Shown: positions 1 to 36,454 of the stretch, piece after piece | Position numbering within the stretch: the stretch's first letter is position 1 | How the letters are laid out: each line of letters begins with the position of its first letter | Origin: Mageeibacillus sp. UBA1257 | GTDB taxonomy: Bacteria; Bacillota; Clostridia; UBA1212; UBA1257 | Direction: 5' to 3' | DNA: 36,454 bases | Assembly: GCA_002308775.1 (NCBI GenBank) | Contig: DBVT01000122.1 | Location: 1 to 36,454, forward strand | The notes under the pieces: model-generated | What the model was told of the DNA's origin: nothing | Seen by the model: the letters and a program-made list of their open reading frames with translations, nothing else | Databases searched by the model: none | Program-made: the position numbers and the translations under genes

Positions 1-1
1 A

Positions 2-2224
2 TTCAACAGCGGAGAATACACGCTGAGCGAGAGATGCGTATCGCTTCGCGACGACGTTGTAAACATAAAAACAGAAGCCGAAGCGACTTCGATGCAGGAA
101 TATTTCTGGAGAAGATACGGAAGGGTAAAGTTCGGAGAGCTTCATCCCGAAAACAGATCGAACATACTCGTTCATGCCGCGGAAGTCGAATCCATAATTG
201 AGAATTCGTCTGCGTATATCGACCCGAGGGAGCTGATCGTCGGATACAATTTCGGCGACGGACCGTATTGGGGATACAGCGGCAACAGAGAGCGCGACGA
301 CGATCTTATGCGCAAAAACGGTTTTACGCAGGAGCAGATCGACTGGATGTTCGATACGACCGTCAAGGACTGCGGCTACGATTATTGGCCTGCTCCCGTA
401 TTCGGAAAAGAAATAGATGATCTCGCGGGAGAAATGACAGTAATGCATTCCGCGCATCAGTGGAATCTCACAAACAACCACAGCGTAATAGGTTATCAAA
501 AAATAGTCGAAAAAGGCTTCTCCGGAATGCTCGATTACGTAAACGAATACGCTGAGAAAAACGGCGACAGCGATTTTTACGAGGCGCTCAGAATTGTCTG
601 CAGAGCAGGGATGAAGCTTGGCAAAAAATACGCGGAAAAAGCGCGCGAAATGGGGAGAGAAGACATCGCGACCGTCTGCGACAGAGTCCCCGAATCAGGC
701 GCGAGAAACTTGAGAGAGGCGATCCAGGCGTTATGGTTCGCTCATATAGTGAACACTTGGGAGGACGGAATAAACGCAAATTCCGTGGGACATCTCGACT
801 GGATACTCTTCCCGTATTACAAACACGATATCGATGAAGGACTGATCACTAAGCAGGACGCTTTTGAACTGATCTGCTGCCTGTGGCTCAAGCTCTACAG
901 GGATTATGACGTCCAGCAGTCGTGCGTCGGAGGCCGCGACGAAAACGGAAAGTCTCTTGTGAACGAGTTGTCATATATGATGCTCGAAGCGACGGAAAAA
1001 CTCGATTTCGTACGCTGCATCTCCGTCAGATTAGACAAAAACACGGACAGGGAATTCGTTAAGAAGGCCCTTCAGGTCGTCGGCAGAGTTCAAAAGGGAG
1101 TTCCTTTCTTCTTTAACGACGACGTCATGATACCGGCTCTCGAAAGCGGAGGGATCTCACACAAAGACGCCTGCGAATACACTGCGATCGGCTGCGTCGA
1201 AACTGTCATTCCGGGCAAATCAAACCCGCATGCCGTCAATTCGAGAATAAACGTGCTGAAAGCTCTCGAATACCTCGTGAGAGACGAAAGCATACTGAAA
1301 TACGGCGATTTTGACAGCCTTTTTACCGCAGTTAAAGAAAAAATCGACGATTTCACAGTAAAAACCGCAGAGATGATCAAACTCGCAAAGCCTTCGTCAG
1401 ATCACAACAATCCGTGCCCGGTAAAATCTCTCCTTACCGAAGGATGTGTCGAACGCGGAAAAGATTTTAACGATTCAGGCGCAAAATACGACTATTACCA
1501 CGTGATGCTCATGGGCGTTCCGAACCTCGCGGATTCTCTTGCCGCGATAAAGACGCTCGTATACGACAAAAAACTCTATACGATGGAGCAGCTCGTCTTC
1601 CAGCTTAAAAACAACTGGCCGGACGAGGCGATGAGACTCGATTTCGTGAACAAATCGCCCAAATACGGAAACGATATAAAAAGTGTGGACGACATCGCGG
1701 GAGAGATCATAGAGTTCTCGTGCTGCTGCATGGACAGGGAATCAGAGAGGACCGGACTCAGGATGCACGCGCAGCCTTTTACCTATCTGTGGATGATAGA
1801 GCACGGAGCGAAATGTATGGCTTCCGCAGACGGAAGGCGAGACGGCGAAATACTCGCATACAGCCTGTCGCCTATGCAGGGAAGGGACAGAGAAGGACTT
1901 ACCGCCCTTATGAATTCGATATCCTCGCTTCCGACAAAGCACACTCCGGGAACGACTTCAGCTATAGTGGAGATCGATCCGAAACTTTTCTCGGAGGAGA
2001 ATATAGACTGTCTGACAGATATACTCATGACTTCCGCTGCTAAGGGCATATCGAATGTTCAGTTCAACACTGTCAGCCTTGAAACGCTGCTTGACGCCCA
2101 GGCTCATCCCGAAAGGCATATGAATCTTGCCGTCAGAGTCTCCGGCTTCAGCCAGAAATTCAATCTCATAGGCAAACCTCTGCAGGACCACATAATCGCC
2201 AGAACGAAACACGCCTGCATCTGA
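2..2224 (+). CDS. Glycyl radical enzyme (PFL2 / dehydratase-lyase class), 5' partial at window edge
   Basis: The reading frame is open from the window edge, with no in-frame stop before the first ATG at 92. The upstream residues FNSGEYTLSERCVSLRDDVVNIK resemble a GRE N-terminus. Thiyl-radical loop AIGCVET has its Cys codon at 1193-1195. The C-terminal glycyl-radical motif RVSGFSQKF has its Gly codon at 2144-2146. The activase gene lies 21 nt downstream. Confidence 0.9.
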   Translation, partial: FNSGEYTLSERCVSLRDDVVNIKTEAEATSMQEYFWRRYGRVKFGELHPENRSNILVHAAEVESIIENSSAYIDPRELIVGYNFGDGPYWGYSGNRERDDDLMRKNGFTQEQIDWMFDTTVKDCGYDYWPAPVFGKEIDDLAGEMTVMHSAHQWNLTNNHSVIGYQKIVEKGFSGMLDYVNEYAEKNGDSDFYEALRIVCRAGMKLGKKYAEKAREMGREDIATVCDRVPESGARNLREAIQALWFAHIVNTWEDGINANSVGHLDWILFPYYKHDIDEGLITKQDAFELICCLWLKLYRDYDVQQSCVGGRDENGKSLVNELSYMMLEATEKLDFVRCISVRLDKNTDREFVKKALQVVGRVQKGVPFFFNDDVMIPALESGGISHKDACEYTAIGCVETVIPGKSNPHAVNSRINVLKALEYLVRDESILKYGDFDSLFTAVKEKIDDFTVKTAEMIKLAKPSSDHNNPCPVKSLLTEGCVERGKDFNDSGAKYDYYHVMLMGVPNLADSLAAIKTLVYDKKLYTMEQLVFQLKNNWPDEAMRLDFVNKSPKYGNDIKSVDDIAGEIIEFSCCCMDRESERTGLRMHAQPFTYLWMIEHGAKCMASADGRRDGEILAYSLSPMQGRDREGLTALMNSISSLPTKHTPGTTSAIVEIDPKLFSEENIDCLTDILMTSAAKGISNVQFNTVSLETLLDAQAHPERHMNLAVRVSGFSQKFNLIGKPLQDHIIARTKHACI

Positions 2225-2245
2225 TGCAAGTTAATGTAAAAAGTT

Positions 2246-3157
2246 ATGAAGGGCACAATTTTCAGCATCGTAAGAAGTTCCGTACACGACGGGCCGGGTA
2301 TAAGGACCGTCGTGTATTTTAAAGGTTGCACTCTGAGATGCGCATGGTGCCACAATCCGGAAGGGTTGAAAACGAAAAAGGAAATACTTTTTTACCGGGA
2401 CAAGTGCATAGGATGCGGCAGGTGCGGTGATATTTGCCCGGAATGTCATACGGAAGAAGGATTTGTCAGATACAGGTGCAGGTCGTGCGGAAGATGCGCC
2501 GAAGCGTGTCCCGCCGAAGCGCTCGTTTTATCGGGAAAGGAATATGCCCCGGAAGAGCTTTTTTCGATCATAGAGAAGGACAGAAAATTTTTTGAGACAT
2601 CCGGAGGAGGCGTCACATTCTCGGGAGGAGAGTGCTTCGTACAGGCCGATTTTCTTCACGAGATCGCGTCTTTGTGCCGCTCCGAAGGAATAAAAACCAT
2701 GTGCGAGACGGCCCTTTATTACAGCTACGATCCGCAAAGCGAACACAACAAAAAGTGCCTTAACATCGCCGTGAACGATATGGACGAGATGTTCTGCGAT
2801 CTTAAAATAATGGATCCCGGGCTTCACAAAAAATATACGGGAGCATCGAACGAAACCATTCTCTTCAACCTGAAATATCTGTCTGAACACAGGGACAATA
2901 TAACTGTCAGGATCCCGTTGATCCCGGGCATCAGCGACACGGACGACAACCTCGAAAGATCGGCAGAATATATATCTTCCTGCGGCCGGGGCATCAAGCG
3001 CGTCGAACTGTTAAAATTCAACGAGCTGGCAGGCAGCAAGTATGGGCCTCTTGGCCTCGATTTTACACCGGATTTCAGGACTGAAGCCCAAAATGAGGCA
3101 TTTTTACGCGAAAAACAGAAAAAATTCGACGATATATTGATTTCACGCAAAAAATAG
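2246..3157 (+). CDS. Glycyl-radical enzyme activating enzyme (radical SAM)
   Basis: N-terminus is HDGPGIRTVVYFKGCTLRCAWCHNPE, containing the CX3CX2C radical-SAM cluster motif. Two extra ferredoxin-like Cys clusters follow (CIGCGRCGDICPEC, CRSCGRCAEACPAEA), as is typical of activases for non-PFL GREs. It sits immediately downstream of the GRE. Confidence 0.9.
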   Translation: MKGTIFSIVRSSVHDGPGIRTVVYFKGCTLRCAWCHNPEGLKTKKEILFYRDKCIGCGRCGDICPECHTEEGFVRYRCRSCGRCAEACPAEALVLSGKEYAPEELFSIIEKDRKFFETSGGGVTFSGGECFVQADFLHEIASLCRSEGIKTMCETALYYSYDPQSEHNKKCLNIAVNDMDEMFCDLKIMDPGLHKKYTGASNETILFNLKYLSEHRDNITVRIPLIPGISDTDDNLERSAEYISSCGRGIKRVELLKFNELAGSKYGPLGLDFTPDFRTEAQNEAFLREKQKKFDDILISRKK

Positions 3158-3216
3158 AGTATCATAATATCAATCAATAATCAGCCGCAGAGACGCGGCG
3201 TTAAGGAGGAAACAAT

Positions 3217-3702
3217 ATGGCATTTTGTTCAAATTGCGGAGCTTTCATAGCGGAAGGCGCAAAATTCTGCGAAAACTGCGGCACACCTGTAGCGGCGGCT
3301 AAAGCGGCAGAAAAAGTTGAAGAAGTTAAAGAGGAAGCTCAGGAAGCGGCTGAGCAGGCACAGCAGGTCGTCTACGCGACTCCCGTTGTTCCCGTTGCAC
3401 CCGTGACTCAGGAAGCTGCTCCTGCAAAGGCACCTGTAAACACCACACCCGCGCTGGTGATGGGCATCCTCGCGATGATATTCTGCGAGGCCGGCATTCT
3501 CGGAATAATTTTCGGAGCCATCGCCATCAGTAAGGCTAAACAGGCCGGAGATGCTATCGACGGAAAGGGCAAGGCAGGAAAGATACTCGGAACGATCGGT
3601 CTTGTCATCGGTATCATTATGACAGTGGTCTGGATCATTTACGCAATAGTCTTCGCTGTGGTCGGCGGCGGACTTCTTTCCCAGTATCTAAACAATCTGT
3701 GA
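3217..3702 (+). CDS. Zinc-ribbon / DUF4190-like small membrane protein
   Basis: Strong RBS AAGGAGG 7 nt upstream. N-terminal CxxC...CxxC zinc ribbon (CSNCGAFIAEGAKFCENCG). An Ala/Glu/Pro-rich linker leads to two C-terminal hydrophobic helices. Confidence 0.7.
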   Translation: MAFCSNCGAFIAEGAKFCENCGTPVAAAKAAEKVEEVKEEAQEAAEQAQQVVYATPVVPVAPVTQEAAPAKAPVNTTPALVMGILAMIFCEAGILGIIFGAIAISKAKQAGDAIDGKGKAGKILGTIGLVIGIIMTVVWIIYAIVFAVVGGGLLSQYLNNL

Positions 3703-3735
3703 TCGCCAAAAGATAAAATGTAACTTCAAATACCG

Positions 3736-3769
3736 ATCCCCGCGCCGGAAAGCGCGGGGATTTGTTTTC
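3736..3769 (+). terminator. Rho-independent terminator after the zinc-ribbon gene
   Basis: Perfect 10-bp GC-rich stem ATCCCCGCGC / GCGCGGGGAT with loop CGGAAA, followed by TTGTTTTCTTT. Confidence 0.7.
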
Positions 3770-3778
3770 TTTGATTTC

Positions 3779-3807
3779 TTGACATCGCGCCGCTTTAGTT
3801 ATATTAT
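3779..3807 (+). promoter_or_regulatory. Sigma-A type promoter for the envelope operon
   Basis: TTGACA (3779-3784), a 17-nt spacer, then TATTAT (3802-3807), directly after the terminator. The ORF-track start at 3779 is in fact the -35 hexamer. Confidence 0.55.
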
Positions 3808-3883
3808 ATACTTTGTATGCGTATTACACGGCGGCATTTTACCGAAGAGAAAACGCATCAGTCGAAAACAGGAGCTGAAAAGT

Positions 3884-5788
3884 TTGAAATATAAGCTGAA
3901 ACAGGCGTATTTGATACCCATAGATGTTATAGAGATAGCGGTTTGCTACGCTCTTGCCGTTTTGATACGACTCGAGCAGATCCCGGGATTCAAGGATGTC
4001 CCGCAGGAAAATGTAAAGCTTGTCTGGCAGGCTGTCTTCAGCTGGCCGGCGCTCGTTATACCCGCGATATACGTGATAATATTTTTCTTCGCTGATATGT
4101 ATGCCTTTTTATTAAAGCATGCGACTTTGGGCGATACGTTAAAATGTGCGCTGGCAAATGTTGCCGCGGCCGCTTTGTCGTTTTTGTACAACGCATTTTT
4201 GATGTCCAAAATGACTTCGAACTCGCAGATCATCCCGAGGGGAGTCGTGATAATCGCGAGCATACTGATACTGCTTGCGACAGTCGCGACGAGGATAATC
4301 CCGAGAGTCGCGGATGAGATGTCTCACTCGTTTGAGAAGAAAAACAGCGCTAAAACGCACAGAATAATAATTTACGGAGCGGGATTCGAAGGAAGAACTC
4401 TCGCTGCGGATTTTAAAAACGGCAAGGCGAGAAAGAACAATCTCGTAGTCGGTTTTATCGACAACAACAATCAGAAAATACAGTCCAAACTGCTCGGAAT
4501 AAAAGTCTATTCCGCATCGCAGGATCTGGAAAAACTCGTCAAGGATCTCGGAGCTGATACGATAATCATAGCGATACCGTCACTTTCTCCGTCAGATCTT
4601 TCCTCGATCATCGATAAATGCAAGCACACGGGATGCATACTGAAAATACTCCCGTCCATCTCCGATATGGTCGAAAACGCGAATATCGAGGCTTCAAAGC
4701 TGAGAGACGTAAGTATAGACGATATTTTACACAGAAAAGAGACGCATATAGACATAGACAGCATCTGCCAGTATCTGGAGGGAGAGACTGTTCTGGTGAC
4801 GGGCGCGGGCGGTTCGATAGGTTCGGAACTCTGCCGCAGGATCCTGCATTACAAGCCTGCGAGACTCGTGCTTTTCGATATCTACGAGAACAATGTTTAT
4901 GATCTCGAATTCGAACTGAGACAGATGAAAACAGAGACGGAACTTATTTCCTACATCGGATCCGTCAGGGATTACAAGAGGCTTGATGCTATTTTCAAAA
5001 AGGAAAATCCCCAGGTCGTCTTCCACGCGGCAGCTCACAAGCACGTTCCGCTGATGGAGAACAGCCCCGGTGAAGCGGTAAAGAACAACGTTTTCGGCAC
5101 ATACAACCTCGCTAAAGCCGCTGATGCGAACCATGTTAAAACGTTCGTCTTCATTTCCACGGACAAGGCAGTCAACCCGACAAACGTGATGGGCGCCACA
5201 AAGAGAATGTGCGAGATGATCATCACTGCCATGGATAAAGTGAGCGAAACGAGATACGTGGCTGTCAGATTCGGAAATGTTCTGGGAAGCAACGGAAGCG
5301 TCGTACCGCTTTTCAAGAAGCAGATAGCCGCGATGGGGCCTGTTACGGTCACACATCCCGATATAATAAGATATTTTATGACCATCCCTGAAGCGGCGAG
5401 GCTCGTCGTTCAGGCAGGCGCAATGGCAAAAGGCGGAGAAATATTCATACTCGACATGGGCGATCCCGTAAAGATCGACGATCTCGCGAGAGATATGATC
5501 AGGCTTTCAGGCTACACTCCCGATGTCGATATCAAGATAGAATACACAGGACTGAGGCCTGGCGAAAAGCTTTACGAAGAGCTCATGCAGGCAGAAGAGG
5601 GAACGACGAAATCGTCTCACGACGGCATTTTCATCGCAAAACCAGAGACATATACGATGGAACAGGTCGAAGAGAAACTGTCCGTCCTTCGCGACGCCGT
5701 TGGCAAAGATGACGAAACGGTGGTAAAATGTTTAGCGGAGGTCGTGCCCACTTTCCATCCCGAAAAAGCCGGAGCGCACGGCAAATAA
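3884..5788 (+). CDS. Membrane-bound polysaccharide biosynthesis protein, CapD/PglF/WbpM-like NDP-sugar 4,6-dehydratase
   Basis: Hydrophobic N-terminal helices. Two Rossmann motifs (IIIYGAGFEGRTLA and VLVTGAGGSIGSEL) and an ISTDKAVNPTNVMGATKR catalytic region. I place the start at TTG 3884, with AGGAG at 3870-3874, rather than at the track's TTG 3779. The start is uncertain. Confidence 0.85.
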   Translation: MKYKLKQAYLIPIDVIEIAVCYALAVLIRLEQIPGFKDVPQENVKLVWQAVFSWPALVIPAIYVIIFFFADMYAFLLKHATLGDTLKCALANVAAAALSFLYNAFLMSKMTSNSQIIPRGVVIIASILILLATVATRIIPRVADEMSHSFEKKNSAKTHRIIIYGAGFEGRTLAADFKNGKARKNNLVVGFIDNNNQKIQSKLLGIKVYSASQDLEKLVKDLGADTIIIAIPSLSPSDLSSIIDKCKHTGCILKILPSISDMVENANIEASKLRDVSIDDILHRKETHIDIDSICQYLEGETVLVTGAGGSIGSELCRRILHYKPARLVLFDIYENNVYDLEFELRQMKTETELISYIGSVRDYKRLDAIFKKENPQVVFHAAAHKHVPLMENSPGEAVKNNVFGTYNLAKAADANHVKTFVFISTDKAVNPTNVMGATKRMCEMIITAMDKVSETRYVAVRFGNVLGSNGSVVPLFKKQIAAMGPVTVTHPDIIRYFMTIPEAARLVVQAGAMAKGGEIFILDMGDPVKIDDLARDMIRLSGYTPDVDIKIEYTGLRPGEKLYEELMQAEEGTTKSSHDGIFIAKPETYTMEQVEEKLSVLRDAVGKDDETVVKCLAEVVPTFHPEKAGAHGK

Positions 5789-5821
5789 CAACAAAAGAAA
5801 AAGAAGAGAAGAGCAGTCAAA

Positions 5822-6934
5822 ATGAAAGTAAAAGGTTCCGTAATCGCATTATTGATCTCATCTGTGCTGGTGATAGGCATAGGTGCGGCATATTTTACCT
5901 ATGGGATGCCGTTTTTGAACTTTATGTACAATAAACTCCCGAACGGAAAGGCACAGGGCGTTTATGTTGTTGAAAAAGGCTCGCCGCTGATAGATATGTC
6001 CTCATACAGAAAAAACGAGAACGAACCTCAGCCTACATACGTGCCTTCATCCACGCCCGAGCCTGAACAGCTGGGAAAATTCGGCGACCTCAGAGAACAG
6101 GCATACGTTGACTTTGCGCTTTCGCCGAACGCGAGAAACGTCCTGGTCATCGGCGCAGACGAATCGGCCGGACTCACCGACTCGATATTCATAGTGAGCA
6201 TCGACCAGTCCGCCAATACGATCAAAATAATATCCATCCCCAGAGACACATACGTGGTATACGATGAAAAGATCGTTTCTGCTCTTCAAAAAATAGGCTG
6301 GTACGAAAACAAGGGGATCCAGAAACTCAATATAGCAAAACTCATAGGCTCGGACGTCATCAATTTCAAGGGCGGCGAGTTTGACAACAGAGGTATAAAC
6401 TTCCTTTGCGAGGTCATAGAGCAGATGCTCGGAGATTCGTTCCATATAGACGACTATGTTTACGTCGATTTTGACGGTTTTATGGATATGGTGAAGATAT
6501 TCGGAGGCATCTGGCTCACCGTGGATGAAAATATATACAATCAGTACGGCCAGTTGCTCGTTCCAAAGGGCAGAAACTATCTGTCACCCAAGGAAGCGCT
6601 CTTTTACGTAAGAACGAGGAAACGTTTCGACAGCGAGGGCAACAACCTCGGAAGCGCGGGTGACAGCTACAGAAAAGAACTGCAGGTCGAATTCATCAAG
6701 GAAATGATCACACAGTACGTGACGAAGGAAAATATATCCAAAGCGTCGGAAATACTGACGTCTCTTCGCGGAAGCGTTTATCACAGCATCAGCACGATGG
6801 ACAAGCTGTCGTATTACACTAAGCTCGCGACGGAGTATACAAACAAGAAATATTTTGTCGACTTTATGGTCATCACAGGCGTTGAGATAGATCCTTTCGG
6901 AGACGGCGCCTCATATGTGCAGATCATAAAGTGA
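5822..6934 (+). CDS. LytR-CpsA-Psr (LCP) family cell-wall polymer ligase
   Basis: N-terminal TM helix followed by the LCP core LVIGADESAGLTDSIFIVSIDQSANTIKIISIPRDTYV. Confidence 0.85.
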   Translation: MKVKGSVIALLISSVLVIGIGAAYFTYGMPFLNFMYNKLPNGKAQGVYVVEKGSPLIDMSSYRKNENEPQPTYVPSSTPEPEQLGKFGDLREQAYVDFALSPNARNVLVIGADESAGLTDSIFIVSIDQSANTIKIISIPRDTYVVYDEKIVSALQKIGWYENKGIQKLNIAKLIGSDVINFKGGEFDNRGINFLCEVIEQMLGDSFHIDDYVYVDFDGFMDMVKIFGGIWLTVDENIYNQYGQLLVPKGRNYLSPKEALFYVRTRKRFDSEGNNLGSAGDSYRKELQVEFIKEMITQYVTKENISKASEILTSLRGSVYHSISTMDKLSYYTKLATEYTNKKYFVDFMVITGVEIDPFGDGASYVQIIK

Positions 6935-6980
6935 TAAATACAGCGGAAAGCGCAACAACCAACTGACTGGAGGAAGCACA

Positions 6981-7934
6981 ATGATTGAGATCAAAAATCT
7001 CGTAAAAAGATACGGACAGATCAATGCCGTTGACGACATTAGTTTTACCGTACCTGACGGGGAGATACTCGGCTTTCTGGGACCTAACGGAGCGGGAAAA
7101 TCGACGACGATGAATATGATCACCGGATACCTGCCGCCGACTGCGGGAACTGTTTTAGTCGAAGGATATGACATCATGGAAAAGCCGAAGGAGGTCAAGA
7201 GAAGGATCGGATATCTTCCGGAACTGCCGCCCCTTTACGGCGATATGACGGTTGGTGAATATCTCGAATTCATCTGCGAACTCAAGGACGTCGACAAAAA
7301 GATCAGACGCTCCCAACTCGACGACATCATGTATCTCGTAAAAATAGGAGACATGAAAGGCAGACTCGTCAAAAACCTCTCGAAAGGATACAGACAGAGA
7401 GTCGGTTTTGCTGAAGCGATGGTCGGAAATCCGAAGATAATGATCCTCGACGAGCCCACGATAGGTCTCGACCCGAAGCAGATAGTTGAAATAAGAAAAC
7501 TGATCGCTGCTCTCGGAAAGGAACACACAGTTATCCTGAGCACGCACATACTCTCCGAAGTAAGCGCCGTCTGCTCGTCAGTCGTCATCATAAACAAAGG
7601 TAAAATAGCCGCATCCGGAAATGTCGCGGATTTTGCGGGAACAGGCACCGGAAAGGTCACATCGTTCCACATCACGATCGCGGGACCGAAGGCAGAATGC
7701 AGCAACATTTTACGTCAGGTAAGAGGAGTTAAGAACGCTGAACTGCTGAGAACGTCAGGGGAACTTTCGATGTTCAAAGTGGAATCGAGAACAGATACGG
7801 ATGTCAGAAAAGAAGTGTTCAAAGCGCTTGCGGACGCCGGATATCCGATAATGGAGATCAGGGCGGATTCGAAGACGCTCGAAGAGACGTTCATTGAGAT
7901 AACGTCAAAAGACAACGCGGAGAGGGGGATATGA
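6981..7934 (+). CDS. ABC transporter ATP-binding protein (ABC-2 / GldA-like)
   Basis: Walker A GPNGAGKST, signature LSKGYRQRV, Walker B IMILDEPT. RBS GGAGG upstream. Confidence 0.9.
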   Translation: MIEIKNLVKRYGQINAVDDISFTVPDGEILGFLGPNGAGKSTTMNMITGYLPPTAGTVLVEGYDIMEKPKEVKRRIGYLPELPPLYGDMTVGEYLEFICELKDVDKKIRRSQLDDIMYLVKIGDMKGRLVKNLSKGYRQRVGFAEAMVGNPKIMILDEPTIGLDPKQIVEIRKLIAALGKEHTVILSTHILSEVSAVCSSVVIINKGKIAASGNVADFAGTGTGKVTSFHITIAGPKAECSNILRQVRGVKNAELLRTSGELSMFKVESRTDTDVRKEVFKALADAGYPIMEIRADSKTLEETFIEITSKDNAERGI

Positions 7935-7937
7935 TAT

Positions 7938-8651
7938 ATGAAAACGATCTTTAAGAGAGAATTGAACGCATATTTCCGCTCGCCCGTGGCATATTGCGTA
8001 ATAGGATTCTTCATGATAATCACCGGTTATTTCTTCTGGAGAGTCAATATCATAGCCGGCAGCGTCGAATTCGAGGCGACACTTTCAGGCCTTACGACTT
8101 ACCTCGTTTTCCTCTGTCCGGTCATCACGATGAAGCTTCTCGCTGATGAGAAGAAAAACGGAACGGAAGTTCTTCTGCGTACCACGCCTATATCTTTCTG
8201 GCAGATAGTCCTCGGAAAATTCTTCGCGGCGTTTGTGGTGCTCTTCATCATGGTCGCCCTCACGCTCGTATATCCGATAATAATGTCAATAATAGTGGGA
8301 ACATCAGGCACAGTTCCGTGGCTCGCTATCATAGGCGGCTACCTCGCGTTCACACTGATGGGAGCTTCGTTCCTTTCGATAGGTATGCTGACGTCCTCGA
8401 TGACAGAGAACCAGATAGTCGCTGCTGTATCGGGCATCGTTTTACTGCTCGCAATGCTGTACACTCAACAGGTCGGCGCTGTAGTCGGCGGCACCTGGGG
8501 CAAGATACTCATCTGGATATCTCTTTCGTCCAGATATAACGATTTTGCGGCCGGAGCATTCAATATAGCTTCGCTGATATTCTACATCGTATTCACGGCA
8601 GTCATCCTCTTCGTGACGATCATGAATATGGAACGCAAACGCTGGAACTGA
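7938..8651 (+). CDS. ABC-2 family permease (GldF-like)
   Basis: About six hydrophobic helices. It starts 3 nt after the ATPase stop, and its N-terminus FKRELNAYFRSPVAY is typical of ABC-2 permeases. Confidence 0.8.
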   Translation: MKTIFKRELNAYFRSPVAYCVIGFFMIITGYFFWRVNIIAGSVEFEATLSGLTTYLVFLCPVITMKLLADEKKNGTEVLLRTTPISFWQIVLGKFFAAFVVLFIMVALTLVYPIIMSIIVGTSGTVPWLAIIGGYLAFTLMGASFLSIGMLTSSMTENQIVAAVSGIVLLLAMLYTQQVGAVVGGTWGKILIWISLSSRYNDFAAGAFNIASLIFYIVFTAVILFVTIMNMERKRWN

Positions 8652-8669
8652 TAAGGAGGTGCTCTTAAA

Positions 8670-10190
8670 ATGAAAAACGCTAACGAACAAAAAGAAAAAA
8701 GACACCTTTCCGACAAGACCAAGAGAACGTTCAAGTTCGGTACAAATGCGATAGTGCTCACGATAGTCGTGGTAGTTGTCGCAGTGCTTTTTACAGTACT
8801 TATGGAGAAGCTGCCGATGACGCTCGATTTTACGTCAGAGAAGCTGTATTCGATATCTGACATTTCGAAAAACATGCTGGACAAACTTGAAAAGGACGGA
8901 AACAAGAAGGTCGAAATGACTGTCCTGCTCGACAGAACAAAGGCCGAATCCAACGCATATTCTACAGATTACGATATCTCAAACGTCGTTAAGGTCCTCG
9001 ATATCTACGACAGATACGACTGCATCGATGTAAAATACGTAGATCCGAACAAGAACCCTTCAGTCGTAACTGACGTTCTCGGAGCTCTCATTGAAAAAGA
9101 CGGAGTGATCAATACACAGATCTCGACTCTCGTCTCTGACTGCGGCGAAGGCGACGTGATAGTAAAATGCGGCGACAAGGCGAAGATAGTTTCGATATCG
9201 GAAATGTTTGCCACAAAAGCTGATACCACATACGGATTCGATTATGTTTCGGGAGTTCAGGTGGAGACAGTCATCACCGCGGCCGTTTTACACGTCACGC
9301 AGGAAAGCGCTCCGGCGATCTATTTCTCGACCGGATACGGCGAGCGCTCGATGTCGAAATTCTCTGTGCTCACATTCGACCTCGAATTCATGGGTTATTC
9401 GGTCAGCGAGATCGATCTGACTAAGGAAAGTGTCCCGAGCGACGCGGCGATATTGTTCTTCATGGGACCCAAACAGGATCTCTCCGCAAGGGCTACAGAG
9501 CAGCTCGAGGAATGGTTCGCCAATTCAAGAGGCAGCGCCGTATTCATGATGGATACGGATAATGCCGGGACTGATCTTCCGAACTTCAATTATATTTTCA
9601 ATCTGTTCGGGCTGAGAATAAACAATGATATCGTAAAGGAAGCCAGCAGCAAGAGCATCGCGGGCAACACATACGCATTCAAAACGACGACTATCACACA
9701 GGGCGCTTTCGGAACGATCCCGAACACGGAAGTGACTGTCGAAAACTCGAGGAGCATTTCTCTGGTCGACGACGGAATACAGAGATGCGATTCTTATCCG
9801 CTCGTACAGACCACACGCGACGCAAAAACGATCTCGATCCCCGGAGGAAAGGAATCGGGAGAGAGCATCCAGACGGTCATGGCGTCAGGCGAATACTTCG
9901 GCGGAACGACTGAAGCGAAGATAATCCTTTCGGGCTCCAGCGAGAACGTTGTCGACCATTATCAGTACGGCAACAGGATGTCGGGGCTGCTTCTCAAAGC
10001 GGTGAACTGGATGTACGAATCGACTCTTGAAAATGAAGCCACGGAGATAGACGCCAAGATCTACAATACAACGACAGTGTCAGTCACCGAAAAGCAGAGC
10101 AGATGGATAGCGATCGGCTGCATAATCGTTTATCCTCTGATCATACTCAGCTGCGGTCTGGTCGTCTGGCTTAAGAGGAGACATCTATGA
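8670..10190 (+). CDS. GldG-like ABC-transport auxiliary protein
   Basis: N- and C-terminal TM helices flank a large extracytoplasmic domain. It occupies the position after the GldA/GldF-like pair that is canonical for GldG family proteins. RBS AAGGAGG. Confidence 0.7.
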   Translation: MKNANEQKEKRHLSDKTKRTFKFGTNAIVLTIVVVVVAVLFTVLMEKLPMTLDFTSEKLYSISDISKNMLDKLEKDGNKKVEMTVLLDRTKAESNAYSTDYDISNVVKVLDIYDRYDCIDVKYVDPNKNPSVVTDVLGALIEKDGVINTQISTLVSDCGEGDVIVKCGDKAKIVSISEMFATKADTTYGFDYVSGVQVETVITAAVLHVTQESAPAIYFSTGYGERSMSKFSVLTFDLEFMGYSVSEIDLTKESVPSDAAILFFMGPKQDLSARATEQLEEWFANSRGSAVFMMDTDNAGTDLPNFNYIFNLFGLRINNDIVKEASSKSIAGNTYAFKTTTITQGAFGTIPNTEVTVENSRSISLVDDGIQRCDSYPLVQTTRDAKTISIPGGKESGESIQTVMASGEYFGGTTEAKIILSGSSENVVDHYQYGNRMSGLLLKAVNWMYESTLENEATEIDAKIYNTTTVSVTEKQSRWIAIGCIIVYPLIILSCGLVVWLKRRHL

Positions 10191-11677
10191 AACAATATAA
10201 AGTTACGATCATCGCCGTTATCGTCCTGATAGTAGCTGTCGCGGCGTTTCTGGTGGTAAAAAATGTGGTAGTGAAAAACGATCCGACGCCCACGGATTCG
10301 CCCGATGATTACGTCGACCAGACTGTCACGCTTTGCGCCTTTTTACCCAAAAACGTCACGAAGATCACCTTCCACAACGAAGAAGAACTTGTCGTGGTAA
10401 GGCTGAGCGAGGATTCCTGGACGTGTACTTCTCATCCGGAAATAGAAGTATATGACACGGCTGTGCAGGATATTTTAACTATATTCGGATCGCTGAACGG
10501 ACTGCTGATCATGGACGGCTCCAAGGAGCAGATAGACTACGGCAAATTCGGTCTTGGAGAGGAAAACGATCCGAAATGGACGAGCGTTTTACTCGAAGAC
10601 GGAACGACATACAAAGTATTCTTGGGAGTCAACAACCTTTCGGGAAGCAGAACTTATGCCAAAGTTGACGGCGAGGATAAGGTGTATTCGATCAGCTCGA
10701 CATACAGCGACGATCTTATCGCGACGCGCGCGGATCTGATTTATCTGTATCCGTTCAAATTCGCGGATAAGACGAAGGTAAACTCGATCAAAATGTACAA
10801 AAAAGGCGAAATTTCATTCGCTGCGACAGCCGATTTCTCCGGAGAAGAGAAAACCTGGGTCCTTTCAGAACCTGTTAAGAGAGGCGGAGAAAGATCGAAT
10901 ATCAACACTCTTGTTGATTCGCTGACGAATATAAAAATAAGCGAGATAGTCGAATCAGGCTGCAAGGATTTCGCAAAATACGGACTCGACAATCCGGATA
11001 CGAGATATGTCATGTCAGACTCGACAGGACTTGTAAAGACTGTTTCCGTAGGCAACAAGACGTCAAATGAGAAGATGTTTTACTGCGTATTCAATGACGG
11101 AAGTGACGTTTACACAGTTGAGACCGGTTATTTCGCATACAAAGACACGAATCTGCTCTCGTTCATGGACGTAAACGCGTTTCTGGAGACATATACGAAT
11201 CTTTCTCACGTGGATATTTATATCAACGACGATGAGGGAGAGTCGAACTACACGATGGATATCAAGATCACCGAAACTACCAGAACGGACGAGAACGGAA
11301 ACGAGATCAAGGATATTTCCGGTAATCCGGTCGTAGACCAGGAAGAAGAGCTCAGATTCAACGGCAATGTGGTTGAAGGCGAAACTCAGACCGACCTGTT
11401 CAGAAAGGTCACTACATCGATCTATATGATCAGGCTGATCGCTCTCGAACTCGATCAGGGCGAGGTAGGCAAGACACTCCTCAAGATCACTTATACGAGG
11501 ACGGACGGATCGCAGGTCATCGTCGAGTGCAGGGAAAGAGACGATACGACGATGTACATCTACGTGAACGACGAGTACACCGGCGGATATTGTAAAAAGA
11601 GCAGGATCTCCTCTCAAGAGATCGAATACAGCATCAGAAACACGACAAAAAATCTTCTGGCAGAGATGGGTGCTTGA
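10187..11677 (+). CDS. DUF4340-like membrane-anchored protein
   Basis: ATGA start/stop overlap with the GldG-like gene. A single N-terminal TM helix is followed by a large exported domain. DUF4340 proteins characteristically follow GldG homologues. The family call rests on context and overall pattern. Confidence 0.6.
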   Translation: MKQYKVTIIAVIVLIVAVAAFLVVKNVVVKNDPTPTDSPDDYVDQTVTLCAFLPKNVTKITFHNEEELVVVRLSEDSWTCTSHPEIEVYDTAVQDILTIFGSLNGLLIMDGSKEQIDYGKFGLGEENDPKWTSVLLEDGTTYKVFLGVNNLSGSRTYAKVDGEDKVYSISSTYSDDLIATRADLIYLYPFKFADKTKVNSIKMYKKGEISFAATADFSGEEKTWVLSEPVKRGGERSNINTLVDSLTNIKISEIVESGCKDFAKYGLDNPDTRYVMSDSTGLVKTVSVGNKTSNEKMFYCVFNDGSDVYTVETGYFAYKDTNLLSFMDVNAFLETYTNLSHVDIYINDDEGESNYTMDIKITETTRTDENGNEIKDISGNPVVDQEEELRFNGNVVEGETQTDLFRKVTTSIYMIRLIALELDQGEVGKTLLKITYTRTDGSQVIVECRERDDTTMYIYVNDEYTGGYCKKSRISSQEIEYSIRNTTKNLLAEMGA

Positions 11678-11679
11678 TA

Positions 11680-12900
11680 ATGGCGGAAGAAAACGGCAGC
11701 AACGTATACGAGTTTCCGAATAATGATAACGCAGAAACAGGCCGCAGTGGCGCGGGCGCTTTTTTGCGCTCGAAAAAAGGTATCGTACTCATCATATGTT
11801 TAGCCGTTTTGATCGTCGCTATCATCGCCGCCGCGATCATTATATATAATGTAAAAAAGTCTAAAATAGTCGAAAACAACGATCCGGATGTGACTATGCT
11901 CGAATACCCGACGTCAGCGAAAGACGCGTGCTTCGGCATACTGGGAGACACATATGTGATCGTTTCGGACAGCGCTGTGACGGGCCTTTCAAAAGAGGGC
12001 GTCTGGAAATGGAACTATGAAGGAACGTTCTCCGAGAGCATAGTTAATATATGCGGCGAGAGAGCGGTCGTTCTGCAGAGCGGTAAAAACGATATGATAC
12101 TTTTTACGGAGAGCGGATTTGAGAAGAGGACGAGCGTTGAAGGAAAGGTGCTCGGAGCAGGCTCATCGGGATCAAAGCTTTTCGTGACCTTCGCGTATGA
12201 AAACGGAGAATACGGAGTATCCGTATACGATACGGCGAACGACAGTATGCTGATGTATACAAGAAAATATTCTTCCGCGTATATGATGTCAGCGAGCATG
12301 TCTTCTTCGGGATCGATAATATGCGCTTCGGGCGCAAACCGCGACAGCTCCGGCGCGTCGTCAGTCCTCTCGTTCATAAGGAACTCCGACGGAGAAGTCT
12401 ACGCGACCGAAACGGAAGAGGGAACGCTTTATCCGATCGTCCGTATGTCGGGAGACACGGTATTTGCCGCCAATACGGACACGTTGAAACTGATAAAAAG
12501 AATGCCCTCTGCCACCACTCAAAGCGACAAGAAGAAGACTGTCTGGGAAAGAAACGGAGCGGCTGAATATCTGATATCGATTGCCGCATCGAAGAGCGGA
12601 GCAGCTGCCGTAAGGGACAAGATCCAGACGGTGAGTTCCGACAGCATCGCGACATTTTACTCGCAGGACGGGGAAGTCATATCCGAGAGAAGGCTGGAAA
12701 TGAAGGCGGAATACGTGAGATCCGCAGGAGACAGATATCTGATCTGCTCCCGCGACTCGCTGATGATGTTCTCCTTGAAGGGAGAATGTCTCGGAAGATA
12801 CGACGGCGCAGCCCTTATCAAATGCGCGGAGATACTCGATCCGCATACGGCTGTCGCAATGACGGACGCGGGATTGTATATAATAGATTTCGGAAAGTAG
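11680..12900 (+). CDS. Hypothetical membrane-anchored protein (orphan, possibly DUF5711-like)
   Basis: Start abuts the stop of the previous gene (ATG 11680; an alternative TTG at 11674 overlaps it). Cytoplasmic N-tail, one TM helix (IVLIICLAVLIVAIIAAAIIIY), then a ~330-aa exported domain rich in beta-strand-like segments. I recognised no catalytic motif. Confidence 0.6.
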   Translation: MAEENGSNVYEFPNNDNAETGRSGAGAFLRSKKGIVLIICLAVLIVAIIAAAIIIYNVKKSKIVENNDPDVTMLEYPTSAKDACFGILGDTYVIVSDSAVTGLSKEGVWKWNYEGTFSESIVNICGERAVVLQSGKNDMILFTESGFEKRTSVEGKVLGAGSSGSKLFVTFAYENGEYGVSVYDTANDSMLMYTRKYSSAYMMSASMSSSGSIICASGANRDSSGASSVLSFIRNSDGEVYATETEEGTLYPIVRMSGDTVFAANTDTLKLIKRMPSATTQSDKKKTVWERNGAAEYLISIAASKSGAAAVRDKIQTVSSDSIATFYSQDGEVISERRLEMKAEYVRSAGDRYLICSRDSLMMFSLKGECLGRYDGAALIKCAEILDPHTAVAMTDAGLYIIDFGK

Positions 12901-12909
12901 GTTTCAGGT

Positions 12910-13587
12910 ATGTGGAAGAGCATAGTGCTTGACGCGGTCGTAGTCGCGATAATCGTAATTTCAACGATAGTCTCCGCCAAAAGAGGCTTCGTAAAAAGTC
13001 TCATCTCATCCGCATGGCTGATCATATCCATCGTGGGCGGCATTATTTTAAGACCGATTTTTTTCGCGATATACAAATCGATGGGGCTGCTTGACAAAAT
13101 AACAGCCGGAATAAGCAAAGAGGCGCTCAACATAAGCCAAAATATGGATGTCTCCGATGTGGACGGCTTGCTCGCCGAGATGAAGATCCCGGAAAACATT
13201 CAAAAGAAGATACTCGAGAAGATAGGCGATTCTTCAACGATGACTCTCGAAACATTCAGCGGAAAAGTGGGAGAGACGCTCGGCAGATTCACCGTTAACG
13301 CGATGGCTTTTCTTACCGGCTTTGCGATCGTCGCGATCGTGATAGTAATGATCATGCTCATTTCCAAAGCCGTTCTTAAAATGTCTCCCCTCGGAGGCGT
13401 CGACAGATTTTTCGGAGCTCTCCTCGGCATCGTGATATCGTGGACTGTCATATATCTGATCTGCGTCGCCGTGTTCGCCCTGGCCGGAGCGGGACATCTC
13501 AAAGGATTTGCGGAAGTTATAGCAAATTCGAAGATCACGTATTTCATATACAGATTCAACCCGGTCACGCTCCTCATTCTGAGATAA
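12910..13587 (+). CDS. cvpA: CvpA family membrane protein
   Basis: N-terminus VLDAVVVAIIVISTIVSAKRGFVKSLISSAWLIISIVGG matches the CvpA pattern. Four or five TM helices. Confidence 0.72.
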   Translation: MWKSIVLDAVVVAIIVISTIVSAKRGFVKSLISSAWLIISIVGGIILRPIFFAIYKSMGLLDKITAGISKEALNISQNMDVSDVDGLLAEMKIPENIQKKILEKIGDSSTMTLETFSGKVGETLGRFTVNAMAFLTGFAIVAIVIVMIMLISKAVLKMSPLGGVDRFFGALLGIVISWTVIYLICVAVFALAGAGHLKGFAEVIANSKITYFIYRFNPVTLLILR

Positions 13588-13674
13588 CGCGCCGTAAACG
13601 GATGTGACATGGCTTTTTGCCCGAAAAGAGGGTAAAAAAGTCTTCAAAACTCAAAAATAATTTCAAAAAAACTG

Positions 13675-13703
13675 TTGACGAGTGCATTTTAATATGTTAA
13701 ACT
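13675..13703 (+). promoter_or_regulatory. Sigma-A type promoter upstream of rpmG-secE-nusG
   Basis: TTGACG (13675-13680), a 17-nt spacer, then TAAACT (13698-13703) with an extended -10 TG at 13695-13696. An A-rich UP-like tract lies upstream. Confidence 0.5.
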
Positions 13704-13755
13704 ACACTTTGCGTCTTTTTGATGCGACACTACGACATATGCGGAGGTGTGAACA

Positions 13756-13905
13756 ATGAGAGTAAATGTAACTCTTGCGTGCACAGAATGCAAAAGAAGA
13801 AATTACACGAGTAAGAAGAATAAGAAAAACGATCCTGACAGACTTGAAATGAGCAAATATTGCAAGTTCTGCAAGAAACATACCACTCACAGAGAGACTA
13901 AGTAA
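13756..13905 (+). CDS. rpmG: 50S ribosomal protein L33
   Basis: A 49-aa ORF absent from the track because of its size: [49 protein letters not shown]. It has the CxxC...CxxC zinc ribbon, RBS GGAGGTG upstream, and the canonical position before secE-nusG. Confidence 0.92.
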
Positions 13906-13956
13906 TCGGGAAGATTGCTCCGGCTGGGAACGTTTTAAGACAGTAGGGAGATAGAA

Positions 13957-14190
13957 ATGGCAAACGCAGAGAAAAAAGAAAAAAAGAATATTTTCGTACG
14001 CGCGTGGTCAGCGATCCGTAAATTCTTCAAAGGAATATTTGGTGAGCTTGGAAAAGTCACATGGCCGACAAAGAAGGAACTCACTCAGAACACGATCTCG
14101 GTTATTTTGTTCTGCCTGTTAGTCGGTATTATCATCTGGGTCTCTGATTTCCTGCTCCAACTCTTAGTTGGTGTTATTTATAATGCATAA
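13957..14190 (+). CDS. secE: Preprotein translocase subunit SecE
   Basis: A 77-aa protein with ELGKVTWPTKKEL followed by a single TM helix. It lies between rpmG and nusG. Confidence 0.88.
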   Translation: MANAEKKEKKNIFVRAWSAIRKFFKGIFGELGKVTWPTKKELTQNTISVILFCLLVGIIIWVSDFLLQLLVGVIYNA

Positions 14191-14203
14191 GGAGGAATGA
14201 GCG

Positions 14204-14740
14204 ATGTATATCGAAGGTGCTTCCGACGAACCCTTGTGGTATGTCGTCCATACATTGACGAACTACGAAGATAAAGTTAAAGCAAGTCTTGAACGTGTCA
14301 TCGAAAACAGAGGCATGCAGGACTATTTCTTTGGTATCATCATTCCTGTTCTTGAAGAGGTCAATGTAAAGGACGGAAAGGAAAGAGTAGTTCAGAAGAA
14401 AGTCTTTCCCGGCTATGTCCTCGTAAAAATGATCCTCACGGATGAAACATGGCTTCTTGTAAGAAATATACGCGGCGTGACGAGCTTCGTCGGCCCCGGC
14501 TCAAAACCCTCACCGCTTTCTGACAGAGAAGCACAGGCTTTGGGTATTGAAATTTCCGAAACCTTCGTCGATTACGAAGTCGGCGACCAGGTCAAAATCA
14601 TTTCCGGACCTCTTGCAAACTTCAACGGAACAGTTGAAGCTATTATGCTCGAGAAGGAAAGAGTCAAGGTACTTGTGCCCATGTTCGGCAGAACGATCTC
14701 AGCCGAGCTTGAGTATTCACAAATACAAAAGATTTTCTAA
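14204..14740 (+). CDS. nusG: Transcription termination/antitermination factor NusG
   Basis: WYVVHTLTNYEDKV NGN domain, FPGYVLVKM, and a C-terminal KOW (GDQVKIISGPLANFNGTVE). Confidence 0.94.
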   Translation: MYIEGASDEPLWYVVHTLTNYEDKVKASLERVIENRGMQDYFFGIIIPVLEEVNVKDGKERVVQKKVFPGYVLVKMILTDETWLLVRNIRGVTSFVGPGSKPSPLSDREAQALGIEISETFVDYEVGDQVKIISGPLANFNGTVEAIMLEKERVKVLVPMFGRTISAELEYSQIQKIF

Positions 14741-14762
14741 TTATTATTGGGAGGTGGCTTAA

Positions 14763-15188
14763 ATGGCAAAGAAAGTAACAGCACTTGTCAAGCTGCAGAT
14801 TCCGGCAGGAAAAGCAGCGCCGACACCACCGGTTGGACCAGCATTAGGACAGCACGGTCTTAATATCATGGGATTCTGTAAGGAATTCAACGAGAAGACG
14901 AAGGCTGACATGGGACTTATCATCCCTGTAGTTATCACAGTCTATTCCGATCGTACGTACACATTCATTACGAAGACTCCGCCGGCGGCAGTATTATTGA
15001 AGAAAGCATGCAAGATCGAAAGCGGATCGGGCAAACCGAACAGAGAAAAGGTCGCAAAGATCTCCAAAGCAGAGGTTATCAAGATAGCCGAGCAGAAGAT
15101 GGAAGACCTCAACGCAGCATCGATCGAAGCAGCGGCGAGCATGATCGCGGGAACCGCGAGAAGTATGGGAATCGTCGTTGAAGACTGA
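14763..15188 (+). CDS. rplK: 50S ribosomal protein L11
   Basis: [43 protein letters not shown] is unmistakably L11. Confidence 0.97.
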
Positions 15189-15205
15189 TAAAGGAGATTA
15201 AGGCT

Positions 15206-15895
15206 ATGTTTAGAGGAAAGAAATATCAAGACAGCATAAAGTCGTATGAAAAATCCAAGCTTTACGATCCTGAAGAAGCATTCAAGACGCTCGTATCGTT
15301 CCCTCAGTCAAAATTCGACGCAACAGTAGAGATACACATCAGACTGGGCGTTGACTCGAGACACGCGGATCAGCAGGTCAGAGGCGCTATCGTGCTTCCG
15401 AACGGAACAGGTAAAGAAAAGAAGATACTCGTCATCGCAAAAGGCGACAGAGCAAAGGAAGCTGAAGAAGCAGGCGCTGATTTCGTCGGAGCGGAAGATA
15501 TGATCACGAAGATCCAGCATGAGAACTGGTTCGGATTTGACGTAGTAGTCGCTACACCTGATATGATGGGTCTCGTAGGACGTCTCGGTAAAATCCTCGG
15601 TCCTAAAGGCTTGATGCCTAACCCGAAGGCCGGAACAGTTACGATGGATGTAAAGCGCGCTATCGAAGAGCTCAAAGCAGGTAAGATCGAATACAGGCTC
15701 GACAAGACGAACATCATCCACTGCCCGATCGGCAAAGTTTCATTCGGCGCAGACAAACTCATCGAAAACTACCGCACACTTTATGACGCAGTCCTGAAGG
15801 CAAAACCGGCGGCAGCAAAGGGCCAGTATATGAAGAGCATAGTAATCGCTTCTACAATGAGCCCCGGAATCAAGATTAACCCCGCAAAAGGTTAA
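15206..15895 (+). CDS. rplA: 50S ribosomal protein L1
   Basis: [34 protein letters not shown] and [26 protein letters not shown] are L1 hallmarks. Confidence 0.97.
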
Positions 15896-15939
15896 TATAG
15901 CTAAAAGCAAGTAAAAAAAATAAAGTTGGATTTGAATCG

Positions 15940-16053
15940 CCAAAGACAGCGGGCATTGTGTTTTAACAGACGCATGTAAGACCGGCCGAGGTTTTAATGA
16001 ATTCACTGTGAACTCTTGAAACTTCCTGTGTCTTTGGGCACGGGGAGTTTTTT
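15940..16053 (+). promoter_or_regulatory. rplJ (L10) leader with terminator/antiterminator alternative
   Basis: The rplA-rplJ gap is 200 nt. A terminator hairpin pairs ACTTCCTGTG (16021-16030) with CACGGGGAGT (16039-16048), giving 10 bp including 2 G-U pairs, and is followed by a T-run (16049-16053). An upstream CCAAAGACA (15940-15948) is perfectly complementary to TGTCTTTGG (16029-16037), which overlaps the terminator's 5' arm and loop. Confidence 0.55.
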
Positions 16054-16095
16054 AAAAGGCTTTTCGTTTCAACTGCGAAAGGAGGTGTCCAAAGG

Positions 16096-16605
16096 ATGCC
16101 AAGTAAGAAGATTTTACAAGTCAAAGAGGCAGAGGTAAGCGCTATCGCTGAAGAACTCAAAGGCGCAACGACCGTAGTATTGGTTGACGCAAGAGGTATC
16201 ACCGTTGATCAGGATACTGAGATGCGTGTTGCTCTCCGTAAAGCGGGAGTCAAATACAAAGTCAGAAAGAATACGCTTACATCTCTCGCGGCAAAGCAGG
16301 CAGGTATCGAAGGATTGGATAAATATCTCGTAGGACCTACGGCAGTCGCGACAACATCGAGCTACTCTGACGCGGCGAGAATACTTTCTCAGATGTCAAA
16401 GAAGTTCGGAAAACTCACTATCAAGGGCGGTGTTCTTGATAACGAAGTAGTAGGACCTGAAGTGGTAGACACACTGGCCAAGATTCCTTCAAAGGAAGTT
16501 CTTATTTCTATGGTACTGGGTGGCTTCAATGCTCCTATAACGAAACTCGCAGTCGCACTCAACGCGATAGCGGAAAAGAAGGCGGAAGCGGAAGCTCAGG
16601 CGTGA
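16096..16605 (+). CDS. rplJ: 50S ribosomal protein L10
   Basis: The sequence pattern (VVLVDARGITVDQDTEMRVALRKAGVKYKVRKNTL) and the position before rplL. RBS AAAGGAGGTG. Confidence 0.95.
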   Translation: MPSKKILQVKEAEVSAIAEELKGATTVVLVDARGITVDQDTEMRVALRKAGVKYKVRKNTLTSLAAKQAGIEGLDKYLVGPTAVATTSSYSDAARILSQMSKKFGKLTIKGGVLDNEVVGPEVVDTLAKIPSKEVLISMVLGGFNAPITKLAVALNAIAEKKAEAEAQA

Positions 16606-16691
16606 TCGCCGCATAGCTGAAACCTTTTACCACGGACAGCCGGAAAGACGGCAGCATGAATCAAAAAAATATCTAAATGGAGGAAATTATC

Positions 16692-17075
16692 ATGGCAAGT
16701 GAAAAAATCACAAATCTTATTGAAGAAGTAAAATCATTGACAGTTCTCGAACTTAACGAACTCGTTAAGGCTCTCGAGGAAGAATTCGGCGTATCAGCAG
16801 CAGCTCCCGTTGGCGCAGTTGTCGGCGGCGCAGCTCCCGCAGAAGCAGCAGCTCCGGTTGAGCAGACAGAATTCGACGTAGTTCTGAAGAGCGCAGGCCC
16901 GAACAAGATGAACGTTATCAAACTCGTTAAAGAGATCACAGGCGCAGCTCTTATGGAAGCAAAAGCTATCGTTGACGGAGCACCCAAGACTCTCAAAGAG
17001 AAAGTTTCCAAAGAAGACGCAGAAGCTATCGAAGCGAAACTCAAGGAAGCAGGAGCAGAAGTCGAAGTCAAGTAA
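16692..17075 (+). CDS. rplL: 50S ribosomal protein L7/L12
   Basis: [34 protein letters not shown]...[11 protein letters not shown] place the start at ATG 16692 because the track's ATG at 16677 overlaps the GGAGG RBS (16679-16683). Confidence 0.95.
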
Positions 17076-17108
17076 TTTTTACCTGTCAACAAAGACTGAT
17101 CAAGAAAG

Positions 17109-17137
17109 ACCGGTACCCGAAAGGGCGCCGGTTTTTG
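17109..17137 (+). terminator. Rho-independent terminator after rplL
   Basis: Stem ACCGGTACCC / GGGCGCCGGT (two mismatches) with a GAAA loop, followed by TTTTT. Confidence 0.7.
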
Positions 17138-17261
17138 CGTAAAAGGCGAAAAGGCAGCGAAAGCATCCGTATTATTCATTTTCCCGTCAAGTTGTGGTAA
17201 AATATATCCAAGACCTGACTGAAGTATAAAACGAAAGAAAAAAAGGGAAAAAGGTATTACT

Positions 17262-19073
17262 ATGCAGCAATATATCGAAGTTTTAACAGAGCAGGAGATA
17301 AAAGACATCCTGGTAAAAAGAAAAGACGAAGCAAGACTGCCTGAGTTCACGGGAGAAAGACTGGACGCGGTGAAAAAAAGCGCGAGGATCGCAGGATATA
17401 TCGAGTCTGTCCGAAAGTGCGCAGACGAATTCAGAAAAAGACACAATGAGAATCTGCCGTTTTCGAAATTCAAACTGTACGAGGAGAGCGGCAACAGGCT
17501 CGAAGCGGAAAACGAGTATTTCAGGACGAGGGTCAGGCTCGCCTGCTTTGCGATAATGGCGCTGATGTACGGGAGAAAAGAGGACATAAAAGAACTGAAC
17601 GACGTGATATGGGCGATATGTGACGAATACACGTGGTGCCTGCCTGCTCATCTCGACGGAACGGGTCTCAAAACGCTCCAGTACGGAGACAATTTCAAGG
17701 TGGATCTTTTCCAGTCCGAAACGGCCTGCGCGCTTTGCGAAGCGGTGCATTTTTGCGGCGAATACATACATCCGATAGTAAAAGACAGAGCTTTGACGCT
17801 TGCGAGAGACAGAGTTGTCAGAGTGTACGAAAAAAACACGTACGGCTGGGAGAGATGGCGCACGAACTGGGCTGCGGTTTGCGGCGGATGCGTCGGAATG
17901 TCGGCGATCTACGAGGAAAAAGAAGGATATATAACTGTAGACGAGCTCGCGAATATACTGTACAGAACGCAGAGCACGATGCAGTTTTTCCTCGAGGGAT
18001 TCCCGTCAGACGGAACGTGCAGCGAGGGAATAACATACTGGGAATACGGGTTCGGATATTTTACATATTACGCTGATGTTCTGATGCGCAGAACATGCGG
18101 TGATATAGACTATTTCAAGATCCCTCACGTAAAAAAGATAGCGGAGTTCCACCAAAAATGTTTTTTCCCGTCAGGCGCAAGAGTCAGTTTTTCAGACGCG
18201 GGAAAGGAAGACACGATCAATTACGCCCTTATATCGTACCTTTCGGACAAATACGAGAGCGTGAGTACGCCGAGAAGCTCATGCGGTGAGATGACATTCA
18301 GAGATTCCAGCAGCAGATTCGCGAGGGAGCTTCGGAACATCCTCTGGGACTCTCAAAAAGAAAAAAAGCAAGAAGAAGTGACTAAAATATATATCCTTCG
18401 CGATCTCTCGTGGTATATTGCTACGAGTGACGATGAGAAGATCGATTTTGCTGCGAAAGCGGGAAGAAACGACGAGGCTCACAACCATAACGACATAGGT
18501 TCGTTCCAGCTCCACAAAAACGGCAGCGAGATATTCGCGGAGCTCGGAGGAGGGGAATACACAAAAGAATATTTCAGTCCCGACAGGTACAACGTCTTCT
18601 GCTGTTGCTCGCGCGGCCACTCCGTTCCGATAATCGGAGGAAAGTATCAGGCGCCGGGCGGACAATTCAGAGCTTCGGAAGTGTCGATAGACGAGAACGG
18701 CATTTCGATGGACATGAAAGGAGCCTATAACGACGGTAATCTTGCGCATTTTTACAGAGCGTTTTACTTTGAAAAAGAAACAGGTGTTCTGAAAATAACA
18801 GATTCGTTCGAATTCGCTGAAAAGCCTGAGACGGTCTGCGAGAGGTTTATACTTTACACGGAGCCGGAGATCGGTAAAAATCGTGCGACTGTTTCTTCGG
18901 AGGGCAAAAAGGAAAAAATGACGCTGGAAGCCGCAGGAGAGGATTTCGACGTAAACGTCGAAAAAGTGACGCACAGCCTGCATAACGGAAGGAAAATACA
19001 GATATACTGTCTCGATTTTACCGTGAGAGACAAAAAAGCGATGAAAGGAAAATACGAGTTCACTGTAAGGTGA
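17262..19073 (+). CDS. Heparinase II/III-like family protein, no signal peptide (predicted cytoplasmic)
   Basis: The C-terminal region EAHNHNDIGSFQLHKNGSEIFAELGGGEYTKEYF...RGHSVPIIGG matches the H-x-H-x-D..SF..G...D.G...Y..N pattern of the heparinase II/III domain. The N-terminal half is alginate-lyase-like (YTWCLPAHL). No hydrophobic N-terminus. Confidence 0.62.
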   Translation: MQQYIEVLTEQEIKDILVKRKDEARLPEFTGERLDAVKKSARIAGYIESVRKCADEFRKRHNENLPFSKFKLYEESGNRLEAENEYFRTRVRLACFAIMALMYGRKEDIKELNDVIWAICDEYTWCLPAHLDGTGLKTLQYGDNFKVDLFQSETACALCEAVHFCGEYIHPIVKDRALTLARDRVVRVYEKNTYGWERWRTNWAAVCGGCVGMSAIYEEKEGYITVDELANILYRTQSTMQFFLEGFPSDGTCSEGITYWEYGFGYFTYYADVLMRRTCGDIDYFKIPHVKKIAEFHQKCFFPSGARVSFSDAGKEDTINYALISYLSDKYESVSTPRSSCGEMTFRDSSSRFARELRNILWDSQKEKKQEEVTKIYILRDLSWYIATSDDEKIDFAAKAGRNDEAHNHNDIGSFQLHKNGSEIFAELGGGEYTKEYFSPDRYNVFCCCSRGHSVPIIGGKYQAPGGQFRASEVSIDENGISMDMKGAYNDGNLAHFYRAFYFEKETGVLKITDSFEFAEKPETVCERFILYTEPEIGKNRATVSSEGKKEKMTLEAAGEDFDVNVEKVTHSLHNGRKIQIYCLDFTVRDKKAMKGKYEFTVR

Positions 19074-19077
19074 CGCG

Positions 19078-20205
19078 ATGACTGAAGAAGATAATATAAT
19101 CGAAAAAGATGAAATAAACGAAACGCTGCTTCCGGAGGACGCAGCGGGCTCTTTCGTTGTGATCATCCCGGCTTACAATCCGGGAGAGGTCATGATCGAG
19201 TTTATTACAAAGCTTTTTTGTGCCGGATTTAAAAATATAGTGATCATCGACGACGGGAGTAAAGAGGAGAGCAGAGGGGTGATAAGCGACGCCGAATCAT
19301 TCGGATGCAGAGTGGTCAGGCACGCCGTCAATCTCGGAAAGGGCAGATCCCTGAAGGACGCCCTGAACTATATCGCCCTTTATATGAGCGAATGCAAATA
19401 CGGGATGGTTCTCGATTGCGAAGGAAGGCAGAATATAAAAAGCATAAATGAACTTGCAAATGCCCTGATTGAAAATCCGGATTCGCTCGTCCTTGCCTGC
19501 CGGAATTACAGAAGCAAAACGGTAAAATTCAAAAACGTTATTACAAACTTTTTTACAAGACTTGCAATGATACTTTTCTGCGGAATATCAGTTTATGACA
19601 CAAAAACGACCTTCAGGGCGTTCTCGATCGAAACCGCAATGAAGTTTATAAATACTGCGGGAGAGAGATACGATTACGAAGTCAACGTCATACTCGAATC
19701 GAAGGCAAAAGAGGTAAAAATAAAAGAGATCAAGGTAGACGACAGCAATTTCGAGAACAAAAAGTCGCATTACAATCCTCTCAGAGACTCATTTAATCTG
19801 TATAAAATATTCCTTCGTTACGTGCTCGTCGCTCTCATTACGTACGGCGTGGACCTGGGTCTTTTCAGATTGCTGATGGAGTATCTTAAAATAATCTCCC
19901 CGATTTATTACACCGTGATCGATACGGTGATCGCGAGGGTTGTTTCATCATTTGTCGGATTCCTGATAAAAAGGAACAAAGTATTCAAAACGAAAGAGCA
20001 CACCGCAGCAACCACGGCAAAATATTACATCGTAACGTTCGGACAGATGCTCGTATCGGCTATTTCAGTATGGCTCATCCAGAGGATATGGCACGTTGAC
20101 GTCGTTGTCATAAAAATGATAGTTGACTTTATACTCTTCATAATCGGTTTTGTTCTGCAAAGAGAATGGGTCTTCAAGACGTACGGCAAAAAAACGAAGA
20201 AATGA
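19078..20205 (+). CDS. Glycosyltransferase family 2 fused to a GtrA-like membrane domain
   Basis: GT2 N-terminus FVVIIPAYNPGEVMIEF...IVIIDDGS. The C-terminal four-helix module ends in REWVFK, typical of GtrA. It starts 4 nt after the stop of the previous gene. Confidence 0.8.
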   Translation: MTEEDNIIEKDEINETLLPEDAAGSFVVIIPAYNPGEVMIEFITKLFCAGFKNIVIIDDGSKEESRGVISDAESFGCRVVRHAVNLGKGRSLKDALNYIALYMSECKYGMVLDCEGRQNIKSINELANALIENPDSLVLACRNYRSKTVKFKNVITNFFTRLAMILFCGISVYDTKTTFRAFSIETAMKFINTAGERYDYEVNVILESKAKEVKIKEIKVDDSNFENKKSHYNPLRDSFNLYKIFLRYVLVALITYGVDLGLFRLLMEYLKIISPIYYTVIDTVIARVVSSFVGFLIKRNKVFKTKEHTAATTAKYYIVTFGQMLVSAISVWLIQRIWHVDVVVIKMIVDFILFIIGFVLQREWVFKTYGKKTKK

Positions 20206-20379
20206 CGCTTTACAAAAGACGGGCTATAGTTTTTCTTTGGTAAGTTGCATAATTAAGTATTCAAAGTAAAAAGTAACTCCAAAGAAAAAGATATGATTTA
20301 ATGTAGTTAACTAACAAACAATGATAAGCGGACATTTAAACTTGCAATTTAAACTTTTGAAAAAATATTTAAAAACCAG

Positions 20380-20407
20380 TTGCAGAATAATGAAAATATG
20401 TTATAAT
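20380..20407 (+). promoter_or_regulatory. Near-consensus sigma-A promoter driving the low-GC cassette
   Basis: TTGCAG (20380-20385), a 16-nt spacer containing an extended -10 TG (20399-20400), then TATAAT (20402-20407). It lies about 95 nt upstream of the 20501 ATG. Confidence 0.6.
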
Positions 20408-20500
20408 ACTAATGGTATCGCTTAAATTTATCATTTGAAAGGCGAATTTACAGACCGGACGATGTTGTATGTTTGACAATTTTATTAAGGAGGTACCACT

Positions 20501-22993
20501 ATGAAGAGACTATTTGCTGTTTTTATGGTTTTTTGCCTTGTATTTTGTATGCAGACACAGCCAACCGTTACCGCAACAAATAATGAGGAAGAAAACTTCA
20601 GTAGCGCACCTTGTGAAATTGCCGATGACATTGTATCAGAAATTGCAAGTGAAGATCAGAAAGAGATTTCCGATTCGGATAAGTTATTTGAATCGATCAG
20701 TAATGAGACGCATTTGCTCGATTACGTAGATGCAAAGCAGTTTGCAAGCAAGAAACATATTGCAAGAATAACGGAAAAAGAAGACCTTGATACGTACGTC
20801 TTTTTGAATGAAGACGGAACGAATACCATGTATTTGATGGCGGAAAAAGTAAAATATATTGCCGCTGACGGAAGTATTCATGAAAAAAATATAAAATTGA
20901 TTTCCCGAGACGGAAAATATATAACGAGTGACAATAACACGGACGTTTCACTTTCGAAAGACAGCTGTGAAACAGAAGTGATTTTAGATAACAGCAGTTT
21001 AAAAATTACAGTACCCGGAGCAGTATGCGAAGGAATATTTGAAGAAGACGGTAATACGGTTACGTATAAGGACGTATTCGGTGCAGGAATCGATGTCAGA
21101 TATACACCCACGTTATCGGGACTCAAGGAAGATATAATAATCGAAAGATATAACGGAATAAATGCATTTGAATTCAGGGCAGAGACTGATCTTTGCCTTT
21201 TTGAAGATGAATCAGGATACTATTTTGCGGAATATGAAACAGCCGGGCTGAAATTCAGAATCGGAAGAATAATTGCATATGACGCCGTAGGCAATATCTC
21301 TTTAGGCGTTCTTGAATATGAATTAACAGACGGAGGATATTTAATAAGGGTAACAGCGGACAATGAATTTCTTTCATCAGCCGATACCGTTTATCCTGTC
21401 ACCGTAGATCCGACTATCAACGTTTATGAAAGTACAGACGGCAGTTCGATTCAGGATGCCGCATTGTATTATATGGTCCCGGGAGCAAACTTAGGAAACA
21501 TGACTGTTAACCCTCTCGGAACAAAAAATACCAATACCGGACTCGGAAGAACAGCAATGAGACTTTCAGGACTTGAGAACAATACCGTCTTTTCCGGTCT
21601 TAACTTAAATGAAATCAAACGCGCAACGCTTTACGTTAAAGGAAACGGAACATACAGCCCTACGCAGATAGTTTGTTATAAAATGCTGGGAGAGCAGACG
21701 TGGGGAGAATACACCGTAACGTACAGTAACGTAGGGACTGTAGACGGTCCCAGCGGCAGCAGAGCGTATATGTCGGAGTCTTACTGGACCAGAATTGATT
21801 TAAAGACAATAATGCAGATGTGGAAAGCCTCTAATTACAACTCCTATTGTTTGCTGCTCACGGCTGTCGATGAAGCAAATACTTATGCGGAGTTTTGCTC
21901 ATCAAAGAACGGTACTACGTCATACAGACCGTACGTCACGATTGATTACGGAGATATTGTAATTGACAGGCTGTCATCGAGTTATAACGATCAAAGCATA
22001 TACAGCACGTCTCTTCAAAAACGGATGAATTGTTACGGATATGCGATACAGGTGTATACTGATGAGTTGGTTGATACGTATATAGTGCCCGGATATACAT
22101 TGCATTTAAATGAGGTATTGTATGACTATTATTTGCAGCAACCAGGTGAGTTTTCCACAACTCAAACCAATAACTTCGCGAGTCTTTTACTTACATATGG
22201 TGGGGCATATGCCAATGCGCCGTTTTCTGTGTATATTAATTTTGTTGAGTCAATGATGAAACGAGATTTTAGCAAATTACAATTAACAGATGGACTGGAA
22301 TGGGACATAGAAGATTCTTCAGCAAATGAAACCGTCCCTGAAGGATACAGAAAAATTGCTTTGGTTGTCGGGAATAATAACGGCACTAACGAAAATGATT
22401 ACCATTTTTACATGCGTCATGACGATGGGACCTGGAGCCATAAACGGGGCGATTATCCAAGGAGTGATAAATCAATAACAACAGATGTAAAAATAACGGA
22501 TGCAAATATTGATGTTGTTGCAAAAGAGGAATATTATGCAGGTGGAGAAATAAGATATTATTTGATAAAAAAATCTGCAATAGTCGATTACTATCATTCG
22601 AATCATACGAACAGTCCAGCTACATTCTATGACTACGTACCCGGAGGAAACAAGATAGAAAAAAGTTTTCCAATTAACGGAATGTATAATTCGGTGAAAA
22701 TTGATTATTATAATGATATTGACTTTTTCGTCTTTAAACCTTCAACGACAGGCAATTACGGTTTCAATACAGAATATACACTTGATGAAAACGGAAACAG
22801 TAGCAGCACACTTGACGTTAAATTGGCAATTTACGACAGTACGGGAACCCTTATGGCAAACAGTTCGAGTGCATACGGTGAAGCTTACGCCGGAGCGTGT
22901 TATCTAATTGCAAACAAAAACTATTTCATCAAATTCTGGACAGGGTCACGCCAAAAGTGCACGTCGAACCTGAGAATACAACAGTTGTACTAA
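20501..22993 (+). CDS. Secreted 830-aa multidomain protein: DNRLRE-like domain, unassigned Cys/His module, PPC-like C-terminal domain
   Basis: RBS AAGGAGG and signal peptide MKRLFAVFMVFCLVFCMQTQPTVTA. Residues ~300-490 (VTVDPTINVYESTDGSSIQDAALYY...GRTAMRLSGL...IKRATLYVKG) resemble a DNRLRE domain. Residues ~500-690 carry NCYGYA (Cys511) and DYHFYMRHDDGTWSHKRG (His635). The C-terminal ~100 aa carry the DIDFFVFKPSTTGNY motif of pre-peptidase C-terminal domains. Confidence 0.8.
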   Translation: MKRLFAVFMVFCLVFCMQTQPTVTATNNEEENFSSAPCEIADDIVSEIASEDQKEISDSDKLFESISNETHLLDYVDAKQFASKKHIARITEKEDLDTYVFLNEDGTNTMYLMAEKVKYIAADGSIHEKNIKLISRDGKYITSDNNTDVSLSKDSCETEVILDNSSLKITVPGAVCEGIFEEDGNTVTYKDVFGAGIDVRYTPTLSGLKEDIIIERYNGINAFEFRAETDLCLFEDESGYYFAEYETAGLKFRIGRIIAYDAVGNISLGVLEYELTDGGYLIRVTADNEFLSSADTVYPVTVDPTINVYESTDGSSIQDAALYYMVPGANLGNMTVNPLGTKNTNTGLGRTAMRLSGLENNTVFSGLNLNEIKRATLYVKGNGTYSPTQIVCYKMLGEQTWGEYTVTYSNVGTVDGPSGSRAYMSESYWTRIDLKTIMQMWKASNYNSYCLLLTAVDEANTYAEFCSSKNGTTSYRPYVTIDYGDIVIDRLSSSYNDQSIYSTSLQKRMNCYGYAIQVYTDELVDTYIVPGYTLHLNEVLYDYYLQQPGEFSTTQTNNFASLLLTYGGAYANAPFSVYINFVESMMKRDFSKLQLTDGLEWDIEDSSANETVPEGYRKIALVVGNNNGTNENDYHFYMRHDDGTWSHKRGDYPRSDKSITTDVKITDANIDVVAKEEYYAGGEIRYYLIKKSAIVDYYHSNHTNSPATFYDYVPGGNKIEKSFPINGMYNSVKIDYYNDIDFFVFKPSTTGNYGFNTEYTLDENGNSSSTLDVKLAIYDSTGTLMANSSSAYGEAYAGACYLIANKNYFIKFWTGSRQKCTSNLRIQQLY

Positions 22994-23046
22994 CTTAACT
23001 TTTGATTATTTTTTTGACAATTCATAAAAAAGGAAGGAGAAACATT

Positions 23047-23982
23047 ATGAACACAAAAAGAATCACAATTATTTCAATCTGCGTATTGGTTGCATGTTTT
23101 GTTATGGCAGGGATTTTTGCATTCGCAGTCGCAAGCAACGATCAGTTTTTCAATGAAACCTTACCGAGCGAGCAAAAAAAACAGGAAGAGCCCGATTTGC
23201 CGTCAAAAGAAAACGTGAAACCGCTTTCTGAAGCACCGCAATATATTCAGGATATGATAAATACGTATTTTATCGATGCAGACGGAAATCTGCTTACTTC
23301 TCTCAAAACGGATGACTATTACAAAGATTGGGACGGCTACTACGAAAAGGTTCTTCGTGCATGCAGAAAACAATGGGATAAACTTACAGAAATGCAGCAG
23401 CAAAGCTACATAGACGAGTACCTTTTTAATTATTACAGTGTTCCAGATGGAGATACAGGTCTGTTTCGTTACGATGAAGAAAATAAACCGGATATGACAG
23501 ATGAGGAGCTTCTCGAGCGTGTCATTCTGTTCTATGGCAAACTGGGATCATCTTACGTCGTCCGCATAAACAGAGTGATTAATGGAGAGTTAGAGAAATA
23601 TAAACCCAGACCTGATATTGAAAAAATCAGAGAGTGGTTTGCATATACAATTGAAAGAACAGATCCGCAGGACATGGAAGATTATTTTTACCTTCTGTAT
23701 TCATGTATTAACCTTTCTGCTTCAGTACCTGATTTCTGTTTAGGAAGCGGGATGCCATCTTCTATAATAGCACTTGATGATACGTTGACAAGGTTTTTGG
23801 TATGCGGCTATACAGGCAGACATCCTCTTTATTATGTATTTGATGAGACTTATGAACATCTTCATATTGAAGAACTTTGCCCCGAAGCAAATGCCTTTTT
23901 TAACTGGACTGATGAATCGGGAGATTATACGAAAGACGAATATACTGGATACGCGAAAGCCATGTATGAATGCTTTGGATAA
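23047..23982 (+). CDS. Hypothetical membrane-anchored protein (311 aa), partner of the 830-aa protein
   Basis: RBS AGGAGA 8 nt before ATG 23047; I reject the track's TTG at 23002. One N-terminal TM helix (ITIISICVLVACFVMAGIFAFAV) is followed by a ~270-aa acidic, Tyr/Asp-rich exported domain. I recognised no family. Confidence 0.7.
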   Translation: MNTKRITIISICVLVACFVMAGIFAFAVASNDQFFNETLPSEQKKQEEPDLPSKENVKPLSEAPQYIQDMINTYFIDADGNLLTSLKTDDYYKDWDGYYEKVLRACRKQWDKLTEMQQQSYIDEYLFNYYSVPDGDTGLFRYDEENKPDMTDEELLERVILFYGKLGSSYVVRINRVINGELEKYKPRPDIEKIREWFAYTIERTDPQDMEDYFYLLYSCINLSASVPDFCLGSGMPSSIIALDDTLTRFLVCGYTGRHPLYYVFDETYEHLHIEELCPEANAFFNWTDESGDYTKDEYTGYAKAMYECFG

Positions 23983-24020
23983 GAAGCACAAAGCGGAGCG
24001 AACCGAATTTGATTATGTTA

Positions 24021-24052
24021 AAAAGCACTGTGTCTTGCAGTGCTTTTAATTT
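24021..24052 (+). terminator. Rho-independent terminator closing the low-GC cassette
   Basis: Stem AAAAGCACTG / CAGTGCTTTT (10 bp perfect) with loop TGTCTTG, followed by AATTTT. Confidence 0.65.
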
Positions 24053-24152
24053 TATCTAAGGGGCAGATCGAACTTTTTTCGTTTGTTGGCAAATTGCAGT
24101 GAGCAAAAAGCATTGTTCAATATTTCAGCAGTTTTTTCTTGCCGAATACGTA

Positions 24153-24181
24153 TTGACAACAATAACGGAAAACTGTAAAAT
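24153..24181 (+). promoter_or_regulatory. Sigma-A type promoter upstream of the flavodoxin gene
   Basis: TTGACA (24153-24158), a 17-nt spacer, then TAAAAT (24176-24181). Confidence 0.5.
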
Positions 24182-24226
24182 CTAAAGCAATATCGATGTT
24201 TTTGACAGCTTTGAAAGGAGCAGATC

Positions 24227-24778
24227 ATGAAAGTACTTGTATTATACACAACGGTGGACGGAAATACAGCGGCAGTCGCGAAGAGCATAGCAGACAGACT
24301 CGGCGCGGATATATCCAAGATCGTCAGAGTAAAGAAAGTTAAAGGGTACGGCTTTTTTAACAATCTCAAACTGAGGATGGAAGTATCGAGAAAGAAAAAG
24401 CCCGATATTTTCCCGTTCAAATGGGACCCGAGAGACTACGATCTGATATTCATAGGCACGCCTGTTTGGTACGATTCATACAACCCCGTATACAATACTC
24501 TTTTTAACGTGATCAAGATATATGACAGAAAGATAGCCCTGTTCTCGACAGGTGAGAAGCCCGAAGGAAAGGCGCTCAAAAAACTGGCTGCTGTTCTTGA
24601 GGATTCTGTGCTGCTCGGTACGTATCACTGCATAGAGCCTATCTGGGAAGACGATGAAAAGGAGACGGAGAGGATCCTTAACGAAGCTGCCGACTGGGCG
24701 AAGACCATATACGACGAAGCCGAGAAGATGAAAGAGGAAGAGGAATTCAAGAGAAGAAAGACGATATACAAATATTGA
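24227..24778 (+). CDS. Flavodoxin family protein
   Basis: MKVLVLYTTVDGNTAAVAKSIADRLGA is a flavodoxin-like FMN-binding N-terminus, and LIFIGTPVWY is the second loop. RBS AAAGGAG. Confidence 0.75.
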   Translation: MKVLVLYTTVDGNTAAVAKSIADRLGADISKIVRVKKVKGYGFFNNLKLRMEVSRKKKPDIFPFKWDPRDYDLIFIGTPVWYDSYNPVYNTLFNVIKIYDRKIALFSTGEKPEGKALKKLAAVLEDSVLLGTYHCIEPIWEDDEKETERILNEAADWAKTIYDEAEKMKEEEEFKRRKTIYKY

Positions 24779-24827
24779 TTTTCTGCTTTTGTTCCGCAAC
24801 AAAAACAAAGGCTGGACCTTACGGAAA

Positions 24828-25619
24828 ATGACGGAAAAACTTATTGAAAAATACGCCGAAATGAGGATCAAACCCTACAGAAAGGACAGTGAATACTCCT
24901 ACACCTGTGGGGTTTTTCCGACTATCGAATTATTAAAAAGGAAACCGCAGTATGTGATACGCGTGGCGATGTCTTCGGAGAGCGATAAGAGCCGCGGAAG
25001 CGATATCGTCAGGGAGCTTGCGAAGGAGAACGGGATACCCGTGGTTACTGATGACAAAACCATCGAGCGTATCGCCGCGAAGGACAACTGTCTCTGCGCC
25101 GGGGTCTTTTTAAAATACGAAGAAGAGATCAGACAGGACACGGATCACATAGTCCTCGTGAACCCTTCGGATATGGGAAATATAGGGACGATAATAAGGA
25201 CATCGTCAGCCTTCGGTTTTGAAGATCTCGCCGTTATCACTCCCGCGTGCGATATATTCGATCCTAAGGCCGTACGCGCCTCAATGGGAGCCCTTTTCGG
25301 CATCAGAGTAAAATTATTCGCTTCGTTCGAAGAGTACCTTAAAACGCCCCACAGAGGCTCACAGAGACATATCTATCCTTTCATGTTAAAAGGGGAAAAA
25401 CTTACGAGGCAGATCGCTGACGAAGCTGTGGCGATGAGCAAAGAAGGGGAGCATTTTACGCTCGTGTTCGGAAACGAATCGAGAGGGCTGGACGATTCAT
25501 ATCTCGATATCGGAAGGCCGCTGCTGATACCCATCAGGGACACTGTGGATTCGCTCAACCTGCCTGTCGCGGTATCGATCGGAGAATATATGTTTTCAGC
25601 GAAGGGAGAGAAAAAATGA
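24828..25619 (+). CDS. TrmH/SpoU (SPOUT) family RNA 2'-O-methyltransferase
   Basis: SPOUT motifs VNPSDMGNIGTIIRTSSAFG, LVFGNESRGL and IPIRDTVDSLNLPVAVSIGEY. I place the start at ATG 24828; the track's TTG at 24789 is possible. Confidence 0.8.
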   Translation: MTEKLIEKYAEMRIKPYRKDSEYSYTCGVFPTIELLKRKPQYVIRVAMSSESDKSRGSDIVRELAKENGIPVVTDDKTIERIAAKDNCLCAGVFLKYEEEIRQDTDHIVLVNPSDMGNIGTIIRTSSAFGFEDLAVITPACDIFDPKAVRASMGALFGIRVKLFASFEEYLKTPHRGSQRHIYPFMLKGEKLTRQIADEAVAMSKEGEHFTLVFGNESRGLDDSYLDIGRPLLIPIRDTVDSLNLPVAVSIGEYMFSAKGEKK

Positions 25620-26464
25620 CAGACACGCTCGCAAAGAAAATTCAGGACAAGTCTTCGCTCCTGGGGATATCTTCCGAAGAAGTCTCGCTTGCGAAGGCGC
25701 TTTTTGTAAACAGAAAATACGATTACAGGGGAGAAACAAGGCTGTTCATATGCGAAGGACTGTGGGCAGCTAAAAAGCTCGCGGAATCGAAGATCACAGT
25801 CACGCATTTCCTTTTCGATCCGGAGAAGGTGACGGACGAAGAGGAAGCGGACGTTTCGCTGATGCTCGATTACGCGGAGGAGTCTTTTACGGTATCGGCA
25901 AAGGTGTGCGCAAAGATCAGCGACAGGGACGGAGCGGATCACTGCTTCATAGTTGCCAGGCTTCCGGAATACAAACTCGAAGATATCAGGCTGTCTGACG
26001 AAGAGATTTCGATAGTTCTCGACGGACAGGAGCAGCCGGGCAACGTTGGCGCTATACTTAGGTCGCTGGACGGCGCCGGAGGATCGTTTGCCGTGATGAC
26101 CAACAGGCGCGTAAAACTCACCCACAGCAGGCTGGTCAGAGCAAGTCTTGGAGCCGTTTTTACCATGAAAGTCGTTGAAGCAGACGCGGACGAACTCGCG
26201 AAATGGCTTGTTGACAATCATTTCAAAATAGTCGTGACGGATCTCAAAGCGACATATCCGTACTACGAGGCAGACTACAGCGGAAGGGTCGCGATAGTCG
26301 CCGGAAACGAATACAACGGCGTGTCCCCTCTTTGGAACACACTTCCCGGAGCGACACCCGTCATCATCCCGATGCTCGGAAAATGTGAATCCCTGAATGT
26401 CGGTTTTGCTTCAACTTTAGTCGCTTACGAAGCAGCCGTTCAGAAGATGCGAAAGAGGAGATGA
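25616..26464 (+). CDS. Second TrmH/SpoU (SPOUT) family RNA methyltransferase
   Basis: ATGA overlap with the upstream paralogue. Motifs QEQPGNVGAILRSLDGAG, AIVAGNEYNGVS and IPMLGKCESLNVGFASTLVAYE. Confidence 0.8.
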   Translation: MTDTLAKKIQDKSSLLGISSEEVSLAKALFVNRKYDYRGETRLFICEGLWAAKKLAESKITVTHFLFDPEKVTDEEEADVSLMLDYAEESFTVSAKVCAKISDRDGADHCFIVARLPEYKLEDIRLSDEEISIVLDGQEQPGNVGAILRSLDGAGGSFAVMTNRRVKLTHSRLVRASLGAVFTMKVVEADADELAKWLVDNHFKIVVTDLKATYPYYEADYSGRVAIVAGNEYNGVSPLWNTLPGATPVIIPMLGKCESLNVGFASTLVAYEAAVQKMRKRR

Positions 26465-26468
26465 TTAT

Positions 26469-28343
26469 ATGAAAAAGAGGCTTTTTACCGTTTTTATGAT
26501 CTTTTTTTTGATGTTTTGCATGATCTTGCCTTCATTCGGAGAGTTTAGCGTAACATACGGGTCGATCGAGGGAAACAACGTCCTGAGAGGCCAGACGATC
26601 GCGATCGCCGAGGTAAAAAACGAAGGAGACATCGATAAGATAATGGAGGGAAGAGTTCCGACCGTGGTCATCCTGCACATCGATTCTTCTTTGAACGTCA
26701 CAGCAGGCGCAAAAGGAAAAGCCCTTACGGACGTGGACGCTGTCTTGAAAAAACTCGATCTTAAGATCATTCCGTGTTTTTACATAAGCGACAAAAAAAC
26801 AGCTGACGCGATAGGCGACTACATCGAGACGAACAGGCTGAGGGACTGCTACCTGATGTCTTCCGATCCGGATCTGGTAAAAAAAGCCAGAGAATATTAT
26901 TCGGCGGCAGGCGTGATCGACTACAGAAAAGCATCAAAAAAAGAACTTGAAAAACTGAATGTAAGAAACACGACTAACTCCAATCTCGCGAAGGTCGCCC
27001 TGCTTCCGGAGGATTATCCTTACGAGGATATCGACTGGCTGCAGAAGAGGATAATAAAAGTCTGGACGGTTTCGGACGGAACGGATGTTTCGCTCTATGA
27101 CAGGATAATATCGGGAGCGGACGGAGTTTTGTGCGCGGATGAGGAAAAATTTTACGATACGATAGCGAAATTCGAGACGGATACTCTGCTGAGAGATCCT
27201 GTCATAATAGGGCACAGGGGTCAGCCTGCGACGAATCACGAAAACACTCTCTCGAGCGCGATCGCGGCTTATGAAGCGGGTGCGGACGCGATCGAATGCG
27301 ACGTGTATTTCTCAAAAGACAAAGAGATAGTCATCATGCACGACTCAGATATCTCGAGGACGACGGACGGAACAGGTGAGATCTCGCGTTATACTGTCGA
27401 AGAACTTAAAAAGTTCAAAATGGACACGAATCCGTCTTTTGAGGACGATACGATACCTACATTGAGAGAATATTTCGAATATTTCAAAGACAAGGATATT
27501 ATTCAGGTCATCGAGATAAAAGACGGCAACGCGAAGATCGTGGACGCTCTGAAGGAACTGATCGACGAATATAATATGTCCTCGAAAGTGAATTTTATAT
27601 CTTTCAACGCAAACCAGATGAAACTCACCAGACAGAAAATGCCCGAGATATCCTCAGGCCTTTTAGTCGGTGTAACTGCGGCTCCCGATCTTTCGAAATA
27701 CGGCACTAAAACGACGATGTTCAACCAGCTGGGACCTTCGAATCTATCCTATCATCCCAGCGTAGGCGCGATGACCGACGAGTTCATAAACTGGACGAAG
27801 GCCAGGAGCATACCGGTGTATGCCTGGACGATAGACGACTCGGCAACGTACGCGAGAGGATATCTCAATTTCGATTCCGTCACGACGAATTACACGCTCA
27901 AAACGTCAAATGTCGCGAGAGATATAGAGATCAGAGACATTTCCACGTTAAGATCTGACGGCGAAGGCAATTTTACCGTAGAGGGCGTTATGATCACGAG
28001 AAAGGGAGAAGAAAAGCAGGTAATATGCAATTGCGTGCCTCTCAGTGACTCTTCGTTATACACTGTTTCGAAGGACGGAAAGGTCGAACCGGCTGCGGAG
28101 GAAGAGGTCTATTTCGTTCCGTATTACAGATTCGGCCTGAACGAAGACGAGAAAAAAGAGATCGTCAGTTTTACGATGTACGCGAAGCCTTTTTCTCCGA
28201 ACGCCAAGGCCGTGGAAGAAAAGAGCGTAAAATTCGACAGAAAGAAACTGGACATTTTACTCGTGGCAGCAGTGATTCTGTGCGCGGCATTTTTATCGAC
28301 ATATTTTGTTATGAGGAAGAGAAGAAAGAAAAAAGTTGAATAA
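26469..28343 (+). CDS. Exported glycerophosphodiester phosphodiesterase (GDPD) family protein with C-terminal TM anchor
   Basis: Signal peptide MKKRLFTVFMIFFLMFCM. GDPD core VIIGHRGQPATNHENTLSSAIAAYEAGADAIECDVYFSKDKEIVIMHDSDISRTTDGTG. C-terminal helix ILLVAAVILCAAFLSTYFV followed by RKRRKKK. Confidence 0.85.
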   Translation: MKKRLFTVFMIFFLMFCMILPSFGEFSVTYGSIEGNNVLRGQTIAIAEVKNEGDIDKIMEGRVPTVVILHIDSSLNVTAGAKGKALTDVDAVLKKLDLKIIPCFYISDKKTADAIGDYIETNRLRDCYLMSSDPDLVKKAREYYSAAGVIDYRKASKKELEKLNVRNTTNSNLAKVALLPEDYPYEDIDWLQKRIIKVWTVSDGTDVSLYDRIISGADGVLCADEEKFYDTIAKFETDTLLRDPVIIGHRGQPATNHENTLSSAIAAYEAGADAIECDVYFSKDKEIVIMHDSDISRTTDGTGEISRYTVEELKKFKMDTNPSFEDDTIPTLREYFEYFKDKDIIQVIEIKDGNAKIVDALKELIDEYNMSSKVNFISFNANQMKLTRQKMPEISSGLLVGVTAAPDLSKYGTKTTMFNQLGPSNLSYHPSVGAMTDEFINWTKARSIPVYAWTIDDSATYARGYLNFDSVTTNYTLKTSNVARDIEIRDISTLRSDGEGNFTVEGVMITRKGEEKQVICNCVPLSDSSLYTVSKDGKVEPAAEEEVYFVPYYRFGLNEDEKKEIVSFTMYAKPFSPNAKAVEEKSVKFDRKKLDILLVAAVILCAAFLSTYFVMRKRRKKKVE

Positions 28344-28348
28344 CGAAA

Positions 28349-30190
28349 ATGTTTGATTTTGAAGACGAGCTTAAAAAACTGCCGGACAAGCCAGGAGTGT
28401 ATATAATGAGAAACAGCGAAGACGCTGTTCTCTACGTCGGAAAAGCGGTCGTGCTGAAGAACAGGGTCCGCTCTTATTTCCGCGGCAGTCACTCCGAGAG
28501 GATCTCGAAAATGATCGAGCAGATCGATCATTTCGAATATATCGTCACGGACAGCGAGTACGAGGCGCTTTTACTCGAGTGCAGTCTGATAAAAAAACAC
28601 AAGCCGAAATACAATGTACTGCTCAAGGACGACAAAAATTTTCCGTATATAAAACTCACGGTGAACGAGCCTTTTCCGAGACTTCTTCTGGCGAGAAAAG
28701 CCGACAAAGACGGAGCGAGATATTTCGGACCTTACCTCGGAGCCGAGACTGTATACAACGTGATCGACGCTGTGAGGAGGATATTTCCGACGAGGCTCTG
28801 CCGCAAAAAAATACCTCCCGAAGGAGGACACGACAGGGTATGCCTCAACTTTCACATCGGCCTTTGCACCGGTCCGTGCGGCGGAAAGATCACGAGAGAA
28901 GAATATATGGAGAACGTCGAGCACATAATCGCCCTTCTTTCCGGCAAAACCGAATCTACGGAAAAATATCTGAAGGAGAAAATGCTCGAGGCCTCCGAAA
29001 AGATGGAATTTGAGCTCGCCGCGACATACAGAGACAGACTCAAGGCAGTTGACTCTCTTAAAGAACGCCAAAAGATAGTTAAAACGTCCTCCGGCGACTG
29101 CGACATCATTGCCGTCGCGAAGAACGAAAACGACAGCTGCCTGCAGATCTTTTTCTTCAGAAACGGCAAGATCAGCGGCAGAGATTATTTTATTTTCGAA
29201 AATTCGGGCGAGCTTTCCGACTGGGAGATAATATCGTCTTTCATAACGCAATTTTACTCTGACGGGAGGCTGGTGCCGGGGAGCATACTGATAGAGTGCG
29301 AACCTGACGAAGAAGATGCCGCGCTGATCACAGAATGGCTGACAAAAGAGAGGGAGCACAAATGTACTCTCGTCTGCCCGCAAAAGGGAGAAAAAAAGCG
29401 TCTCGTCGAAATGGTAAAAAACAACGCGGTGATCACGCTCGAGAACTTCGAACTTTCGGGCCGTCAAAAGGCGAACGCGAAAAATATGACTCCGGACGCG
29501 CTGGCGGAAATACTGCATCTGGAAAAGACACCCGAAAGGATAGAAGCGTACGATATATCGAACCTGGGAGACAGTGAAATAGACGCGTCGATGGTCGTTT
29601 TTACCAACGGAGGACCGGACAGGAGCCAGTACAGACGCTTTAAGATGAAGACAGTCGAATCGAGAAACGACGTCGGAAGCGTCAAGGAGACGATCTCGAG
29701 GAGGCTTGCTCATCTGAAAGAAGGCGACGAGGAATTCGGCAAAAAACCTGATCTTATGATGATCGACGGAGGAAGAGGACAGGTGAACGCCGCTATAGAA
29801 GCGGTGAAGGAAGCCGGATTCGACATACCTGTCTGCGGAATGGTCAAGGACGGCCACCATAAAACAAGGGGCCTTTATTCTGCTGAAGGCGAATATCCTC
29901 TCCGCGACGACAGGGAGATGTGGCATTTCGTGAGCGCGATCCAAAACGAGGCTCACAGATTCGCGATAACTTACAACAGAAAGCTGACGGAGAAGAGATA
30001 CAGGGATTCGGAACTCGACAATATACCGGGCGTAGGAGAGGCAAAGAGGCTGCTTCTGTACAGGTCACTGGGTTCGCTTCCGGCGATAAAGGCCGCGACA
30101 AAAGAGGAACTTGCAGGCGTGAAAGGCATCTCCGAAAGCCTTGCCGGGAGAATATACGACGCCCTGCACGCGGAGGATGGTAAAAAATGA
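28349..30190 (+). CDS. uvrC: Excinuclease ABC subunit C
   Basis: GIY-YIG N-terminus (PGVYIMRNSEDAVLYVGKAVVLKNRVRSYF), a UVR domain, an endonuclease V-like domain and a C-terminal HhH. 613 aa. Confidence 0.95.
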   Translation: MFDFEDELKKLPDKPGVYIMRNSEDAVLYVGKAVVLKNRVRSYFRGSHSERISKMIEQIDHFEYIVTDSEYEALLLECSLIKKHKPKYNVLLKDDKNFPYIKLTVNEPFPRLLLARKADKDGARYFGPYLGAETVYNVIDAVRRIFPTRLCRKKIPPEGGHDRVCLNFHIGLCTGPCGGKITREEYMENVEHIIALLSGKTESTEKYLKEKMLEASEKMEFELAATYRDRLKAVDSLKERQKIVKTSSGDCDIIAVAKNENDSCLQIFFFRNGKISGRDYFIFENSGELSDWEIISSFITQFYSDGRLVPGSILIECEPDEEDAALITEWLTKEREHKCTLVCPQKGEKKRLVEMVKNNAVITLENFELSGRQKANAKNMTPDALAEILHLEKTPERIEAYDISNLGDSEIDASMVVFTNGGPDRSQYRRFKMKTVESRNDVGSVKETISRRLAHLKEGDEEFGKKPDLMMIDGGRGQVNAAIEAVKEAGFDIPVCGMVKDGHHKTRGLYSAEGEYPLRDDREMWHFVSAIQNEAHRFAITYNRKLTEKRYRDSELDNIPGVGEAKRLLLYRSLGSLPAIKAATKEELAGVKGISESLAGRIYDALHAEDGKK

Positions 30191-30915
30191 GCGTATTTGT
30201 TATAAGCGATCTTCATTTATCGATAGGCGAAGACAAGCCGATGGACATTTTCGGGCCTGCCTGGGGCAATTATACTACCCTGATCGAGCAGAACTGGAAG
30301 TCGCTCGTCTCTGAAGACGACACCGTGATAATTCCGGGAGATATTTCCTGGGCGATGTCCACGGAGGAGGCGCATACAGATCTTGAATTTGTCAATTCTC
30401 TGCCCGGCAGGAAGATCCTTATGAAGGGCAACCACGAATACTGGTGGAATACAAAATCGAAGCTGAACGCTCTCCAGAGGAAACACGGTCTGGACACACT
30501 TTATTTTTTCCATAACGACGGTTTTTACCTCGAGGGAGGCGGCTTTTTGATGGCCGGAACGAGAGGCTGGATGGTGCCTGACGACAAGAACTTCAAAAAG
30601 GAAACAGACGCGTCGATATACAGAAGGGAAGCCATCAGGCTGGAAGCATCCATTAAAAAAGCAAAGGAAGACGCGTGTAAAAAGGGCGTCGATGGCGCTC
30701 CGCTCGTCGTTTTTCTCCATTATCCGCCTTTTTCTGCCGCAGGAGGAAGAAATACCTTCTGGGACATTCTGGATAAATATAACGTATCAAAAGTCTATTA
30801 CGGGCACCTTCACGGCGCGTCGTGCGGCACAAAAAAACCGGCCGAAATGTCATTTCCGACTGAGTGCGTCTCAGCCGATCATCTTCGCTTCGTACCGGTA
30901 AAATTGGGAATCTGA
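30187..30915 (+). CDS. Metallophosphoesterase family protein
   Basis: ATGA overlap with uvrC. Motifs VISDLHLS, IIPGDISW, GNHEYWW and LHYPPF...GHLHG. Confidence 0.8.
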   Translation: MSVFVISDLHLSIGEDKPMDIFGPAWGNYTTLIEQNWKSLVSEDDTVIIPGDISWAMSTEEAHTDLEFVNSLPGRKILMKGNHEYWWNTKSKLNALQRKHGLDTLYFFHNDGFYLEGGGFLMAGTRGWMVPDDKNFKKETDASIYRREAIRLEASIKKAKEDACKKGVDGAPLVVFLHYPPFSAAGGRNTFWDILDKYNVSKVYYGHLHGASCGTKKPAEMSFPTECVSADHLRFVPVKLGI

Positions 30916-30922
30916 TCTTCCG

Positions 30923-31933
30923 TTATTTTTCTGTATCTGTATTTTCTTTTTCCTGCGTCTGGTGCGGCGTTCTCTTAAAGCCCTTGACGATCTTTTCCGT
31001 ATGCTTTTTATCGGGGACGATCAGGTTTATCGCACCGGGAAGGACCTCTATGGTCGCGGGGATATTCTCAGCCTTTTCACCGTCGTAGTCCATCGGGAAT
31101 GTATTGAAATCCTTCGAAAGGTCGGGAGAGACAGTGATCTTTTTGCCCGTAAGCATGAGGATGCGGGGATCGTCGACATGCATGCCTGTGGAGATCTTAG
31201 TGAGCAGCGGCATGACGTCGAGAGCGCCTACTTTCCTGACAAGAAAGAGATTGAACAGTCCGTCATTAATATACGCGCCGGGAGCGATCTTCGTAAAACC
31301 TCCGGCAGAAGTCGAATTCGATATCTCGAGCATAAAAGTATCCTCGTGGTAAATATCTCCGTCGCAGTCGATGATCAGAGGAGAAGTTTCCAAAGTCAGG
31401 CCGGTGAGATTTTTCGCGCCTTCAACAAGATAGGCGAGTCGTCCGAAGGCGTTTTTCTGCGTCACAGGCACTGTGTGAGCGACTGAAGACAAAAGCCCTC
31501 CTGCGACGACATTGAGAAAATAAGTCGCTTTATTCCTGTCTTTTGTATAAAACATTCCCACGTCGACAGGTTCTACTCTGAAGCTTTTTATCATCGAAAC
31601 GACTGACGCAGAATCCTTCGGGAGGCTGAGGGAAGCGGCGAAATCGTTCGTCGTTCCGAAGGGGAGAATGGCGAGCGGGATCTTTGAACCGCTTTTTACG
31701 AGACCGTTCACGACTTCGTTGGCTGTTCCGTCGCCTCCGACAGAAACGACAAAGTCGCACTCCTCAGGATCAAGGGATGCGGCGATATTCGTGGCGTCGT
31801 ATTTTCCCTGGGTCACGGAGATATTCAGGGAGGTCACCACATTTTCGGCGAGCAGCCTGTTGATGGTAAGATAGACAATATCTCTTGTGGCAGACAAACC
31901 CGATTGCGGGTTGATTATAAAGCATCCTTTCAA
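30923..31933 (-). CDS. Diacylglycerol/lipid kinase family protein (YegS/BmrU-like)
   Basis: FIINPQSG and the VSVGGDGTANEVVNGL ATP-binding motif. TTG start with a GGGGTGA RBS. It has a Lys/Glu/Thr-rich C-terminal tail. Confidence 0.85.
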   Translation of the reverse strand: MKGCFIINPQSGLSATRDIVYLTINRLLAENVVTSLNISVTQGKYDATNIAASLDPEECDFVVSVGGDGTANEVVNGLVKSGSKIPLAILPFGTTNDFAASLSLPKDSASVVSMIKSFRVEPVDVGMFYTKDRNKATYFLNVVAGGLLSSVAHTVPVTQKNAFGRLAYLVEGAKNLTGLTLETSPLIIDCDGDIYHEDTFMLEISNSTSAGGFTKIAPGAYINDGLFNLFLVRKVGALDVMPLLTKISTGMHVDDPRILMLTGKKITVSPDLSKDFNTFPMDYDGEKAENIPATIEVLPGAINLIVPDKKHTEKIVKGFKRTPHQTQEKENTDTEK

Positions 31934-31991
31934 GGTATCACCCCATTATCATATAATATCGGTCGCATAAGGACCGTTTGTGCCGTAAATT

Positions 31992-33785
31992 TCAGAACAG
32001 CCTGCGAACGACCGTACCCGGATCGGAAATCGGTCTCGCTTCAAGCCTTGTCTTTCCGTTTTTCGCTCCCGTAGAATAGAAGCAGTATATCATACTGTCT
32101 GATACGTAAAGATCTGAGATGAACATTTTACCCTCCGGATCGTATGAGAGGAGAAGCTCCGCCGGGCCGCCTTTTTCGGACACCCTGTAGATGCCGTAGT
32201 CAGACATCCCTTTGTCAGTCGATACGTATCCCTCGTAATAGATATATCCGTTTTTGACGTAAAACGCCCCTGTCCCGGGCTCTATCCCTTCGACTTTCGA
32301 GGGCTTCTTACTTTCCAGATCTGTCAGATCGAAATAGTAGATCGCAAGTCCGTTGAGCTCTTTGTACGTAAAATACATCCTGTCTCCCTCGCACTGCAGA
32401 GTATACGCCTCGTCGATAAATATCGTATCTATGCTGGGCTCGCCGTTGTACTCTGTGAGATAGTGAATGCCTTTCCATGCGCCTGCGGAGAAAAATACGG
32501 TGCCTTTGTCAGATATTTCGATATCGTATCTCTCGAGATTCAGGTCCGTGGAGCAGTCGTAGAGGAGCACAGGCTCGCCTCCGTCAAGGCTGATATAATA
32601 TATTCCGTCTCGTCCCGAATAATACAGTTTGTCTCCGTATACGGTCAGATTCGAAGCGGCCGTATCGTAAAACAGTTTCGCATTTTCGCCGTTCATGTCA
32701 GCCGCATAGATCGAACCGTCTTCCGTGTTTCTGTAGTAAAAATTCTTCCCGTCTGTCGCGAAATCCTTCGAATTAATGCCTTTTGCCTGTCCTGCCTCTG
32801 AAATGACGGAGCCGTTAACGTCCGCGATATATACGTCGTCATTTTCAGAAACGTTCTGGAAATAGAACCTTCCGTTTGACTCGAACATGCGCACTTTTGT
32901 GTCGAACTGGGGAGATCCGTAAACGTCGTTGTAGGCGATCTTTTCCGTCTTTTTGTCCCTGCTTAAAACGATCGCCGCGGTTATTCCCGCCGCGATCAGA
33001 ACTATCGCAGCGATGACAGCGATCAATATGATGATCCGGGATCTTTTCTTCTTTTTGCCCTTTACAGAGGACTTTTTTTCGACTGTGCCGTCTTCGCAGC
33101 ATGCGCCTTCTTCGCTGCCGTTTTCACAGTTTCCGGTTTCGCGCTCATCTTCGCCGTATGCGTATTCGTCGCTTCCGAGATCGAGCAGTTCATGGCTTGT
33201 ATATGCGAGAAGACCGGGCTCATCTGAATTTATCAGATCCCAGACGTCCGGTACGCACTCCGGAAAGTTGTCCTTTATCGTCGCGGGTATATCAAGTTCT
33301 TTGTAAATGCCGTCGATGTTCTCGAGCTGCCTGATCGCGCTCCTGTATTCGCCTTTAAGATCCCCCGTCCTGTACCAGAGAAAAGACGCGAGATCCCTGT
33401 CGGAAAAACCAGTGAGATTGGAGAGGATGAGTATCTTGCCCCTGTCGCCGTCGAGCGAAGTTATCGAATCGATGAGGAGTTTTGAAAGATTGTCGAGAAT
33501 GTGCTTTTCGCCCGTTTTTTTAATATCTTTATCGAGCAGGGCGTTCAGTGAAAGGTTTCTGGCGATCTCGAGCAGCCACTTTTCGCCGTCCATATCGGTC
33601 GTGTAGGAATAAGCGTATCTCCAGACCCTTTTGTATGTTTCGACCATGACCTCGCGGGCGAGCGATCTATCCTTGACATGCGTGATCGCGACAGCGTAAA
33701 CTCTCGACTTTGTCAGCCTGTAAAGCTCCTTGTAATCATTCCTGTTGCCTCTTGAAATCCCAGTGAAAAGATAGTCCGAGTTCAT
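31992..33785 (-). CDS. ECF-type sigma factor domain fused to a TM helix and a DUF5050-like beta-propeller
   Basis: Residues ~15-85 fit sigma-70 region 2 (YKELYRLTKSRVYAVAI...LAREVMVETYKRVW...WLLEIARNLSLNAL). Residues ~110-157 fit region 4 (RGKILILSNLTGFSDRDLASFL...GDLKGEYRSAIRQL). An acidic Cys-containing linker and a KKKKRSR stop-transfer cluster follow. The TM helix is IIILIAVIAAIVLIAAGITAAIVL (nt 32964-33035). About 310 exported residues carry repeated YY/FY-G-D-iYY propeller-like blades (KLYYSGRDGIYYISLDGGEPVLLY). Confidence 0.75.
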   Translation of the reverse strand: MNSDYLFTGISRGNRNDYKELYRLTKSRVYAVAITHVKDRSLAREVMVETYKRVWRYAYSYTTDMDGEKWLLEIARNLSLNALLDKDIKKTGEKHILDNLSKLLIDSITSLDGDRGKILILSNLTGFSDRDLASFLWYRTGDLKGEYRSAIRQLENIDGIYKELDIPATIKDNFPECVPDVWDLINSDEPGLLAYTSHELLDLGSDEYAYGEDERETGNCENGSEEGACCEDGTVEKKSSVKGKKKKRSRIIILIAVIAAIVLIAAGITAAIVLSRDKKTEKIAYNDVYGSPQFDTKVRMFESNGRFYFQNVSENDDVYIADVNGSVISEAGQAKGINSKDFATDGKNFYYRNTEDGSIYAADMNGENAKLFYDTAASNLTVYGDKLYYSGRDGIYYISLDGGEPVLLYDCSTDLNLERYDIEISDKGTVFFSAGAWKGIHYLTEYNGEPSIDTIFIDEAYTLQCEGDRMYFTYKELNGLAIYYFDLTDLESKKPSKVEGIEPGTGAFYVKNGYIYYEGYVSTDKGMSDYGIYRVSEKGGPAELLLSYDPEGKMFISDLYVSDSMIYCFYSTGAKNGKTRLEARPISDPGTVVRRLF

Positions 33786-33859
33786 CTCATCCGCTCCCGT
33801 AAAAAGGTCACATATAATCAGCTCTCAAGCGTAAAAAACGCCCGAAACAGCATGTCAGA

Positions 33860-33888
33860 ATTATATACCAACTTCGTTGAAATAGCAA
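33860..33888 (-). promoter_or_regulatory. Sigma-A type promoter for the sigma-fusion gene
   Basis: On the minus strand: TTGCTA (33888-33883), a 17-nt spacer, then TATAAT (33865-33860). It lies about 75 nt upstream of ATG 33785, with a GGGAG RBS. Confidence 0.5.
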
Positions 33889-33899
33889 AAAGAAGCAGC

Positions 33900-33925
33900 T
33901 GAAACCGTATGGCGGGAGAACCGTC
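33900..33925 (+). promoter_or_regulatory. Candidate ECF-type promoter (TGAAAC-N16-CGTC) facing the repeat-protein gene
   Basis: TGAAAC at 33900-33905, exactly 16 nt, then CGTC at 33922-33925 (followed by CGTA). This matches the classical GAAC / CGT ECF -35/-10 architecture. It is on the + strand about 80 nt upstream of ATG 34007 and next to the divergent ECF-like gene. Confidence 0.35.
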
Positions 33926-33942
33926 CGTACCGGTGCTTTTTG

Positions 33943-33971
33943 TTGACTTATTGCCTTTGACATAATATAAT
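33943..33971 (+). promoter_or_regulatory. Sigma-A type promoter for the repeat-protein gene
   Basis: TTGACT (33943-33948), a 17-nt spacer, then TATAAT (33966-33971). RBS AGGAGG upstream of ATG 34007. Confidence 0.55.
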
Positions 33972-34006
33972 AGAAAAACAAGACCCCCGAAGGAGGAAAA
34001 AATGAT

Positions 34007-35374
34007 ATGAAAAAAGTGTTTAAGGTATTACTATTCACTCTCGCAGTGGCGCTTGTTATATCTGCTTTCTGCGCGCTGGGAGCGTTTGCCGACGAGACCG
34101 GTATAATCTCGATGGACAGCGACACGATAACACCCGTAGCTGCTCTCAAAGTTTCATTCGATATTCCCGAGGATCACGTGATCGATGAAAACGACTGGGT
34201 CGGAATCTACAGCGCGGACGCGGACATCGAAAGTATCGGGCCCGGTTCCGGCATAGGTATCTGGTGTTATCTCGGAACGAATACGTCTGACATGGGAGAA
34301 TACACAGACAGGCACGTTGAGATCACTTTCGACTACACGACGAGTTATGCGGGCAACTGGCCTCTCGCTCCCGGAGAATATCAGGTCCTTCTGTTTTACG
34401 AGGGAGAATATGCAGTCGATGCTCATCACAGCTTCACGGTAGTTGACAAGATCATTTCGATGGACACGAGCATGGTGACGTCCGGCGACCCGATGACCGT
34501 AAAAATCAATCTCCCCGAAGACCACGCGTTGGCGGGAGACGACTGGATCGGTATTTACAAAAAAGAGATCGACAACAATAATGTGCAAAGCGGTTCCGGC
34601 ATGGGCATATGGTGCTACCTCGGATCGAACACACAGTCTTACGGAACTCCGGAAAACCGCCAGTTCGAGCTCAAATTCGATGAAGAACTCAGCGTCACCG
34701 GCAACTGGCCGCTCGCTCCCGGAGACTACAAGTTCCTTCTTTTCTACAATGATTCGTACAAGGTCGCAGACTATTTTGAATTCACTGTAAAGGACAAGGC
34801 AGCCGAGGACAAGAAAGTCGTCTATATGGACAAGAACGAATTTTACCCGGGGGAAACGCTCGAGGTAAAGATCGATCTGCCGGAGGGGCACAGCCTTGAA
34901 AGCAAAGACTGGATAGGCATTTACAGCGCGGAAGTTGAAAATAATAACGTTTATGCCGGAGCAGGCATCGGAATGTGGTGCTACATCGGATCGAACACTC
35001 AGTCATTCGAACCGATGGAGAGCAGTCATCTGTTGGTCGAAGTGGACGAAGCTATAGCGACAGTGCCGGAAAACTGGCCGCTTGCGCCGGGAGAGTGGAA
35101 GGTATTTCTTTTCTACAATGATTCGTACACGGTCGCAGACTATTTCCAATTCACTGTAGTTGAAAAGCCTGCGACTCCTACGCCCGAGCCTACGGCGACT
35201 CCGGAGGCCACAGAAGCTCCGACAGATGATCCCGCGGACGCTCCGACTGCTGCTCCCACCGAAAAACCTGCAGAGAAAAAGGGCTGCGGTTCTGCAGTCG
35301 TATCATCTGCCCTGGTTGCCGCATCCGTTTTACTCGGAACGGCATTAATAGTGAGAAAGAAAGATAATGAATAA
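34007..35374 (+). CDS. Exported surface protein with three tandem ~116-aa modules, a Pro/Thr-rich stalk and a C-terminal membrane anchor
   Basis: Signal peptide MKKVFKVLLFTLAVALVISAFCALGAFA. Three modules share DW[VI]GIY, G[IM]G[IM]WCY[LI]G[ST]NT, NWPLAPG[ED][YW] and LLFY/FLFY...F[TE]FTV. A PATPTPEPTATPEATEAP stalk follows. The C-terminus is KKGCGS plus a hydrophobic helix plus RKKDNE. Confidence 0.85.
   Translation: MKKVFKVLLFTLAVALVISAFCALGAFADETGIISMDSDTITPVAALKVSFDIPEDHVIDENDWVGIYSADADIESIGPGSGIGIWCYLGTNTSDMGEYTDRHVEITFDYTTSYAGNWPLAPGEYQVLLFYEGEYAVDAHHSFTVVDKIISMDTSMVTSGDPMTVKINLPEDHALAGDDWIGIYKKEIDNNNVQSGSGMGIWCYLGSNTQSYGTPENRQFELKFDEELSVTGNWPLAPGDYKFLLFYNDSYKVADYFEFTVKDKAAEDKKVVYMDKNEFYPGETLEVKIDLPEGHSLESKDWIGIYSAEVENNNVYAGAGIGMWCYIGSNTQSFEPMESSHLLVEVDEAIATVPENWPLAPGEWKVFLFYNDSYTVADYFQFTVVEKPATPTPEPTATPEATEAPTDDPADAPTAAPTEKPAEKKGCGSAVVSSALVAASVLLGTALIVRKKDNE
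34103..35167 (+). repeat. Three in-frame tandem coding repeats (about 348 nt each)
   Basis: The modules cover aa 33-148, 149-264 and 271-387. Modules 2 and 3 keep a near-identical DNA stretch (TTCTTTTCTACAATGATTCGTACA[A/C]GGTCGCAGACTATTT..AATTCACTGTA) at about 34736-34790 and 35107-35158. Confidence 0.85.
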
Positions 35375-36454
35375 AAAAAGTTACGCGATAAAACTCTTTA
35401 TTGCCTCATTATGCCTCGGACTGTGTTCGGGGCTCTTTTTTGCGTGTACGGGAGGCGGAGGGAATGTTGACAACACTCCCCGGCCTGTGCCCGCATATAC
35501 TGAAGAAGAGGATGTTTACAACAACAGATCCAAAACGGAGGAGAGCAATCTCGCAGCGTTCGACGACCTCGGACGGGAAACTGTCTCCGCGGGTAAAATG
35601 CAGTCTGACAAGCAGGTGGGAATGTTTTATTTCCTGTGGATGGGAGCGCACGGGACGAATCTTTACGACAACACCGAGATACTGAAAAACGATCCCGAAG
35701 CATATGTTTCGGAGGAGGCCTGGACATCCGCCGGAGGAGGGTATGTCGGAGCGGCGCATTTCTGGGGCAGACCGCTGTTCGGATATTATTACGCCTGCGA
35801 GGAATGGGTCATCAGAAAGCATATACAGATGCTGGCGGACGCCGGAGTCGATTTTTTAGTCTTCGACACGACGAATTCAACGGGCAGTCCCTCGTCGGGA
35901 ACTTATTTTCAAAACGGCGGAAACAACAATACGTACATCGAGGCAGCGCTCACTGTCGCCAAGACAGTAAAAGAATTTATGGACAGCGGAAGAGCAGCTC
36001 CGAAGATCGCATTTTACACGAATTCGAATTCCGGAAAAGCGATGGATGTGATATATGAGGAATTCTACAAGGCGCACGGGGAATACAAAGACACGTGGTA
36101 CGAAATGGACGGAAAGCCGATGATCGTCGGAGTGACCGATTCCGCGAGTAAAAATGTGAAGGAGTTCTTCACTTTAAAGGAGTCTCAGTGGCCTTTTGCG
36201 CAGAAATCAGACAACGGATTCCCGTGGATGGAATTTCAGCGGCTGCTCACGGACGATTCTGTCTACGAGTTCAACGGGAGGAAGATCATGAGCGTTTCCG
36301 TTGCCCAGCACAATGTTACGTGCAGGATGAGCGCAGCAGCCTGGTACGGCGGACAGGACAGGACGAGGAGCTGGCACGACGGAGCAGTCGACAAGTCTGA
36401 AGGAGCCGTTTTGCGCGGTTACAATTTCGCTGAACAGTGGGAGTTTGCGATCGC
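35367..36454 (+). CDS. Putative lipoprotein, possible glycoside-hydrolase-like fold, 3' partial at window edge
   Basis: This ORF is absent from the track because it has no stop within the window. ATG 35367 overlaps the upstream stop by 8 nt. I checked codon by codon at several points and saw no stop up to 36454. The N-terminus MNKKKSYAIKLFIASLCLGLCSGLFFAC-TGGGGN looks like a lipoprotein signal. The body contains GMFYFLWMGAHG and HFWGRPLFGYYYACEEWVIRKHIQMLADAGVDFLVFDTTN, which reads like a TIM-barrel glycosidase. The family is not identified. Confidence 0.72.
   Translation, partial: MNKKSYAIKLFIASLCLGLCSGLFFACTGGGGNVDNTPRPVPAYTEEEDVYNNRSKTEESNLAAFDDLGRETVSAGKMQSDKQVGMFYFLWMGAHGTNLYDNTEILKNDPEAYVSEEAWTSAGGGYVGAAHFWGRPLFGYYYACEEWVIRKHIQMLADAGVDFLVFDTTNSTGSPSSGTYFQNGGNNNTYIEAALTVAKTVKEFMDSGRAAPKIAFYTNSNSGKAMDVIYEEFYKAHGEYKDTWYEMDGKPMIVGVTDSASKNVKEFFTLKESQWPFAQKSDNGFPWMEFQRLLTDDSVYEFNGRKIMSVSVAQHNVTCRMSAAAWYGGQDRTRSWHDGAVDKSEGAVLRGYNFAEQWEFAI

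Follow-up and report, generated by a model that had tools for sequence, protein, structure and literature searches.

A horizontally acquired, strain-variable two-gene cassette of a gut Clostridia bacterium encoding a putative secreted thiol-hydrolase toxin and a candidate surface-tethered immunity protein

The stretch of DNA analysed here, which we will refer to as "the window", comprises 36,454 nt with a mean GC of 0.467. Between a GT2-GtrA glycosyltransferase gene and a flavodoxin gene it carries two forward-strand genes, encoding a predicted secreted protein of 830 aa and a membrane-tethered partner of 311 aa. The features of the locus are the following:

~20202..24141, no strand: inserted segment of ~3.94 kb, from local alignment to the empty-site contig L094; missing from empty-site alleles
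20206..20500, + strand: AT-rich leader/promoter spacer, 295 bp, GC 0.281
20380..20407, + strand: putative promoter-like element, TTGCAG, 16-nt spacer, TG-n-TATAAT, read directly
20501..22993, + strand: gene of the secreted multidomain protein, 830 aa, a putative thiol-hydrolase toxin
20501..20575, + strand: predicted Sec signal peptide, MKR plus a hydrophobic core, ending in ...TVTA before T (heuristic reading of the sequence)
20678..21592, + strand: conserved N-terminal module, aa ~60-364, common to relatives with other thiol-peptidase domains
21593..21943, + strand: CBM96/DNRLRE domain, aa 365-481, with NCBIfam and Pfam scores above cut-off
21968..22645, + strand: novel Cys/His core domain, aa 490-715 (alignments A2 and A3; AF2 models)
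22658..22990, + strand: PPC/collagen-binding-type beta-sandwich, aa ~720-830 (Foldseek fold matches)
23047..23982, + strand: gene of the membrane-tethered partner, 311 aa, a putative immunity/inhibitor protein
23539..23811, + strand: family-defining partner domain, aa ~165-255, ...ING-x-L...VPDF-x-LGSG... (leave-out HMM, alignment A4)
24021..24052, + strand: intrinsic terminator, 12-bp stem (24021-24047) with a 3-nt loop, then a T-run
24153..24181, + strand: flavodoxin promoter-like site, TTGACA-17-TAAAAT, outside the insert; a diverged form is kept in the empty allele

A preliminary description of this DNA had reported 830- and 311-aa ORFs, a clean terminator at 24021-24052 and a near-consensus extended -10 promoter at 20380-20407. 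Both ORFs (20501-22993 and 23047-23982) and the terminator, with its 12-bp stem and T-run, were found as described. The promoter stands in part: its extended -10 is perfect (TGTTATAAT, 20399-20407), but the -35 (TTGCAG, 20380-20385) matches the consensus at only 3/6 positions, for which reason the element was missing from the consensus scan. The 830-aa gene has AAGGAGG (20487-20493) as its RBS; the 311-aa gene, placed by the mechanical ORF list at a TTG start (23002), starts at ATG 23047 with GGAG ahead of it (RBS 23030-23040).

The low GC noted for the cassette amid higher-GC flanks is also seen in 600-nt windows, with values of 0.33-0.43 from ~19.5 to 24.6 kb and ~0.45-0.53 elsewhere, and gene by gene: GC3 is 0.373 for the 830-aa gene and 0.356 for the 311-aa gene, versus 0.529 in GT2-GtrA, the gene just upstream, 0.560 in flavodoxin, the one just downstream, and 0.52-0.61 in all remaining non-ribosomal genes of the window, its ribosomal-protein genes lying at 0.41-0.54. 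The dip in total GC seems to begin at ~19.2 kb because of the hydrophobic GtrA domain, which has no effect on sliding GC3, and the break in GC3 and codon usage is limited to the two genes of the cassette. The codon usage of the pair correlates at r=0.51 with that of ordinary genes and likewise at r=0.51 with that of ribosomal-protein genes, two sets that correlate at r=0.80 with each other, and the pair therefore carries no high-expression signature. The CAT fraction among His codons is 0.96 in the pair, versus 0.40 and 0.36 in the two reference sets. Within the window, low GC is not a common trait of secreted-protein genes, as the preliminary description had considered it might be, since the other ones have normal GC3 (GDPD, 0.571; a 597-aa beta-propeller protein, 0.605).

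Alignment to related genomes, which the same description had proposed, revealed presence/absence of the cassette and its junctions. In two empty-site metagenome contigs, assembled independently from two samples (L094, L098) and 98% identical to the window in the downstream flank, the cassette is absent and GT2-GtrA runs directly into the flavodoxin promoter, which places the insert at ~20202-24141. L094 is homologous to the 3' end of GT2-GtrA up to 20201 and again, from 24142 onward, to the flavodoxin promoter region, the inserted segment standing in place of 17 bp of L094; the left junction is placed to within ~20182-20206, and the right one lies ~90 bp past the terminator. The GT2-GtrA ORF of the empty allele has a longer native tail, reaching into the flavodoxin promoter. 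Contigs with the cassette come from several samples and show at least 99% identity, and the cassette constitutes a presence/absence polymorphism among strains of a gut Clostridia bacterium. A syntenic, vertically inherited segment is at odds with its absence from L094 and L098; horizontal acquisition, formerly deduced from the compositional break, is shown directly by these empty-site contigs, beside the evidence of GC3 and codon usage, and the segment is strain-variable. Neighbour annotation and repeat scans yielded no integrase, transposase or convincing flanking direct repeats, as previously noted, nor any convincing inverted ones; with no tRNA and no match to phage or plasmid DNA either, the cassette does not correspond to a classical genomic island or integrative element. 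Rfam gave no match.

Homologues of the 830-aa protein span 50-60% of the query, their alignments being confined to aa 1 to ~490. The N-terminal module contains invariant motifs (alignment A5) and has no relative in PDB or Pfam. The adjoining CBM96/DNRLRE domain scores 49.6 bits with NCBIfam NF033679 (cut-off 34) and, marginally, 26.5 bits with Pfam PF24517 (cut-off 26), and its profile matches PDB 7vbo and 8wab. The C-terminal PPC region is matched by Foldseek to the collagen-binding domains of ColH and ColG and to the PPC domain 5sv5 (probability 1.0), with target-normalised TM of ~0.64-0.77 to 3jqw, 5sv5 and 1nqj; the homologues P0081, P0083 and P0093 carry precomputed PF04151 matches, the Pfam HMM falling below threshold on the window protein. 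Relatives with the same N-terminal module end in Peptidase_C70, Peptidase_C39_2 (C39-like) or CHAT, at the position taken by the novel core and PPC in the window protein, and also bear ricin-B or Big_2 domains.

The core domain is defined by invariant N510-C511, D633-x-H635, W645-S-H647-K, N669, D696 and H699 (A2, A3), the codons of C511, H635 and H647 lying at 22031-22033, 22403-22405 and 22439-22441. In the AF2 models (pLDDT 79 and 75, pTM 0.77), C511 is predicted at a helix N-terminus, with H635 and H647, 12 residues apart, on adjacent strands; this geometry was compared with the clan CA pattern, in which the nucleophilic Cys sits at a helix N-terminus, the His on one beta-strand and a further polar residue on the strand beside it. 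The domain has no match among Pfam and PDB profiles at E<=10, and its fold search is significant only to uncharacterised giant-virus proteins. Against PDB, Foldseek gives at best E=0.06 with a TM of ~0.2, and the weak matches are nearly all clan-CA thiol peptidases, none significant; likewise, no characterised clan CA member shows significant sequence-profile or fold likeness (Pfam, PDB, Foldseek). The Tox-PL1 papain-fold toxin domain, whose signature is 'NC...H...D' (PMC3482391), was considered and rejected: the N-C dyad is invariant, yet 22 core members match no Pfam family at E<=10. We infer from the models and domain analogies that the core is a clan-CA/NlpC-P60-like thiol hydrolase, presumably acting extracellularly on an envelope component; as it matches no characterised peptidase significantly, the term "thiol hydrolase" rests on motif geometry and on analogy of domain position. 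Neither the core nor the 311-aa partner matches a family in NCBIfam, Pfam, PDB or PADLOC, whose anti-phage defence models gave no match at E<=0.1. By sequence comparison both are undescribed protein families, and the earlier nomination of the cassette as an undescribed system is therefore upheld.

The 311-aa partner has an N-terminal hydrophobic anchor (aa 6-29, nt 23062-23133) that includes a lipobox-like LVAC. Compared pairwise with other partners, it shows weak similarity (BLASTP E=0.002). Despite this orphan look, it belongs to the partner family on profile evidence: an HMM built without the window sequence and without L003-type sequences scores it at 31.7 bits (E=6e-9, aa ~164-279), the best of 1000 shuffles reaching 7.4. 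It is atypically long, with an additional conserved region at aa 71-160, and anchors vary across the family between a lipobox, a TM segment, LPxTG or a dockerin (the latter in L146 and L149).

The core-partner pair recurs in many gut bacteria, and the search for it as a module in other taxa, also proposed beforehand, found it conserved. Among 23 non-redundant close core genes with downstream room, 21 are followed by a same-strand ORF at -60 to +120 nt; 19 of these ORFs have signal/TM-like N-termini (versus 15/62 signal-like among control downstream ORFs) and 18 match the partner HMM. All partner-family matches (71/71) lie directly downstream of core-domain genes, either alone or as arrays with as many as five members. 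Five close core loci have no partner-family gene (L004, L128, L142, L143, L150/151). CHAT- and C70-type relatives are followed by different lipoprotein/TM-anchored families, and the partner family thus varies according to the catalytic domain.

A second locus, also of low GC3, is present in a conspecific MAG at a different chromosomal site, although it could in principle have been mis-assigned through MAG binning. It retains 77% nucleotide identity in the proximal part of the spacer (20413 onward). Two different deletions affect its enzyme gene, the L192-type keeping 184 N-terminal codons and L193 the last 61 codons; its partner ORF, of 328 aa, is intact in five contigs. The C-terminal domain of the partner is the most diverged segment, with 36% aa identity versus 78-95% in the adjacent ones. 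Several genomic characters of polymorphic toxin-immunity systems are present: a multidomain secreted protein with a conserved N-terminal region and, among relatives, alternative C-terminal domains, a co-varying cognate downstream gene, arrays, orphans and decay of the putative toxin gene.

Our preferred reading, to which we give a slightly better than even chance, is that the pair encodes a Sec-secreted thiol-hydrolase toxin and, tethered at the surface, its cognate immunity or inhibitor protein. The two genes, acquired between the GT2-GtrA and flavodoxin genes of an uncultured gut or rumen Clostridia bacterium, would form an operon that has a promoter and a terminator to itself. The first product would be exported by Sec, its N-terminal module, including CBM96/DNRLRE, would serve presentation or binding, and its core (N-C...D-x-H...W-S-H-K) may hydrolyse an envelope component outside the cell. 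The second would be held on the outside of the producer's membrane, its C-terminal domain of ~100 aa probably binding and neutralising the enzyme. Producers and partner carriers would be protected and competitors would not, as with a Sec-secreted polymorphic toxin or bacteriolysin and its immunity protein; no dedicated release or lysis function was seen.

Glycan-degrading enzymes and adhesins also typically bear CBM96, ricin-type and Big_2 domains, and dietary or host substrates are therefore possible for the enzyme. It might be a secreted protease or hydrolase for nutrients or plant/host-surface interaction, with the partner as a self-protective inhibitor shielding the producer's surface proteins or cellulosome, a reading that we consider rather unlikely. 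The carbohydrate-binding modules (CBM96; ricin-B and Big_2 in relatives) are typical of enzymes targeting glycans or glycoproteins (PMC9971899). Going by record names, gut- or rumen-type metagenomes are the source of the loci. The dockerins on some partners (L146, L149) also recall the dockerin-borne protease inhibitors that occur in cellulosomes. On the other hand, four findings are hard to fit to simple self-protection and are classic for antagonism and immunity: the tandem arrays of up to five diverged partner paralogues per single enzyme gene, the repeated loss of the enzyme with the partner kept, the strain-level presence/absence and the hyper-divergence of the partner domain. Much less probable is a membrane-anchored foldase or steric chaperone, or a receptor holding the enzyme on the producer. 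The layout resembles that of lipase-Lif, where an anchored foldase is encoded downstream of its enzyme, as the partner is a tightly linked, probably co-transcribed, N-terminally anchored extracytoplasmic protein; nonetheless, without the enzyme a foldase or receptor would serve no purpose, yet the partner is intact after two independent enzyme-gene deletions, and chaperones are not expected to occur in arrays of 3-5 diverged paralogues or to have an interaction domain that evolves fast. Finally, it is extremely improbable that these are native, vertically inherited genes whose low GC reflects protein composition or expression, the "empty" contigs being deletions or assembly artefacts: although the ribosomal-protein genes also have lowish GC3 and the GtrA region already lowers total GC ahead of the cassette, codon usage is equally distant from the ribosomal and ordinary sets, other secreted-protein genes have normal GC3, the empty allele, with its longer native GT2-GtrA tail, was assembled twice independently, and the related copy at another site is low in GC3 too.

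Extending the toxin-immunity reading, we tentatively suggest, at somewhat less than even chances, that the core represents a new extracellular thiol-hydrolase superfamily (gut/rumen Clostridia, giant viruses) and that, with its undescribed surface-displayed inhibitors, it would be part of a widespread Sec-only class of interbacterial weapons, in which the CBM96 delivery module is shared and the peptidase warheads are interchangeable, each paired with a surface-tethered immunity protein of its own. Papain-fold toxin clades are known, and surface-acting toxins are marked by extracytoplasmic immunity proteins (PMC3482391); in that survey (Zhang et al. 2012) secreted, TM or lipoprotein immunity is the exception, implying that the majority of immunity proteins do not reside outside the cytoplasm. 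In S. suis, the N-terminal wall-binding fragment of the Sec-exported polymorphic toxin WapA contains a DNRLRE domain (PMC12704120). The cassette shares with WapA-WapI (Bacillus subtilis, Streptococcus suis) signal-peptide export, a conserved N-terminal surface-binding region (with DNRLRE in S. suis WapA), toxin domains that are exchanged at the C-terminus, a small cognate gene directly downstream, strain-variable content and orphan immunity genes. It differs in having no RHS/YD repeats, LysM, HINT or releasing peptidase, and in variable heads that are all thiol-peptidase-type and are followed by PPC, ricin or Big_2 instead of forming the extreme C-terminus; its partners are anchored at the surface, outside the cytoplasm, whereas WapI is cytoplasmic.

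Besides, the cassette resembles the T6SS pairs Tae-Tai and Tse1-Tsi1, in which a papain-like/NlpC-P60-type hydrolase acts in the cell-wall compartment and its neutraliser is encoded alongside, in pairing a putative Cys-His hydrolase with a candidate immunity protein of the same compartment, encoded by the adjacent gene. Those effectors are delivered by the contractile T6SS of Gram-negative bacteria; the cassette, from a Clostridia lineage, has only a Sec signal, peptidoglycan is only a putative target, and sequence or significant fold similarity is absent (Pfam/PDB profiles, Foldseek). Class III bacteriocins or bacteriolysins (lysostaphin-Lif, zoocin A-Zif) are likewise modular enzymes secreted by Sec; they target the wall, contain a targeting domain and have an immunity gene beside their own, often on acquired DNA. 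Lysostaphin and zoocin A are M23 metallopeptidases with FemABX-like cross-bridge modification as immunity, unlike the putative thiol enzyme and surface inhibitor described here, for which lytic activity is hypothetical. In staphopain-staphostatin and SpeB-Spi, likewise, the gene of a thiol protease precedes that of its specific protein inhibitor, and IseA/YoeB is an extracellular inhibitor of NlpC/P60 DL-endopeptidases. Staphostatins and Spi are cytoplasmic and, to our knowledge, neither they nor IseA occur in arrays, unlike the partner family, which is arrayed and has no sequence similarity to any of them.

Tandem immunity paralogues are known in Firmicutes, and strings of non-identical paralogues behind a polymorphic toxin are shared with the T7SS systems EsaD-EsaG and TspA-TsaI (PMC9484751). 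Unlike T7SS loci, the window has no WXG/LXG domains or T7SS genes, and its toxin and immunity families are unrelated to theirs. TelC-TipC is another T7SS toxin-immunity pair; TsaI and TipC, like the partner described here, are membrane- or surface-located, because their toxin acts outside the cytoplasm.

The sliding G+C profile of the window (600-nt windows) falls to 0.33-0.43 at ~19.5-24.6 kb against a window mean of 0.467, so that the compositional trough behind the two-gene cassette of the preliminary description is real. Third codon positions are the informative measure of this break: GC3 is 0.373 in the 830-aa gene (20501-22993) and 0.356 in the 311-aa gene (23047-23982), against 0.529 in the adjoining GT2-GtrA gene upstream (19078-20205), 0.560 in the flavodoxin gene downstream (24227-24778) and 0.52-0.61 in all remaining non-ribosomal genes of the window; the baseline comprises the genes of the window and the flanks of L192, a contig carrying a second copy of the system. 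As ribosomal-protein genes of the window also have lowish GC3 (0.41-0.54), codon usage was compared with that set too. Relative codon usage of the cassette is equally distant from both sets (correlation of 0.51 in each case), while ordinary and ribosomal genes correlate at 0.80, which rules out high-expression codon bias as the source of the low GC3. Low values are not usual for secreted-protein genes of the window either, those for GDPD (0.571) and a 597-aa beta-propeller protein (0.605) nearby being normal. A smaller dip (0.40-0.41) at 13500-14400, spanning a 616-bp intergenic region and rpmG-secE-nusG, appears to be an ordinary intergenic and highly-expressed-gene region. The local signals of the cassette are the following:

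295-bp AT-rich spacer, G+C 0.28
20399-20407, perfect extended -10 element, TGTTATAAT, in the 295-bp spacer
-35 element TTGCAG, weak (3/6 positions), in the 295-bp spacer
24021-24047, terminator with a 12-bp stem

A strong RBS precedes both genes. The closing terminator described earlier is thus present, and the strong near-consensus promoter claimed there holds for its -10 element but not for its -35. Neither tRNA, meaningful flanking repeat, recombinase nor Rfam family was found, in line with the reported lack of mobility genes and direct repeats.

The 830-aa protein is encoded, unchanged and among the same neighbours, by two NCBI MAGs labelled "Clostridia bacterium" (GCA_017414005.1, contig JAFPRK010000052, and GCA_016282115.1). 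Searching for exact matches to the rplL and flavodoxin proteins on either side recovered further alleles of the site, as short contigs from many samples. Most of them carry the cassette at at least 99% identity (L086, L093, L095-L097, L099); it is absent from L094 (ERZ27257202) and L098 (ERZ27256871), both of which, beginning with the flavodoxin gene, match the window at 98-99% identity. In this empty allele the GT2-GtrA C-terminus (...IIGFIAQREWVFKTREKKGEEKVSKDRNHIDKKKKKM, followed by the stop) is separated from the flavodoxin start codon by 53 nt; in the cassette allele the tail becomes ...YGKKTKK. Alignment with related contigs, proposed at the outset as a check, also placed the junctions: local homology between the empty allele and the window stops at 20201 and resumes at 24142, hence an insert of 3.94 kb (~20202-24141), which takes the place of 17 bp of the empty allele. 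Over the final 42 nt of GT2-GtrA, cassette and empty alleles share ~79% identity, vs 98% downstream, and the recombination tract may therefore reach into this gene. Since a third allele, L100 (L100:1-116, aligned to window 24207 onward), carries unrelated AT-rich sequence abutting the flavodoxin RBS, the GT2-GtrA/flavodoxin intergenic site is apparently a hot spot of variation, where sequence is repeatedly inserted or replaced. A possible divergent ORF starts at ~nt 20 of L100, on the minus strand.

Two independent lines, foreign composition and presence/absence, thus support the horizontal acquisition suggested beforehand, and we are highly confident that the cassette is a horizontally acquired, conserved two-gene module. 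The sequence shows no trace of how the DNA entered, and the cassette DNA was unmatched in phage and plasmid collections. PADLOC matched nothing, and PHROGs gave one non-significant match (E=0.047). The cassette is no classical island, phage, plasmid or known defence system. Family members on two IMG/VR contigs (L197:1199-1952 and L196:158-913) adjoin transposase fragments (phrog_33747, phrog_4716) or a DNA methyltransferase, a hint that mobile elements may carry some of the relatives; the window contains nothing comparable. Upstream, at 17262-20205, rplK-rplA-rplJ-rplL is followed by a 603-aa heparinase-II/III-like gene and GT2-GtrA, not by rpoB/rpoC. A search from the 603-aa gene for a syntenic species-representative genome found none; its best relatives there (42% identity) lie in unrelated contexts, and its GC3 is native (0.57). 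By tblastn, all window proteins against the same genomes gave no common neighbourhood, and the source species appears to be missing from this set.

A second, decayed copy (locus 2) was found elsewhere in the same MAG, an assignment that rests on binning. The nearest partner homologue (328 aa, 55% identical, annotated II748_07340; the cassette partner is II748_02460) is encoded there with rimP-nusA-infB on one side and, on the other, the gene for a 793-aa membrane protein that follows ftsA-ftsZ, with GC3 of 0.335 for the enzyme remnant, 0.383 for the partner and 0.49-0.58 for the flanking genes. Four contigs (L192, L194, L195, L003) retain the promoter-proximal region and the first 184 enzyme codons, fused to the partner start codon and, in the L192-type remnant, 77% identical in nucleotides to window 20413-21028. 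L193, from the MAG itself, has both flanks 99.9% identical and retains only the last 61 enzyme codons, at 95% amino acid identity to the window. The two contig types carry different deletions of one full-length ancestral enzyme gene. The partner ORF is intact in all five contigs and identical over the N-terminal 60 aa checked. Divergence between the copies is mosaic: amino acid identity is 95% at the C-terminal end and 69% at the N-terminus of the enzyme, and 83% over aa 1-35 and 78% over aa 71-160 of the partner, falling to 36%, with saturated dS, over the family-defining domain (aa 161-311). One sample, ERZ27256871, contains both the empty insertion site (L098) and the orphan-partner locus 2 (L003). 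The 793-aa multi-TM protein immediately upstream of the remnant (L192:6886-9267) has no Pfam match, intermediate GC3 (0.44) and no similarity to the 830-aa protein; its gene may belong to an older acquired segment.

The 830-aa protein comprises a predicted signal peptide (signal-peptide and lipobox calls are heuristic throughout), a conserved region of ~300 aa, for which no Pfam or PDB relative was found, a CBM96/DNRLRE domain (aa 365-481) and a C-terminal 341 aa, likewise with no Pfam or PDB sequence match. Homologues of these 341 residues number ~45, and many are secreted proteins that consist of ~360 aa and stand alone, from Lachnospiraceae MAGs. The core alignment is invariant at N510-C511-Y-G, Q-x-P-G-x-F, D633-x-H635-x-Y, W645-S-H647-K-x-G, N669, D696 and H699. 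An AF2 model of core plus PPC (pLDDT 79, pTM 0.77) resolved a C-terminal beta-sandwich matching ColH/ColG collagen-binding and PPC domains (Foldseek probability 1.0); PPC matches swamped the search with this model, so the core was re-modelled alone (pLDDT 75, pTM 0.77). In the resulting model C511 stands at a helix start, and H635 and H647, 12 residues apart, on adjacent strands. As modelled, this resembles the catalytic layout of papain-like and NlpC/P60 enzymes. Against PDB, Foldseek found nothing significant for the core (best E=0.06), and this sub-significance list consists mostly of clan-CA thiol peptidases: bacterial Josephin-type DUBs, RavD, USPs, vasohibin, an NlpC/P60 DPP-VI and a C39 domain. 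By these searches the core falls in no named peptidase family. Its significant fold matches are limited to three uncharacterised proteins among predicted viral structures (BFVD), F2Y2U4, M1HB16 and A0A1V0SF80 (E=5e-8, 2e-5 and 1e-3; TM up to 0.49/0.61), the sole named source being Hokovirus, a giant virus, and this link adds an evolutionary question. Weak sequence relatives of the D-x-H-F-Y...W-S-H-K region occur on many GVMAG and phage-like IMG/VR contigs (L198-L252); the superfamily of the core extends far beyond the Clostridia module.

Most of the 75 homologues of the full 830-aa protein align only over aa 1 to ~490. Pfam scans of eight found Big_2 and/or ricin-type domains in all eight and a recognised C-terminal cysteine-peptidase domain in six: Peptidase_C70/AvrRpt2-like in P0005 and P0013, Peptidase_C39_2 in P0030, P0055 and P0061, and CHAT in P0002. 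Two of these domains, Peptidase_C70 and C39_2, are of papain-like type; CHAT resembles caspases. The window protein carries, C-terminal to the shared module, the novel core and then the PPC domain. As far as domain composition indicates, the organisation shows one chassis with many warheads, and the cysteine-peptidase ends of these relatives support a thiol-peptidase-type function of the core. The CHAT-type relative is followed by a gene for a 336-aa lipoprotein, and the C70-type by two paralogues, each with a signal peptide and anchored by a C-terminal TM segment. The partner HMM matches neither type; relatives with other warheads have other partners.

An indexed homology search with the 311-aa partner gave one homologue only, and exhaustive HMMER over 1.84 billion representatives added to the query no more than a fragment of 65 aa and two marginal repeat-type matches (955 and 1406 aa, six repeated stretches each, E ~5e-4). 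The stretch concerned (...INTYFIDADGNLLTSLKTDDYYKDWDGYYEKV, aa 67-109, window 23245-23370) may be a wall-binding-type repeat; aa 71-160 are conserved between both partner copies and absent from the remaining family members. Scanning metagenomes with the core alignment yielded 80 further loci, with mechanical ORF calling. In L101, L102, L105 and L004 a small gene without Pfam match lies 13-42 nt downstream of the core-domain gene. The motif (A/V)PDF-x-GGSG is common to the window partner and some of these small proteins, with similarity at E=4e-14 between L102 and L105 and E=0.002 between L102 and the window partner; the L004 downstream lipoprotein showed no BLASTP similarity to the partner and no partner HMM match. 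This HMM was built from four seeds with 40 N-terminal residues cut, against signal-peptide artefacts; a match of the uncut iterated HMM to the enzyme-remnant N-terminus of L003 was rejected as signal-peptide drift. The trimmed HMM converged on 71 ORFs, all 71 on the same strand as, and directly downstream of, a core-domain gene, either single or in tandem arrays of 2-5 paralogues (five in L133; four each in L116, L118 and L119).

Among close core genes with room downstream (n=23, non-redundant), 21 have a linked ORF, signal/TM-like in 19, with a lipobox in 10 and a partner HMM match in 18; the search for a conserved two-gene module, proposed earlier as a check, thus finds the pair elsewhere. 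Distant core relatives with room downstream (n=26) have 14 linked ORFs, 11 signal-like and none of the partner family, and control ORFs (n=111) have a downstream ORF in 62 cases, 15 of these signal-like. Membership of the window protein itself came only via genomic context and the iterated HMM; with the window and L003-type sequences withheld from the HMM (leave-out test), it still scores 31.7 bits (E=6e-9, aa ~164-279), whereas 1000 shuffles reach at most 7.4 bits. No PDB, Pfam or NCBIfam relative of the family was found. Its predicted modes of display are a lipobox, an N-terminal TM segment, an LPQTG wall anchor (L136:5385-6944, with two partner domains and Thr/Ser-rich linkers) and type-I dockerin repeats (L146:3638-4729 and L149:2975-3955; Dockerin_1 E=1e-12); the partner domain may therefore be displayed on cellulosomes or the cell wall besides the membrane.

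The operon is foreign and strain-variable; its 830-aa product is modular and predicted to be Sec-targeted, and one compact alpha+beta domain of it holds the invariant Cys/His set; the cognate extracytoplasmic, membrane- or wall-tethered partner family is strictly linked to the core; and partners form arrays, are retained after enzyme loss and have a hyper-variable domain. From these features we infer a toxin/inhibitor mechanism. The enzyme would be released, or held on surfaces via CBM96 and PPC, and would hydrolyse an envelope component of neighbouring bacteria, candidate substrates for a clan-CA/NlpC-P60-like enzyme being peptidoglycan stem peptides or surface proteins. The partner would bind and block it at the producer's own surface, and strains could keep or accumulate partner genes as resistance to the enzymes of neighbours. 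We lean slightly towards this toxin-immunity reading. The main rival, rather improbable in our view, keeps the partner as an inhibitor and gives the enzyme a nutritional or host-/plant-directed role, as the carbohydrate-binding modules and dockerin-bearing partners would favour, but partner arrays, orphan partners and strain variability speak against it.

On the toxin-immunity reading, the pair is functionally closest to WapA-WapI among Sec-exported polymorphic toxins, to the amidase-immunity pairs Tae-Tai of T6SS, to T7SS loci that carry arrays of immunity genes, to bacteriolysins and to gene pairs of a protease and its inhibitor. WapA of S. suis is a Sec-exported polymorphic toxin with a DNRLRE domain within its N-terminal wall-binding fragment (PMC12704120). 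Papain-fold toxins form multiple known clades, and immunity proteins that are secreted, TM-anchored or lipoproteins are the exception and point to toxins acting at the surface (PMC3482391); Firmicutes also carry strings of immunity paralogues (PMC9484751). Toxicity apart, the pair agrees with the polymorphic-toxin class in architecture, gene order, co-variation and orphan/array behaviour. It would be set apart by an export that needs only Sec and an immunity displayed on the surface in several ways. The logic of the system is familiar, and all three conserved protein modules (N-terminal module, core and partner family) are undescribed, which sustains the earlier candidacy as an undescribed system. 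If the reading is true, these three unannotated families gain a role, hundreds of "hypothetical" gene pairs from human-gut and rumen metagenomes become interpretable as competition loci, and abundant gut Clostridia can use polymorphic toxins that require no dedicated secretion apparatus, while their immunity proteins sit on the cell surface, some of them on a dockerin or wall anchor. The natural genotypes (cassette-positive, empty-site, and orphan-partner with independently deleted enzyme) make the hypothesis directly testable.

Elsewhere in the window, two long antisense ORFs, 16673-17632 (minus strand, 319 aa, opposite rplL and the 603-aa gene) and 28571-29956 (minus strand, 461 aa, opposite uvrC), are mechanical ORF-calling artefacts, judging by their low-complexity translations. 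Two tandem, overlapping SpoU-family methyltransferase genes lie at 24789-26464, the start of the first differing between assemblies (301, 263 or 276 aa).

What the first reader, a model, noticed from the sequence alone, without database searches (positions are those of the whole stretch)
31992..33785. One-polypeptide membrane-tethered ECF-like sigma factor with an extracellular DUF5050-type propeller
The N-terminal ~157 residues align position by position with ECF sigma regions 2 and 4. Examples are the ...VY..A......D..LA.EV..ET....W...........WL..IA.N pattern and the ILILSNLTGFSDRDLASFL...G.LK...R.AI..L HTH. There is no stop codon. The chain continues through an acidic Cys-bearing linker (CENGSEEGACCEDG) and a KKKKRSR cluster. 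A single TM helix and about 310 exported residues of DUF5050-like blades follow. Canonical ECF signalling uses a separate anti-sigma factor. Here sensor, membrane anchor and sigma domain are fused. Activity would need either proteolytic release or transcription at the membrane. The usual acidic DAED-type patch of region 2 is replaced by LAREV, so the domain may be divergent. Together with the adjacent target-like genes, this is my other best candidate for an undescribed system.
Basis: partly seen in the sequence, partly recalled or inferred. Interest (0 to 1): 0.72.

Follow-up and report, generated by a model that had tools for sequence, protein, structure and literature searches.

The report
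Sigma factor fused to its membrane sensor
This is a real gene from an uncultured gut Clostridia bacterium that joins a divergent ECF-type sigma factor, an anti-sigma-like segment, one membrane helix and an outside beta-propeller in a single protein; it is a new, lineage-restricted variant of the already known sigma/anti-sigma hybrid design, not an undescribed kind of system.

Summary
ORF 31992..33785 (-) encodes 597 aa: an ECF-like sigma2+sigma4 head (1-157), a conserved juxtamembrane segment (158-203), a disordered acidic then basic linker, one N-in TM helix (251-275) and a DUF5050 beta-propeller (297-597). It is not a frameshift artefact. Four independent assemblies carry the same 596-597 aa ORF, and about 25 homologues at 27-35% identity share the whole architecture.

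- Single-chain sigma/anti-sigma hybrids are already described (IutY; ECF48/52/53).
- Canonical ECF-TM-DUF5050 fusions already sit in public databases.
- The Cys-bearing linker is not conserved.
- The neighbouring "target-like" gene is not conserved.

The conserved partner is a DAG-kinase-type lipid kinase gene 8-70 nt downstream (12/12 loci). A cardiolipin synthase gene often lies upstream.

New here: the juxtamembrane PDVW segment matches the N-termini of the membrane proteins encoded next to the nearest free-standing ECF sigma genes. This supports an origin by sigma/anti-sigma gene fusion.

Most likely mechanism (inferred): the propeller senses an envelope cue, and proteolysis then releases the sigma head. 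Whether this divergent head still works as a sigma is untested.

Verdict: new variant of a known kind, moderate interest.

The parts
33860..33888 (-). Sigma-A-type promoter-like site upstream of the gene (TTGCTA, 17 nt, TATAAT, with TGG just upstream giving an extended -10)
   Evidence: The consensus scan scores it 10 of 12. A comparable TGGTATAAT/TATACT-type -10 lies 40-70 nt upstream of the start codon in most related loci. No ECF-type (AAC...CGT) motif was found.
33794..33798 (-). Ribosome-binding site GGGAG, 8 nt before the ATG
   Evidence: Read directly from the sequence.
33516..33785 (-). ECF sigma region 2 (residues 1-90)
   Evidence: NCBIfam ECF models hit at E down to 6e-11 and Pfam Sigma70_r2 at E 1.5e-3. 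hhalign against ECFs gives 99.9%. It is the most conserved part of the family at 45% pairwise identity. A43, E49, R53, W70 and N81 are invariant or nearly so, and N77 is kept in 65% of the family.
33456..33515 (-). Short sigma2-sigma4 linker (residues 91-110) with the family-specific DN.S.LL motif
   Evidence: N99 and S101 are nearly invariant. The linker is about 15 residues shorter than in the nearest ECFs.
33315..33455 (-). ECF sigma region 4 helix-turn-helix (residues 111-157)
   Evidence: It aligns to sigma4 of SigL and other ECF structures and to 105 ECFs. Family identity is 40%. E146 is invariant. S149 stands where RpoE has R176.
33177..33314 (-). Conserved cytoplasmic juxtamembrane segment (residues 158-203) with the PDVW..I and SHE.L.L motifs. 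Putative in-cis anti-sigma segment.
   Evidence: P179 is invariant, and D180 and S197 nearly so. AF2 pLDDT is about 90. A family HMM of this segment hits the N-termini of membrane proteins encoded next to free-standing ECF sigma genes: L027 E 2e-4, P0080 0.3, L026 0.4. These are the top three non-family hits among 778 sequences. There is no Pfam match.
33036..33176 (-). Disordered acidic then basic tether (residues 204-250), including CENGSEEGACCEDG and KKKKRSR
   Evidence: AF2 pLDDT is 36-43 and family identity 19%. The Cys residues vary among near-identical copies. The basic cluster just before the TM helix is kept in all members.
32961..33035 (-). Single transmembrane helix (residues 251-275), N-in/C-out
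   Evidence: Hydropathy peaks at 3.15 and the K/R cluster is on the N-terminal side. AF2 predicts a helix at 242-275.
32898..32960 (-). Extracytoplasmic linker (residues 276-296)
   Evidence: AF2 pLDDT is below 50 for residues 275-292.
31995..32897 (-). Extracytoplasmic DUF5050 (PF16472, LRP1/YWTD-like) beta-propeller of about 6-7 blades (residues 297-597)
   Evidence: Pfam E 1.4e-9, above the cut-off, and 17 of 20 family members hit, best E 6.9e-29. AF2 pLDDT is about 90. Foldseek finds LRP6 propellers and 3s25, the EUBREC_1955 7-bladed propeller, with target TM-score 0.61.
30923..31933 (-). Co-oriented downstream gene for a DAG-kinase/YegS-type lipid kinase, probably in the same operon
   Evidence: Pfam DAGK_cat E 6.6e-28 and YegS_C E 3e-24. 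It lies directly downstream on the same strand in 12 of 12 loci, with gaps of 8-70 nt.

Best explanation
The gene encodes a single-chain ECF sigma/anti-sigma hybrid that acts as a one-protein transmembrane signalling device.

Shown:
- A divergent but complete ECF sigma head (sigma2 plus sigma4, residues 1-157).
- Directly after it, a conserved roughly 45-residue segment (PDVW motif). It resembles the cytoplasmic N-termini of the membrane proteins encoded immediately after the nearest free-standing ECF sigma genes.
- Then a disordered tether, one N-in TM helix, and an extracytoplasmic DUF5050 beta-propeller.
- The gene has a housekeeping-type promoter and is followed at 8-70 nt by a lipid kinase gene in every relative.

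Inferred:
- The protein arose by fusion of a sigma gene with its downstream anti-sigma gene.
- At rest, the sigma head is held inactive at the membrane by the in-cis anti-sigma-like segment and the tether.
- A cue sensed by the propeller outside the cell triggers regulated proteolysis: a site-1 cut, then a site-2 intramembrane protease, then cytoplasmic trimming. This frees the sigma head to bind core RNA polymerase, as shown for IutY and proposed for ECF52.
- The constant pairing with a DAG-kinase-type lipid kinase, and often a cardiolipin synthase, suggests an output linked to membrane or envelope homeostasis. No target promoter was identified.
For: Architecture and reality of the fusion.

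Sigma head:
- Homology covers both regions: hhalign 99.9%, E 3.6e-32, residues 2-159. The eight comparison ECFs I scanned pass the Pfam cut-offs.
- Sigma2 and sigma4 are the most conserved parts of the protein (45% and 40%, against 27% for the propeller).
- The region 2.2 core residues A43, D/E45, E49, Y/F51 and R53, plus W70 and N77, are kept.
- The net charge of sigma4 in the family (+4.0) equals that of free-standing ECFs (+3.4).

Anti-sigma-like segment:
- The juxtamembrane segment is modelled with pLDDT about 90 next to the sigma head, while the tether is disordered.
- Genes directly after the two closest free-standing sigmas (P0031, P0033), and P0080 after another ECF sigma gene, encode single-pass membrane proteins. 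Their N-termini carry SVPDVWQNINEK, ETPDVWEKIKS and EVDVWDKIVNS.
- These three are the top non-family hits of the segment HMM, the best at E 2e-4.

DUF5050 as a sensor module:
- It recurs outside the membrane behind Ser/Thr kinases, zinc ribbons and canonical ECF sigmas.
- A split sigma plus TM-DUF5050 pair exists.

Precedent for release by proteolysis: IutY, and ECF52 SCO4117 (PMC8999054).
Against: Nothing here shows sigma activity, cleavage or release.

Signs that the head is divergent:
- Pfam Sigma70_r2 is below its cut-off and r4_2 is undetected in the window protein. Only 9 and 3 of 20 family members hit these models at E <= 0.05.
- The Q of the region 2.2 'QE' pair is V/A/I.
- The basic cluster after region 2.4 is lost.
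- The sigma2 net charge is -1.3, against +2.0 in ECFs.
- The recognition helix is less basic.
- The window protein has Ser where RpoE R176 contacts the -35 G. The closest free-standing ECF has the same 'SAIRQL', and only 45% of the comparison ECFs have Arg there.

Other weaknesses:
- No ECF-type autoregulated promoter or shared bipartite motif was found near the locus.
- The similarity of the anti-sigma-like segment is short and statistically weak for two of the three comparators. It matches no curated anti-sigma domain.
- I could not inspect model contacts or PAE, so docking of residues 160-200 onto sigma2/sigma4 is inferred from confidence values only.
Confidence: 0.55

Rival explanations
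1. Pseudo-sigma: the N-terminal domain descends from an ECF sigma but no longer initiates transcription. It would serve as a conserved cytoplasmic protein-interaction module of a membrane receptor. It might bind or sequester another regulator, in the way the sigma-like domain of PhyR binds NepR, or act on the co-encoded lipid enzymes.
For: - Curated sigma models are missed or sub-threshold.
- The Q of QE and the basic patch after region 2.4 are lost, the DAED glutamate is reversed to R/K, and there is an invariant E146 where 62% of related ECFs have K/R.
- Sigma2 and the recognition helix are significantly less basic than in ECFs.
- The window protein has S149 at the RpoE R176 position, and its sigma4 net charge is -1.
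- The promoter is of housekeeping type, with no sign of autoregulation.
- The gene is fixed in an operon with a lipid kinase in a core chromosomal region.
Against: - The region 2.2 core-binding signature, W70 and N77 are retained.
- The Arg at the RpoE R176 position is kept in 89% of the family.
- The family's sigma4 charge equals that of real ECFs.
- The unusual recognition helix is shared with free-standing ECFs that pass the Pfam cut-offs.
- An in-cis anti-sigma-like segment only makes sense if the head has an activity to restrain.
- There is no receiver domain or other PhyR-type partner domain.
Confidence: 0.25
2. Tethered sigma: the head works as a sigma factor while still anchored. It would recruit RNA polymerase to promoters near the membrane without proteolytic release, like the membrane-bound one-component regulators ToxR and CadC. 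The propeller would control a conformational change rather than cleavage.
For: - A disordered cytoplasmic tether of about 47 residues could give the head reach.
- Expression appears constitutive from a sigma-A-type promoter.
- No protease gene is conserved in the neighbourhood.
Against: - The only experimentally studied sigma/anti-sigma hybrid, IutY, is activated by proteolysis, and the same is proposed for ECF52.
- Holding a whole RNA polymerase holoenzyme at the membrane through sigma has no precedent that I found.
- Site-2 proteases are usually encoded elsewhere in the genome, so their absence from the locus says little.
Confidence: 0.1
3. Artefact: two adjacent genes (sigma and anti-sigma) were joined by a sequencing or assembly frameshift or by a lost stop codon in this one assembly.
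For: Split sigma plus TM-DUF5050 arrangements do exist. Frameshifted versions of related genes are seen in other contigs (L014, L018).
Against: - The same uninterrupted 596-597 aa ORF occurs in four independent assemblies.
- About 25 homologues at 27-35% identity from different species have the same collinear architecture and conserved junction residues.
Confidence: 0.02

Closest known systems
IutY of Pseudomonas putida (ECF243, FecI/FecR-type sigma/anti-sigma hybrid)
   Same: - One polypeptide has an N-terminal ECF sigma, a cytoplasmic anti-sigma part, one TM helix and an extracytoplasmic sensing domain.
- It is not autoregulated.
- Sequential proteolysis (Prc, RseP) releases the sigma (PMC8999054; PMC5411451).
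   Different: - IutY is from a Gram-negative cell-surface signalling system, with a FecR-type anti-sigma and a TonB-dependent transducer partner.
- Here the organism is a Clostridia bacterium and no FecR-type or other curated anti-sigma domain is detectable.
- The sensor here is a DUF5050 propeller, and the nearest sigma relatives are Firmicutes-type free-standing ECFs.
ECF48/ECF52/ECF53 sigma factors of Actinobacteria (for example SCO4117 of Streptomyces coelicolor)
   Same: An ECF sigma head is fused to a C-terminal extension with transmembrane helices and an extracytoplasmic domain. Activation is proposed to be by proteolysis of the extension.
   Different: - Those carry a zinc-finger (ZAS-like) domain, one or two TM helices, a Pro-rich region and a carbohydrate-binding domain.
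- Here there is no zinc finger, the Cys residues are not conserved, the cytoplasmic segment is a PDVW-type motif, and the outer domain is a beta-propeller.
Canonical ECF sigma-TM-DUF5050 fusion proteins in metagenomes (P0162, P0164, P0170, P0211, P0222, P0262)
   Same: Five of the six have the same domain order and nearly the same size (586-607 aa; P0162 is 850 aa): ECF sigma, linker of about 90 aa, one TM helix, DUF5050 repeats. P0001 aligns collinearly with P0164.
   Different: - Their sigma heads pass the Pfam cut-offs and carry the standard VQETF and GTVKSRL motifs.
- They lack the PDVW segment.
- They sit in different, non-conserved contexts.
- In a rough neighbour-joining tree they form a clade separate from the window family, and the two fused groups are further from each other than either is from free-standing ECFs. 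This suggests independent fusions.
- I found no paper describing them.
Ordinary two-gene ECF sigma / single-pass anti-sigma pairs of Clostridia with PDVW-type anti-sigma N-termini (P0033 with L027 4057-5115; P0031 with L026 920-1612; the L014 sigma with P0080)
   Same: These are the closest sigma sequences. The same short cytoplasmic motif lies ahead of the TM helix. One of them has a DUF5050 ectodomain.
   Different: They are two separate genes. The ectodomains vary (DUF4367, serpin, DUF5050). In the window family the stop codon between the two genes is gone and the sigma head has diverged.
PhyR sigma-like domain (alphaproteobacterial general stress response)
   Same: Both have an ECF-derived sigma2-sigma4 domain with altered sigma-defining residues. 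This is the precedent for a non-transcribing sigma-like module (otherwise established knowledge).
   Different: PhyR is soluble, is fused to a receiver domain, and works by partner switching with NepR. None of these features is present here.

Membership tests
ECF (group IV) sigma-70 family | A sigma region 2 domain homologous to ECF sigma2 | tested here: met
   NCBIfam ECF models hit residues 4-91 down to E 6e-11. hhalign against 105 ECFs gives 99.9%, E 3.6e-32. PDB SigK 4nqw matches at E 3.4e-4.
ECF (group IV) sigma-70 family | A sigma region 4 helix-turn-helix domain | tested here: met
   phmmer and hhalign alignments to full-length ECFs run through residues 155-159. Alignments to the 6dxo and SigL 6dv9 structures cover residues 13-154 and 30-154.
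ECF (group IV) sigma-70 family | Passing the curated Pfam cut-offs for Sigma70_r2 and Sigma70_r4_2 | tested here: not met
   r2 scores 18.7 bits against a cut-off of 24, and r4_2 is not reported. In the family, r2 hits 9 of 20 and r4_2 hits 3 of 20 at E <= 0.05. NCBI names the protein only 'DUF5050 domain-containing protein'.
ECF (group IV) sigma-70 family | Only sigma2 and sigma4, with no regions 1.1 or 3 | tested here: met
   The head is 157 residues and aligns end to end with ECFs of 170-200 aa.
ECF (group IV) sigma-70 family | Conserved Arg of the region 4.2 recognition helix that reads the -35 G (RpoE R176) | tested here: inconclusive
   It is Ser149 in the window protein and Arg in 89% of the family. 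PMC1540707 calls it conserved across the group IV sigmas it compared. However, only 45% of the nearest free-standing ECFs have Arg, and P0031 has the same SAIRQL.
ECF (group IV) sigma-70 family | Binds core RNA polymerase and directs promoter-specific initiation | not testable with these tools
   This needs biochemistry. No candidate promoter motif was found near the locus.
Single-chain sigma/anti-sigma hybrid ECFs (IutY type; ECF48/52/53 type) | Sigma head, TM helix or helices, and an extracytoplasmic domain in one polypeptide | tested here: met
   The architecture is conserved across the family.
Single-chain sigma/anti-sigma hybrid ECFs (IutY type; ECF48/52/53 type) | A recognisable anti-sigma domain (FecR N-terminal or zinc-finger ZAS) between sigma4 and the membrane | tested here: not met
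   No Pfam family hits the 158-250 segment of four members even at E <= 10. The Cys residues are not conserved. Instead there is a PDVW segment that resembles the N-termini of putative anti-sigmas of related ECFs, best at E 2e-4.
Single-chain sigma/anti-sigma hybrid ECFs (IutY type; ECF48/52/53 type) | Phylogenetic placement of the sigma head in ECF243 or ECF48/52/53 | not tested
   No ECF-group HMMs were available. The nearest relatives are free-standing ECFs with PDVW-type downstream partners, so membership of those specific groups is unlikely.
Single-chain sigma/anti-sigma hybrid ECFs (IutY type; ECF48/52/53 type) | Activation by regulated proteolysis of the extension | not testable with these tools
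   This needs Western blots and protease mutants.
DUF5050 / PF16472 (LRP1-like beta-propeller) | Pfam match above the gathering score and a beta-propeller fold | tested here: met
   38 bits against a cut-off of 27, E 1.4e-9, and 17 of 20 family members hit. The AF2 model has pLDDT about 90. Foldseek finds LRP6 YWTD propellers and 3s25.
PhyR-type sigma-like (pseudo-sigma) domain proteins | A sigma-like domain fused to a receiver domain, with a NepR-type partner | tested here: not met
   There is no Response_reg or other cytoplasmic domain besides the sigma head. No NepR-like gene is conserved nearby.

The most novel reading that the evidence does not exclude
The head of this lineage-restricted family may no longer be an ordinary releasable sigma factor. 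It could be a membrane-anchored pseudo-sigma, or a sigma that acts while tethered, wired to membrane-lipid homeostasis through its fixed operon with a DAG-kinase-type lipid kinase and, in half the loci, a cardiolipin synthase. In that case the extracellular propeller would report envelope state to lipid metabolism or to RNA polymerase at the membrane, without a classical released-sigma regulon.
Probability: 0.2. Interest if true: 0.7.

Novelty: new variant of a known kind. Interest (0 to 1): 0.4.

Why it matters
If the model holds, this extends single-chain sigma/anti-sigma signalling to gut and rumen Clostridia. So far it has been studied only in Pseudomonas (IutY) and Streptomyces (ECF52).

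It would also give DUF5050 propellers a concrete role as extracytoplasmic sensor modules. They are abundant in gut Firmicutes, they have no assigned function, and here they also appear behind Ser/Thr kinases and zinc ribbons.

The split and fused versions of the same PDVW-type sigma/anti-sigma pair offer a natural experiment on how such fusions arise, and a compact one-protein sensor-regulator for engineering.

Current pipelines label the protein only 'DUF5050 domain-containing protein', so its regulatory head goes unannotated.

The tight operon with a lipid kinase hints at an envelope or lipid output that could be tested.

Tried and rejected
- **Word-indexed homology search.** Searching with the whole protein and with the family alignment returned only the query itself. 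The exhaustive search was needed.
- **The search for related loci with the 20-sequence alignment.** A 6-sequence alignment worked.
- **Single-sequence AlphaFold.** The model was useless, with pLDDT 37.
- **Foldseek on the good model.** The propeller dominated the results, and no sigma or anti-sigma structures appeared in the top 50. I could not access coordinates or PAE, so docking of residues 160-200 on the sigma head is unverified.
- **Pfam on the 158-250 segment.** No anti-sigma family was found.
- **Search for a shared bipartite (5-mer, 14-18 nt, 4-mer) promoter motif.** I searched upstream of genes in 8 independent locus groups. It found only ATTTT-N15-AAAA, which is compositional. The upstream regions show sigma-A-like extended -10 elements.
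- **The SKICH-repeat neighbour as a conserved target.** Rejected, because it has no homologue in any related locus.
- **The Cys-rich linker as a redox or metal site.** Rejected, because the Cys residues vary within 98%-identical copies and are absent from relatives.
- **E146 as proof of lost DNA binding.** Rejected. The equivalent RpoE residue R173 is never mentioned in the paper on the sigmaE4/-35 structure, which names the contact residues.
- **S149 as proof of degeneracy.** Weakened, because the closest free-standing ECF has the same residue.
- **Genomic contexts.** P0142 has no sigma neighbour, and P0063 was not on record.
- **Supplements of the ECF classification paper.** They are not held, so I could not check whether a DUF5050-extension group is listed there.
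Full report

Yes. The window has a 597-codon ORF at 31992..33785 on the minus strand. It starts at ATG 33785, and a GGGAG ribosome-binding site lies 8 nt upstream.

Pfam finds DUF5050/PF16472 (now also called LRP1-like beta-propeller) at residues 300-539, E 1.4e-9, above its cut-off. It finds Sigma70_r2 at residues 21-86 only below the cut-off (18.7 against 24 bits), and it does not find Sigma70_r4_2. NCBIfam ECF sigma models hit residues 4-91 with E down to 6e-11, and some run on to 154-155.

A hydropathy scan shows a single hydrophobic stretch at 251-275. The KGKKKKRSR cluster lies on its N-terminal side, so the head is cytoplasmic and the C-terminal 320 residues are outside.

**2. Is the fusion genuine?**

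- The 90% cluster holds six sequences from different assemblies (NCBI, ENA, Logan). Four are full length at 596-597 aa and 98-99% identical.
- An exhaustive HMMER search of 1.84 billion representatives found about 20 further representatives of 536-610 aa. They align to the query from end to end at 30-35% identity. The list then drops to free-standing ECF sigmas of 170-200 aa, which align to query residues ~4-157.
- Eleven loci from species-representative genomes carry the whole ORF, and a twelfth (L005) is cut at the contig end. All are uncultured gut or rumen Clostridia/Oscillospiraceae/Ruminococcaceae MAGs.

A frameshift artefact is therefore excluded.

**3. What is the N-terminal domain?**

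- Profile-profile comparison of the family N-terminus with 105 of those free-standing proteins gives probability 99.9%, E 3.6e-32, over residues 2-159. This covers sigma2, the linker and sigma4.
- Eight of the comparison proteins were checked, and all pass the Pfam cut-offs for Sigma70_r2 and r4_2.
- Sequence search of the PDB finds ECF sigmas only: SigK 4nqw, 6dxo and SigL 6dv9.
- Within the family, sigma2 (45% mean pairwise identity) and sigma4 (40%) are the best conserved parts. The propeller stands at 27% and the tether at 19%.

I compared the family column by column with the 105 ECFs and with E. coli RpoE. I had typed the RpoE sequence from memory, and it proved identical to 1OR7 chain A. 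The comparison shows these residues retained:
- the A and the D/E of the 'DAED' patch;
- the invariant E of 'QE';
- Y/F51, R53, W70 and N77;
- the Arg equivalent to RpoE R176, in 89% of the family.

It also shows consistent departures:
- the DAED glutamate is R/K;
- the Q of QE is V/A/I;
- the basic cluster after region 2.4 is replaced by H/D/K/A;
- position 146 is an invariant Glu, where 62% of the ECFs have K/R.

Sigma2 is less basic than in ECFs (-1.3 against +2.0, p = 7e-9). The recognition helix is also less basic (2.3 against 4.1). Sigma4 as a whole is not (4.0 against 3.4).

The window protein itself has Ser149 at the R176 position, the residue that reads the -35 G in the sigmaE4/DNA structure (PMC1540707). 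Its sigma4 net charge is -1. This is weaker evidence than it looks. Only 45% of the related ECFs have Arg there, and the closest free-standing ECF (P0031) has the same 'SAIRQL'. R173, the RpoE equivalent of E146, is never mentioned in that paper, which names the DNA-contact residues.

My conclusion is that the head is a complete, strongly constrained but divergent ECF sigma domain. Sequence alone cannot settle whether it is still active.

**4.

Residues 158-203 are conserved across the family: P179 is invariant, D180 and S197 are nearly so, and the motifs are PD.W..I and SHE.L.L. With the family alignment, AlphaFold models residues 1-200 at pLDDT about 90, and this includes 160-200. Residues 202-250 and 275-292 are disordered, the TM helix is clear, and the propeller is confident (mean pLDDT 82).

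I then looked at what lies next to the nearest free-standing sigma genes.
- P0033 is followed after 22 nt by a single-pass membrane protein that begins MSKINEDNILNKIKESIDSETPDVWEKIKS and ends in DUF4367.
- P0031 is followed by an overlapping gene for a single-pass protein with ...GLSFSVPDVWQNINEK... and an outside serpin domain.
- P0080 is a 377-aa protein with ...NLEVDVWDKIVNS..., a TM helix and DUF5050. It lies directly after an ECF sigma gene in four independent contigs.

An HMM built from the family's 158-203 segment ranks exactly these three proteins as its best non-family hits among 778 sequences. Each hit falls in the protein's N-terminal 40 residues (E 2e-4, 0.3 and 0.4). The statistics are modest, but position, order and context all agree. 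I read the segment as the counterpart of the cytoplasmic N-terminus of the cognate anti-sigma factor, and the window protein as a sigma gene fused in frame to its downstream anti-sigma gene. The segment matches no curated anti-sigma family.

**5. The outer domain**

The model's strands form six to seven four-stranded blades. Foldseek finds LRP6-type YWTD propellers, and also 3s25, a '7-bladed beta-propeller-like protein' from Eubacterium rectale, with target TM-score 0.61.

DUF5050 recurs as an extracytoplasmic module behind several cytoplasmic heads:
- Ser/Thr protein kinases (P0121 and many others);
- zinc ribbons (P0098, P0145);
- canonical ECF sigmas.

This fits a ligand- or envelope-sensing role. 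Its ligand is unknown.

**6. Context**

The divergently transcribed gene at 34007..35374 encodes an exported protein with three SKICH-like repeats and a C-terminal anchor. It has no homologue in any related locus, so it is not a conserved partner.

These neighbours are conserved:
- a DAGK_cat/YegS_C lipid kinase gene lies directly downstream on the same strand in 12 of 12 loci, 8-70 nt after the stop codon;
- a cardiolipin synthase gene (PLDc_N plus two PLD domains) lies directly upstream in 6 of 12;
- a metallophosphoesterase gene and uvrC lie alongside.

The window is a core chromosomal region, with ribosomal proteins L1 and L10, uvrC and rRNA methylases.

Upstream of the fusion gene, most loci and the window have a sigma-A-like extended -10 element (TGGTATAAT or TATACT). 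The window also has a TTGCTA -35 at 17 nt. I saw no AAC...CGT-type ECF promoter, and a search for any shared bipartite motif in the loci found nothing. The gene therefore appears to be constitutively expressed and co-transcribed with the lipid kinase. Its targets remain unknown.

**7. Mechanism**

Best explanation (confidence about 0.55): this is a one-protein transmembrane signalling device of the sigma/anti-sigma hybrid type.
- The sigma head is made tethered and is restrained by the in-cis PDVW segment.
- The propeller senses an extracytoplasmic cue.
- Regulated proteolysis then frees the head.

Only the domain anatomy, the homology and the conservation are shown. The inhibition, the cleavage and the sigma activity are inferred by analogy with IutY, which is experimentally activated by Prc and RseP, and with ECF52 SCO4117 (PMC8999054).

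Rivals:
- a pseudo-sigma that has lost transcription initiation (0.25), supported by the departures listed in section 3;
- a sigma that works while still tethered (0.1);
- an assembly artefact (0.02, effectively excluded).

**8. Comparison with what is known, and novelty**

ECF sigmas with fused membrane-spanning anti-sigma-like extensions are an established category: 19 ECF groups have C-terminal extensions, and ECF48/52/53 and IutY are membrane-spanning. The same domain order with DUF5050 also already exists in databases. P0162, P0164, P0170, P0211, P0222 and P0262 (586-850 aa) carry precomputed Sigma70_r2, r4, ECF and DUF5050 hits, and JGI names P0211 a sigma-70 family factor. P0001 aligns collinearly but weakly with P0164.

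In a rough neighbour-joining tree without bootstrap, the window family (25 of 25) and the canonical fusions (6 of 6) form separate clades. They are further from each other than either is from free-standing ECFs. This suggests that the fusion arose more than once.

I found no paper on DUF5050-type sigma fusions. I could not consult the supplementary group tables of the ECF classification paper.

The window protein fails two membership tests. It does not reach the Pfam sigma cut-offs, and it has no curated anti-sigma domain. So I file it as working like a sigma/anti-sigma hybrid, not as a member of ECF243 or ECF52.

Verdict: a new variant of a known kind. It is small (about 20 clusters at 50% identity among 1.84 billion representatives), lineage-restricted, unannotated as a regulator, and has an unusually divergent head. 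Interest is moderate (0.4). The design is not surprising to a specialist. The points worth follow-up are the divergent head, the traceable split-to-fused history and the fixed lipid-gene operon.

Noticed in passing
window 34007..35374 (+): Divergently transcribed 455-aa protein with a signal peptide, three tandem repeats of about 125 aa that hit the eukaryote-typical SKICH domain (E 1.1e-11, 3 stretches), a Pro/Thr/Ala-rich stalk and a C-terminal TM anchor. It has no homologue in the 12 related loci. It is an unusual surface protein and is unrelated to the sigma fusion by conservation.
   Followed up: partly
window 20501..23982 (+): Low-GC stretch (0.35-0.42 against about 0.47-0.50 in the flanks). 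It holds two large ORFs of 830 aa and 326 aa with no Pfam match at E <= 1e-4. It lies just after a GT2/GtrA glycosyltransferase gene. It may be a horizontally acquired surface-polysaccharide or surface-protein island.
   Followed up: no
L014:3424-4000 (same gene calls in L015-L017): The ECF sigma gene upstream of the TM-DUF5050 protein P0080 has sigma2 in one frame and a good sigma4 helix-turn-helix in another. In four independent assemblies it is called as a sigma2-only product of 140-147 aa. This could be a recurrent frameshift, a pseudogene or programmed frameshifting. I read the frames in L014 only.
   Followed up: partly
L018:1-2666: A canonical ECF-TM-DUF5050 fusion (P0078) in which the sigma2 part lies in a different frame from sigma4-TM-DUF5050, overlapping by 4 nt. 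This is probably a frameshifted copy of the P0164-type fusion.
   Followed up: partly
L026:920-1612: The putative anti-sigma partner of the free-standing ECF sigma P0031 carries an extracytoplasmic serpin domain (Pfam Serpin, E 5.5e-18) behind a PDVW-type N-terminus and one TM helix. A serpin as the sensor or decoy domain of an anti-sigma factor looks unusual. The contig ends inside the gene.
   Followed up: partly
proteins P0121, P0157, P0185, P0203 and others; P0098, P0145, P0212 (no window coordinates): DUF5050 propellers are repeatedly fused behind Hanks-type Ser/Thr kinases and behind N-terminal zinc ribbons in Clostridia. This suggests that DUF5050 is a general extracytoplasmic sensor module, comparable in role to PASTA domains.
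   Followed up: partly
L002, L004, L006, L007, L010, L013 (gene directly upstream of the fusion); window 26469..28343: Membrane-lipid genes cluster around the fusion. A cardiolipin synthase lies upstream in 6 of 12 loci and a DAG-kinase-type lipid kinase lies downstream in all. In the window, a 624-aa glycerophosphodiester phosphodiesterase gene sits next to uvrC.
   Followed up: partly
window 24789..25619 and 25616..26464 (+): Two adjacent SpoU-family RNA methyltransferase paralogues whose reading frames overlap by 4 nt.
   Followed up: no
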